NCBI GenBank assembly: GCA_976551045.1
Contig: CDPCPM010000076.1
Span: 26,350,001-26,414,000, forward strand
Reading direction: 5' to 3'
Length of the DNA: 64,000 nt
From: Glaucostegus cemiculus
Taxonomy: Eukaryota
How positions within the stretch are numbered: position 1 is the first letter of the stretch; every line of letters starts with the position of its first letter. The position numbers were made by a program, and so were the translations under genes. Below the pieces are notes generated by a model. The model saw nothing but the letters and a program-made list of their open reading frames with translations. It searched no databases and was not told the origin of the DNA. This document shows positions 1 to 64,000 of this stretch, piece by piece.

Positions 1-1406
1 TTAAAGTAAATTAGAGGTGCATTCATTGAAGATAGCAAACAGAGCGATATAAAGCCCATTAAATACAGATGACACACAGCAACGATTCACTGTCAATATC
101 CACAATTCCCCTACGGATATTATTTGAAATCTACATTTACAGAGTAAAAACATTGATTGAGGGAATCTTCTCTGTTTGCTTGTTTGTACTTTCCCACAGG
201 AAAGATTTTTGTGCACATGTTGAACCCAGATTTGTGTCTCATTACAACTGATATGTAATAAACACAAGCTTTGATTGTGGACTGCTTCTTCCTTTCCTAG
301 ACTTCCTTTGTTTGTTTGTTTGCTTCTTTTTTTTGTGCTCGGCTCCTTTACCACCCATAAATTCACTCTTAACTATTTAAAGAGAAACATCAAATGAAGA
401 AAACAAACAAAGCATCCCTAGGTTTCCTCAATCATTGAGCACCCCAACTAAAAAAAATTTTAATGGCTGATGCTACTGTCAAATAATGAACTTTGGAAGA
501 TATTTAATAAATCTAGCTTAATGTCTTAACATTTCTGAAAGTCTTACGTAATTCTTAATTATTTTGGCAATAGCATATGATAATGATGTAAATTAGTGAT
601 ATTAGCAGAGTTCACTTTTAACAAATGAGAAATTTAAATATTTAATTGCACAGCGTAAGTAAACTACTTGAAATGTCACTGTGAGGAAGATCCTGACTGT
701 AATCTCTTTACTGGCCCAATGTCTTTATGTAACAGCTTTTGCCAGTCTGTTGAAGAATTCTGCTTGTATTTTCTTACTTTTGTTCAGTTATTATTTTGTG
801 ATGGTATTTGTTGAATGGAATCTGCTTAATGAAAGTTCTTTGGACATGAAGAACTAAAGGATAATGAGGCACTCATCCTTTTTGAGATGGTGATTGCATT
901 TATAAAGAATGAGGTTGGTATATCTGCCTCAAGCATTAGTGCAAAGATTGAAGACCTTTTAAATGTAAGATTCTTGTTGTCAAGCTCAGAACAGTTTATC
1001 TACCATCCTGAACAATTAGCTAACAGGTGGAATGTCCTCACCTGAACTCACAAAAGTATGGGATGATATCTTATTCTTGATTCATGATTGCCTCCTGGAG
1101 TTCCTGGCAATTGCCAACCTCATCCTAACCATACTCCTTCATACTTATTCAGAGAAAAATGAAGGAAGCTTTGGTTTTTCTTCATTAATAGCTCTGTCTT
1201 TTTACTAGTTAAACTCTTGGTAGAGCATTTGCCTCCTGACAGTTCTCTTTGACTTCTGACAGCCTGACAATAGAAAGGCTTCCTCAACCCCACGAATGAT
1301 CCAAGACAAAGCACAGGTAGATTTATGGCACAAAGGCAGTCACTTGACCTTGTTCAAGGGTGATTTGAATGGGACCACTTCTTTGCCACAACCCTTCACA
1401 TAAAAA

Positions 1407-1990
1407 TCATATAGAACATAGAACAGTACAGCACAGAAACAGGACCTTCAGCCCACGATGTTGTGCTGAACTAATTAAGCTAATGACCCCTAATCCCTTC
1501 TGCCTGCACATAGTCCATATCTTTCCACTTGGTGCATACTTATGTACCTATCTAAGAGCCTCTGAAATGCCTTTGTTGTATCTAACTCCACCATCACCCC
1601 TGGCCATGCTAGTATTAGACATTTCAACCCTGGGAAAAAGATACTGGCTGTCTACTTTATGCCTCTCATAATTTTGTAAACTTCTATCAGGTCTCCCCTC
1701 AGCCTCCACTGCTCCAGAGAAAACACCCCTGGTTTCTCTAACTACTCCTTATAGCACATGCCCTGTAATCCAGGCAGCACTCTGGTAAACCTCTTCTGCA
1801 CCCTCTCCATAGACTTCATGTCCTTTCTATAATGGGGCGACCAGAATTGAATGCAATACTCCAGATGCAGCCTAGCCAGAGTTTTATAAAACTGTAATCC
1901 TGACTCATGAACTCAATACCTCGACTAATAAAGGCAAGCATGCCACATGCCTTCTTTACCACCCTACTGACTTGTGTGGCCACTTTCAGG
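1407..1990 (-). mobile_element. CR1 LINE 3' fragment
   Basis: (atagaac)n-type tail. The reverse strand encodes a degraded LYKTL.RLHLEYCIQFWSPHYRKD...ERVQKRFTRVLPGL...RLRGDLIEVYKIMRG. Confidence 0.9.
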
Positions 1991-4461
1991 AACAATCAGG
2001 TTTTGGTAATTGGGGTAAATTTGGTGAGTTACAATGTGGTTGGTACTGCCTAAGCTACCTGAGTATAATTCTCTTCCAACACACAATAGGCAAGTGTCCA
2101 TCATGAAACTGATAAAACTCAGGTATGGAATGACTATTGCAGGAAGTCATTACCTGAGGCATTACCTAAGCAATAGGTATGGAAATACTTCCAGGATGAA
2201 TTCTATTGGAAGTAGCTGATATTTAGGCTGTAAATGTGGCTGTAGTAGCACCATGTGCACATGTATAAACAGTGTTTAAAAGAACTCCTGGGTGCTCCAT
2301 CTAGCAAGGGTTAAAATCTACATATGATATATTTGATGCATATCCTCTTCGGGAAAAAGGGAGAAGTAGCATCTTCATTCCTGTGCAGTCAAGAAAGTTA
2401 TAGACTACAAAAGACTATTTTTAGATATTGCTAGTTATTTGCTAGGCTGTTTTTTGATACCAAAGCCACATTCCTCATGGAATATATTTCTTTACTGAAA
2501 GATGTAGGGGGAACCTAATTATCTTTACATTATAAAAAAAAAGTTAGACAGCTGAGAAACAAAATCTGTTCTTCTTGCTCTCTCTGCTCCTTTTTAATTT
2601 GTGTTTATTGGAAATGAGAAAACAGCTTGTTACTGGGTTCAGATAAGTTCTCAGGCAAATCTGAAGTTGTCAGGTTTCACTCGATACGAAAGTTTAAAAT
2701 GTTATTTTATTGCCAAGTTTCCATTCTGCCTTGGAAAACAAAAAAAAAATTCTCAAGCCCTGATTTAGCACTGGAGATCTTGGACTTCACTCCCTCTACG
2801 GGAAAAATTGCCCTTTGCAGTAATCTGAGAAATGCAGGGAACTTTACCAGAGTTTAAGAGACATTGCACTTTCCACACTTTGCTTATCAGATGCAACTTA
2901 AATTAACATGTCACAGGGACGATGAAAGAAACCATGGCGACAAACACCAAGCAGCTCTCTCAACAATTAGCCACAAAATTGTAAGCATCCATTTTGCCAT
3001 TTATTCCTCCCTCTGCATTTGGGATTCCCATATTAATTTATTCTTGCTAACAAATACACTTATTGTTTAATTCTAAAAATGCTGTCAGATAAAGTTACAA
3101 GGTTGTAGGACTAGACCAGCAGGGGGTAAACTACACAGAATGTGGCAATAAGAGCTGATAAATATTTGGAATTGTCATGAAAAAAGTGAGCAATACGATG
3201 AAGGAAATAAGGTTTTACCATTCATGTGGAATACTATGAGATCTGTTATAATTGCTGCTATAGAATCCACTTTATGTGGCTCAGAATATCTCAAAACTGG
3301 GTGTTGAAAATCTTGTCAACTTTTAATGCTCGTTAGATATTAGAAAAAGGAGTGTGGAATATGAATATAATTGTCTCATTTTGAGTTCTGTATGTTATTG
3401 TCTCATAACAGCTGACACCCCTTCGGAAGAATATTTTACCATTTCAAATGGGGAAGGAATACTATCATTTTTAATCTTTATATCAACATTATGTAAAGAT
3501 GGCAGGATCTGAGTGAGAAATACTTTGATTTAGTTGAATGACTAATCTGTACGACACAGAAGTATTTACAAGTATGTTAAACATTAGTAGAAAAGTGGGC
3601 ATTGTTTGTGAGCAAGTCTTGCTCTGGATAGTGAAATCCCTGAACTGCGATAAAGCATTTGCACATTCAAACTGTTCCTTTAGCATCCCCATAGCAACCC
3701 TGTTAGTGCCTATAGTGGGATATAGAGGGCATAACACTAGCAGAGATGAATTACATACAGGGCTCTTTCATGAGCGTGAAATGGCCTTTTGTCACTCATG
3801 AGCCAAGAGGTCTTTCTCAACAGTTAGCTTGCATTTCAAGGTCCAGTTCAAATGCAACCTAATTGTCTGAATGCAAAATGGAGGATTGAATAATATAGGC
3901 AAATTTGACTATTGTATGCAAAATTAAGTCTGAGAAGAGTTTGGTTTAAGGTGACAGGGTGTGCAATTGGATGCTGAATTTTCATATGCTGCTTTGTCAC
4001 CGTATAGATGCAACAGCAGCTGTTATAGCAACATAGTTCAAAGGTTTAGCAAAATGGTTGAGGCAATGTGTGGGTTTTCAACCTACTCTGCTTGAATTTT
4101 GGAAAACTGAGACCTTTCAAATTACATTTTCATTTGCATCAAGTCATCTGAAAACACCATTCACTACATACACAACCTAGGGCACTATTATATTCAAATG
4201 ACTGGAGAAAATAAGATGGGACACTTATTAAATAATCTAATCATGATTTTTTAAAATCTGCAATCTTGTCTTTTTAAATCAATGCTTCATTATGCTTATG
4301 CTTCACAGCACCCTTAGTTTTCTGGAGCAAGAGTAACAGATTATGTGTACTTCAAGCCAAATGCAATGGAGAGATCTTCCCCATGTGTCTCCACCAGAGT
4401 GTCCTCCCTCTAATAATTGTATGATTTATTCTGCATTTTCTGCCTTGTTACGATAAACGCA

Positions 4462-4700
4462 ATAAGTAGAAGCAGGAGTAAGCCATATGGCCTTTCAGCC
4501 TTGGTTGGCTGTTGGATAAGATTAGGGCTGTATGTATTCCTCATGTCTGATCACCATATCCCTGATTCCTTTAGCATTCAAAATCTTACTGAGCATCCAC
4601 AGCCCAATTCCAAAGACTTACAATCCTCTTCATAAATATATATTGATCTTCATCTCAGTCCCAAATACATCACCCCTTATTCTTAGATTTTGTTTCCACA
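4462..4700 (-). mobile_element. Old CR1-type 3' end remnant
   Basis: agaagcaggagtaagccat...ggcctttcagcc resembles the CR1 3' UTR; highly decayed. Confidence 0.45.
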
Positions 4701-7700
4701 TTCCCTGTGAGACTACTTTTCACTGCCAGAGTAGTTTGGGGATAAAACCAAGTAGTTGCATGTAATATTACTTTAAGAGTGCCTCATAGAAACCATGTAC
4801 TATATTATTTGTATTTCTGTACCCCATGCACACTTCCACACTCCCCTCTCTGTTAGTGGACAATCACAGAGATCTAGGAGTGACATGCAGACCAGATTAT
4901 AGAGGAAAAATAGACTAAAGTCTGGTGGCATACAGTCACAAGCAGAACAGCAAACTGAGACTTACATCTGAATGCAAACAAAAGAATGTGCTCTGATCAC
5001 ATCACCTTTCCACACCCCAAAGATGAGCACTGAAGAGAAGATGTAACCAGACAGCGACAAGCCCAAATTTAATCATATCGGACAGGGAGAAGACGTAAAG
5101 GCCATGAATGCCCTTGTGATTGCTTTTCCCTGCCTACTGGGCTTTTCCTTGGGGGAGTAAAAAAATCAACTAGAGACTTCTCTCTGCAACATGCTAATTA
5201 ACACAATGCTCAATGATTGTATTAAATAGGTATTTTTTTTACTGCAGTTTGATTCTTCAGTACTGTGGATGCAGCATTCATTCGAGCATGTGATTTTCTA
5301 CAAACAACTGCTAGCCTGGACTCTGTCCTGCAGGCTAGTTCACAAACACCAAAGCGCACCTCTGCAAATGGAAAAATAAACAATACAATACCAGAAGAGA
5401 CCAAAAAATATAATTCATCCTGCTCCAGAAACAACAATAGCTAAGGATCCCTAGATAAGCTATCAAAGCCCCTGAACTATTTCACCTTAATGAAGACCAC
5501 TAATGATGTAACAGCATTCAAGTTTGTCAAATGTCCACAATTTCGGTGTATAAATGAGCATTAAAAAAGATAAGAGGGTAAAAGAAGTTCCAATTGAAGT
5601 AAGCTTGAAGGCACTCCATTGACAATTAGGTGGAATTCTAAAACGAGTAAGCAGCACATATATTTTATGTATTTTTAAACATTAAATAGAATGATATGGC
5701 CAATAATCTGAAAGTATATTGATGTGTCTCACCTGTCAATTCTTAAAGATATATTGTGAACTGTAACAGGAAGGCTGGCAACTGAGATGGCAGTTTTCCT
5801 TTGCTCTCTATTTGTTAACTAAATCATAATCATAAATGTTTTTAATCTTCTCATTTATGATGTAATATGAAAAGGAAGATATGAAGCATATCATTTGCTT
5901 CAATCATTCACATCATTAACATTTTGGGGATTAAGATCTAGTTGTATCACTTGTGCATGTTTCCCAACAACAGGCTAAAGAGTTTCACCACTATAAACAA
6001 AGGCTTACTCATTACATTTGTTAAAGAATGATAGTCCGAGGCTCTGTGCTAATTAAAAATCAGAGATGGTGATTGATGAAAAGTGGGTCAGAAAAGTTAG
6101 CAGAGGAGTGAGCAGCTTTTAAAAGGAATAGTGTAGCACAGTGGAAAAGTCAAAAAGGATAGAAGCAAGCCAAGCCCTTCTGTTGATGTAAAACTGGTAT
6201 TAAATGGTCTTTCATTTGGGATTTCATATTTTGGTAAAGTTTTCTTATGAATTAGAGATAGATTTCTTCTGAAAAAGCATGCCAATTGATTGATGGTAAT
6301 CAGACAGGTGAAATGGAGTTGAATTTCCATGGGGCATCTTCAAATTTCCTGCTGAAACCATACAAAGAAAGTCATTGGGTAGCCCAGAGAGGCAGAGTGC
6401 CATTTCCCTGTGGTTTTTGCAAATCCTTCAATGGGGTTATAATAGTTTATAAGGAAAACATTTTAGAAAATTTTTTGCATAACATTCAAAGTTGATGAGG
6501 GTATCTAAAAATCTAAACAGAATGTGATGGTGACTGTCAGCACCCATTAGCATGGAAGGCATCCATTTTTCATTGGTTTCTTTGATTTGATTGATTGACA
6601 TCTGTGCATAGAGTTCTGAGCTGGCAATTAAAGCAGCTTTTGGTACCTTTCAGCTTAATTCTTTTAAATCTATTTCAAGTTGTAGTGTTGAGATTGAATC
6701 TCAAGGAGGAATTATGTAATAAGTCTAAGGAATTTAACTTTTGGTTATGTTGTTTATTGGAAAGAGTTTACAAGAGGAATGTGAATTAAGTCAGTGGAGG
6801 TATTAGCCTGAAAATTACTAACTGGGGCTGTTATTCTTCACACATCCCTATCAATTTGTACCTGATCTGTGAAGACTTGCCTGATATAAATGTGAAGCCA
6901 CTTAGCTCAGAGAGAACTTGAAAACAAGCTTATTGAACAGTCAAAAGATAACATTGCATCCAATAACTTTTAGTTTGTTAATATAAACAAGTGTCTGTGT
7001 GTAGCAGTTTATCAGTACAAGGTATTTGACCACAACTTGCAACATATGGATTACTTCCAGCTTAAATGTAAAGATTGAATCATTAATCATACTGTGGAAT
7101 ATTTGAAGTTATGGTGCAGCAGCTACTCAAAATTTCACACTTTATTTTATGCATAATTCCATTCTAAAGTTAAGGATGCATTGAGAATTTTGGGACACAG
7201 CCCTGGTATTTCATTATGTTCAGAAGTGAGAATGATCTGTGTTAGATTCACATCAGATATATGAAGCCATTCCACAACCAAGAAATGATTGAATAGACAC
7301 ACTGAGTTTGTGTGCTGTTTTAAATTTTTATCCGGTGATGAATAGCTGCGAACTTTAAGATTGCCACTGCCAGGAATGTTGAGCAGATCATTTAATGGCC
7401 CTCATTTTGATTATGTTAAAACTAAACTTAATTACACTCAGCATTGTCGCATTGAGACAGGCTCTTAGATTCAATACTGAAGGCAAATAAATTAAGAAAG
7501 TAAAAGGTACAAGGAGTTGAAGAAAAGGGGGAAAGAAATTATATAAGGAAAACATGCAGAAAAAGCCAAATACAATTTTTCATTTACACCTTATGTTAGA
7601 ATGGAGGAGCAAGAAAAAGCTGGAGGGAAAAAAGGGGAATAATATATAACTGTGGCTTTGCATTGGGCACTGGATGTAATGGATTGCATTGTGCGGCAGA

Positions 7701-8094
7701 GCACCTTCGCACAGTCAAATCATAGCTCCCTCAGTCATGGAGTGATGGAGATCCCTCAAGGAAACCAAAGTATCAGGGAAGTAGAAGTGGTAAAATTTAT
7801 GATCTGAAGTATAGGACTCCATCAGCTTGGATGAAAGAATACAATGTTGGTAACTGCCCTGGGCAATTAAATGTGCTGAATAAACTAAACACAAAGTGTG
7901 AGAAATGCAGTTTTCCTGTATTTTGCAAGAAAACATTGTAGGTGACATAGTTCTTGAAGAATTTGAGTTCTAGTAATAGAAAGAAAAGGATTTGCATTTA
8001 TATAATACCTTTTCCAACACAAAGTAGAAGCAACTAAAATGCAGATATGGACTGAACATGGTACATCAGCAGATTTTGGCAAGTATTATTTGAT

Positions 8095-8170
8095 GAGAGT
8101 TAATATCGGCCACGATTGAGGAAATGTCCTATGCTTTTCTTCAAATAGTTTGATGGCATCTTTGTGTGTT
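8095..8170 (-). mobile_element. Ancient Deu-domain SINE remnant (SacSINE1/AmnSINE1-like)
   Basis: gagttaatatcggccacg...tgcttttcttcaaatagtttgatggcatcttt resembles the Deu core (aatattggccagg...tgctcttcttcgaaatagtgccatgggatcttt) as recalled. Confidence 0.45.
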
Positions 8171-10474
8171 AGGATGAGGGGGGAAGGAAGATGGGAAGGT
8201 TGGGGAAAGGACAGCAGGAGCTCATGCTGTTATAAACATTTCATTAATAAACAGAGGATTGACAGTGATGTAGCCGAGACAGTGCCATTTTTCTGGCTGT
8301 AGAAGAGTGCATAATAAGAGGAAGGTAGGGGCAGAAATAAATAAGCTAGTGTTTACCAAACAAGAGTTTAGAGAAAAAAAGGCCGCTTGGATTTAATGAA
8401 ATTTCAGGGACCTCCAGAGCAAAGTGCTTAATCTGATGTGATGGGCCTGGAAGAATTATCGTGTAGGGGAAAAAACAAAGTCATTTCAAATTATCAGTCC
8501 CACACTATATTTTGCTGAGTGATGCAGGATCTGTGTACAAGCTCAGTTGCAGCTTTTTTAGGCTGTATATAACAGTACTGACAGTGGCTGACCACAGAAT
8601 GTTTTCCCCTTAACGGCCTCCTACTATTTATCCATTATGCCAGTGAAATCTAATTATTTCTCTTTACTCTGTGTCAAACTTCAGAATTTTGCTGGGCTGG
8701 CACTGACGACTGATTTCATTAATTTTGATTACCTTTGTTGGGACTGACTCCATTTCACAAACGGAGCTAAAAGCTGCTTCAAAATCCCCAGCCACACATT
8801 ATATCAACACAGTTTCCTAAATTAATTTGTACACAGAGTAGCAAATAAAAAGTGCTGACCATTATTTTATTGACTAAGTACAGATGCTGAGAGAATGGTG
8901 CTCAGCTGATTGAAGCTCTTAAGGTTATTTGTACTCAAGAGTCAATAGGTTATATTTTCAGCAGAGCTGTGTGGCAAGGGAAGTCCGACCATTCTCTATG
9001 CCAAAATAAGCATGTTCAAATCACAAATAAAGATAGGGGAATTATTTTGTACAAACCTTAGGCAATGTTTTTTATTTGAAAAATATTGCCTAAGTGAAAA
9101 TAAAATGTCCTTGTGATTAATGTTAATGAGTACCATTTCTATTGTAGGCAAATTTAATTCCCGATCCTCTTGAAAGCTTCCTACTTCTTATGACTAATTT
9201 CAAAAGTAAGGCTAATCTTTAGTATATCACCAGCCATTATTTCAGTCTGAGCCTTTATTCTGACTGTCAGCATATATTAGACTGTGGGAACATCACTTTC
9301 AAATGTGACTTTGTTCTCTGCATTGCCCTGAGATATACAAGAGTTCCTGAATATAATGTTCAGGATCAAGAATCCTGGCCAGTTTTCTTCCCCCTATTCT
9401 AATAGTTCCAAGTGTAATTACATCTTTTCAGTTATTGCCCCAAAATTAGCAAAGACTGGAATCAAAACTGAGTCACTTTGAACTGCATCACTCAACTTTT
9501 CACTGGAGAACTTGCTGAGTTTTGGGAAGCTTTAGGCATGCCAATTTTAGAACAATGGTTGAACAAATCTTTTGATATATTACATGCTACTACAATGTCA
9601 ACAATGTTATGAAGATAATGCTAAGCTATTCCACATTCTAAACTTCATAGTAGCAAGAGAGCTTTTGACTTATAAAGCACACCTCCAAAAAACTTTGGTG
9701 TTTCACATGCAGAACATTCATACTTCAGCTGAACAATCACAATCGGTGCATGATCCTCTATGTTTTAGCTGTACAAGATACTTGTACAAACACACCTAAA
9801 ATATGGGCCACTTTTAGTACCCACACAAGGTAAAGGCATTGAAAACAAAGCAGCTCCTTAAGTTTTACTTATCAGCATGGGAAGATTTATGTCTGCTTTT
9901 TAAGAGCAGACTTAAGAAACAAATGATTGTTCAGATTTATCATATTAACTGATGAAGCTGAGGTTTAGATATTCCAACAACACTTGCTGAACAGCACCGA
10001 CACAAGACTTTTGAAACCCAACATGTCCAAGTAACAAATATCAGCAAATCTTTACAACAAATTCTCCTTCCATTTAATCACCAACACATCTAACAGCCCA
10101 GATATTTTGTTTCAGAGCAGAGGAAAAATTCACTCTGCTGCTAAGGCTGCGTTATATGTATGAATTTTACTCTGGATAATCATTGCCTGCTTTCTCAGAA
10201 CTGCGATTAATTACCAATGCACAAGCTCTTTTGTTGCTATCTGTTTAACTCTGCATATGCGTAACCACCCATATCAATATGGCAATTGACATGAATCATG
10301 GTAAAAATATGCACACATTGTGCATAAAATTCCATCCAAATCATCATTACTATTACCCCAACAATCAGTACCACGGGTTAAAATTTCATTGTCTTAAAAC
10401 CAGAAATGATAGAAATACTCAGAATGACATACTGCATCTATGGGGGAAACATTTTAGATAGATGTGTTTTAGTG

Positions 10475-11200
10475 AGAACTGGAAGTTAGTGACTTAATCA
10501 TTTGTAAACAAAAATAGAGACAGGAAAGGAAACCCAAAAGGGAAGGTCTGTAATGGAGTGAAGAGATTAAAAGACAAACGTGACTGGTGCAAGAAACAAG
10601 TGAATATGGGCCAAAGGAGTGGTAAACGATAAGAGTAAGACCAGAGTAATTTCCAGCATCAAGTTGGACAAAATTAAATGTCAGGGGCAGTTATTTCCAT
10701 ATTTCTATTTCCATACTTCCTTACAACACTGAAGGAGGCCAATTCAGTTCATTGTGCCTATGCCAGTTCACATCACAAACCATTCCTCCAGTAATTATCC
10801 TCTTAATGTGTTCTCCCCACGTTTCCATCAAGTCTCTCCAGATTATTCCACTCACCTACACATTTTACAATGCTCAGTCAACTGACCGACCTGCTCATCT
10901 TTGGAATGTGAGAAGAACCTGAGGCATCCAGGGGAAACCCACATGTCTTGGGGAGAACATGCAAACTCCACAGACAGCACCAGAGCTCAGGATTGAACCC
11001 AGCTGCATCACTAAACTACCCATTATCCGAAATTGTGGAAATTAACATTGAATTAGGAAGTTTGTAAACCAGCTAATTTAATAATGACCTGTTGAGCTTC
11101 ACAGGGACATTGTCAGAGGACAAAGAAAGAGTGAGGGTGGGGCACAGAATTAATGTAGCAAGTGAAGAGATTGAAGCTTTGGGGCAGATGATAATTAGCT
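10475..11200 (-). mobile_element. Old Penelope-like element 3' fragment, interrupted by a SINE
   Basis: The reverse strand at ~11025-11070 reads GLQTS*FNVNFHNFG*, similar to the GIY-YIG ORF end LQPxGLNIEFxNFR*. 10475-10570 resembles the reverse complement of 58200-58320. Confidence 0.5.
10720..11015 (-). mobile_element. tRNA-derived V-SINE (HE1-like), decayed
   Basis: tctttggaatgtgagaagaacc...ggggaaacccac...gagaacatgcaaactccacagacagcacc...ggattgaacccag: V-domain plus reversed B-box. Confidence 0.8.
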
Positions 11201-11419
11201 TTGGCCAATGGTATGCAAGAGTTATGTGCTACCCATGGGCCAGCACATTCAGAGTCTCTGTATCTGTGCGCTGCTGTGTGGAAGTACTGAATGCACTGAA
11301 GGTCAGATGCTGATGTATCAGACCTCTTGCTCTTCTACAGCAGCTCCACATCATTTTGAGCTGAGGGGCCAGGTACAAAGCAACCTTTGTTAGAAAGATA
11401 AGACTAAGTTAAGTCGTTG

Positions 11420-11960
11420 CTTTTTTTTATATACCACAATTTACATTTATTTATTTAATTTTCTGTAGTTTAAGGTATTTTTAACTATTTTTATTAGACC
11501 TTTTTTTATCTTAATTATGTGTATTTTGACAATTTCTGAATGATCGGCAGAGACATTTCGAAACAATTGAAAAAGGCTTTTGATAGCACGAGCTGCCCAA
11601 AACCCATCGCCAAGTTCAGAGGCTGGCTGGGCTTCCGGCTCTGCTGCCTGGGGCCTAGTCACCTGTTATGGATTCACTTTATGGTTCAGGCATAGCAGCA
11701 AGGCCTCAAGGATGCTGGGAGTGTGGCCTCTAAGCATAAGGGTGGCCATGGAAGTACCATGGTTGGTGAGTTGGTGAGTGGAGGGTTGGGGTGGGCAGGG
11801 AATGTGAGTGGGTGGGTTGGGCGAAGGTGTGAACCATTTCCATGCATTCCAGGTCAAAAGCTCTGTCAGTACAGTCCTGTTTGTGGATGTCAGGAGGAGT
11901 CTCGAAATGGATATTCTAGTTTGCCCAGTGCAAACCCTGCCTCTTCCCCAACTTTACAGA
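11420..11960. mobile_element. Probable ancient non-autonomous DNA transposon remnant
   Basis: AT-rich segment followed by a GC-rich segment, similar in layout to 54058-54520; no coding motif recognised. Confidence 0.3.
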
Positions 11961-12439
11961 GAAACCAAAATAAATAATCAATTTGGAGTTTGAATTGCAT
12001 GTTTTCTATAAAGAGGCTAGATTTTACTTGCAGTTTTGTGCCAGTAGCTAAAGAAATGTTTGCTTTGCACTTGTTGTTAGCTCCCATCCCCTCTTCAGAA
12101 GTTTGTGACTGTTGATGTCCAAAACTCTGTGGTGACCATTTCTGTCAGTTATTTGAATACTGGAATGTGAACTATCTCCTATTACATTTCTAACTTTCTT
12201 GCCTTATGCTCAAGGGCTGCAGTCCTGTGGATAAGCTGAGTCAATTTGCTTTCTCCACCTTCCTTCATGGTGTCTCACATACTATTGCCTGCAAACACAA
12301 AACAACTGATGGTAAAGGTTCTCCCAGAATTCAATGTGGGTATTGGACTGGTTATTTAGCACCTGGCAAGATGTTTTCAACCTTCCTAATTAAGGAGAAG
12401 CTATAATAAAAGCAGCAGAATCTCTGTGGTTTTTGTTAA

Positions 12440-13480
12440 TCTTGACAATAGCATTTGAATCTGTTAATTATGATGCACAGCAGGAGATTTGGATGCAGAG
12501 GCAGATTTGTGAATGTTGCCCAGCAATTAGATCTTGGTATGATGGCCTGAGTTATAGACCAAGGCCTTAGTTCAATACCATTTGTAAGCACCAATGCCAT
12601 CAAACAACACTGTGTACTTGCCCTAGGCATGATCAGCAGACGGTTTGTTGTGGTGCTGGTAAAGTGTGCAGAAAGCTGCAGCTTCAACCTTTGTTGGCTG
12701 TCTGCCAAAACTAGAGCAATAGCGATAGTCATTTGCGACTTGGTTTTTGCCAACGATTATTGGAGAGTTAACACAGCCTAAAGGATATTCAGCTGCTATC
12801 ACACTGCTTCGCCCACGCAGTGCAAGCAATTTAAAAGGCAGCACTGTCCATTCTGTGGTTATTAGATCTATAGAGTCATAGAGTCAATACAACACAGAAG
12901 TGGATCCTTTGGCCCACCATATCAATGTCGACCCTTTTTGCCCATCTACACTAATCCCACTTGCCCGCACTAGGTCCATCTTCTTCTGTGCCTTGCCTAT
13001 TTAAGTGCCTGTCTAAATGTCTCTTACATGTAGTGATTATACCTGATTCCACCACTTCCTCTGGCAGTGTTAAAATATCAACTACTTTCTGAGTAAAAAA
13101 AAGTTCCCCTCAAATCCCCTTTAAAGCTCCTTCCTCTCACCTGAAACATAAGCCCTCTTGTTGTTGATACCTCTGCCAAAGGAAAAAGACTCTGACTATC
13201 TAGCCTATCTATTCCTCTTATAATTTTGCATACTTCTATCAGATCACCTGTCAGTCTCCTTCACTGTAGGGACAAATTAGGTCATACTCCCTGAAGACAT
13301 GATAAGGTCTTGGACCCACCGTGATTGGTGCCATACTCCCTCCCAGGTTCTTTGTTCAAGAACATATCACAGGCTACTTTGCCAATGAAAATCACTATGT
13401 ACCAGATGTTATCCTCCACCCAATTGTGTGAATTGGAGTTGTGGATTTGCTGACAAAGCTTCAACAACTTGATCATTTCC
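12440..13480 (-). mobile_element. Possible very old LINE ORF2 (post-endonuclease) remnant split by a younger CR1 insertion
   Basis: Weak similarity of NIWYIVI...GTNH and EWTVL...AAEY to the NILDL..SDH / W..AAELY region of L2/CR1-group ORF2. Confidence 0.3.
12868..13275 (-). mobile_element. CR1 LINE 3' end
   Basis: (atagagtc)n tail, ggatcctttggcccacc, ccaccacttcctctggcag and tctatcagatcacc are typical CR1 3' UTR and ORF2-end sequences. Confidence 0.85.
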
Positions 13481-14568
13481 ACTTGCTCTATGTATCATGT
13501 ACTGAAGCCATCAAGTAGCAAGAGTGTCTTATGTCGAGGTCCTTGTGCACTGCAATCCAACTTGAACTTTGGATTGGTGGCTTATAGAATTCCGAAAGCT
13601 TTGTTCAGCAGGGAATTGCCATCTAGCAGAAACAGAGGGATGGCTGAAGCACTCTGACAATGCACATGAAGACACTTTGAAATGTTGTAACATCATTGCC
13701 AACACTAGTGAAAAATCCAGCAACCAATGGATGTGAAGCCATGGATATCATTGAGAGTTAGGCTCAAAACAACGGAGATTCATCCATTGGTTCAGTGGGA
13801 AACTCCATTAAATATATTGATCAAAAAAGCTTCTTAACGCCAGCATTCCCCAGGGGAAGGTGTTATTCTAGAACATTTTAGGAAAAGGAGGTGCTAATTA
13901 AGATTGTATTCTATTTGGCATCACACGTTAACTCACATGAAGTATCAGTCTGATTTCTAATTTCCACTGTATCCTCAATTCAAAGTTGCTCACAAGAAAG
14001 TGGAAGGAAGCAGTTGACAAAATCAGGTCAACTGACATCTCAAGATCCATTTCACAGATCTTTCAAGTTACTGTTTAATCCTCACTCACCTCATAGGACT
14101 GTGAAGACAAAACAATAAGACTGTTGCTTTATATCAATCATTTTACCATCTGATCCGATGAGCTTACCAATGTAATTCTCAAACTCGACGTGGAAAATAG
14201 AAATATAAAGGTTGATTCTGCTACTGCAGAATTGCAAAGTGGAGCTGTACTCACAGGGGACACAGGATGGAAAATTGAGGTGGTAACATTGTACTATAAT
14301 GTCTGAACCACATTTTCTGCAATTACCCCTTTGTTCTAAATAAAAGACAAAGAGTTTGACCTGAACTGTATCATGCTTAGTTTTCTAAATGGCAGAGTTT
14401 ATCCTGTCAGGAACGAACTGTATGCCGCAAGAAAGTTTGATGTTTGAATCTGTTTTACTGATGTTACACATCTTAGGAAAATGCTACAACTTCTAGAGAT
14501 AAAGGGCTGCTCCTGAACCAGTCCTTCACCCCATCGCCCTCCACCTCATCATCTTCTCTCAAACAGTT

Positions 14569-15645
14569 TTTTTAAATTTCAAAATATACTTTATTCATAA
14601 AACAAAACTATATACAATAATAATGAGAGAAACCATTCACACCATTACATTCGTGTACAGATCCATTCTTAGTGTTACCTTTTTATATGTACAGAAAAAA
14701 AAACAGCACCGATGCCACACGTGTGGCTCCCTGGGGTGATACCCCAATCACATATTTACAACACTTGAGGGGCTTTCTTGCCTGACCCCGCCCCTCCCTC
14801 TCCTGTGGCAGAAAAACCCATGACTGACGTCCTTTCCCACCAAGCCCTTGCGCTGGCTGCGCCTAGCCTCAGTGCGTCCCTCAGCACATACTCCTGCAAC
14901 CTGGAATGTGCCAGTCGGCAGCATTCCTCTACGGACATCTCACAGTGCTGGGAGACCAACAACTCTCGGGCAGACCAAAGGGCGTCTTTCACCGAGTTGA
15001 TGACCCTCCAGCAGCAGTTGATGTCCGTCTCTGTGTGCGTACCCGGGAACAGCCCATAGAGCAGAGAGTCCTCTGTTATGCAGCTGCTGGGGATGAACCG
15101 TGTCAAGGAACCTTGCATCTTTCGCCACACCCTCCTCGCAAACCTACAGTCAGCAAAGAGGTGGGCGACCGTCTCGTCCCCAGCACAGTCCTCCCGGGGG
15201 CAGCGCGCGCTGGGGGTGATGCTCCGACCGTGCAGGAAGGATCTGACTGGGAGGGCCCCTCTCACCGCCAGCCAAGCCAGGTCTTGGTGCTTGTTGGTGA
15301 GTTGTGGCGATGAGGCATTCTGCCAGATGTTCTGGACAGTCTGCTCAGGGAACCACCCCACCGTGTCCATCGAATCCTTCTCCTGCAGTGTCTGCAGGAT
15401 GTTCCGGGCTGACCACTTCCTGATGGACTTAACGTCCAAGGTGTTGGTCCGGAAGAACTGTTCCACAAGGGACAGGTAGTGTGGCAACGTCCAGCTGATC
15501 GGGACGCCGTGTGGCCACGGGACCAGGCCCATCCTTCGTAGTGCCGGGGACAGGTAGAACCTCGGTACGTAGTGACACTTGGTGCCCACGTACTTGGGTT
15601 CCACGCACAGCCTGATGCAGCCACAGACGAAGGTGGCCATCAGGG
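14569..15645 (-). mobile_element. Tx1/L1-clade LINE, 5'-truncated and young (ORF2 C-terminal ~295 aa with zf-RVT, 3' UTR, A-tail)
   Basis: Uninterrupted ORF (track 14756-15661) with DLAWLAVRGALPVR, CPREDC...ETVAHLFADC and KDALWSAR. GC- and CpG-rich relative to its flanks. AATAAA and poly(A) at ~14567-14596. Confidence 0.92.
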
Positions 15646-18600
15646 CAGTTACCCAGAGCATCTAGCATAAAGCTCTGGTTACTTATTTTTATCTACTGCC
15701 TTCATTTGCTGGAATTGTACTTTAACAGTTAACATTAAACATAAGAATAGAGGAAGTATTACAACATTTAGAAAAAGAGAAATATTTTAATGGCTTCTGA
15801 TAAGGCTAAGGAAAAAGTATTAGTGTTTTTGAATATTTTTAATATGTATTGACTGACAAATGAATTCATTTAGTAAGATTTCTATGAGGATAGGATGAGT
15901 CCTATGAAGGATTGCTGCAAGCAATATACCACAGAAATCTGAGCAGAGTTTATTTGACCCACTTAACCCATGCAGTTTAAGTAAAGCACATTTACAACAT
16001 CATAAGAAAAACTATAGAGAGGTAAGTATCCCACCGAGTGTTAACCAATTCCCTCTGCTAGAATGATTTACCATCTCCATGTACATAATATTTTTTAATA
16101 ATAGGTATATGTGAAAATTGTGATTACAGTTGAATAATTAAATATGTTCAGTGATTATATGTCTGAATTGCCTTCCATTTTTACATTGAATCCTATTACA
16201 AAACAAATATTCAAAGGATCATCAAATCTGGAATCATTTGAAGCTGTCGTGTGAAGTTAAGCAGTTTTCATAAATCCTCCACTGTTGCTTCCAGCCCCAC
16301 AAGATCCTGTGAGGGGTGGGGTGCAGTGCGGGTGTGGAAATAGTATTTGATCAAAACAATCCCAAATGTAAATAGTACTGGGAAAGTATTCATAAAAGGA
16401 AGAATGTACAGAGCATTGCATATTTAAGGCAACAAGTTTCCCCTTTTCTATATTCAGTCTGTGCCACATGGGGACCATTTCCATTCTTTGAGAGCTATCA
16501 AGTGGGCTATGAATTTCTCACTGGCTTCTGATACCTTTGCTCAATGGATGATTGCTAGTGCCAACTGCATAAAAATCAGCCCATGGCAGATGGTGCTTTT
16601 TCCACAAGAAAGAAAACAAATCCAGACATCAACAAAGAGCACTGACATTTAATCAAATAGATAAGTGCAGTCACCATCAGAACAGGAGGCGGGTGGATAC
16701 TCTCTGGATAAAAGTACTGATACCAACCTGTGCAAATTGGAGAGAAAAACCCTACAATTAATTGTAAACTCCTATATAGGTGGAAAATGCACAGAATCAA
16801 GCCATTTATAAAGTTACACTGATGAATGAAAAATTAAATGTTCTGTGAACACTCACTATATTATGGATTCTAAAGCAGTAAGAAATCAATATTACATTTT
16901 GTTCAGAATATTCAGCCTAATATGGGACATTCCTTCTTCCAGACAATGGTGGGAAATTTTTGCATCATTTGGACAATGCTTCTTTTGTTAAGAAACTTTT
17001 ACGAAATCTCCTGTGATTGTCTTAGAGATTAACTATAACTACTTTCTTAATGCTGCTGGGAAGACTCTTGCTTTTCTATTTAGTTTATCTCTGGAGAGTT
17101 TTTTTTTGCTCTGATTGTGGAGTCAGCAGCAATACAGCTGAAGTGCTGGTGTGGTGTTAGCTCTTTTTAAAATCAATTAACACATTTAACACACAGAAGA
17201 ACAACCTTTACCCAGCATTAGCTTTAACATGCTTTTGCAGCAAACACTAAAGGACTTGTGCATTGTCAAAATGCATAAAACTTTTCAAGTAAACTACACA
17301 TGGGGCATTCAGACAATGCCAAAAATAATTGTGAACAATGAATGCATTAATTAAAACCGTAAAGCCGGAATAATGCAATTGAATTGAATCATCAAAAACA
17401 CAAATAACAGAAGAGAAGTCTGTAGACTTGCATGATATAGACTGAGAACTGACACAGTTTGTCAGCTTTTGCTCATGCAGCTCGAGGGTTAGAACATCAG
17501 TTTCTGCAATGACTTCAGCTTCTGCCCAGAGATGTAGAAGAACATGTGTTGCTGGATTTTAGACGTAGACTTTATGTAGAGCAATTAAGCAGGTGTGGCG
17601 GGGAGATGCAGGTGAAGGGGTTGGCTGTAGTAGTGAGGTCCAGAAATAGGAAGGATGACTGTGAGTATGGCCCTGGGAATCCAGACAGTTCACAGCTTTG
17701 CAGCATTTTCCTGTGCATCACCAGATATTAAAAAATAGGCTTATCTTTGGCTCTGATGCAAGGAATGTAATCTCATATGGCATGGTTCACAAAATGGATT
17801 ATTCTGCTGCATGGCCAAGGTCGTAAGTGTGCATTCTACTTGTAAAGTATCAATGAAGTTTTCTAGTCAGAAAATTCCCAAGCCTCGCTGACACTCTGGA
17901 GAATTCCCATTCTGCTTTTTTCCCAATTGCTATTCTTGTTTATATCCTTCCTGTCCCTGCCTGTGTATTAGATCATGTTGTAGGCTCTAAACACACTGTA
18001 AACTCACAAAGTACTCTGTACTAATTAGCCTCTTCCTGTTCTTAATGAACTAAACAGTGTCTTTAGAATTAAGATTGGATTATCGCAGTTCTGTCGAGTT
18101 TTTATTTACTCTAAAAGTTTGTGTTGAAAGACAATACAAAATGATAGCAGTAGCTCACTAAACTGGACAAAATGACTGTTGTGCTTGGGGTTTTTTTTAG
18201 AAACGTGCTTACTTTTCATTAAAGCTGAGAACAGTGCAGGCATTGCACAAATCAATTGGCTGCCTGCTTACTACTGCATTTACATAGAGCTTCCAAACAG
18301 GGATTTCTTCCCTTTAGTCCTAATAAAATTTAGATTTTGGAGTGAAAAGGGGAATCAAGAAAAACAAATAGTATTAAAATTAAAAGAGTGTGTAAATGAG
18401 GATGAAGAGTTCCCCAAGGACCTAATAACTGGTCATTTCTAGTCCTTCAGAATTGCTGTTTATCTGATCCAATTAAATGTTCCAATCCAGTGTGGAGTCC
18501 AATTACCTAAAACAGCACTGATCACAGGGAATAGGAAGGTGGACACCTAAGACCAGGACATCAAGAGTTCTGACCACTGAAAACAAATCTGGCAGCAGGA

Positions 18601-18784
18601 GGCAGGCACCAGTAACTATATGATGCCCCCAAAGAGAAGAATGTTAATACTAGTTGGGGAATGGAGGGATGTCAATTAGAAAATGAAAGGGAAAAACTGG
18701 GTTTGCATGGGAAAACCAAGAAACTAAAAGCAGTTAAAAAGATTGAAACATTTGCCTAGCAAGTTGGGATATGTTTTAGACAAT

Positions 18785-19268
18785 ACTTTATATTGGCTTA
18801 TTAGTTTATTGTTGTCACATGTACTGAGGTACAGTGACAAACTTTTGTTTGCATGCCAGCCAGGCTGATCATGCCATACACAAGTACTTTGAGGTAGTAA
18901 AAAGAAAACAGAATGCAGAATACAATGTTGCAACTACAGAGAAAGTGCAGTGGAGATAAACAGTAAAATGCAAGGGCCACAATGAAGTAGATTGGGAGAT
19001 CCAGAATTTGTCTTTAGCATATGAGAGGTCTGTTCAAGGGTCTGATAAGAATGGGATAGAGGCTGCCTTTGAGTCTGGTGGTACATGCGTTTAAGCTTTT
19101 GTATCTTCTTCCAATGGGAGAGGGGAGAAGAGAGAATGATTGGGGTGGGAGGGCTCCTTAATTATTTTGGCTCCTTTCCCAAGACAGTGAGTAGTGTAGA
19201 TGGAGTCAACGGAGGAGAAGCTGGCTTGATATGTTAGACTGGGCTGCATTCACAACTCTCTGCAATAT
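18785..19268 (-). mobile_element. Rex1/Babar-type LINE 3' end
   Basis: The reverse strand reads GRRYKSLNACTTRLKGSLYPILIRPLN. The 3' UTR (ttattgttgtcacatgtactgaggtacagtga) belongs to the same family as 45560-45895. Confidence 0.8.
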
Positions 19269-20649
19269 TGAGCAAAAAACATTGATAGAATTGGTTTACT
19301 AGTAATAATTAGTAACCCCCTGAAATAATGTAGGACTCTATATGGAGACCAGAATGGAGTGCAAAGATTTCCCATCATTTATAGAGGGAATCAGCTTGGA
19401 TAACCAGCACCAGTTGTGATTTGTCACAGGGAGATCTTTTTGAATCTCAGTGGAAGAGAATAATAATAAGCAGCTAAGTGTTAAATTTAAGCAAACAGAA
19501 GTTTTAGAACAAAATCTAAGTGCATATTATGTTAGAATTTCATTAATTTTCAACATTAGTTTGCTTAACTTTACAAATTCTGTTTGAATGTCAGAAACAT
19601 TCAGAGTTTTTGACAGAAATGGCAGCCCATCAAGAAAGAGCAATTAGCTTTCTGTCAAAGATTTTTTTTCAGCTGTTTCATGGATAGGGCTGGTTTTAAT
19701 TCTCCAATACAAAATCATTTGTATTGCCAAAGGCCTTGTCAGCGTGTTGGGCCTAGGCGCAGGGACCAAGCCTGCTTCTACTATTCCTACTGGGGAATCT
19801 GTGCAAGTTGTGTTCATATTTTCTCATAGACAGACAGCTCACCACTGGCAACAAACTCAGGAGCAATATGTGAATAGAGCTTATATGTCAGATGTGCAGA
19901 TTTGGTTTAATCCTAAAGTTGGGGTGCAGTTAGGATACAACTAAATGGCATAAATTAATACAGTATAAACAGGATTTATGGTTCCTTATTTCCTTAAACC
20001 ATCTGGAATACTGAGCTATATATCGAATTGTGTGCAGTGATACAAAGCTGGGCATTTGATCACAGTTGCACTGTAGGCAGTTGAGTGAGATAGTTTAGTT
20101 AGCTTATAAGTTTGATTTGTCTGTATATAGATTTCCTATCCGATATTAAAATAAATAAATAGCCCATCTGCATGACTAGGTATTATTGATGCTGTTGATG
20201 GTAGAATGGTACAGTATGTACAAAAGACTAAAAGAGATACTTCTTGTCTCTGTATTAATGCAACAACGTTGCATTTATATAGCACTCATGAAAAGACTAA
20301 GACTGTAGAAGATAGGCAGAACAAATAAATAGTAAAAAGACACAAAAACTTCAGAGGAAGGAACGAAAAGTCAACAACAACTTTTGTGTGCAAGTGGTAT
20401 TGAGAAAAAATTAGAAGTCAGGATAGTAAAGACTGAATAAATGCAATCTGATGCTAGAAAAGCAAGGGACAGGAAAATGTAATATTGTGCCAAAAGAATG
20501 AGGCAGATGTTCAGTTCCCTGCACTTCTGGAAATGACAGAGCAGACATGAGAGGATTGGAAATAATCTTGAAGTTGATTAGTTGGCACTCAGCAGGACAA
20601 GTACATTAGCTATGTGGAGCTTGCATAGTACTCCAATTGGGCTATACTT

Positions 20650-21110
20650 GACGTATTATGAAGACTTCCTGTCTTCATACCATAAAAAGGACATAGAAAC
20701 TCTAGAGACAATAGAGATGGAGTTCCAATGTTGGGACCAGAATTGAAAGATTACAGCTTTCAAGAAAGCTTGAACAGATTCAAACTCCTGAGAAATTTAA
20801 GACAGAGCTATTCTAAGATTGGTAATCGGTTGGACAAGATTTTGAACATTTATAAAGCAAGTTTCCAGATAAAAAAGTCCAGTTCAAGGAATGAAACATT
20901 CAAAATAATTTAATAGGGAAATAAGGAAAGAAGTCATTACTGAGATGGTATAAATGCCTTAAAAGGAATCCAGATAAGTATGTGAGAGAAAATAGCTGTG
21001 CTGAAAGGGTGGGATGAGGTACATGGAATGGAAGGAGAGCCATGTGGATTATAAATATAAACATAGATTATCTGAGCTGAATGCCTGTGTCGATGCTGCG
21101 GGTTCTGCCT
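20650..21110 (+). mobile_element. Old CR1 LINE 3' fragment
   Basis: Degraded YHKKDIETLE...PELKDYSFQESLNRFKL, ending in a gagctgaatgcctgtgtcgatgctg tail. Confidence 0.6.
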
Positions 21111-21479
21111 CATATGCAGGACCAAAATTCTGCATTAGCTGATGTTGGTTAATAGTGGAGGCAGTAAAACTAATTTGTTTTATCATTATTACAGCTTTGA
21201 AAATGTAGGAATTATCAGTGTGGAAGTCTTTAGGCAGATCTTAATCAAGGATAAGTGAAAGGCCATCCTTCATAATCTTCCATTAAAGTACATACCTACT
21301 GCATCATACTTTTGCTTTAGATTCCACCTCTTACTTAGCAAATCACTTACTCATTGATTAAACTATTGTCCAGCAATTAAATCAGAGCATTTAAATCTGA
21401 GATTGCATTTGAGGGAAAGTTAAGTAATGTTGATTTAGTGTTTAAAGGTTGCCCATTTGTAAAAAAAACAGCATTTGGT

Positions 21480-21700
21480 TGATGGATTTCAGAGTGAGGG
21501 CTGAACCCCCATTGCTCATTCCCCACCTTGACATTCCTTCTGCTATCAGATGTTCCACCACCACTAGTCCTGTGGTAATTTCAGAGCACCAGGAGCCAAT
21601 GTATAATGACTTTGAAAGCCTCTTAAATAAGGAAGAGCACCATCTAGTTGTGGAAGGATACCCAGTAATAACAATAAAGAAGATGATGATGCACATAGCT
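21480..21700 (-). mobile_element. Decayed LINE APE-endonuclease N-terminal fragment
   Basis: IVITGYP...HRTSGGGT resembles the ITIPGY...DRxxRGGG motif of L2/CR1-group endonucleases. Confidence 0.4.
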
Positions 21701-24700
21701 TATTTCACAAAGAATTATGATTTTATTATATCTGCATCTGATTTTAGGTCAATTGAATTTATGGTAACTATCAACCACACATTCAGTTTTAAATTCCAGT
21801 TCTTTAGTGCCGGTTGCAGACTAATTGTTTCTATTCTCTTGCAGATAGAACATACATGAAAACATCCATCCTGTACTGAGAGACAATTTTTACCAAACTG
21901 AACCATGTTATGACAACATATCCACACTCCAGTGAAACCAAGGCTGGGTACAGCAAACACTTCAAGCCACTTTCAGTCAAAGCAACCTCAGTTCATACAT
22001 TTTAAAAAGGAAAAAAAAAGTAACCACATGCATTGTGGTGGATTAGTGCTGTAGCATCATTTGCGCTGCAGGTAATGTTGCCAATGTGGTGAAGTTTTTA
22101 TACTAGATTTGCTGCACCAGAACAATGTACCTGGTAAGAGTCATGCTTTGTTGGTTAAAGCATAGTGTGCCATGCTATTTTAAAGCACATGAACAGCCAA
22201 CACAAACAGAAGAGACATTGCAGATTGGTGAATTTACAGCACATCAGGCCTAATACAAGGCTGTTAAGAACAATTAGCCCAGAGGCAACTGAAGAGCTTT
22301 GTAATTAATGGCTGAAGAAATCCTGCAACAAAACTGTTCATTGTAATTATTAATAAAGCTTTCTCTGTTAAAACTGGTCTATTTTAAAAAAAAGGGCCCT
22401 ATTTAGAAAAAAGGTGGAAGAAGCAGCAACGTTTTGCTGAGTAATGGCGCCCTTCAGTTTTGTGATCCATCTGCAAGAAAAGCATTGATTTGTCATTAAC
22501 ATCTTTTACACTCCACTCAGATACTGGGGAAGGAAGTGAAATATATGCAGTAGAATATTAGGAAATGAAACCTTTTTAAATGGCTAGTTGCTCGTATACG
22601 CTACCATTATTTCGTTAAAAATATTTAGTTTAAATTTCAACTTCTGACCAGTAAAACGGAATGTTAACTAGTAAAGATACAATGTTAATAGAACTTTCAG
22701 TTTGTCTTTTGTCTTTGCAAAGCTGTTCACAAAACATTGTCCCTGCTGTTCAATTCAAATTGACAGTAAAATTGGTGCTGATGTTAATTATTGTTTATAG
22801 CTTTGTAGTAAAGTATGAATACCACAAGCTCACTGCATATCATGTGCAGACATTGTTAAAGAAAGCTTACACTCAATGCAGTACTGTAAAAATCTCAGTT
22901 GCAAATGGCTTATGTCTGCACTCTGTTCCAAATAGGAACTTGTTCCAATGTAATCATCACTTTAAGTGAAGAAATGAATTGTAAATAACTGGAAGTAAAT
23001 TAAGAGTCTTCTGTTGGGTAGTGCAGATCATTTATATTTTTGCTTCAGTTAACTGCCTTATTAATGATTTATGAATGTGTATGCAGCTGGAAAAACAGCT
23101 GAGTTACAGTCCCTATCTCACACTTAAGGAAAATTATACACAAGAAACCTTACTGCTTGCTTCAAGCAGGAGAGAAATCCTCAACATAAAATGTTAAAAG
23201 AATCAACAGGATTGAATGATGACATTTCGTAGTTTTGGCCTTCACACTTCACAGATGGAACCTGTACAGTTAACAATTGGCTGAAAAAGCAGTCCGTCGC
23301 TTTTATAGACAAAGAGGTATATGTTGTAATGCCATGTTACAATATAAATCATATTGAGCGTATACACAAATATCTGGAGGATAAGAATAAATAGATCACG
23401 AGTTATGTTCTTAACTGTCCCATACAATGGCACAGCTTACCTTTTGAAAGTAATCAGCGTTCTCACATGAAGTAAGTTGTTCACAAATTTTACTGCACTA
23501 CTTTAGTAATCCATCTCTTTTCATGGACTAGAAATCACGAGGTTTGAACCAGTGTAAAGCATAAGCCATTATTTAATGATACTTTTTATTAAGTGACCCT
23601 TTTAGCAGTTCAACTTATAATATGTTGATAACATGCAAGAGTAAAAAGAAATTCAATCAATTCTTTGGTGATAGTTGTACTGAAGAGCTTCACTCATTTG
23701 GAAGATAGGATTCTACCCAAAGACCAAGGTTATCCAAGTTAATTTCAGTGCTTATGTAAAAGTATCATCAACACTTAACACATTGTTGACAACTTTTGCA
23801 CTTTCCCAGCCGGAGATGCAATTTAAAATGCTGCAGGGAGCACATAATATTTAACTTCGAGCTTCTGAATGTTGAACTACATTGTTTTCTTAATTACATC
23901 ATTTCATTCCAATGCCACAAAACAAATGAGAATATGCATTAGGAATATCTTTTTTGGTAACATAGTTGCTGTTACTTAAACTAAAACAAAAATTTCCCTT
24001 CCTGTACTTATGACATTGTTTTGTTTCTGAATCACTTCCTTTCATATGGATTTGCTCTTAAATATGGCTGGCTGATTTTGCTCCATTCTCATTATGAGAA
24101 GCTTAATCACCATGTGTTTATATGATCAAATATATGAGGTTCCATATTAAACTTTATTTGGGCACAAAGTGGCAATAGGGTTCACACTGAGGGTAAAAGT
24201 GCACTCAATAGGCAAGGGATACAATCTCATGTTTTTTCAACAATATTAAATGAAAATCTCAAAATGTTCCCATTAATACTCTCACTGTATTTTAGTATTG
24301 GAGTTTTAGCCATTACTGTACTTCAGGACCATAGCAACTTTTAAGGGCCATTATGTGTGAAGTCCTTTCAGATCCTGCTGGCAGTGAGCAACCATGTCAC
24401 TGTAAATACAGAAGGATACTGGAGAATGCATTTAGGGTTTCCACATTTCACATCGAACTGAATCCAAGTAGATTTTGGACTCACAGGTCATAGTTAGTTG
24501 AAAATCAGTACATTTCAGACAGTGAGTCAGTTTTAAAGACTTTCACTATCAGCTTCTTCCAGGAATATAATAGTTACAGTTAAACAAAATTATAAACTGT
24601 GAGCAGCATTGGTTTTTCATTACAATTAATTATAGATGTAAGAAAAGAACACACAAAGGCAAATTTAATTTGCCAAATGTAATTGAATATAACTACAATA

Positions 24701-26349
24701 TAATAGCATCTGCTATCTACATAAAGCATGACCTGTCTTTTATAAGACCAGGCAATGTTTCTGATGGAGATTACACCAGATAAACCAAACATAACTATGT
24801 TGGCACGTGGCAATATCTGGGGTATAATAGAACCAGAGATTATTTTTGGTTTGAAAAGTAAAGCCAGCAATTGTGTTCTCTTAAAATACACAGATTGCAT
24901 TCATAATTACAAGATTCTAGGACTTGGTGATTACCTCAGATGAATCCTATACCTGGAATATTCACCCCATATCAAGCAGAGATATACTGTTTCTAATATT
25001 TTCTTTGAATGATGAGACCACACAGATAAGCAAACTCAATTCATGACAACCTTCATCTGGTGAATAAATTTCACACACAGCAAAAGAAATGATTTTATTT
25101 AATTACAGTTGCTGACGGTTTTACATATTCTTATAAACTGTGAAGTTCAAACAGCAAACAAGTAGCACCTGCATTTATTTCTCTCTGATACAAATGACAA
25201 GCTTTTCAGCAAATGGACCTTTGTGTCACACATTAATGCAAAGGCGTAATTCACAGAGAAATGTGTTTAATTATCAGTGTGTTTGGGTATCATGTTACTT
25301 AACTATAACTGGTTGGTGTTGGGTCAGCTGAAAACAATTTGTCGGACTGTAGAGTTTAGCATGCTGCTCTGGTCAATGAATTGCTAAAAAATCCCTTTTT
25401 CATTTTACTTAAGTGTTTATTGACCTGCATACATTTAATTCATAAACTGCTGCTGTTTTATGAAAAAACTGACACTGGAGCTAAACAAAAGTTAGGGTTA
25501 ATGGGATCTGGACCGAAATCTGTTCAAAGCTGGAAAAAGCACATATCTGCTGTTGAATATAAAGTTGAAACCAGATTTTGCCACCCAACTCATTTTCAAT
25601 GGGCCCTGCTGAGAGTTACTATGAAGTAATCATTTAAAAAGCAAAAATGAGCTTTTTGTGAATGACAAACAATCTTTTGTTAACCTTGTAAGTAAAATGA
25701 ATGTAGCCGTTATGTTTGTTGCATTCATCACCCTTCTGTGCTTCATTAGTAATATCAGCACATTTGTTTACTTTCCTCCAAATTCATCTTCCATCAATTT
25801 TAAGACAAGATAAGATCTTGTATTTTGATAAGATCTGACAGACGATCATTACAGGAGTACAAGCTTGATCAAACAGTCTGGTTTGTTATTTATTTTCTGT
25901 TTAATAAAGTTGATCAATAATTAGACATGAACAACTAATCAGAATATTTACTCCCCTCAAAAACAGACTTTGCAATATTTCTGCTAGGTTATTAATACTT
26001 TTCTGTCCAGCAAGTCTTAAGTGCAAATAGCACAACTTGAGCACTGATGTTAATAATATTAATACAAATAGACTAAAGGAAAATACAATTTGCTGACATT
26101 CTCTTCAACAAAATGGAAGGGTTTTTTTTCTTAACTCATCCTTAGCTTCTATTTTACTTCTACAAAGTGAACATTCGCAACAGCTGCTTCCAATTTGCAT
26201 TTGTTTTTAAAGGAGAACTATATTCCAATGACTCGCCATAAAATTCCTAAATATTATAAAAGGAGAGGGTAAGTACTTTTTCAGGAGCCTATTGTTGCCA
26301 TATGGTGTGCTTTTGGACAGCTGCTTAGAGACAGCCTGGAAGCAGACAT

Positions 26350-27000
26350 GTTGGGGTTATTTTAACCCTACAAATCAGGCAGGTCTGATTCAGCTGCAAT
26401 TAAAATATTAAAATCCTGAAACATGAATCAAACCTGTCCATTTATCTTATCTTATGGATTTACTAGAGATGGGATGAGACATGGATGGTTGATCCATCCC
26501 AAGGATCAGGTAGATTTGTTAACAAAAGCACTTACAGGTCTGTTACAGTGCGGGCTGGGAAGATGAAGAATGGCTCCTCCAGGCCCAAGAAGTAAACCTA
26601 TCACTATCTTCACCTTCTTCCACAATCTCCAGTGTCACCCCTGATCTCTGATGCCTCGCAATCAGTGAAGCACCCCACAACCACAGAACACTCAAAATTA
26701 ACTCCTCCATTACTGTCACCCCATGCCTGAAACTCCCGATCATTTGCTGCCATTATTGATCCTTTATGAAATGTGTATCATCAATCTACAATTAGCCATT
26801 TGTCTCTTCCTGTTCTTCCACCTCTGCCTTTCCAATTCTCCTTTGATTTCTTCACATCTCTGCTGTCTTTAACCATGCCGTGTTCAACCTTGACCTTCCC
26901 ATTGATGTGGTACCCATCATCTTACCCTCACCTCGCCATCTTACACTGTCTCCACCTTCCCCGTTGAGGGGGAGACCTGTTAGCCTCAGCCAATTGTTAG
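26350..27000. mobile_element. Probable old Harbinger-type non-autonomous element remnant
   Basis: Starts ggggttattttaaccc...ttaaaatattaaaatcc...aacctg, an end pattern I associate with elasmobranch DNA-transposon relics. Confidence 0.3.
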
Positions 27001-27254
27001 GCAATTTATGGTAATGAGACCAAGGAGTCGGAAAGTCCTGAGTCTCACATTTGGTTCAAATAGGGGCTGGACTTCCTTTCTTGACTGCTAATTCTAGGAA
27101 GTATTTCCACATTATCACCCTAATACTTATGGCCCATTGTTACTGATTCAACAACAGTCTGCTGATATGTACCCTGTCAGTGTTGCAGTGAATTTGTGTT
27201 ACAACTTCAATTGCTGTTAATTAGAACTAATTTGTTAAACAAAAAGGTTAAGGG

Positions 27255-29285
27255 ACCAATCAGGTTTCTCGCTATTTTAGATCTGGTATTATGTAAAGAG
27301 ACAGAATTAATTAATGATCTTATGGCAAAGGATTCCCTTGGAAAGAGAGATCATGGAATGGTAGAATCTCAAATTCAGTTTAAGGGTAAGAAACTTGCTT
27401 CTAAAACTAGTATCATAAGACAATTAATATGATACAAGGACAGACTTGGCTAAAGTGGACTGGGAACATAGATTAAATGGTAAAATGGTAAATCAGCAGT
27501 GACAGACATTTCAAAAGGTATTTCATAAACTCACCAGCGATATATATTCAAATAAAGAAGTGCTCTCCGTAAAGGATGTACCATTCACGGCCAACTAAGT
27601 AATTTAAGAATGGAATACAATTGAAAGAAAACACATATATTAGTGGTTAACCAAAGGATTTGGAAAATTTTAGAAACCAGTGAAGGATGATTGAAAATAT
27701 TATAAAGAGAGAAAAGCTAGAGTGTGAGAGTAAATTAGCAAATAATATAAAAGCAGAGAGCAACAGCTTCTACAGGTGCGTAAAAAGGAACAGCAAAAAT
27801 AAATATTGGTCGATTATGAATGGGAATTAATAATGGGAAAAAGAAAAATGGCAGAATTCCAAGTAATTATTTAGGATTGAAGTTCATAGCAGAAGACATT
27901 AACAGATTCCAGTGATAGTAGATAATGAAGGGATACAGAGAGGAAGGAGTTTGAAACAATAAGTGTTGCTAGAGATGAAGCGTTACACAAACTGAGACTA
28001 AAGGTTGACAAGTCTTCCAGACCTAATGGCCTGCATTCTAAGGCCTTAACGTGGAGAAAAAGTTGATGCTTTGCTTATAATTTAAAATTCCCTGGATTCT
28101 AGAGAGATTCCATAAAGCTACCAATTAAGTGGGAGAAAGAAGGAAACACTGGGAAAGTTAGCCAATGACAGAACCTATTATTAAGGAGGTATTACATCTT
28201 ATTTTATATTTATAATAATTCTGAAGAAGTTCATTTGGCCCATGAGGTTGATGCCAGCTCCCAGTGCAACATACAGCAATATGTTTCAGGATTTTAATAT
28301 TTCATGGATATGAAAGGCTTAGAGAATACGGGCCAAACACAGGTAAATGGGACTAGCTCAGTTAGACAACTTGGTCAGCATAGACAATTTGGACCAAAGG
28401 GCCCTTTTCCGTGCTGTATAGCTCTATCATTTATCCCATTCGTCCCATTTTCCCTCTTTATTATACCCCAGTAATTTATTCTCTCTCATTATCTTTTCAA
28501 GTCCCTTTTGATTCCATTACCACGTTCTTACAATAAAAGTGATTTACAGTAGCCAATTAACCTACCAGCACATTTTTGGGATGTGAAAGGAAACTGAGGC
28601 ATCCAGAAGAAACCCACGTGACCACATGTAAACTCTACACAGACAAAGCCAAGGTTGGGATCGAGCCTGGGTCCCTGGAGATGTGAAATGGCAGCACTAA
28701 CTGTTGCACCACCATGCCCCCCATGCCTTTCATAGAAAGACATCTAGAACACCTTAACACAATTAAGCACAGTTAACATGGTTTTAGCAAAAGGAAATTG
28801 TGTTCTAGAGTTCTTTAAGAATGCAACAGGGTCCATAAAAGGAAACTAGTAGTTTGGATTTCCAGAAAGCAATCAGTAAGCTGCCATATAAAATTTAACT
28901 GCACAGAAAGCCAAATAAAATGGTACAGCACAATATGAGAATTCAAGGTGTTTAGGATGATATATTGGCATTGATGGTGGCTAACTAACAGAAAACAAAG
29001 AGTTGGGATAAATGGGTCATTTTCAGATTGTCAATCATTAGCTTGTGGGGTGCCACAGGGAAGAGTGCTGGGCCTTAATTATTTATAATGCATATTAACA
29101 ACCTGGATGTAGGGAATGAGTGTACTGTGGCCAAGTGCTATAAAGATAAGTCAGCAGGCTGTTAGAAGGACACATGGAGCCTGGAAAGAGATATTGATAG
29201 GTTAAATGATTGGGCAAGAAGGCAAACAGAGTATAATGTGAGGTTGACCTCTGTGGAAGAATGATTATAAAAAATAAATAGAATG
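27255..29285 (+). mobile_element. Degraded CR1 ORF2 (endonuclease C-terminus to RT), interrupted by a SINE
   Basis: AILDLVLCKETELINDL...LGKRDH, HGF, DFQKA, LTNRKQRVGINGSFS...GVPQGRVLG, with many stops and frameshifts. Confidence 0.85.
28215..28725 (-). mobile_element. V-SINE inserted in CR1, itself containing a plus-strand CR1 3' tip (~28300-28427)
   Basis: tttgggatgtgaaaggaaactgaggcatccagaagaaacccac...gatcgagcctgggtccctggag; internal gggccaaacacaggtaaatgggactag...aagggcccttttccgtgctgta. Confidence 0.75.
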
Positions 29286-29304
29286 AGAGTAACTTGAAAA
29301 TCAT

Positions 29305-29432
29305 TAAAAATGCAGATGCTGGAAATCTGAAATAAAAAGAGAAACAGTGAAAACATTCATCAGGTCAGATAGTATCTGTGGAAATAGAAACAGAGTTATG
29401 GATTCAGGTCAAAGACCCTTTTGTTAGAACTA
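29305..29432 (-). mobile_element. Penelope-like terminal repeat fragment
   Basis: gcagatgctggaaatctgaaataaaaa...tctgtgga...gagtta...tcaggtcaaagaccctt; same family as 58000-58130. Confidence 0.7.
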
Positions 29433-30373
29433 TGAGTAAACCCTGGAGACAAATCATTATGGTATTTAAATTTATTATGCCTTAAATAAAAATAAAGAGT
29501 GATTCATTAGTGGGAGATGATTCCTTGAGAGGATTTTGTACATTGCTTGATCTTGGCCCAACATTTCAAACATACGTACAACACAACCGGAAAAAATATG
29601 CATTCCCCTGCAGTTGCATCTGCCAAGAATTGCTTCTTGCGTGTTAAAAATTTACAGAAGACATAAGTTGTAGTTTTAAGGCCAAGCAAAAATAGAAAGT
29701 GAGAGGTGCCAACACTTATTACATTGAAGCAACTCTCTTTGGACATTGTAGTGTAGCAATTACAATAATTTCTTCTTATTGTTGGTTTGGGAAATGCTTT
29801 AATGTACAAAATGAAACAACCTTCTCCATGAAGACCATATGCTGGGAAGAACACCATATCATTTCAGCAAGTAGTAATAGAACCTGATGACAACATTGCT
29901 TTGTGACTTCTCAAAGAACGACTATCATGTTATTTCTCCATTGCTTGCATTTTGAAAAGAAAGGAGGTGACACTTTGTGCTTCAACAGATGAAAAATTAA
30001 AGTGTGCAATAATTTACAATGAAACATGCAGCTTTTCACAACCAATTTATTAGATGTGCTTTAAAAACTCACTTTGTGAATTAAACCATTGCCCAGAATT
30101 TCATCAGCTCATTTTGCAGCATTAAAATGTTGTTGCCCAGTTGTTGTTGCCCTAAGCTGAAAGTACTATTGTGCATTAAGATTAAAATGTTATTTTGCAA
30201 AGGTACAAATGTGTTTTTCTTAGGTAATGCTTCCATATGTGCGAAGTAACACGGGTTTTGTTGTTTGGTCTTTGAATTTCACGCAAAACCATGCAGAACT
30301 CATGGCAAGGATTCAGTTCCTAAAATCGACACCCTTCATGGCAGCCCACCGGTAACAAGATCACACAGCTGCC

Positions 30374-30830
30374 ATGGAAGAGAGAGGCCAGAGCAGGAGG
30401 GAGTGGGTCCCATTTTTCACAGAGCTACTGATAGAGGAAATCCACAACTAGAGGGTGGTGTCATGCACCAGGGGACAAAAAAGCTGGCAAGGGCAACCGC
30501 TAGGAGAGTCTGCAAGATGGTGATGGATTGCTCATTTTTGGAGCGACATTTGGAGTCGTGCTAGATAAAATATGACCTCTAAGAAATGTAGAGAGAGAAC
30601 CAAGGATGTCTTCAAGAATTCAGCCTCCAGCTGCTGCAGTTCTGACACAAGCAGACACACCGCCAGTTATTTACGCACATCATTGTCTGCCTATAATAAA
30701 CTCTTTCCTCTGCACAGTTCAGACAAAAGTACCAATAAACTGCAAGATCAACTATTGGGCAGGGGACTCTATGTGCTCAGAACTCCATAAAGCTGGTAGA
30801 AAGTGTCCTTCTCATAGGTAGTGAGGCCTT
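30374..30830 (+). pseudogene. Harbinger Myb/SANT-like (MSANTD/NAIF1-type) gene remnant, first two exons
   Basis: gccATGg start, then MEERGQSRREWVPFFTELLIEEIHN*RVV...NMTSKKCRERTKDVFK (cf. RERAPRFS..LE.LVEEV..RR.VL...RT..QCRKKFNDL). After an acceptor near 30718: DKSTNKLQDQLLGRGLYVLRTP/LVESVLLIG (cf. K.AHN.R....TGGG...LTP.EE.VL.IIG). Contains stops and frameshifts. Confidence 0.7.
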
Positions 30831-30984
30831 GCTGAAGCTTGAAATGAAGAAGCCCTGAATTTCTGTGATAAACATGTCCTTTCATTATAAATCCACCCTG
30901 TTGAAGTTCATGCTCAGTCTACAATAATCTGTGTGTGCACTGGTCCATTTCTCCAGAAGAACCATGCAAACAGCTTACTTGCAT

Positions 30985-32170
30985 CCTTCTCTACTTATTT
31001 ACGAAAGCAGCAGGAATGGAACAGAAGTGGGCTATTCAACTCCTGTACATGATTTGCCATGCAATATAATCAGGATTCATTTCTTACTTCAGCAAAAGTT
31101 TCCTTCATTAATCCCATATCCCTTGGTATTCTTAATACCTATACAAATATCAATCCCTGCCTTGAATATACTCAGCAACTGAGCCTCCTCTGCTATCTTG
31201 CACAGAAAATTCTAAAGAATCACTACCATTAAGTGAAGAAATTTCTTCTCATCTCTGTCCTTAGTGTCCAAATCCTTTATTCTGTGCACTTCCAATTCTA
31301 CACACTTCAGTCACAGGAAACATCAACTCCACATTAAACCTGATCCCCATATTCAAATTATTAATATAGGCTGTGAACAGTTGGGGCTCTATCGCTAATC
31401 CCCAGGGAACATCACTAGTGATAATCTCCCAGCTTGAAAGTGATCCACTTATTCAAATTCTCTATTTTCCCTCCTTTAGCCAATTCTCAATCCATGTCAT
31501 CAATACTATGTGCTTTTAGTTTGTTTAGTGATCTCTTGCATGGCACCTCACCGAAGGCTTTCTTAAAGTCTACATCCTTTACATCAATTGCTTTGCCCTT
31601 GTCCATATTGCTAATTACAACCTCAAAAAAATTCCAACAGATTTGTCAAACATGATCTCCTTTTATGAATAAATCCATGTTGAATCTGGTCAATTTAATT
31701 ATTATTCCCCAAGTGTCCTTTTACTACTTCCATTATAATAGATTGCAGTATTTTCCTACTACTGATGTCAGGCTCTTTGTTCTATCATCCCATTTTCTCC
31801 TTCCCTGCTTTCTTAAATAGTAAGGTTACAATTGCCACTTTCCAATCAGTTGGAAGCATTCTAGACTCATGAAATTTTGCATCCACTATCACCATTGCCA
31901 TCTCCTTCCAAACCCTAGAATACAGGACCTTGGGTCCCAGAGATATGTTGCTTTCCAGTCCCTTTAATGTCACCAATATCAATGCCTTTTCAATAATGCT
32001 ATTTTTGAGTCTTTTGCTTACTCCAGATCTGAAGACATCCATTATTACTGAAAAATACTTTTTCTCTGCTTCCCTGAAGACAGACACAAAATAATCTTTA
32101 ATTTCTAAGCAATTTCCTTCTTTTCCAATATAATTTCTCTTATTGTACTGTGGGATGCATATTAACTTTT
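30985..32170 (-). mobile_element. Older CR1 LINE fragment (RT region plus 3' end)
   Basis: ORF 31785-32087 contains SLGPKVLYSRVWKE...DWKVAIVTLLFKKAGKEK; CR1 tail at ~31000-31250. Confidence 0.85.
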
Positions 32171-32172
32171 AG

Positions 32173-33372
32173 AACAGAGAACATAGAACAGCAGAGTACA
32201 AAACAGGCCCTTCAGCCCACAATGTTGTGCCAACATAGCTAATCACTTCTACCTACAGAATGCCCATATCCCTCTATTTTCCTCTCATTCATATGCCCAT
32301 CCAAGCCTCTCTTAGAAGCCCCCACTGAATTTGCCTCCACCACCCTATCAGGCAACGCATTCCAGGCATCCACCACTCTCTGAGAGAAAAATATACCCCT
32401 CACGTCTGTTCTGAACCTACCCCCCTCTCACTTTAAATGATGCCCTCTGGTACTGGATTGCTCAATAATGGGAAAAAGATATTGCTTGTCCATGCTATCT
32501 ATGCCCCTCAATTTTAAACACTTCCAACAGGTCACCCCTCAGCCTCTGCCGCTCCAGAGAAAAGACCCCAAGTTTGTCCAGCCTCTCCTGATAGCACATG
32601 CCCTCTAATCCAGGCAGCTTTCCAGTAAACCTCCTCTGCACCCTCTCAAAAGCCTCAACGTCCTTCCTATAGTGAGGTGACCAGAGTTGCATGCAATACT
32701 CTAAATGCGGCCTAACCAAAGTTCTATAGAGATGCATCATAACTTGACTCCTACTCAATACCTCAATTAGTGAAAGCAAGCATTCCACGAGCCTTCTTAA
32801 TCACCCTATCTACCTGTATAGCCACTGTCAATGAGCCATGGATTTGCACCCCATGTCTCTCTGCTCTATAACACTACTAAGGGTGTACTGCCTCTTGACA
32901 TTAGTCCTACCAGTTTGCAACACCTCACATTTATCCGGGTTAAACTCCATCTGCCATTTCTCTGCTCAAATCTGCGACTGATCTACATCACCCTGTATCT
33001 ATCGCCAGTCTTCTACACTATTCCCAACTCCACCAACCTTGGTATTGCCTGCAAACTTACCAACCCGTCCATCAACAAACTCATCCAGGTCAGTTATGTA
33101 CATCAGAAATGGCAGAGGTCCCAGTACAGATCCCTGCGGGACACCACTACTCACAGGCTTCCAGCCTGAATAAGTCCCTTCAAGCACCACTCTCAGTCTT
33201 CTATGGGCAAGCGAATTCTGGATCCACACAGCCAATTCTTAACTGACCCCATGCATCTGAACTTTCTTGATTAACCTATTATGTGGGACCTTGTCAGATG
33301 CCTTACTGAAGTCCATGCCTACCTTCGTCAATCTATCTGGTCACCTTGTTAAAAAACTCAACCAGGTTAGTA
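32173..33372 (-). mobile_element. Younger CR1 LINE 3' portion (RT to tail)
   Basis: GVPQGSVLGP, KFAGNTK (decayed FADD), LYRTLVRPHLEYCMQLWSPHYRKD, RLRGDL, and an agaacatagaac tail. Confidence 0.93.
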
Positions 33373-33639
33373 ACTTTCGGTCATCTTCTGCTTTGTACCC
33401 AATTTATGTTTTGTGCTAGCCTACTCTCATATGCTACATTCCCTCTACTTATCATTGCCTTGGTGCTGCTTTGCATTGCAGGATTTCTTGAGAGACCTGC
33501 AGTTCTGAAGACCAACATACAGCACAGGAGAATGGGGAGCAGGAGGAAAGAGAAAATAATACAGAAGTAGAGAAAGAAAAGCACACTGCTGAGCACCATC
33601 TCAAATACTGGTGTTGCAAGGACAGAAGGGAATAGATTA

Positions 33640-33925
33640 ACAGGGTTTATTTCTCTCCATAAATGCTGCCTGAACTGCTGAGTTCCTCCAGCATTTTGTG
33701 TGTGTGTGTTGCTTCAGATTCCAGCATCTGCAGAATCGCTTGTGCCAGAGTTATGATTGGTTGGAGATGGAAACTGTTTGTTGGAGGTGGGAATGTGGTC
33801 CAAATGTTAGTATTGACCCAAGGTATTAAACAGACAGAGCTGGAAAAAAAACCTTAATGGGTCAGGCAGCATCTGTGGAAAGAGGAAAAGTTAATATTTT
33901 AGGTCTGGGACCCTGCATTTCTTTG
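33640..33925. mobile_element. Two oppositely oriented Penelope-like terminal-repeat fragments
   Basis: atgctgcctgaactgctgagttcctccagc...ccagcatctgcag, then gggtcaggcagcatctgtgga...gttaatattttaggtctgggaccctgcat. Confidence 0.7.
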
Positions 33926-34801
33926 ATTTTCATTTATGGTCCCAGGAGTGTGGATGACAACTGGGAAGGCTGTTGCAGATGCAGAGAGATGACTGAAGAG
34001 TTGTCAAGCATGCCTGAACAAGATGGCAAAGAGATGAGTTGTCCACCTCCAACTCTCACAGGAGGCTGCGCACAGCTGGAAAGGCAGCATTTCCACTCTG
34101 GAATGACATGCAGCCGGTGTCAGGGTCCAGTGACAATTTCATTTTGCAGTGATTGATTGCTTATGTTCTTCGCCTTCCATGGAGGCATGGTAGAAAGGCC
34201 ATTCGAACATGTCTTGCCTCTGTGGAGACTTGTGTTGACCCTATGAATGAAAAGATGCCATCTGTCAAGAGCAAATTGTTTCTGTCTGGGAGTAGAGAAA
34301 TCCCCTCAACCCTGGGGTCAGATCGGACCCCATTCAGAGCTGATTGCTGTACAAACAATTCCAGCTGACTCATGGGAAGACAGTAGCAGGGACGTGGAAT
34401 GTGGTTGTTGGCTTTGGTATGTTAATGCAAAATGATGAGACTTGCAGGATCTTCAGGTATTTTAGATGATGCAGTGGTGATGTTAACTCAGTTTATGTGC
34501 TCTGAAGAAGCCAAACCAGTCAACAGTAGGACCAGAGAAGGCTAATCCAGACCGGGATAAAGACATTATCAGGTCACCATCCCCTGAGAAAATTTCACTC
34601 CAATCAAAATCTTACAATAGTCACCACTGAACTAAGATATCGGAGATCCATATTCCAATGAGCTCCTGGTAATGTTTCTACTTCACCCATTTTCAACCAC
34701 TGGATGAGCTCCAGCAGAAGTCTTATTAGATTGAGATGTTACAGATACTGTAAGGGGAAAGGTTGTCCACAGTGACTGTGGCTTGAAAAACAGTTCTTCT
34801 A

Positions 34802-34886
34802 CCCCACCTCTCCCTCCCTCCCTCCCCTCCTCCTCCTCCTCCTCCTCCTCCTCCCCGTCCTCCCCTCTTTTACCTCCTCCTCCCCT
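34802..34886 (+). repeat. (CCT)n / C-rich polypyrimidine microsatellite
   Basis: ccctccctccctcccc(tcc)n run, directly visible. Confidence 0.9.
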
Positions 34887-35778
34887 TGCCTTACCCAAGA
34901 TAGCTGTGAGCCTGCTCCAAGGTGCAGCCAAATAAAGAGAATACCAGAGTCTGGAAGGGACTAATTTCACAGACATATTTACACCACTTTGGGATCCATT
35001 GATTAGTTTGAAGAATATATTATTTGATGAGATTGGTCTTTAACCTGTTTCAATTGCTGTCCATTATGCTTTCAGCTGACATTAACTGGATCAATTACTC
35101 TAAGTGAATCTCATAACCCACCTCATAATGAAAATCTTGCATTGGTTGTTTGCTACAGGACAGATATCATGTAGAACTGATTAGACAGGTAGATTGATTG
35201 GAGAGGCTCAGATCCCTGATGTTAACAACCATTACAATGAAGTAATGCTCCTTTCTGGATGAAAGGTCCCTGTAACCACAGCTGGTGTGAGCATAATATT
35301 AGAACCTTTTTGCCAAGGCACTTCCATACCATGCACTTTGAAGAGTATGACTTATGGTTTGGTATTCAAATACCAAGCATTGTTTTGGCTTCAGAATGCT
35401 TGGTATGTTACAGTAGTATTGCCATTGTGTGATGTACAGTCCCTTTGCCTGGCAACTATGCAACAATATTTCATTTGACTCCTTGTGTAAAGTCAAATGT
35501 ATTTGAAGGGAACATAGGCCACTTTCACTGTGCCTCATTTCCAATGAAGCTATTTGTGTAGGCCAAGGGCATAGTTTCATAACTGCCACATTGCACAAAG
35601 TCCTGTGTGAATATATTTTATAATAATGATAAGAATTTTTGGTCTATTAAATTGTCACTGACTACACATTCAGAGATCCTCTCTTTCCTTCAGTGCATCA
35701 AATTGGCAGTTGTAGTAGACGTTCATCCCGCTAGCCTCCTTCTCAGACTCATCCCTCTGTGGCTTCCTTTTTTGATGT

Positions 35779-36510
35779 CCCCTAGGCAAGGGCTGAGTTC
35801 TTCTGTTGGCAATGTAGTGCAGAATGCAGAGGCGCACATTGAAGTATGTGATCCTGTTTGTGGTTATGGAGTGTGCCCTCAGATTGGTTCTGACAGCAAG
35901 ATCTCATCATGAGAAGCTGATGACAATCTTCAGCAGTCCACTGGTAGTCCAACAGTAATGTTCTCCACATGCTCTCAAAGTTACATTATCCTCACTACAA
36001 GTAAAGGGTTCCTTCTCCTGCACTGTGGAGCAACGGAGACGTCCCTCATGCAGTGGTCAACAGCAAATTGTGAGACGTAGCAGAGATCAGCCACAGTCAC
36101 CCAGAATGACCTGAATCTATGGGGTTTAATGTGACAGTGACTCAACCTTTGCAGGCAGAGTTGAAGATCTACCCATATATCACTGTGACCACTGTCTGAA
36201 AAAAAAGTAGCCTAATCAAATAAGAGACAATAGAGATTGTAGATGCTGTGATCTGCAACAAAAAAACAAACAGCTGGAGGAGCTCAGTGGGTCAGGCAGC
36301 ACCTGTGGAGACGGAAGGATGGTCATCATTTTGTGTTGAGCCCCTGCATCAGGATCTAAATCATCAACCATCCCTCAGGCTCCACAGATGCTGCCTGACC
36401 TACAGAGTTTCTCGAGCAGTTTGTTCTTTAGCATGAGCAGATACAATACGTCACAGAGGTTTAAATATGACTGTCTGTCCCTGTGGTTTCTGTGAAGATG
36501 TAGCTTGTGA
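35779..36510 (-). pseudogene. Harbinger (HARBI1-like) transposase remnant with internal deletion and a nested insertion
   Basis: HRDRQSYLNL...[insert]...VVTVI...VTVTLNPIDSG/SF.VTVADLCYVSQFAVDHCMRDVSVA...NQSEGTLH/YFNVRLCILHYIANRRTQPLP, versus the recalled R.SYLNL, VTVALNFYASGSF, GD.C.ISQFAVH.CIREVT.AL and DRSGG.LQY...VVCC.LHN.A..R.QPL. Confidence 0.8.
36220..36435. mobile_element. Fold-back (inverted) Penelope-like terminal repeat inserted in the transposase
   Basis: gggtcaggcagcacctgtggag...ggatggt pairs with accatcc...ctccacagatgctgcctgacc. Confidence 0.75.
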
Positions 36511-37197
36511 ACGTTTGTGCTTTTTTGCCTCCTGGGTTGGGATTCCTGACTTTGCCTGTGGAGCCTTCAATGCTTGACCTGAAGCTCCCATTCAAGAAGT
36601 GTGTGAGGTGTTTTCATCAGCAAGTGCACACCTACTGATGTTAAACCTTGTCCACCAGAATTTCCTAGCTTTCCTTTGGTTGTGGTTCAGGGAATCACTG
36701 TCTGTCAGCAGTCACAAATCAAGCAGCTCTCCAAAGTTTTAAAGGGCCTTTTATAGGACCACTCATACTGAAAAATTAAACTCTCCAGGCTGCTGTACAG
36801 TGCTCTGAAGGCTTTTTGCTCAGGCTGAAAAAAAGTCTCCTTGTCACCACAGACACTTCTCTGAAGCTCATTTGCTCTTTCAGCACCTGGAGTTGATTGC
36901 CATGGGTGCTTCCACTGTCTGCAGAGGTCTGCAGTAATCTGCAGGTGCTGACATGGCAAGCTTGATAGAAGTGTCCATGCTGATGAAGACTTTCTTTCAA
37001 TGTGAACAAACAACTTCTGAGAACTGTGCACCAACCAGGAAGAGTTTATACTTTCAACATGACTGGCCCTTTAAATGGCACTGCCCGAGGGCAAGCAGCG
37101 CCATGGAGACCTGTTTGATTTGTACCTGCTGAATGACAGTTATCATCTAATTTATAACAGATGAGCTTAGAAATGCTGGTGTTATAAGGATTGAATC

Positions 37198-37256
37198 ATT
37201 ATATATATGTATAACCAATATATATGAATATATATATAATCAATATATATATTGAT
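37198..37256. repeat. Imperfect (AT)n low-complexity tract
   Basis: atatatatgtataaccaatatatatgaatatatatataatcaatatatatatt. Confidence 0.7.
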
Positions 37257-37914
37257 TACGCGTATGTGCAGATACTGAGACCTGAAATGCCCAATGAAAC
37301 TCCAGAGTGGTACAAAGCAACCTAGATATAGACTCGATTGCAACTCACTCCAGATAAAACCCACTTTCAGTTGGATAGTGCTGTAGATATCATCGCTCTG
37401 CAACCTAATTTATAGGCATAATTGTGGCATTAGAAATGATCATAGTTTTAGCTATTGTTCATTCTAGAAAGTATTAAATGACACAAAAAATGATAATGAT
37501 AGTGTATAGTAATCATATAATTACAGCATCCTGTTAAAGAAGAAATAAGGGTGAGCATGCTTGTCTAAGGAGACACTGGATACTATTATCTAGTGTTTTG
37601 TTTTCCTTGTTGCTTAAGTGGTGGAGTGCTCATTAGAATTCAGGATGGGAAATTAAATTACAGTGAACACAGCCAATCCACTAACTGAACTCATTTAGTA
37701 ATCCAGTCCTTGAGGTTTTTTTTGTCTGGAGAACTTGGAAAGTCTTTGCAGCCTCATTTGTGTTGCCATTTTTTTTGGAGTGTTGGCACTCTCCAAATGT
37801 ACTGCAACAGCTAAAATGGTGAGAACAAGGCCAAAAGAATTTGTCCTTCATATTAATTCTCACATAGTTGTCAGTGTTTGAAAGCAACGTCCTTTAGAAC
37901 TTATTTAACTAAGC

Positions 37915-38255
37915 AGTGGCATTAATGAGCCACTCATGGTGATGAACATTGATGTCCCTCACTAGAGTATGTTCTTAGCAGTTGGTGCTCTCAGTACTTC
38001 TTCCAAGTTGTGTCATCAAACGAAAGAAGCCAGTAGTAGAGATCAAGTGGTCTCCACATCCATGTTTGAGCTGATGCCATCAGACATGATAACGTCTGGA
38101 GTCATGATTAAGGAGTACCATGGCCATTCCCTCTTAACTGATTACCGGTAACCCATCATCTCTAGTGAGTCCATCTTGTTCATCGAATGGGACATGTACA
38201 ATGACTTTGATGGAGGAGTAGAGAATACTGGTCTAAATGTATGATTCTGAAGTCA
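37915..38255 (-). mobile_element. Decayed LINE APE-endonuclease fragment (L2/CR1 group)
   Basis: The reverse strand reads GDINVHHHEWL (GDFNxHH catalytic motif), preceded by HHLEEVLRA- and WHQLKHG-like segments. Confidence 0.7.
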
Positions 38256-39744
38256 TCGCTTCCTTTCCCAAAATTCAATATACATAGAGATTGCACTTTG
38301 AGATTGTATTTAGGGAAGTCTACTTGGTGCATTTCTCTCATAAGCTCCTGACAATTAATTAGATAGATATGCTGTATTTTAATTTTGCAGAATGATATTA
38401 AAATAAATGTATCATGAGTTAATCAAATCTTCAATATAGATTGTTTTTTCTTTGTTGAGATAGGTCTTGTGTTAGAGAATCTAAGCATTTGAATTTGTTT
38501 TTCACCTTGCCATTTCATCTTAATGCACCTATTATTCAGGACAATGTTTTGAGAGATTTGGCATTTTATCTATATTCACATTTAAATGATAAGAAATAAA
38601 GTTGAAAAATGATGCCTGAGCTTTTTTTTCCTCAATTTCTTTCAGACGATATTTGAAATACTGGTTTGAACTATCAGGGGGGAGAAAATCAAATCATATG
38701 CAATGTTCTACAGTGCATGAAAAGACCCAGTTAATATATATTTCCATTATGCCATTCAAGATTATCTTTTTAATCCATAATCTTTTCTGAACTAGCTAAT
38801 TCTCCTCAGAAACTGAGAATGTAAATTAACTGTGATTCTTTCTAATTTGACACAGATGAACCATATGCTACTGGATAATTTATCTTTATTAACTTTTAAT
38901 TTGCTTACAGTGTGAAAACATTTGATTATTTGAAGCACAGTATTTGGTGGAAAGTTATTTCCAACATTCCTCACATTTTTGTTGAAAACTCCAGTTAAAG
39001 GTTCCACCTGCTGGGCTGGACATTACTTTTCTACTCATCAACCATGAGTCTATTATCCTAGAAAGCCTAGTTTGATGAGGTTTTGATATGTGCACTGGCT
39101 GCATCTAACAGGAATTTGGAGTGAGTGCACTTAAACTATAGCTGGACAGATTTCATGGTGAAGTACAAAAAACTAACAATTTTTTAAATTTCATTAGTTA
39201 ATCTGTAAAGTTTATGTAAAACAAGTCTTCATTGAATCTTATGGTTTTTTGTGGAGTTTCCTTACTGGTTGCCAATGAGGTCGGTGTATGGCAGTGGGAT
39301 TTTTTAAGGTGAATATCACATTGAATATTTGTTGGAAAATTAGCATTTTTTTTTAACAATATTAGATTCTGTAGAATCTTTGGCAGAACAGGACATTCAA
39401 CCTACATAGTCTTCCTCCAGCCCCACTTCACATAGGCTACTTAGAACACTTTATATTCCTTTCTCCCTCATTTACCATTGAGATTTCCTTTCAAAGCATC
39501 TCTATCACTCCTGATAGCAAATTCAGATGGTGAAGGCTGCAGTTTTCTGCAACCTGCTGAACATTTACAATTATTTCTGTAACTACCTTCAGACAAATGA
39601 GTATGGAACAGGTACATACTTCAGCACAGCTATGCAACGAAGTCACAAGTAGCTGGAAATCTTGAACACTCATGGTCTCCCATGACATTGCTCACAGTTA
39701 AAAAGAGTAGATTTATAGGAGTCAATTATGGTATCAAGTTGTCT

Positions 39745-39920
39745 TTTAGTACCCCACCTCCCATCTTTTGTCCACTTATCACTGCTCTGCTTTTCCCTCC
39801 TATATATTGGGCTTCCCCTTTTCCTATCTTCAGTCCTGAACCGAAACGTTGACCACCTGCTTTTCTCCATGGATGCTGCCTGGCCTGCTGAGTTCCTCCA
39901 GCATTATCGTGTTTTTCATT
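39745..39920 (+). mobile_element. Penelope-like terminal repeat fragment
   Basis: cagtcctgaa-ccgaaacgttgacc...ggatgctgcctggcctgctgagttcctccagc. Confidence 0.75.
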
Positions 39921-40522
39921 TGTCCTTTAGTACAAGGTTGATTTTCATTTGTATTAAGTTGTTTCATAAATGTGATATTTTTGTTTTTAATGATTTCATG
40001 GTGAGTACACTACCAATAGTGTTGTGCAAAATCAGTTACTCAGCTGTCCACAGAGGCCTTATTTAAATCTTAGCTACCTGACCCAGGCCCAATAGGAACT
40101 CACTGTGTGTGTTGGGTTCAGCTCGTGTACACTCTGCTGAAACATTTGGATTGGGTCGACTTTATAGGAATGTGCTGACTCAGCTCAGCAAATGCTTGCA
40201 TTTACTGTTTGTGCTTCATCAATTGTGAGATACATGCAGCTCAACAAGTCATGGAAGGAATGACTGCAAACTTCTCCAGATGAGGTCGGGCATGGGAAAA
40301 TAAGTATCTTAATGTTATAACCATTTGAGTAGACCTCTGGTCTAGCGAGAACAATGTTTCCTGTATGTTGCAGGATTAAAATAGAATATCAGGTAGTGGA
40401 TTACAATGTGCCTGATATAAACATAACACATTATGCTTCTCTATTTTGAAAATCTTCATGATTGCTGTCACATTGCCTGTCCTAGACTACTCCACTCAAA
40501 TAACTACTCAATTTTGATTGGT

Positions 40523-40782
40523 CAGAGTGTTATACAGCATGGAAACAGGTTCTTTGGACCAACTTGTCCATGTTGACCAAGTTGTCTACTTGAGCTAGTC
40601 CCATTTTCTCATGTTTGGCCCATATCCCTCTAAACCTTCTCTATTCATGTACCTGTCTAAATGTCTTTTAATTACTGTAATTGTATCTGCCTCTATCACT
40701 CTCTCTGGCAGCTTGTTCCATATACCCACCATCCTGTGTGTGAAAAAGATGCCCCTCAATCCCTCTTAATCTTTCCCCTCTT
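40523..40782 (-). mobile_element. CR1 3' UTR fragment
   Basis: atacagcatggaaacagg...gctagtcccatt...tttggcccatatccctctaaacc...ggcagcttgttccatatacccacc. Confidence 0.85.
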
Positions 40783-43700
40783 GCAAAGTCCCAACCTTTG
40801 GGTATCTTTGGCTTGGCATCTCTAGGTAGCTAAACCATAGTGAGCAATACATTTAAATTTTTGTGGCAATATTTAGCACCCTGCAAGGCTTGGCAATATA
40901 AGATATTAATTGCTTTATAATATCAGCAGTACTTTCCTTCATATGCAGATATTTGGAGGAAATAGCTCACTTTTCTTTAAATCAGGTTTTGTAGATCTTT
41001 CATTAAAGAACCTTTCTTCATCAGACAAAGTTTATAACCAAAGTATACCCTTGTCTTTCAAGATTTTGGTTCTTTTGATTGAGATTTCAGATGGTACACT
41101 GAACTTTGTATGGAATATCTTAGTTTGGTAAAAATAAGCTGGGGAAATAGAATAAGAGAAACAAACAAAAAGGGACCTGGAAAATAAGCCTCATCAAAAT
41201 CTGAAAGCTGCAGATTCCCAGAATATTCCTGTGTGTTGATGAGCTCAATCCAGAGATTTTAAAAAAATTGTGTGATTAAATGTTACTCCTGATGAAAAAG
41301 CATTTTAATAAAATTCTGAAGAATTGACAAGTGAACATCAGCAGGTGGTGTGGTTTAATAGGGTTTTAAGTCCAATGGCAAAGGAACAGAATAGGTGATT
41401 TGATGAGAATAGAATATTCTGATTCTGATTCTAGGTTCAAGGGGGACTGGAAAATCTGGCTCAAATTCATATGGTTGCAGCGGTGTCACTTGTGGCAGAT
41501 GCAATTTTCTCATGACTTTTTCAGACTTATAAGCATCCAAAGCTTTCTCTGCAGCTTATATTTATTCACTGTAAAATAGTTTCATTTCAAAGAGAGATTA
41601 TTTTTTCCAGAAATGGAATGTAAAATAGGTGAATATTATCCAAATTGTCCAGTTAAACTAATCTCCTGAGTCATGCAACTATTAAGTTAAGTGTAACTGG
41701 GGAATAAAAGGAAATATGAAAATAAGCTCTTCAAATCCAAACTTTTACCTGAGCTCATCGAGTGAAAAGGGCATCTTAGCAGTAGCTTTGGATTCTCTGG
41801 TGGCTATTGAGACAGTCAGAATTAAGCTTTAAAGCACCAGAAATATACTAGCTTAGAATCTGCGGTGAATAATACTGAATTATTATAATGGAGGAAATTT
41901 AGCAACGGGAATACATACAGATGCAGTTAAATGTGAAAATTCAGAAGTTGCTGTCAGGGATACCCTGCCATTCCACTGGGTGCATTGTTCTAACCTTTAC
42001 CAATATAATTAACGCAGAATCAGGAATTGATGGGAAATGCAACTTTACAGGAACAATTTTGGCTGTTAAACCACTGAAATATGTCACACCCTCCTTGACA
42101 AGGTATGATATAAATAAGTTTTTAAATAGCATTCCAAGCCAATAATTACTGAAACAAAAACATGATTTGGTCCTTAAAATCTACATTTTTTGCACAGGCT
42201 CTAAATAATTATGTTTTTAAAAAAATTACAAACCCCATGCATTTAAGTCATTGTTAATTTTAAAGTTAATGGTATTTCATCATCTGCTTTAATCCATGTG
42301 TATGATCCAATCCTTAATTTACCCTCTGTAAAATGTGTAAAGATTTAATTAAAGGATTTTACTCCCCATTTTTCTTTCAGAGTTCTACATTCTGATTGGC
42401 TACACACTCAGGAATTAAGGAATCCCATTTTACTGATGCTGGAATTGAATAGCTGGACAGAGGGGAATCCGTGGCATAGAGACTGTAAGATCTTTGAAAG
42501 CAATATTTGCTTTCCTAAAAAATGAAGATCTTTGTTAAGCACCTTCACTTTGCTGCTCATTACAAAATCTGGGTATTTCACGATGGCACAGTAGGGAAAT
42601 CATTAGACACTTGAACTAGACTGATCATCCAGTTCATGGCCACAATCTGCAGGTTTAAGCATACCAATTTACAATAACTCTGAATCAGTTATGCAGGTGT
42701 AGAGTAAGCACAAGTTATAGAAAGGTGTCATCTCTTTTTGTGATGGTGCTGTTAGTAGCAATTCTGGTCATCTGCTCCTTCAGTTCTTTTACTTCCACTG
42801 GCAAAGCATCTTTAAAGGTCAAAGTTGTCCACAAATTAAAAAGGCAGTTGAGTGATACTGGATTGTTGTACTTCAAGTTAATTTCCACTGTGGAGCTGGA
42901 TTTGGTTGAGCAAACTCACTCCAGTTCTGCATTTCTCAAAGTAGTAGGATCAGGGATAGCAGTTGTGTGTCCATAAACTACATCCTGACTGTCCGTAAAT
43001 GCCAATGCAAGTACACTTATACTTGAGTTTTAGTATGAAACTCTATAACAAAGTTCCTGCAAAGACAGATGGCAAGCTGCAGCTCAAATAAGTTCATTTT
43101 TCAATTACTTTTGTATTTAAAATTCATACAGCTTTTATAAAAGTTTAATGACAAAATATATTTTATTATAGTTATAAAGGCTATTTAAAAATAATTGAAT
43201 GTTAATTTGAAAAGGCCTTGTATTTTTCATTTATTATGGTTGAATCTGTTTGCATGAAGACCATATTAACTATGAAAACATGCTGTTCTTGTATCTAGCC
43301 CAAGATATTAGTTTCTCTGAATAATTTGTAAAAATGATCACAACTCAAAACAGCAATGTCTTTTGATTAGTAGTAAATACTAACAACAATCTTTTTGAGT
43401 AAGAGATGAAAACTCTACATTTCTCAATATTTCCTGGAACCAGCTACACATTATAAATCTAAATATCCTATAGATGAGCAAGATTGTTCCCTTAGTGACT
43501 AGCAACTGATAATGTGCGGTGGAAACTCCAGCTTCCAACAAATTTGCAAATCTTAAAAAAAATCAAACAGAACAGCAATTGAACTAGGTGCTGGAAATAA
43601 GTTTACTATTCCACTATTTCAAGTCTACATTGCATTACAGAGTGTAGGGCAAACAAAAATTATGATATGTTCGAAGGATAAGCATCAATAACAAGACAAT

Positions 43701-45559
43701 ATTGCACAATATTACAGTTGTAATAGAAATAATGAGTATAAACTTCCTACAATCTGACTTCAGTGTCTATTCCTTTGTTTTTAAACTTTATTATGAAGAC
43801 ATCATATCAAAAGGTAGACATTGCTGGTCATTGTTGGATGGGTTTACAGAGTCAAAGATATATATATACACACACACATTTTCTATTAATATTTTACAAA
43901 AAACTTTGAAGCATACAGGTCCATATCCTGATGATACACTAGAAATAATTAAAACCCATTTATGACTGTGCTAGTCTCTCAAAGGCATTGTTTAACATTC
44001 AAATGTGGCATTCAAAGTATAAAGGCTGTCTGAGATTCCCCAGCACACTTGAACATCTGCATAATCTTACAATCTTTATAATCACATTTGTACCATGAAT
44101 ACTTAAAGTCTCCAGAGATCTCTGCTTCTGACAACAATAACACGGAACTTTTTTTGAAATCCATTCTGCAATTCCTGGTGACTTGTTATCAAAAATCATC
44201 ATTTTTCTCCTCTTACCTTCACATTTTAAAAAAAGAAATCTTGAGCATGATTTATGCTTTTGAAGAATGCATAATATAAGTTGACATTTTCCAGCTGAGG
44301 TATAGCCTAGTTACAACTACATGCTTCATTACATACGACTCCCTATGAGCGGATGAACAGACAGAAATAGCAAAGCTATTTAAATATATAAAAAAAGATG
44401 AATTCATGCCAGATGTCCATTTTTCCCCTCAACTGAATAGTACTCTCACTGACCAGATGCCAGTTTATGAAGTTGATACTGTTTCCAAACAATGTATAAA
44501 ATTAATACTTAATTGAGAATTATATTGATTTTATTTTTTTCTGCTTCTCTATATAGCTCTGCTGCTAAACAGTAAAATTTTCAGCCAATATTATATCTCT
44601 AATATTACACTTAAAGTGTCTTTTTACAAGCATTTAAACATTATTAGAATGTTCTACAAAAAGCCAGCAAGGACTCAATGGGCTGAATAGCTGCCTCCTG
44701 TGCTGCAACAATTCTGATTTTAATCTACTGACAAGACATATCAATCAATTTTCATGTCATATGTAATTATACACCTAGAATAAATAAAAGATTGTGTGTG
44801 TGTGTATATAACTTTAAATATTTCTAAGACCATGTTGATGATGATAAATTTTGGACAATTTATTGCTACTAAGTTTTATAAAGTAGTTAATCATTCATCA
44901 CTGGTTTTCATTAATATTTAAAGTTTATTTAATTATTTCATTGCATTGGAACTATTTAATGCTCGCTATGTACAAAATGTCAGCATTTACCATCATCATA
45001 AGGTTAAACTGACAATAAGTCTTGAGGTACAGGTCTGCGTTGTTACATGTGGGAACTAAATGTGGAAATCCAAAAGGTGCATTCAGTGGCTTTTTGCTCA
45101 TATGTACAATGTGCTATTTTGCAACCTCCTCCAGCATAATCAAATGAACTGACATGAACTTCAGCTACTGCCAGATTATTTTAACTGCAGATGACCCTGT
45201 AAATGTTAAACTTGTTGTATACGGTGTTAATTGGAAGTTAATGGCATACCAAGTCATAATTATATTGCTTTAAAATCTCTGTGATCTTAAAAAATAATTT
45301 TGTGGGTTAATTTCCTTGGACAAATATTTCAAAATATAATGGATGTTAAAATGAAAAAAAAAAGATATATTCATTTTGAATGGTTATGACATTTCGGCTT
45401 CTACCTCATCCTAGCATGTTCCACTCTGGTAAGAATTTAAAATGTTGCATAAAAGTCATGGTTTTTACTTCCTAATTTGCTGTCTCAGAGAATCTTTCAA
45501 TGAAATTGACTACTTAACCTGTCTATTAACATGAAATGTTACTGACAACCTGGGATCCC

Positions 45560-45895
45560 CCTACACGCTTCCATCGGGTAGAAGATACAGGTGCCTGAGG
45601 GCACGCACCACCAGACTTAAAGACAGCTTCTTCCCCACTGTGATAAGACTGTTGAACAGTTCCCTTATTCAATGAGATGGCTATGACCTCACATTCTACC
45701 TGTGTGACCTGCACCTTATTGCACTGCACTTTCTCTGCAGCTGTGACACTTTATTCTGTACTGTTACTGTTTTTACTGTGCTTCTTCAATGTACTTTGTA
45801 ACTGCACTGTGTAATGAATTGACTTGTACGATCAGTTTGTAAGACAAGCTTTTCACTGTACTGGTACAAGTGACAATAATAAACCAATACCAATT
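45560..45895 (+). mobile_element. Rex1/Babar-type LINE 3' end, fairly young
   Basis: LPSGRRYRCLRARTTRLKDSFFPTVIRLLNS, then a 3' UTR ending gtgacaataataaaccaataccaat. Confidence 0.85.
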
Positions 45896-46749
45896 GATTC
45901 TTGAGGGAAAGGAACATTGGAAAAGGGAAACTAAAACCACAGAGAAGTTACTTTGTCACCAGTGTTGACTACAAAACCTTTACAAAAGCAGCATGTCACT
46001 ATTTAAAATATCCTAAAGATAAAATGAAAGTATTACATTCAATAGTGCAATATTCTGAAATAATAGCAATCTGAATGTTTATTTTAACAGTGTGGCTATA
46101 GATGGAAGTTCTCATAAGAAGTTCAAAGCTACCAAACATATTGTGTTGTACACCCAATCCAGCTGTTCAAGCCATACAGAAAACAATATACTTAAGATAT
46201 TTTAAATGCATTTAGCTTTGTAACAGTACTAATCTAACAACCTACCATATGGAATGAAAGAGTGGCAAAATCCATAGTGGCATACAGCAAATTTGAAAAC
46301 TTTAGACTTCCTGAATATATAATAAACTAAAAATTGAAACAGGAAAAAAATACCAGCCTATTGATTCTTTTTAAATAAGTGCACATGGACAAAAAGGACT
46401 TGCATATCACGGCTGCCCTAGGGAGAGAAATTAGATTCATTGTGCAGGAGAGAATATAAAAGCTTCTCAGAATGCTGATGTTAATTTATAGAATGTGAAT
46501 GGTATTAGAAAATATACCTCAAATTTTGAAATTTGGATTCTGGAAATAATTGCTATAATTATAGCACTATGAACACAGCTCTCATTAAGTGCTTGTGATC
46601 AAAATATTAAGCTCTTTATGCTCATGGTAAAAGTTTTCAAACTTGTGATACAAAGTTTCAGAAATTGTTGCATTATGCAACTTTGAATTCTACCACTTAA
46701 GATTTGGCTACCAGGCGCAATGGATGTCATTAACTTCAAGTTCCACTCC

Positions 46750-46940
46750 AATCACACACAATACTGACTTAGAAGTTTACCACTGTTCTTTCGTTGCTAC
46801 TGGGTCTAACTCCTGGAACAGCTTCCTGATCAGCTCTGTGGGAGCAGATTCACTAGAAAGACTGAACTGGTTCAATACTGCAGCTCACCACCGCCTTCTC
46901 AAAGGCAATTAAAAATAGACAATAAATGCTGACTTATTCG
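46750..46940 (+). mobile_element. L2/CR1-group LINE 3' end
   Basis: SFVATGSNSWNSF...FNTAAHHRLLKGN* followed by caataaatgctg. Confidence 0.7.
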
Positions 46941-48170
46941 CTGGTATGCCTTTACTGGATAGAAACAATATTTCATTTATTTTTCAGATTTTCATGTGAT
47001 GGATTTGGGTCTATTGCAGATGTTGATAGACTTGCTATCAATTCGATGTAGTTTTTATGATAGGGTCTTAGCATTGACAGTTCTTTGTTTAGCTATTGCA
47101 AATATTAACACAGCCCTCAATTTTATCAACATGTTCAATTATTTCTTCTTTCACAGTACATAACACTTTATAAATAGTACCCTGGACACCTATTGATCTA
47201 TCAAATATTTAAGGTAATATCAGTTCCAAGATTTTCACATTAAATTCCACTGTGATGGGAAAAGTCTACTGCTGCAAAGCTATTTAACGTGGAATTGGAA
47301 CACACTAAAGGACCCTTCTGCAAACTTGTAATTACCAGTAAAACTGCAGTGTTCAAAAAAGTTTCAGATTTTGAGGATGGTTTAAAAAAAATGCTCAGGA
47401 GGCAACTATGAAACTTTATTTTTACCTCACATTCAAGGTGAGCATTATAACCTCATTCACATTATACAGTCTTTCTCTTTCATGAATTATGGATTTAGGG
47501 GTTAAAATGGTGTTATACTGAGAATCCCCTAATCAGCAGCAATCAACAGTTGATATGGCAGATGCTGAAACTGATGGCTTTCTGGTGAGCAACCCATTTG
47601 GGGATTCCCATATAAATAAAAATCAGCAAAAGTTTTGAATGAAAATACCAATGATATTCCTTTAGCATTACCTTCATTTCAGAGTGAAATGTTTGTGGAA
47701 AAAACAATGACACATTCTGAAGCCATTTAGTTATGCTGGCCTCAATTTCTACAATTTTTATGATTGCTCATGGTTTTTATGCAAGTTCTAAAATTCAACG
47801 TATGCCAAAGTGATTCGTGCTTGACCAGAAAATGGCCAGGCATCCCATTCTTGGGCTTAATAACCTTCTTTAGTACATAACAGTGGTCGGCTGTGGCTCC
47901 TCAGCCCTCATTTGTCCACTTCCTTTGGCATTTCTTCTGACTTAAAGAAATTGTTTCACATGGAAACTACAACTCCTTCTCACTTTTGTGCTACAGTTAT
48001 TATCCCCCTTGCTTTGCCTATCCTCCAGAGCAGTTTACCTAGCATTTTGTGCAAGTTGGTAACAATAATCCCATATATAGTGAGCAAATATTATAAAAAG
48101 TTATGTTGGAATGCAGAGTCATGCAGGCAAATTTGCATTTCAGCTATTGTTATGGCAAAGTGCCAAGCAC

Positions 48171-48234
48171 AGGTTGGGGGGGGGGGGGAGGGGATGGGTG
48201 ACAGGGGGTCAGTTGGAAAGAGGGAGGTGGGGGA
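48171..48234 (+). repeat. G-rich tract with a long poly-G run (G-quadruplex capable)
   Basis: A run of about 13 G followed by ggggatgggtgacagggggt...gggaggtggggg. Confidence 0.6.
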
Positions 48235-48554
48235 AAACAAATGGTTCCAGATCACTGCTCATCCAATGACAGCCAGATGAAAAGTTAGACAAATATGTTC
48301 TTCTACAAAAGAAAATGTGCCCCTCCATTAGTTCCTATTCTGTGGTCAAGATACAACTGACCCTCCATGTCAGGGTACAGTGTGCATAAAGTTGGAAATT
48401 CTGGAAGAACTTCAGGGGTTACATTTATAATATCCTGCACATGTTCTTCACATGCTTTAGATTTTTAAGAAATATTACATTTAAAATCAATATTAAACTG
48501 ACAGCTGAAATCACCTGCTCTTCAGTTTAAACTGGTACCAGTGGAGTAGTGACA

Positions 48555-48700
48555 GTCCTGCTGAAAAAGCATTGAGCAGGCCACTAGTATCTTAGGAGAA
48601 AGAATTAGAGTTAGGCTTCCATGTTATCGAGCTCCACAGATGCTGCCTGATCTGCTGAGAATTTCCACCATGATTTTATTCCAGGTTTCCTGTGTCCAGA
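48555..48700. mobile_element. Decayed Penelope-like terminal repeat pieces
   Basis: ctccacagatgctgcctgatctgctgagaatttcca plus a weaker inverted copy on its left. Confidence 0.55.
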
Positions 48701-49097
48701 GTTTTATTGCATTTGCTTTAGTTATTGATTGGTTTGCAGATACTGAATGCAAACACAGATGTGCAGTCAAACATAGCTCCATTGTCCACATTAGAAGAAA
48801 TATTTATCTAGAGACAGATATATATTTAAATTCACCAATACAGCTGCATCCCAGAAATATCTTAAAATTATTCAAAATGATGGGAAAAATAAGGTCCCCT
48901 GCATCAGCAAACATATCACTGTAACACCTTCCATGGTAACCTGACAAAACAGAAGTGACCTTCACAGTATTTCTGGGAGATACCTATTCACAGTAATGTT
49001 ATTGACACATACATGAAATATTCAAGAGATTGCTGGTATACAAAGCTGACCTGTAAAACTTCTTTGGAAGGTTCTTACAATGTGTCAGAGTTATCAC

Positions 49098-49108
49098 TTT
49101 AATTTATT
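49098..49108 (-). promoter_or_regulatory. Candidate polyadenylation signal of the TMEM33-like gene (overlapping AATAAA/ATTAAA)
   Basis: First minus-strand AATAAA that I found downstream of the stop codon (~710 nt away), overlapping an ATTAAA and followed ~20 nt later by CA. No transcript evidence. Confidence 0.35.
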
Positions 49109-49816
49109 AACCTCATTAAACAAAAGCTTAAAAGCTATCAATCCCTGAGGGTGAGCTGAGAAAATGGAGGTCATTTGTTCCAACAAACTACGAGGAGAGC
49201 CTGAGCAATAAGCTTTATGTGTACTTTACAGTAATCATTTAGGATCTAGCCCTACATTTCTTTAAATATCTACACCTGTCAAACATGCAACTTTTAGTCA
49301 AGGTTTACACTAACCTAGCATTAAATAATCAATCTTTTACTAATAACCTACTCCCTAGTACCATTTTAAATTCTTGTGATGCAACGATGGTGATTTTTTT
49401 TCGACACGAAGGGTAGATGTTAAAGATATTGCATATTTGGGTTACATTTACTTTTGAAAAAAAATGCAAGAAAATGGATGATCAAGGGATGCATAGGTGC
49501 CATAGTAACCCAATGTCTGTTTTGCACTTGAATGGACAATGCACACAATCCTCAGAACAAATTGTGTATCCATATTCATATAAAATCCATTCTCATTGCC
49601 CTTTAATCAAATGCAAACATACCTTTAAAAAGGCAAACTTCATCATATGAAATTACGAACATAAAACAACATACACAAACTTCAGACATCATTCCTTAAA
49701 AGTAAACCAAAAACAAAACATACACAACAGAAACTACAGGAATATTCCACGGAATTCTAAAGTATAAAGGATGTCACCATTTGCAAATCATCTGATGTTA
49801 AGGAGAATCTCGAACT

Positions 49817-49943
49817 CTATGACCCTGGAGCCAGCTTACAGATGAGCTTTATAGCTTTGTGACATGCATTTCGGAGGAAAGTTGGACAGGAAGGTCTGGC
49901 TGTCAGCTGCTCTATTGCCACTCGAAGCTCATAAAACAATGTC
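49817..49943 (-). CDS. TMEM33: TMEM33-family protein, last coding exon (127 nt including TAG)
   Basis: Branch-like ctaac, pyrimidine tract and acceptor ttattaacAG. Translates (R)TLFYELRVAIEQLTARPSCPTFLRNACHKAIKLICKLAPGS*, aligning with the TMEM33 C-terminus RTLFNELR..E....P.CP.F.R..C...I..I..LAP. Phase matches the upstream exon; the intron is 49944-59700. Confidence 0.93.
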
Positions 49944-51149
49944 CTGTTAATAAAGAGTAGAAGGCCAGTTAGTTACTTCAAAGCATAACACACATATCTG
50001 CCATGCAAGACAATGTAGGCAGAGCAAAGCAATAAATTAAAGGCCTATCCATTTTATATTGAGTGGATGTCCTGTCTACTTACAAGTCTGTTCATCTGGC
50101 TAATGTAGAATGGCTGTTCACTTCAGTGGAATTGATCAAATTAATGTAGGAAAATTAAAATATTTAATAAATCACCTCTCAGCATCCTCTAAATACATTA
50201 TAGACCCGTTGAAGAATTTATGATCCCAATTAAACTATTAATGATCAGGTGTTTTCCTTGTGTTTAGATGCTGTAACAGATTTCCATTTATGATAATAAC
50301 CTGCATTATGAAGTTATTTATCATAAAACAGGGTCATAAGGTCACATTTTGCTCACATACAGGCAGAGTCCAACAGTCTTATAATACAGTTGACCAGTAA
50401 CCAGGACATTCCAATGCTACAATAGCCTGAACTTTGATTTCATAATTTGAGTTTGCTCAAAACAAGTTTAAAAAGCTGCTAATGGGGCCACAAAATCCAA
50501 GTTGATGAAAAATTGACCGAGAAATTCTATCTTCATTTTATGTTTTAAAAACTTGTCCAATGATATTGAGAATTTTTGCACAATAATACATGCTTAGCAG
50601 GAACTGTACATGTTTAGTATTTACCTATCTGATTTCTTTTACTGCTCCAAGAATTACCCAGAGCAAGTTATCTGATAGCAGGCCAGGTTTATTAAATTTT
50701 TCTGTGCGCTTTGGCTCAAAAAGATTTTTACCCCATATGTGGCCTGATGTGTGAGCTGATAACAGGGCTGCAAGGGCAAGAGGAACACTGGTGAATGCTG
50801 CAAACAACACTGAATGATGGGAACTGACCGGATTAAAAGATTGAGAAAGGAACAAAGCACTGGAATGGTACAAATTTTAGCAGGTGAATTCAATATAACT
50901 GCATTACAGAAAAAGAAAGATTGGGTTTTGAGAAAGAGATAAAGTGAGAAAAAATTGACCATTTTAAAATCTAAATCCATTCACAACTTGAACAAACAAT
51001 ACAATGCACTTTTTATTTTTCACTTTGAGATTGGCTGCTATTAGCAATGATCACTTCATCAGGACGATTGTTAAGCTATTAATTATTGGCTTTAACTTTC
51101 TGTGGTACGTTTAATGAGTATAGCAACATGAGAAGCACTGGAAGGTTAA

Positions 51150-51705
51150 GGACGAAAGGCCGTTTGCATGAAGCGGATCATGAAGCAGCAGAATTGCAAA
51201 GCAACTTGAGCCAATTCACAACTCAAAGGGTCGCTCTTCCTTGCTGCAAGAGATTTGCACGTTTATAACAGTGCGCTTTGAGAATCCAACCCATACCTCT
51301 GGGCTGGGAGAAGCCTGCAAAGCCCAGGAACTCCTTGCAAGGAGGCTCTGTCCTTGGGAAACAAGGGAAACGATGATAAACTCTGCTCGCCTAAAAGCCT
51401 TGATGATCTGACTGGTAGGGAAGTGGACCGCAAATTGTGAAGTCAGCTTTTATGGCCTCAGGTCTGTCGCAAAGAAATTAAATGCCAAAGTCCCCTTTAC
51501 TTCATGAGTAGGATGGCCAGGGCCCTATTCTGTAAATGCCTCTGCATGATGTGGCAGAATTCCCTGACCAGCACCTTGGAGGAAAACTGCCTCCTAAGGC
51601 ATAAGTTTGCAGTTGCATGACTTTCTGAGAAGTGCTCCTGACTGGCACACATACTTCTTGATTGGAAATTTGTGGTCCTCCTTCTCCTTCATCAGGTAGC
51701 CCCAC
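51150..51705 (-). pseudogene. Second Harbinger transposase fossil, inside the last TMEM33-like intron
   Basis: LCLRRQFSSKVLVREFCHIMQRHL/GPGHPTHEVKGTLAFNFFATD...QIIKAFRRAEFII...FLGFAGFSQPRG, versus the recalled CLRRLR.S...V..IC, GGH.LPVAVKVT.ALNFFASG, VTDALF.RA..FI.F and F..IAGFP.VQG. Confidence 0.7.
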
Positions 51706-54057
51706 TCAGGGAATCTTCTATTTATTTCCTGAAATGATGAACTCAGGTCTCTAGGCACACCAAGCTTCTATGACCCTTACTGATAGGCAAATGGGCTGTA
51801 AATTGCATTGCCAGTTATCATTGCCCAAATCCTGTGGCAAAGGGATGTGACCATGTCTGTTGGCAAGACAGTCTATAAAGGCTTCAGAAATAAATGATCT
51901 CTTTTCTGTCCAAGATTTCAATCTCTCTACAGGCTCAACTGCAATTCAACCCCCATGATATAAATAACTGATGACCCCTTTACACAGTGCATGAGGGCGC
52001 GGTCTTTTCCTGCTATTAACAGTGCAGCAAGTTCATTGACATAGCCCAATTTGGCAGTGCTTGTGTGAATTTAGTATTGCCTGTGGCTTTACGCCATCAG
52101 CTGGCCACTCCACATACTTCTCACACTGCATGCATTATAGCGTTACCTAAATTAACAGTTGCTATGATGTGTTGAGACTGTGTGCTACGAGGGTCAGTGC
52201 CTCAAACAGAAGGCACTCCACTAGCCAGGAGTTCCAAACACCAGCAGTAAGCAGCCCACTACTCCCCACACCCTCTGGTTTCTAACACAAAAGCAGCACT
52301 GCAGAGGGGTCATGTAGGGGTCAAAGTAATGAGAGGAGTGTTCCATCTAAACACTTGAAAATTAATTTTAAATTCTTCACTGATGTTAACAAGGAAGCCC
52401 AAATCATGTAGATTTTAAGTGCAAAATTAACCTTTCTGACTTATCAGACAAGTCAGCAATTCATGTTATAAAAAAAAGGAGTTCGTGAGTTAAGAAAAAC
52501 AGAACTGTTGTAACCAATACAGACACACTCAACTGATGTTCAATGCATGTATTTCTGTAAATGGATTTATTTTATTACCGACACCCCTACTCGCTGCTTT
52601 ATTAATACTCAGAATTTCCAATGACAGCAAACACATTAACCGTGCTTGGATTTTGGAATGCAATCAAAGGATTCATTGCTCCATGACAGCTTCAATCAAT
52701 ACAGCAGCAGATACAAGCAAAGCAGCTTGATGAAGGTGCATTTATGCTTATAATTTTTAAACTCCCTGGGCCATGCACATAAACAAATTGATTGAGTTTT
52801 CAAAATGAGCATTAGACTAATATCGGAGGGTAAAAAATAAGGCACAAGTCAATGAATGCATCTCACTGGTAAAAACTTGCATGGCATCAATCATTTCCAT
52901 CCAACTGAAATTAAATACATGTTCCATTCTACAGCTTTTCCTAGAATAGTTTCCATTCCCTGCATTTTCCACTGTGTATACTTTCAGGTATTGCAATGGT
53001 ATAAATTAAACCGTAATTGGGCAAGTCGAAAAGAAGGGAAAGGGCATTGAGAAGCTGCATCTCCACAGTGCTGCCATTTTTTCCATAGATTAATAAAATT
53101 CATTTTCCACTTTATTGCATTGTTAATAAAAAAATGTACTGTTACTGAAAGCTTTTAGTGCATAACAATGCTACACCGATTTCTGTTAGGTGTGGAAATC
53201 TATCAGTCCTCAAGTAACAGCAGGAGCTTCATCCCACAGTGGTAAAAACGAGTTTAAATCATTTGATTTTTAGGAAACTAAATATATTCTGATGTAGGGA
53301 ATTATGGTAATTACATTCATTAGTCTGGTTCAGTACAAAAGGAGTTGATCCAGAATGCTTACTTTTAACATAACGATTAATAACAGAAAACTTTTGAAGA
53401 TTGATAATGATAGTGTTTTATTTAATGCATTCTCCTGTTTTGGCCTTCAGTGCTAAAAACAATGTTATCCAGTTGCACTTGCCAAGTTGTGAAGAAAGGC
53501 TGTTCAGAAGTTCTGCTGGCAGATGACCTCATGGGGCTTCAGGCATTCTTTGCATATCATCAGCTATCAAACGCACTGATGGGCAATGGTCAGATGCTGT
53601 GAAGCTTAAACCAAAGACTTGTCTTAATCCCTGTTCTGTGACATGATTAATGAGATGGAATTCCCATTCTGGGCTTCCTACCAATCAATAGGCAGATGGG
53701 CAGCGGTAGATGCAGACATTCAAAGTAACGAGAGAGTAGAAACTGCTGAAGCCCTTGATAATATCAGCTCGGGCAATTGGGTTAGAAAGAATTTTTTTGA
53801 CATTTAATGAAAATTTGATTGCACCCTAGACTATTGTATAATTCTGACTGGCTGACAAGGTGCATCAGTACACATTACACACAACATTGACTTTGGTTCC
53901 ATTTGTAGAAGCTCAATCCCATTAGTCGTGACAGTTGAGTTCCTACATCTTTGCAGTTTTATACATATTTTTTTCTTTACTCTGGCTAAAAGAATGTACC
54001 ATTTGTTTTAAATAATGCCCAGCACAGGTTTTATGCATTGGTACTGAATCAAAATAA

Positions 54058-54520
54058 TGGCCTGAAATTTGGTGGGTTTTGGGGTAGTTCTGCATTTCTC
54101 AGCAGAGGTGCCCCAAAGTTTTAACACCTGCACAAACACAGAATATCCTGAATTTACTAGCCGAGCTCTGCCACAATTTCTTGGCTACTTTATGCCACTG
54201 GATTCCCCACAGAGCCCAGCAGTGTAGCAGGAGCTGGCTGAGATTTCCCAGCACAAGCTCTCAGATCCTGTGCCAAGTCAGACCTGGAGAAGGATCCACA
54301 AGCACTACATTTGAATGGAGATTTTAGGGCTGTGGGGAAGAAAGGGAATAATTTGTATTTTTTCAAAAATGTCATTTAATATTTTATTTAAATTTGTTCT
54401 AAATGATTATAGATTTGACTTTTTTGTTTAAAGTCAACAATGTAAAACTTTGAACATTTATTTTACTGTTAGATGTTATTGTTACAATTGCATGGGGCAC
54501 TGCTTCAAAAGATGAGGCAA
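54058..54520. mobile_element. Probable old non-autonomous DNA transposon remnant
   Basis: Begins ggcctgaaattt (Harbinger-like end), then a GC-rich and an AT-rich segment. Confidence 0.3.
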
Positions 54521-55054
54521 ATAGTTTAATTTAAAAATGCATGCATTTTTTATGCTGGCAGATGCCATCCAATATCTCAACCCCATTAAGCATTTTGATA
54601 GGAAAATATGTTTCCATTGTCTGCAGAAATGCAAGGTCATAATCTATACAAAGCAAATGTTTGACAGAATACTTTTAAATCAAAGAGTAGTCAAGCCAGA
54701 AAATGCCCTGCCTGAAACAATGGTGGAAGTGGAATCCATACAACTTAAGGAAGTAGCTAAGTTTGTGAAAAGAAAACTTTTAAAGGAAGGGAAAAACTGT
54801 AGGAGAATAAGACATAGAAACTCAATGCACAGTAAAGGATGCCCTAGTTGGGTATGACAGTGTGATACCAACAAAGCGTTAGATGCAACTCACTACAGAG
54901 TAGGATTGGGTAGGAGAAAGAGAAGGGAAAGTGTGTGATTCCTTGGCTGGCTTGTGTCTTAATATGGTTACAGAGCTGAGATGTTTTTGTTGCCCTAGGA
55001 GTGCCCAGTAACAGGAGCTTCTGGAACATCCTGGGTCACAACCTCTGACACTAC

Positions 55055-55540
55055 CTAACCACCAGGATGTGATTACACTGGAAAGGGTGCACAACAGATT
55101 TAACAGGATATTGCCTGGGATCAACCATTTCAATGACAGGAAAGACTGGATAGGCTAGGGTTTGTTTTCCTCGGAGTGAAGAAGGTGGACCTGACTGAGG
55201 TGTACAAAATTGCAAGGGGCATAGGTAGGCTATTTCTCCTTCGAAGAGGTGTCTATAACTAGTGGGCATATGTTGCAGTGAGGTGTAGGAGATTTAGAAG
55301 GGATGTATCGAAGATTTTTCTTCAAATCCAGAGGATGGTTGAAATCTGGGTCACACTGCCTTTGTGGCTGGTAGGGGGGGGGAAGTAATGCCTCCCACAT
55401 TTAAGAAATATTCAGATAAGCCCTTAAAACATCATAGCATTAAAAGTGACATGTTGAATGCTGGAAACTGGGATTAGTAGAGATAGGTAATTGATGGCTG
55501 GCACAAACGTTGAGGACCAAAGGGCCTGTTTCTATGATTA
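55055..55540 (+). mobile_element. CR1 LINE 3' fragment
   Basis: QDVITLERVHNRFNRILPGI...ERLDRLGFVF; tail ggaccaaagggcctgtttctatg. Confidence 0.85.
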
Positions 55541-57999
55541 AATTTCCCCACAATACTGCAAAAGGGGAGTTGCAAGGATACAGAAACAACTGATGTCTAC
55601 GGTTTTGCTCACTCTCAAAGGAAACACAGAAGCTGAAGAGCCAGGATAAATTATCAATCTGCAAACAGTGATGACCACAACACTCAACATCGGGAAAATG
55701 AGAGAAATTTTTAATCAATAGATAGTTGATGGCTTGTATTCTGTATAGTTGTATCAATTTTTGATGTGCAACTTACTTTCAGTCATGACATCAAACAGTT
55801 CTTCATTAAGGATTATTAGTGAATATAATAATAGCATCAGGTGATTAGTTAATTTGAATCACATTATCTGTTTGTTGCTACGGACAGAGTAAAATTATCC
55901 TCACACCAAAATACGTAAATTTGGACACCCAAATCTTGGCTGCAACTGTATGATGCAATCAATATTAAATAATCTTCACTGCAACCTTTTGGCAGAAGCA
56001 CCTATCATTTAATTGGCTATTTTGTACTCTCAGCAATTTGTAAAATTTGTCATTTAAACTATTCTCAGAATGAGTTTTCGCATTAGTCAGCACAACATCA
56101 TGGGCCAAAGGGCCTGTACTGTGCTGTAATGTTCTATTATCAAATTTAAGTTGTTTTTCCAAAGTGACTAACTGTATCAGCAATAAATATGGTATGCAGA
56201 TTCATGGGACTGGCCATATTCATTCAGCAACATTTGTCATTATTGATAACAAATTGGTCATACTCTGCAACGCGTCTATTCCTTTAGCTTTGTATTAAGG
56301 ACTTTCTTTGTTTGACATTTGCTATTCATTTTTCATCAATGATTGATTTAAAATCAGGTTCAGCATTGCATCAACCCAGGTTTAACCATTTATGCTTCAT
56401 CCTTCAACAGATTTAAACAGTTGCTGCTTTCCATTCTCTCCTGTAATGGGCATTAGATGACATACATCTCAAATATAGTCTCCTTTTCACTGTCATGCAT
56501 ATAATCCATCTGCTGCCTTTAGAAATTCAATGATTCACTACTAACTAATTGCACCTCAGTGCTAATTGTTTTTTAAATATGATGCCGAGGGTAGTTCAAG
56601 AATTCAGACTGCATATGTAACTTGACTATTTACTGTGTCTGCATGAAATTCACAGATGGCTCTCTTAGTTTGCTCCTATGAATGGATGGCGTTCACAGAT
56701 ACGTGTTCAGCTCAAATTCTACGGTTGCAGTTCAGTCTGTTCCCACAGTCACTGCCCAAATTGTTTCATGCAATTCACCGGAATAGTTATGGTAATTCTT
56801 TATCACCATGCAACTGTAGTGCCGTCTATTGTCACTTCAGACTATATTGAATATCCAGATAGGTACAAGTTAGTCAAAGGATTCTGGATCTCTTGTGCTA
56901 AAACAAAGTGACTATCAAAATCTTTCTAAAGGAATTAACAAAATTTGCACCAAATTTCAGAGATTTTTAGATTCCTTTCAAATCACATCATCTAGTAACT
57001 TCCAGGTCTATTCTTTCTTATTGTTCCTCCCCATATCAATAGTCTCCTCTCAACTACATTCTCAACCCAGCCTTAATTAAAAAAATCAATACAACAAATT
57101 GGTCAACTTCCTTCAGAGAATATGCTTTTGGGTCACAGCTTGCATTACTAAACAATGATCCCTTCCATGCCATAAAATAGGGTCAAGAAAATTTTAATGT
57201 AACGTTTGGAGACAATTTCATCATGCCCTTTGCAAGTTCAACCGACAAAACAGCCCTCACATTTGGTGACATCAACCTCATTCTACCACATCCTTTACTC
57301 GCTGGAACTGTTTCCAAGATGATTAGTTTCCTCATGTTTATTGAGCTCTCTATTTTCTCCTCAATAACACTCAATTTTCTCCATCAAAGGCACATATCTG
57401 GGGAAATGCTTCTGACACATCTTTCCTATTTCAAGATGAAAACAGAGCGATAAGCTTGTCATCTGATTGGTGATACTCTTATCTTCACTCTTCAACTCCT
57501 TTCCTGTCAACTCAAATTTTATATTTCTCTAGGTGATATGAGATGACTTTGGTCAATGCTCCACTGACTTCCACTGTTCCTCCAAAGTTTCAGATTTACT
57601 AAATTAAATTTCTCCTTCATAATGTATCATAATTTTGTGGAAGATTTACTGTATTCTTCTGTAATTTTCCAGTGTTGGCATCATACATTAAATAATCTAG
57701 AGGAGCACCTTGCATTCAATACTAAGATCCAATATTTCCAAGATTCAGTTACCTGAACCTTACAGCATATAGATAACATTTTTCCTGAAGAGATTAATTC
57801 AGTCACATTAGTCACATTATAAATAGCAGTTTTAATGCTAATTTAATCCATCATTCCAACAGCTGGACATGTTGCCAACATTTTCCTTTGAGAAGGTACT
57901 TCTCAGTGAGACTAAGCTGTATCAATGACATCAGACCAAATGTGTGCTGTCCGGAAAATGACAAATGAAGTGTAGCAAATTTATTTAATTCTTATACAG

Positions 58000-58408
58000 A
58001 AGCAAAAGACTGTGGACCCCAGAAACCTGAAATTAAAACTGAAAATACTCAGCACGTCTGGTAGCACCTGTGAAGAGGAAAAGTTAACAGCTCAGGTCAA
58101 TGAGCTTTCATCAGGACTGGGAAAAGAAATGCAACGAAACAGGTTTACAACTACAGTTTAGATTTCTTCAAGACAATGCTTTGACCACCCTCTAAGTGAG
58201 CACAACCACTATTCACTTTTCCAATCTCCATCCTGTCACAGACCTTCCCCTTTTGTTCTCTCTGGCCCTCCCCCTTTCCATACAACTTATCACTAGTTTC
58301 ATTTCTGACTTTTCCCAGTTCTGATGACAAGTCATCAAGCTGAAATATTAACTCTGTTTTGTCTCTCCACAGATGCGGCCTAGAGCTGAGTATTTCCAGC
58401 ATTTTCAT
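58000..58408. mobile_element. Inverted pair of Penelope-like terminal repeats (58000-58130 on -, 58200-58408 on +)
   Basis: gttaacagctcaggtcaatgagctttcatcaggactggg versus cccagttctgatgacaagtcatcaagctgaaatattaac...ctccacagatgc. Confidence 0.75.
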
Positions 58409-58651
58409 TTTTTTTATTTACAGTGTGGTAACAAGCCCTTTTGGCCCTCCGAGTCCACGCCGCCCATTTTAAACCCCCAAATTAACCTACCCGTACGTCT
58501 TTCAGAACGTGGAAGGAAACCGGAGCACCCGGAGGAAACCCATGCAGACACGGGAGAACATACAAACTCCTTACAGACAGCGACGGGAATTGAACCCCGA
58601 TCGCTGGCGCTGTAACATCGTCGCGTTAACCGCTACGCTATTGTGCCGCCT
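58409..58651 (-). mobile_element. Young full-length tRNA-derived V-SINE
   Basis: Reverse strand: ggcggcac start, A-box TAGCGTAGCGG, B-box GGTTCAATTCC, V-domain gggtttcctccgggtgctccggtttcc, CR1-like tail and A-rich end. CpGs are retained. Confidence 0.92.
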
Positions 58652-58694
58652 TAACACTACTACATTCTTATTACTGAAACTAAGTTCACAGTCG

Positions 58695-59000
58695 TACGAA
58701 CAAACGAACTAGGAGCAGGATTCTGCCAATCGGTCTCTCACACTACAGAGCTATTCATTGAGATGGCGACTGACCCAATTGTATCCTGAACATTCCATCT
58801 ACTCCTGGTACCCTTTCACCCACTTGGCTTCACCCACCCAATCTGCTTTCAATGCCCTTGAAGGAAGAGAGTTCCAAAAGATCCTCAAGAGAAAAATAAT
58901 CATCTCATCTGTCTTAAAGGGGTGACCTCTAACTCCAGATTCTCCCACAAGAGGAGACATTCTCTTCACGGGCATTTTACTGTTAAATTCTGTTATGTTT
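58695..59000 (-). mobile_element. Old CR1 3' end
   Basis: gaactaggagcagga tail; the reverse frame reads PLVGESGVRGH...WNSLPSRALKA. Confidence 0.7.
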
Positions 59001-59700
59001 GAAACAATTCTATTGGCTTTCTGTGAACACAAGTATACATATTTTAAATTCTGCTTTTATGGCAAATACTAAGATTTTAAAATTAAAAAGCTTAAGATAA
59101 ATCTTGCAAACCACATTTTTTTAAGGAAATTATATTGGAAAATATGCTATAACCAAGTGAAAGAATATTGCTGTTGGATGACTTACAATGTGGGATACGT
59201 GCAAAGCCTATGATGTGGGATCAGAGTGATGACCTAAAATAGACGTACAAAGCAATATTTTTATCCCCTTTTCTCTCAAGATATGATTTAGAAATTCTTT
59301 AAGATAGGTGACTTTGATTCAGTTGAACAAATATGAAAAAAAAGTGTAATTTCTGCCTGAATTCACATTTAAATGTCCAAATGATTAAAAACATGTTATT
59401 TGAACATTGACAGAAATTGAAAAATGTTCATGCAATTTCAAGATCTTTCAAACAGATACCAGAAAATAAAATGCTCTATTTTAGTCTGTTCAAAACTTCA
59501 AGCCTTATGAACTTATGCCCAGCAACCTGATCTATAAGATCTGCAGCAAGAATAGTTTAGCTAATGTTGTGTAATATTTAGGGATGAATATAGCATTTCT
59601 GAAGATCATCCATCTAGACATTACTTTGTACACTCTGTAACAGTGATCACTCTGTTCAAACACATCAGCAATGGTGGATGGAAAAAAATGTTTTACCTAC

Positions 59701-59784
59701 CTGCAGTAAGGATTTCTCCTAGACGCATACCTTAAGGTCAGGAAACGATAATAGAAAAAGGGGAGGAATAAATGAGCCCGGCCA
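59701..59784 (-). CDS. TMEM33: TMEM33-family (Pom33/Per33/Kr-h2) ER membrane protein, penultimate coding exon (84 nt, phase 2-2)
   Basis: Acceptor tgtgtttgtttcacAG and donor ag|GTaggt. Translates (x)GRAHLFLPFFYYRFLTLRYASRRNPYC(R), matching the TMEM33 signature PFIYYRFLTLRYSSRRNPYCR. Splices in frame to 49943. The symbol denotes the family; orthology versus paralogy is unresolved. Confidence 0.95.
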
Positions 59785-62767
59785 CTGTGAAACAAACACA
59801 TACATTTGGTTGATAAATTATTAATAGTGAGCATAAAAATTAAGATTGAAGTGATACATCAATAGCATTCACCTTTTATTGATACCTTAAACCAAGTACT
59901 GATGTAAAGATTAAGGTAGACAAGCATTCTTTGATACGAACACTTTGTTGGTCTGTTTCTTTAACATATATTAGTGTTCTTAAAATAAAGGAGAATTAAC
60001 CATTGTCCATAACCTCCATATCTGGGCTATCAAAGATTGTGCAAGTCAGATTTCACCAAGGTGACCCAGCTGAAACTATAGTTACCAATGTCTTTCTTTG
60101 GTGCTACAAGTTTTTGCTGAATGCAAGTGATCTGGGAGTTGACTCGTATTGCTGTGTATTAATTTTTAAGATAGCATGTAACAATTGCACTCCCTTAGGA
60201 AAAATTCTGATATCTATGCCATTTGAATACATTCTTCAATTTCTCTCAACATATACTGTGAGGGGAGGCTAGAAATGAATCCTTAAGCTGTCTTATTTCA
60301 TAACACATCTCATAGCAACAAGTATAATTAATCACTTGGGTGAGTTAATACAGCTTATCATTATCATTATGTAATAATAGAAGAACACGCCACACCTTCA
60401 CAATAAAAGAGTGATTTCACAATGCATACAAAGACGGAAAATATATTTCATCCTTACTATCTCCATTTCAGAGAAGGCCTTCATGACATTCCTTTTTATA
60501 AAATCAGACTAACTGCAAGATAAAAGAATGCAACACATTGGGTGTGAAGGTGTTTTTCAATTATCCAGATAAGGTAACAAATTTATTGTTGGGTAATTGG
60601 TGAAAACTGCTTGCAGTTAATATCAAATTTAATATTTACTGGCCAGACCAGTGACACTAACCTAAGAGAATATTTAGGGAAGACCCAATATTTTACAGCT
60701 TGATTAGTATTAGTTCTAAAATTTAATGATCATTAGGCTCACTAAGGTCAATATGATCTTGCTTGTAAATCTAAAACAAAAACACATTAAACTTAGCTTT
60801 TCGTTGAATTTAAGTTTTCTGTAAAAATAACAAGTTGAAAATCACTACCAATGTTTCCCACTTCAGACACATGTAATAAGGAACAATTTTTGTGCACATA
60901 AACATTATAATAACTAACCATAATTATAACTACAAAGGAAATCTCCATTAAATTAATTTCTATAAAGGGGTTCACTAGTGCACCAAAATCACTGCAAACA
61001 ATTTTGAATGGGTGCAGGTGGTAAACTGAAGATTGAGTGTTTGTTATATCCATGTTATTTTTCTGTAACATGCACCCCCCCCCCAACCTTGTTCTCAATT
61101 ATTTTCTGAGCAAAATAACTGAATAAAATATATGTCAAACTGGAAAGCATGTTCTTCATGCTACTAAAGCGAGTGCTAATTGCAAATTAGATTAACTATA
61201 TAATTATTACCTTTCAAAAAAATAAATTCAAGTTAATTTGTCAAAGTATTTTACCATAAGAAATGCTTTCAAATTAACTATACAATTCCAACAGACAGAT
61301 ATATTCATTCATTTATGAATGCCAGTTCCCTCAAAAAAAATGGAATAATTTCCATGTTATTTCCAAGAAATGTTCTTGTGTATTGGGTTGATGAATGATA
61401 GTTCTGCGAGATGGAATTCTTTGCAATTCTGGCATTGACTGCTGACATCAAACTCTTCCAACAAGTTGCTGGCTTAAGTTCCCTCTATTCTGCCTCAGAC
61501 ACATGCCTCAAACCCATGCCTAGAGAAACAATCAGTTGCACATTCATGCAATACTTCAACCACTTCCCACATGAGCAGCTCTGTGGCCTTTCTGCATGTG
61601 ATTGATAATTAGCACTGAACTAGGGACAACAATGCTGCTGGCTATATTAAAACTGCCTAACTTTATTTTCAGATGGATCATTATAGCCAGCAGAATGGAG
61701 GGAACTTTTAGCTCATCAGTCTTGGCTAGGTTGAACTAAGCCTTAGGATAAAAAATAATTCATATCACTTAAGATTGGCAAATGTGATTTTTAATTGTAA
61801 ACAGAAATTGTAATATTTTCTCCTCCTGCAAGATCGCTTCAAAAATAAAACGGAAACAGTGTTGTAATTCTAAAACAGCTTTTCATGAATCTTTTTTGAA
61901 AATATAATCAAACAATCCACACGGCGATTAAATGATTTTAGATCAATTCCAGATTGGGGAAAAGACAGCTTTTGGCACTTACGTTTCCAATTGTGGCTTT
62001 AGCATCAAATTACTTTTATTGGTATCTGTGAAATCTAAGGTATACATACAATCTGTGTCTTAAATTTAAGAAAACAATAATACAGGATATCATTTTTGTA
62101 TAAGTTGTGACATTTTGGCATGCATGGCAAGAAGATTTTAAATTTTTGTCACTGGTTCAGTTCACAGCCCGCATGTTAAAACAACTGCTGGTTCTAGTAC
62201 AACCATCTAAATTAAAAAAACAATATCAATACTATTCAACAAAACATACCAATAAATTAAATTAAAATCCCTTGATTTTGCTGTTCTACTACCTCAACTT
62301 GATTTACAGCCAATGTAGCTTACTTTTGAACTCACTATACTTCTCCTTCTATGGTTCTATCATTCAGAGATAAGCTCTGCATTGGAAGAAACAGTCCGTG
62401 CTTGGACCAAAGAATCAATTTTTCACTTCATCACGACTCAGAACTTTAAAACTGAAGGTGGTTATGTTTCATACTTCGATGTTCCAGTCCAACAGTCTGG
62501 TGCTACAGATGAGGTAATCTGCAATACTAAAAGCCAAACTAATTTAGACAAAAATAACAGTGCAATGATGTTTAATGTGTTTTACTAGTAAATTTTCCTC
62601 ATGTACGTTTACTCTGAGTTGTTCAACATTATGTTGTGGTTTTAGCTTATCTTTACTCTGGCTTGTAATTGACTTCCTACTGTGCTAAAATCTTAATTGC
62701 ATTCACTAATTTCATGAACTGGTACATCATTTTGCAAGGCCACCTAAAAGAAAAAATTGAATATAGA

Positions 62768-63335
62768 TCAAGGAGACACAAACAACAGCAGATGCTGGAA
62801 TATGGAGCAAAATACGAACTGCCTGCAGAGCTCAGCAGGTCAGACAGCATCTGTGGAAGAAAACAGGCAGTTGATGTTTCTGGATGAGACCCTTCATCTG
62901 GGCTGAAAGAGTAGTGGGGATATAAAGTGAGGGTTGGGGAAAGAGCTGGCAAGGGTCCAGGTTAGGAGGGGTTGATTAGCAGATGGAGTCAGGTGGGGGA
63001 GAGAAGGGTTGGAGAAAGTGACAGAGGCTGGGAGGTGATAGGTGGAAACAACAAAAGGTCCGCAGATTATGGAACCTGATTTAAGAAAGGAAGGTGAAGA
63101 ATGGAACCAAGTAAGAGAGCTGGGGTGGGCAGGCGGCAACAGTGTGGGGAGGGGTCCCAGTGGGAGGAGTGTGTGGGTGATGGTAGATAGAGTGAATGGG
63201 GAAGGGCAAAGAAACTGGGTGACAGGTGATGGTGGCTGGAAGGAAGTGTGCGAGAGAGAGAGAGGACCTGGGTAGAACAGAAGGAGAGAGAAAGGGACAG
63301 AAGGGAGAGCAAGTTATCCAAAATTAGAGAATTCT
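62768..63335 (-). mobile_element. Penelope-like element 3' end (GIY-YIG ORF terminus plus terminal repeat)
   Basis: The reverse strand reads NIEFSNFG*, then a pyrimidine-rich spacer, then cagatgaagggtctcatccagaaacatc...cagatgctgtctgacctgctgag...ccagcatctgc. Confidence 0.8.
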
Positions 63336-64000
63336 ATATTTATATACTGATCAAGACCTGGTGTATTTCAGTTCTGATGAAAGAATTAAACATTTTAGCC
63401 ACATTTATCAACTTTAAACACATACAGTGGATACTTTGCTTAGGAAGTAACAACTATGCAATCTGATGTGATTGCTCATATATTCACTTTTAGCTTATCA
63501 TGGGTGAGATGGATATGACATGCTTTTCTATCTTATGTGCTGAGGGAATCAAAAACAACTACAATTTATGGGTGTGGGGGAACAGACATAAAACTAAATA
63601 GTATAATGGGGTGAAAAAAATTAAATGCATGTCCACTGACAGGATTGACAGCATGATCTAAAATCCATGCTGTTTAAAGAAGCTATGAACTTTAAGCTAC
63701 TGCTAGCAGCAGGTAGGTCTATAAGGGAAAGAAGATAAAATTTGGGGTGTGTGGGGTTGGGGGGCAGTGGAGTCAAACAAGAGGAGGGAGGAAATGGAAG
63801 GTAATCTGGAAGCAGCTGGTTTTAGTGGGTTTTTGCTCCTCTGGGCTCCACATTGTTATTTTCATAAATTTACCTTTTTTTTGGATGTCCCATTAAGGAC
63901 CACAAGTTGGGCTATGTACATCAGCTGTAATCTGGATTTTGCACTGGATGCTTCAAAGGGGTTTGATCTCATTATCTATACCTACAAGAGTCCAGAGTGC

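What the first reader, a model, noticed from the sequence alone, without database searches (positions are those of the whole stretch)
49817..59784. Divergent TMEM33-family gene missed by the ORF track: probable second vertebrate TMEM33 paralogue
Seen in sequence: two canonical, phase-compatible exons encode GRAHLFLPFFYYRFLTLRYASRRNPYCRTLFYELRVAIEQLTARPSCPTFLRNACHKAIKLICKLAPGS*, with no disablements. Recalled knowledge: mammalian and teleost TMEM33 keep GQGSLLQPFIYY and SIAFISRLAPT almost unchanged, and TMEM33 is usually treated as single-copy. Here both segments differ (GRAHLFLPFFYY, AIKLICKLAPG), while the YYRFLTLRY.SRRNPYCRTLF.ELR core, the P.CP motif and the exon phases are kept. That much change is unexpected for an orthologue in a slowly evolving chondrichthyan. 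Inference: an intact paralogue, possibly a 2R ohnologue lost in bony vertebrates, with an altered C-terminal amphipathic-helix region.
Basis: partly seen in the sequence, partly recalled or inferred. Interest (0 to 1): 0.75.

Follow-up and report, generated by a model that had tools for sequence, protein, structure and literature searches.

The report
Second TMEM33 gene of cartilaginous fishes
These are the last two exons of a second copy of the ER membrane protein TMEM33 that sharks, rays and a chimaera carry beside the usual gene; databases already label it 'TMEM33-like', it probably dates from the early vertebrate genome duplications, and it was not found among the bony-vertebrate proteins examined.

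Summary
In detail: two minus-strand exons (59784-59701, 49943-49817) with AG/GT ends, matching phase and no stops encode the C-terminal end of a TMEM33/Pom33 protein. The gene is a real paralogue. Its orthologues are annotated 'transmembrane protein 33-like' in 12 cartilaginous fish species, and three of these species also show a canonical TMEM33 only 59-62% identical. Trees place shark canonical TMEM33 with bony vertebrates, so the duplication probably predates the shark/bony split. A shark-only duplication is disfavoured but not firmly rejected (AU p 0.04-0.15), and 1R versus 2R is unresolved. None of 64 named bony-vertebrate hits belongs to it. One correction: the flagged C-terminus is not the paralogue's innovation. 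It is as close to hagfish and amphioxus as canonical TMEM33 is, or closer, and stays amphipathic; the paralogue's excess change lies in the transmembrane part outside the window. Synteny, lamprey, expression and dN/dS were not testable. Verdict: new member of a known kind (a probable ohnologue retained in cartilaginous fishes), already in databases, not found described in the papers searched.

The parts
59701..59784 (-). Penultimate coding exon (84 nt, phase 2 to phase 2). Holds the family's Tyr-delimited nine-residue motif (YYRFLTLRY) and the SRRNPYC loop.
   Evidence: Pfam PF03661 173-199, E 9.5e-10; 25-27 of 27 residues identical to the eight full-exon chondrichthyan TMEM33-like proteins compared, 18-20 of 27 to canonical. 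Orthologue isoforms P0012/P0013 diverge just before it and P0011 just after it.
59725..59733 (-). Second, in-frame splice donor inside exon A (AAG|GTATGC, cut between 59731 and 59730). Its use would drop 10 codons, including the last Tyr of the nine-residue motif and the SRRNPYC loop.
   Evidence: Ranks 40 of 3403 GT sites; phase-compatible with exon B; database isoforms of Heterodontus (P0007) and Cetorhinus (P0008) lack exactly these 10 residues. Use in this genome not shown.
49944..59700 (-). Last intron, 9,757 nt, GT-AG, phase 2
49817..49943 (-). Coding part of the last exon (41 codons + TAG): two predicted helices joined by the P-x-C-P turn; the last helix is amphipathic and basic
   Evidence: Pfam 202-239, E 2.7e-9; 40 of 41 identical to Mobula TMEM33-like; helices 223-240 and 246-262 in the model of the Mobula orthologue; hydrophobic moment
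49103..49607 (-). Candidate polyadenylation signals in the probable 3' UTR (ATTAAA at 49607-49602, AATAAA at 49108-49103)
   Evidence: Motif scan only; such hexamers are common in this AT-rich DNA, so this is weak

Best explanation
The two exons end a functional, intron-containing second TMEM33 gene ('TMEM33-like') found across cartilaginous fishes. SHOWN: family membership, two copies in the same species, a well-supported clade spanning chimaera, sharks and rays, and conservation equal to the canonical copy. INFERRED (about 0.85): it arose before cartilaginous and bony vertebrates split, most simply in one of the two early vertebrate genome duplications, and was lost on the bony-vertebrate line. 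INFERRED mechanism (about 0.45): it works like TMEM33/Pom33/Tts1, as a multipass ER/nuclear-envelope protein whose TM3-TM4 region and first cytosolic helix send it to curved ER, where it tunes reticulon-driven shaping and Ca2+ handling, with the last amphipathic helix lying on the membrane. After duplication the copies changed in different parts: the paralogue mainly in helix 42-62 and around the TM3 motif, the canonical copy more in the cytosolic C-terminal helices. Because swapping the TM3-flanking segment of yeast Per33 into Tts1 moves it off tubular ER (PMC4230586, section 6 read), the likeliest functional difference is ER sub-domain or partner preference, or tissue-specific expression, not a new activity.
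For: Pfam hits. 10 of 12 candidates passed and all 10 are chondrichthyan 'TMEM33-like', 76-98% identical. Both copies in Callorhinchus milii, Chiloscyllium punctatum and Narcine bancroftii, on contigs of different listed length (17.9/139, 88.5/181, 180/376 Mb). Within-species identity 59-62%; paralogue across chimaera and elasmobranchs 84-87%, canonical 87%. Paralogue clade 100/100; shark canonical plus bony 98/96 and 96/90. 10 columns unite shark canonical with bony vertebrates while the paralogue looks like the outgroups, against 2 uniting the paralogue with shark canonical. The 69 columns encoded by the window reject a shark-only duplication alone, p-AU 0.005. 64 of 64 named bony-vertebrate hits carry canonical states, at most 2 of 23 paralogue states. 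The P-F-H-Y spacing of the TM3 motif, EDSCHY and the nine-residue motif are kept. Models of both copies have the same helix order, pLDDT 82 and 84. Stem lengths: N-part 0.37 paralogue versus 0.07 canonical; C-part 0.20 versus 0.35.
Against: On the whole protein a shark-only duplication is not firmly rejected: p-AU 0.133 and 0.038-0.148 over four models; on the N-part alone p 0.41. The paralogue stem and the single hagfish row are long branches (0.6 and 1.3). No flanking gene was found in the window, so ohnology rests on trees alone. Absence from bony vertebrates rests on word-seeded protein searches (120 of 301 hits listed; 112), not on genome searches, and 18 of the 64 rows helped define the diagnostic sites. 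The reciprocal pattern is post hoc and modest: breakpoint permutations reached the observed value 1, 5 and 42 times of 300 with amphioxus and 32-47 of 300 with hagfish; in the C-part the paralogue beats shark canonical for 8 of 16 outgroups and bony canonical for only 4 of 16. No expression, localisation or dN/dS data. The upstream exons of this very locus were not seen.
Confidence: 0.82

Rival explanations
1. The copy arose by a small-scale duplication on the stem of cartilaginous fishes, changed fast at first and then stabilised. Bony vertebrates never had it, so nothing was lost.
For: Found only in chondrichthyans. Long stem of 0.6-0.7. AU test does not reject it under mixture models, p 0.133 and 0.148, nor on the N-part, p 0.41.
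Against: RELL weight only 0.015-0.05 on the whole protein; rejected on the C-part, p 0.005; 10 versus 2 informative columns; it needs reversion to hagfish/amphioxus-like residues; different contig lengths in Narcine argue against a tandem copy.
Confidence: 0.12
2. It is the species' only TMEM33, a fast-evolving orthologue.
For: The window itself holds only one locus; the rest of this genome could not be searched.
Against: The exons are 57-65 of 68 identical to the TMEM33-like clade but 37-38 of 66 to shark canonical TMEM33, and three relatives carry both.
Confidence: 0.01
3. The locus is a decaying pseudogene or a weakly expressed relic in this species, or the whole clade is dispensable.
For: Upstream exons unseen. 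Many database isoforms have aberrant ends or skip the last exons (P0008, P0010-P0014, P0155), which could mean noisy splicing.
Against: 65 of 68 residues match Mobula and Chiloscyllium plagiosum; strong splice sites; 84-87% identity between chimaera and elasmobranchs, like the canonical copy.
Confidence: 0.04

Closest known systems
Chondrichthyan 'transmembrane protein 33-like' (NCBI/UniRef records, e.g. Mobula hypostoma P0001, Amblyraja radiata P0006, Callorhinchus milii P0009)
   Same: Direct orthologues: 57-65 of 68 residues identical over the two exons, same exon ends.
   Different: Nothing of substance. These are automatic names; no functional or evolutionary study of them was found.
Canonical vertebrate TMEM33 (PF03661)
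   Same: Same Pfam family, helix order and invariant motifs.
   Different: 59-62% identical; 23 of 233 columns are fixed differences. Several full-length paralogues have an N-terminal tail about 20 residues longer. Last helix more amphipathic and basic: moment 0.52-0.60, net +4 in 5 rows, versus 0.35-0.48, +2 or +3 in 8 rows.
Yeast Pom33/Per33 pair and S. pombe Tts1
   Same: A TMEM33 duplicate pair; in yeast the copies differ in pore versus ER location (PMC2878943, passages) and the TM3-flanking segment matters for this (PMC4230586, section 6).
   Different: Independent duplication; Per33 lost the motif proline whereas the shark paralogue keeps it. No localisation data for the shark pair. PMC2878943 states that only one orthologue was found outside Saccharomycotina, which this gene contradicts.
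Early-vertebrate duplicates kept in cartilaginous fishes and lost in bony vertebrates (general class)
   Same: Same pattern of retention and loss; the class is established (own knowledge; related titles such as PMC13023373 seen only in the listing).
   Different: Ohnologue status here lacks synteny.
TMEM120A, ceramide synthases (TLC domain) and ELOVL7
   Same: The top six structural matches for models of both copies: Z 7.8-10.1, rmsd 4.4-7.1 A, 155-192 residues aligned.
   Different: 4-10% identity; Foldseek E 0.4 or worse; Z is under the caution line of about 13 for helical bundles; residue-level active-site match not visible. A family-wide lead, not specific to this paralogue.

Membership tests
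TMEM33/Pom33 family (PF03661) | Score above the Pfam gathering cut-off | tested here: met
   38.7 and 37.2 bits for the two exons separately, cut-off 24
TMEM33/Pom33 family (PF03661) | Nine-residue Tyr-delimited motif in the first cytosolic helix (PMC4230586) | tested here: met
   YYRFLTLRY in exon A, in helix 204-217 of the orthologue model; matching it to the Tts1 motif is by spacing and position, not by alignment with Tts1
TMEM33/Pom33 family (PF03661) | TM3 motif Pro + three aromatic/His residues at four-residue spacing (PMC4230586) | tested here: met
   P134, F138, H142, Y146 in full-length orthologues; this part is outside the window
TMEM33/Pom33 family (PF03661) | Amphipathic C-terminal helix | tested here: met
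   Hydrophobic moment 0.52-0.60 over residues 246-263 in 5 orthologues; helix predicted
TMEM33/Pom33 family (PF03661) | ER/nuclear-envelope location and reticulon binding | not testable with these tools
   Needs cell work
Canonical TMEM33 orthologue group | Groups with shark canonical and bony-vertebrate TMEM33 | tested here: not met
   Separate 100/100 clade; 0 of 23 canonical diagnostic states in full-length orthologues
Canonical TMEM33 orthologue group | Lies in the LIMCH1-PHOX2B-TMEM33 block (PMC2446394, one passage, teleosts) | tested here: inconclusive
   No neighbouring gene detected in the window
Vertebrate 1R/2R ohnologue | Duplication after amphioxus and before the cartilaginous/bony split | tested here: inconclusive
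   Favoured: pre-chordate origin rejected, p-AU at most 0.005; shark-only origin p-AU 0.04-0.15, 0.005 on the C-part
Vertebrate 1R/2R ohnologue | Position on a paralogous chromosome segment | not testable with these tools
   No eukaryotic genome collection; only differing contig lengths seen
Vertebrate 1R/2R ohnologue | 2R rather than 1R (cyclostome outside both copies) | tested here: inconclusive
   Hagfish outside p-AU 0.72-0.87, with the paralogue 0.35-0.64, with canonical 0.07-0.16; no named lamprey protein among the listed hits
Processed retrocopy | No introns | tested here: not met
   9,757-nt GT-AG intron
TLC / ELOVL / TMEM120 helical-barrel superfamily | Shared six-helix membrane fold | tested here: inconclusive
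   Top six of 48,161 chains for both models, Z 7.8-10.1, unrelated bundles at 7.6-7.8
TLC / ELOVL / TMEM120 helical-barrel superfamily | His-based acyl-CoA site | not testable with these tools
   The tool gives ranges, not residue pairs; invariant H114 and H142 exist but their equivalence is untested

The most novel reading that the evidence does not exclude
Cartilaginous fishes keep a vertebrate counterpart of the yeast Pom33/Per33 split: two ohnologues that divided the ancestral job by domain, the paralogue keeping the ancestral basic amphipathic C-terminus while remodelling its transmembrane surface, and the canonical copy doing the reverse. It may be the orthologue of the hagfish gene, so 1R in age. 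If, as both models hint, TMEM33 belongs to the TMEM120/ceramide synthase/ELOVL fold, the pair would be a natural experiment for finding an unrecognised lipid- or acyl-CoA-handling activity of the family.
Probability: 0.15. Interest if true: 0.65.

Novelty: new member of a known kind. Interest (0 to 1): 0.36.

Why it matters
TMEM33 has been described as single-copy outside budding yeasts (PMC2878943, passage) and is needed for VEGF-driven Ca2+ signalling and angiogenesis in zebrafish (PMC6374405, passages), yet its molecular action is unclear. A second vertebrate copy, conserved from chimaera to rays, corrects that statement, adds one gene to the list of probable early duplicates kept only in cartilaginous fishes, and offers 23 fixed differences as natural chimera points for mapping ER targeting. 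It also warns that canonical TMEM33 is not the ancestral state at its C-terminus. The impact is limited: the gene is already in databases, the class is common, and no new function is shown.

Tried and rejected
Bony-fish member: P0121 (Acipenser sinensis) outscored all canonical proteins (154 versus at most 137 bits), but it is a canonical TMEM33 with a repeated internal block (0 paralogue and 11 canonical states). Rejected.

Synteny inside the window: Pfam scans of 18 and 144 ORFs (a selection favouring ORFs of 70 aa or more and exon-like ORFs, out of 701 ORFs of 40 aa or more counted), splice-site scans and Rfam found no neighbouring gene, only retroelement pieces. A GC-richer stretch at 33.8-37.1 kb has 41-55 stops per frame and no credible Pfam hit.

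Cluster membership of the ten best hits could not be looked up, so further species inside those clusters are unknown.

Literature: tmem33 + paralog (38 papers, 20 listed), tmem33 + shark (4 papers, none on topic), and tmem33 with cartilaginous-fish terms (30 of 4,572 listed, none holding tmem33) gave no description of this gene. Supplements of PMC8302630, PMC3964593 and PMC11406177 had no TMEM33 entry; PMC8455134 lists only orthogroup OG0005304 with 43 proteins in 37 taxa; the supplement of PMC11979771 could not be read and bioRxiv supplements were closed, so an ohnologue table could hold it unseen. No paper linking TMEM33 to the TLC/ELOVL/TMEM120 fold appeared in the listings.

No solved relative by sequence (one weak hit E 0.009 without a passing stretch); Foldseek found nothing at E 0.001 or better; the ESM Atlas returned only TMEM33 clusters. 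Unnamed protein hits were left out of all analyses, so a paralogue member hidden among them is not excluded. Truncated or odd-tailed isoforms (P0008, P0010-P0014, P0095) were dropped from the trees. The search of unnamed representatives and the complex prediction were not used. My notebook entry 4 wrongly lists P0014 as using the second donor; one search shows it uses the whole exon in another frame.
Full report
OBSERVATION. On the minus strand, 59784-59701 is an 84-nt exon with acceptor TCACAG and donor GTAGGT, and 49943-49817 is a 127-nt stretch from acceptor TAACAG to a TAG stop. The 9,757-nt intron is phase 2 and the split codon gives Arg. The two peptides match consecutive parts of Pfam PF03661 (TMEM33_Pom33), each above the cut-off on its own. 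A canonical shark TMEM33 finds both exons at E about 1e-8, against a best E of 0.64 in 20 shuffled windows. Only these two exons are in the window; no upstream exon lies in the last 4.2 kb.

WHAT IT IS. The 41-residue peptide of the last exon retrieved 10 proteins among 12 candidates, all named 'transmembrane protein 33-like' from sharks, rays and a chimaera, 76-98% identical. Two further searches with the Mobula orthologue brought this to 15 records from 12 species and showed a separate 'transmembrane protein 33' in three of those species: Callorhinchus milii, Chiloscyllium punctatum and Narcine bancroftii. Within a species the two copies are 59-62% identical over 231 columns, whereas shark canonical TMEM33 is 83% identical to coelacanth. 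The window's exons share 57-65 of 68 residues with the seven TMEM33-like proteins that have both exons complete, and 37-38 of 66 with shark canonical proteins. The source is therefore a cartilaginous fish, most likely a shark or ray, and the locus is the TMEM33-like gene. The copies sit on contigs of different listed lengths; for Narcine that points to different chromosomes, though the figure is a per-cluster maximum.

IS IT FUNCTIONAL? Chimaera-to-elasmobranch identity is 84-87% for the paralogue and 87% for the canonical copy, so both have been held to a similar degree since those lines split. The family motifs named in PMC4230586 (section 6 read) are present by spacing: Pro-x3-Phe-x3-His-x3-Tyr at TM3 and a nine-residue Tyr-delimited motif in the first cytosolic helix. 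AlphaFold models of the Mobula paralogue and of a bamboo shark canonical protein have the same order of helices, mean pLDDT 82 and 84 (both from the same 43 sequences, so not independent). Expression and dN/dS were not testable.

WHEN DID IT ARISE? In a 53-row tree the paralogues form a 100/100 clade, and the three shark canonical proteins join 27 bony-vertebrate proteins at 98/96. In a 31-row tree with hagfish and without truncated isoforms, the values are 100/100 and 96/90, the two groups join at 90/97, and hagfish is unplaced on a long branch. Tests are less decisive than these supports. A shark-only duplication has p-AU 0.133 and 0.055, 0.038, 0.065 and 0.148 under four models, with RELL weight 0.015-0.05. 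It is rejected by the 69 columns encoded in the window (p 0.005) but not by the 161 N-terminal columns (p 0.41). Ten columns unite shark canonical with bony vertebrates while the paralogue looks like the outgroups, against two that unite the two shark copies. An origin before amphioxus is rejected (p at most 0.005). Hagfish outside both copies (2R-like) and hagfish beside the paralogue (1R-like) are both acceptable; hagfish carries 7 paralogue and 6 canonical states at 23 diagnostic sites. No named lamprey protein was among the listed hits. I put an origin before the cartilaginous/bony split at about 0.85. Whole-genome duplication is the simplest cause but is unshown without synteny.

LOSS IN BONY VERTEBRATES. 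All 64 named bony-vertebrate hits carry canonical states, with at most 2 of 23 paralogue states. They include bichir relative Erpetoichthys, paddlefish, bowfin, coelacanth and lungfish. The one apparent exception, a sturgeon record, is a canonical protein with a repeated block. This is absence from word-seeded protein searches with partial listings, not from genomes, and 18 of the 64 rows helped define the sites.

WHICH PART CHANGED? Against outgroups the polarity is largely the reverse. Hagfish matches exon A at 24 of 27 residues, more than any canonical protein compared (18-20). Over the window's region the paralogue is 0.67 and 0.66 identical to hagfish and amphioxus, shark canonical 0.57 and 0.57, bony canonical 0.66 and 0.61. 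In the N-terminal membrane part the paralogue is further from the outgroup than shark canonical for 16 of 16 outgroups, which are not independent. On a fixed tree the stems are 0.37 (paralogue) versus 0.07 (canonical) in the N-part and 0.20 versus 0.35 in the C-part. The last helix remains amphipathic and is more basic: moment 0.52-0.60 and net +4 in 5 paralogues, 0.35-0.48 and +2 or +3 in 8 canonical proteins, 0.60 and +4 in hagfish. Results against a clean reciprocal story: in the C-part the paralogue is closer than shark canonical to 8 of 16 outgroups and closer than bony canonical to only 4 of 16; breakpoint permutations were clearly significant for 2 of 6 comparisons; the split was examined after the pattern was seen; and the paralogue has its own derived residues there too, such as H201 and K261.

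HOW IT MOST LIKELY WORKS. From the literature: TMEM33-family proteins are ER and nuclear-envelope membrane proteins with cytosolic ends (PMC2878943, passages). [quoted passage not shown] Zebrafish tmem33 is needed for VEGF-driven Ca2+ oscillations (PMC6374405, passages). By inference the paralogue does the same kind of job. Its fixed differences lie in helix 42-62 (4), from 123 to 133 just before the TM3 proline (5) and from 197 to 207 (5), among 23 of 233 columns. In yeast, replacing the TM3-flanking segment with that of Per33 spreads Tts1 over the whole ER (PMC4230586). The most likely difference between the shark copies is therefore ER sub-domain or partner preference, or tissue of expression (about 0.45); plain dosage redundancy is the alternative. 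None of this is shown.

TWO SIDE OBSERVATIONS. First, exon A holds a second in-frame donor at 59731/59730, and database isoforms of Heterodontus and Cetorhinus lack exactly the 10 residues it would remove. That form would lose the last Tyr of the nine-residue motif and the SRRNPYC loop. Whether it is regulated or noise is open. Second, for models of both copies the six best of 48,161 solved chains are all TMEM120A, ceramide synthases or ELOVL7 (Z 7.8-10.1, rmsd 4.4-7.1 A, 155-192 residues). The agreement is suggestive, but Z is below the tool's caution line for helical bundles, unrelated bundles reach 7.6-7.8, and Foldseek gave E 0.4 or worse. It is a lead for the whole family, not a property of this paralogue.

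WHAT IS KNOWN. The gene is in NCBI and UniRef under an automatic name. PMC2878943 says only one orthologue was found outside Saccharomycotina; PMC9804665 (passages) mentions extra TMEM33 copies only in Paramecium. Searches found no paper on a chondrichthyan copy; the library lacks most subscription journals. The whale shark paper's supplement lists 43 TMEM33 proteins in 37 taxa without saying, in what I saw, which taxa have two. That duplicates kept in cartilaginous fishes and lost in bony vertebrates are a common class is my own knowledge, consistent with titles listed.

VERDICT. Real and correctly read; a genuine paralogue; probably older than the jawed-vertebrate split and lost in bony vertebrates; 1R or 2R unknown; the C-terminus is the conservative part rather than the innovation. 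New member of a known kind, interest 0.36.

Noticed in passing
window 59731/59730, minus strand: In-frame second splice donor in exon A; Heterodontus and Cetorhinus database isoforms lack the same 10 residues, which include the SRRNPYC loop.
   Followed up: partly
models of P0001 and P0018 (whole family): Both models match TMEM120A, ceramide synthases and ELOVL7 as their six best structures, Z 7.8-10.1; no paper making this link appeared in the listings.
   Followed up: partly
P0018, P0019, P0064 residues matching window exons: Shark canonical TMEM33 is further from outgroups in the C-terminal part than bony-vertebrate TMEM33 for 12 of 16 outgroups, as might be expected if keeping a second copy relaxed it.
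   Followed up: no
window 49839, minus strand: Weak internal donor in exon B (TCT|GTAAGC) near the point where Cetorhinus and Carcharodon isoforms P0008 and P0010 switch to a different tail; no matching alternative last exon was found in the window.
   Followed up: partly
window 14756-15661, minus strand: 301-codon open fragment of a non-LTR retrotransposon with a zf-RVT domain, E 3.8e-11; GC-rich and probably young.
   Followed up: no
window 31785-33240 and 1631-1988: Decayed reverse-transcriptase (LINE-like) pieces; RVT_1 E 0.001; two copies 78% identical over 367 nt.
   Followed up: no
window 33800-37100: GC-richer, coding-looking stretch with a (CCT)n tract at 34802-34886, but 41-55 stops in every frame and no credible Pfam hit; unexplained, perhaps a decayed element.
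   Followed up: partly
P0121 (Acipenser sinensis record): Mispredicted canonical TMEM33 with a repeated internal block that inflates search scores.
   Followed up: yes
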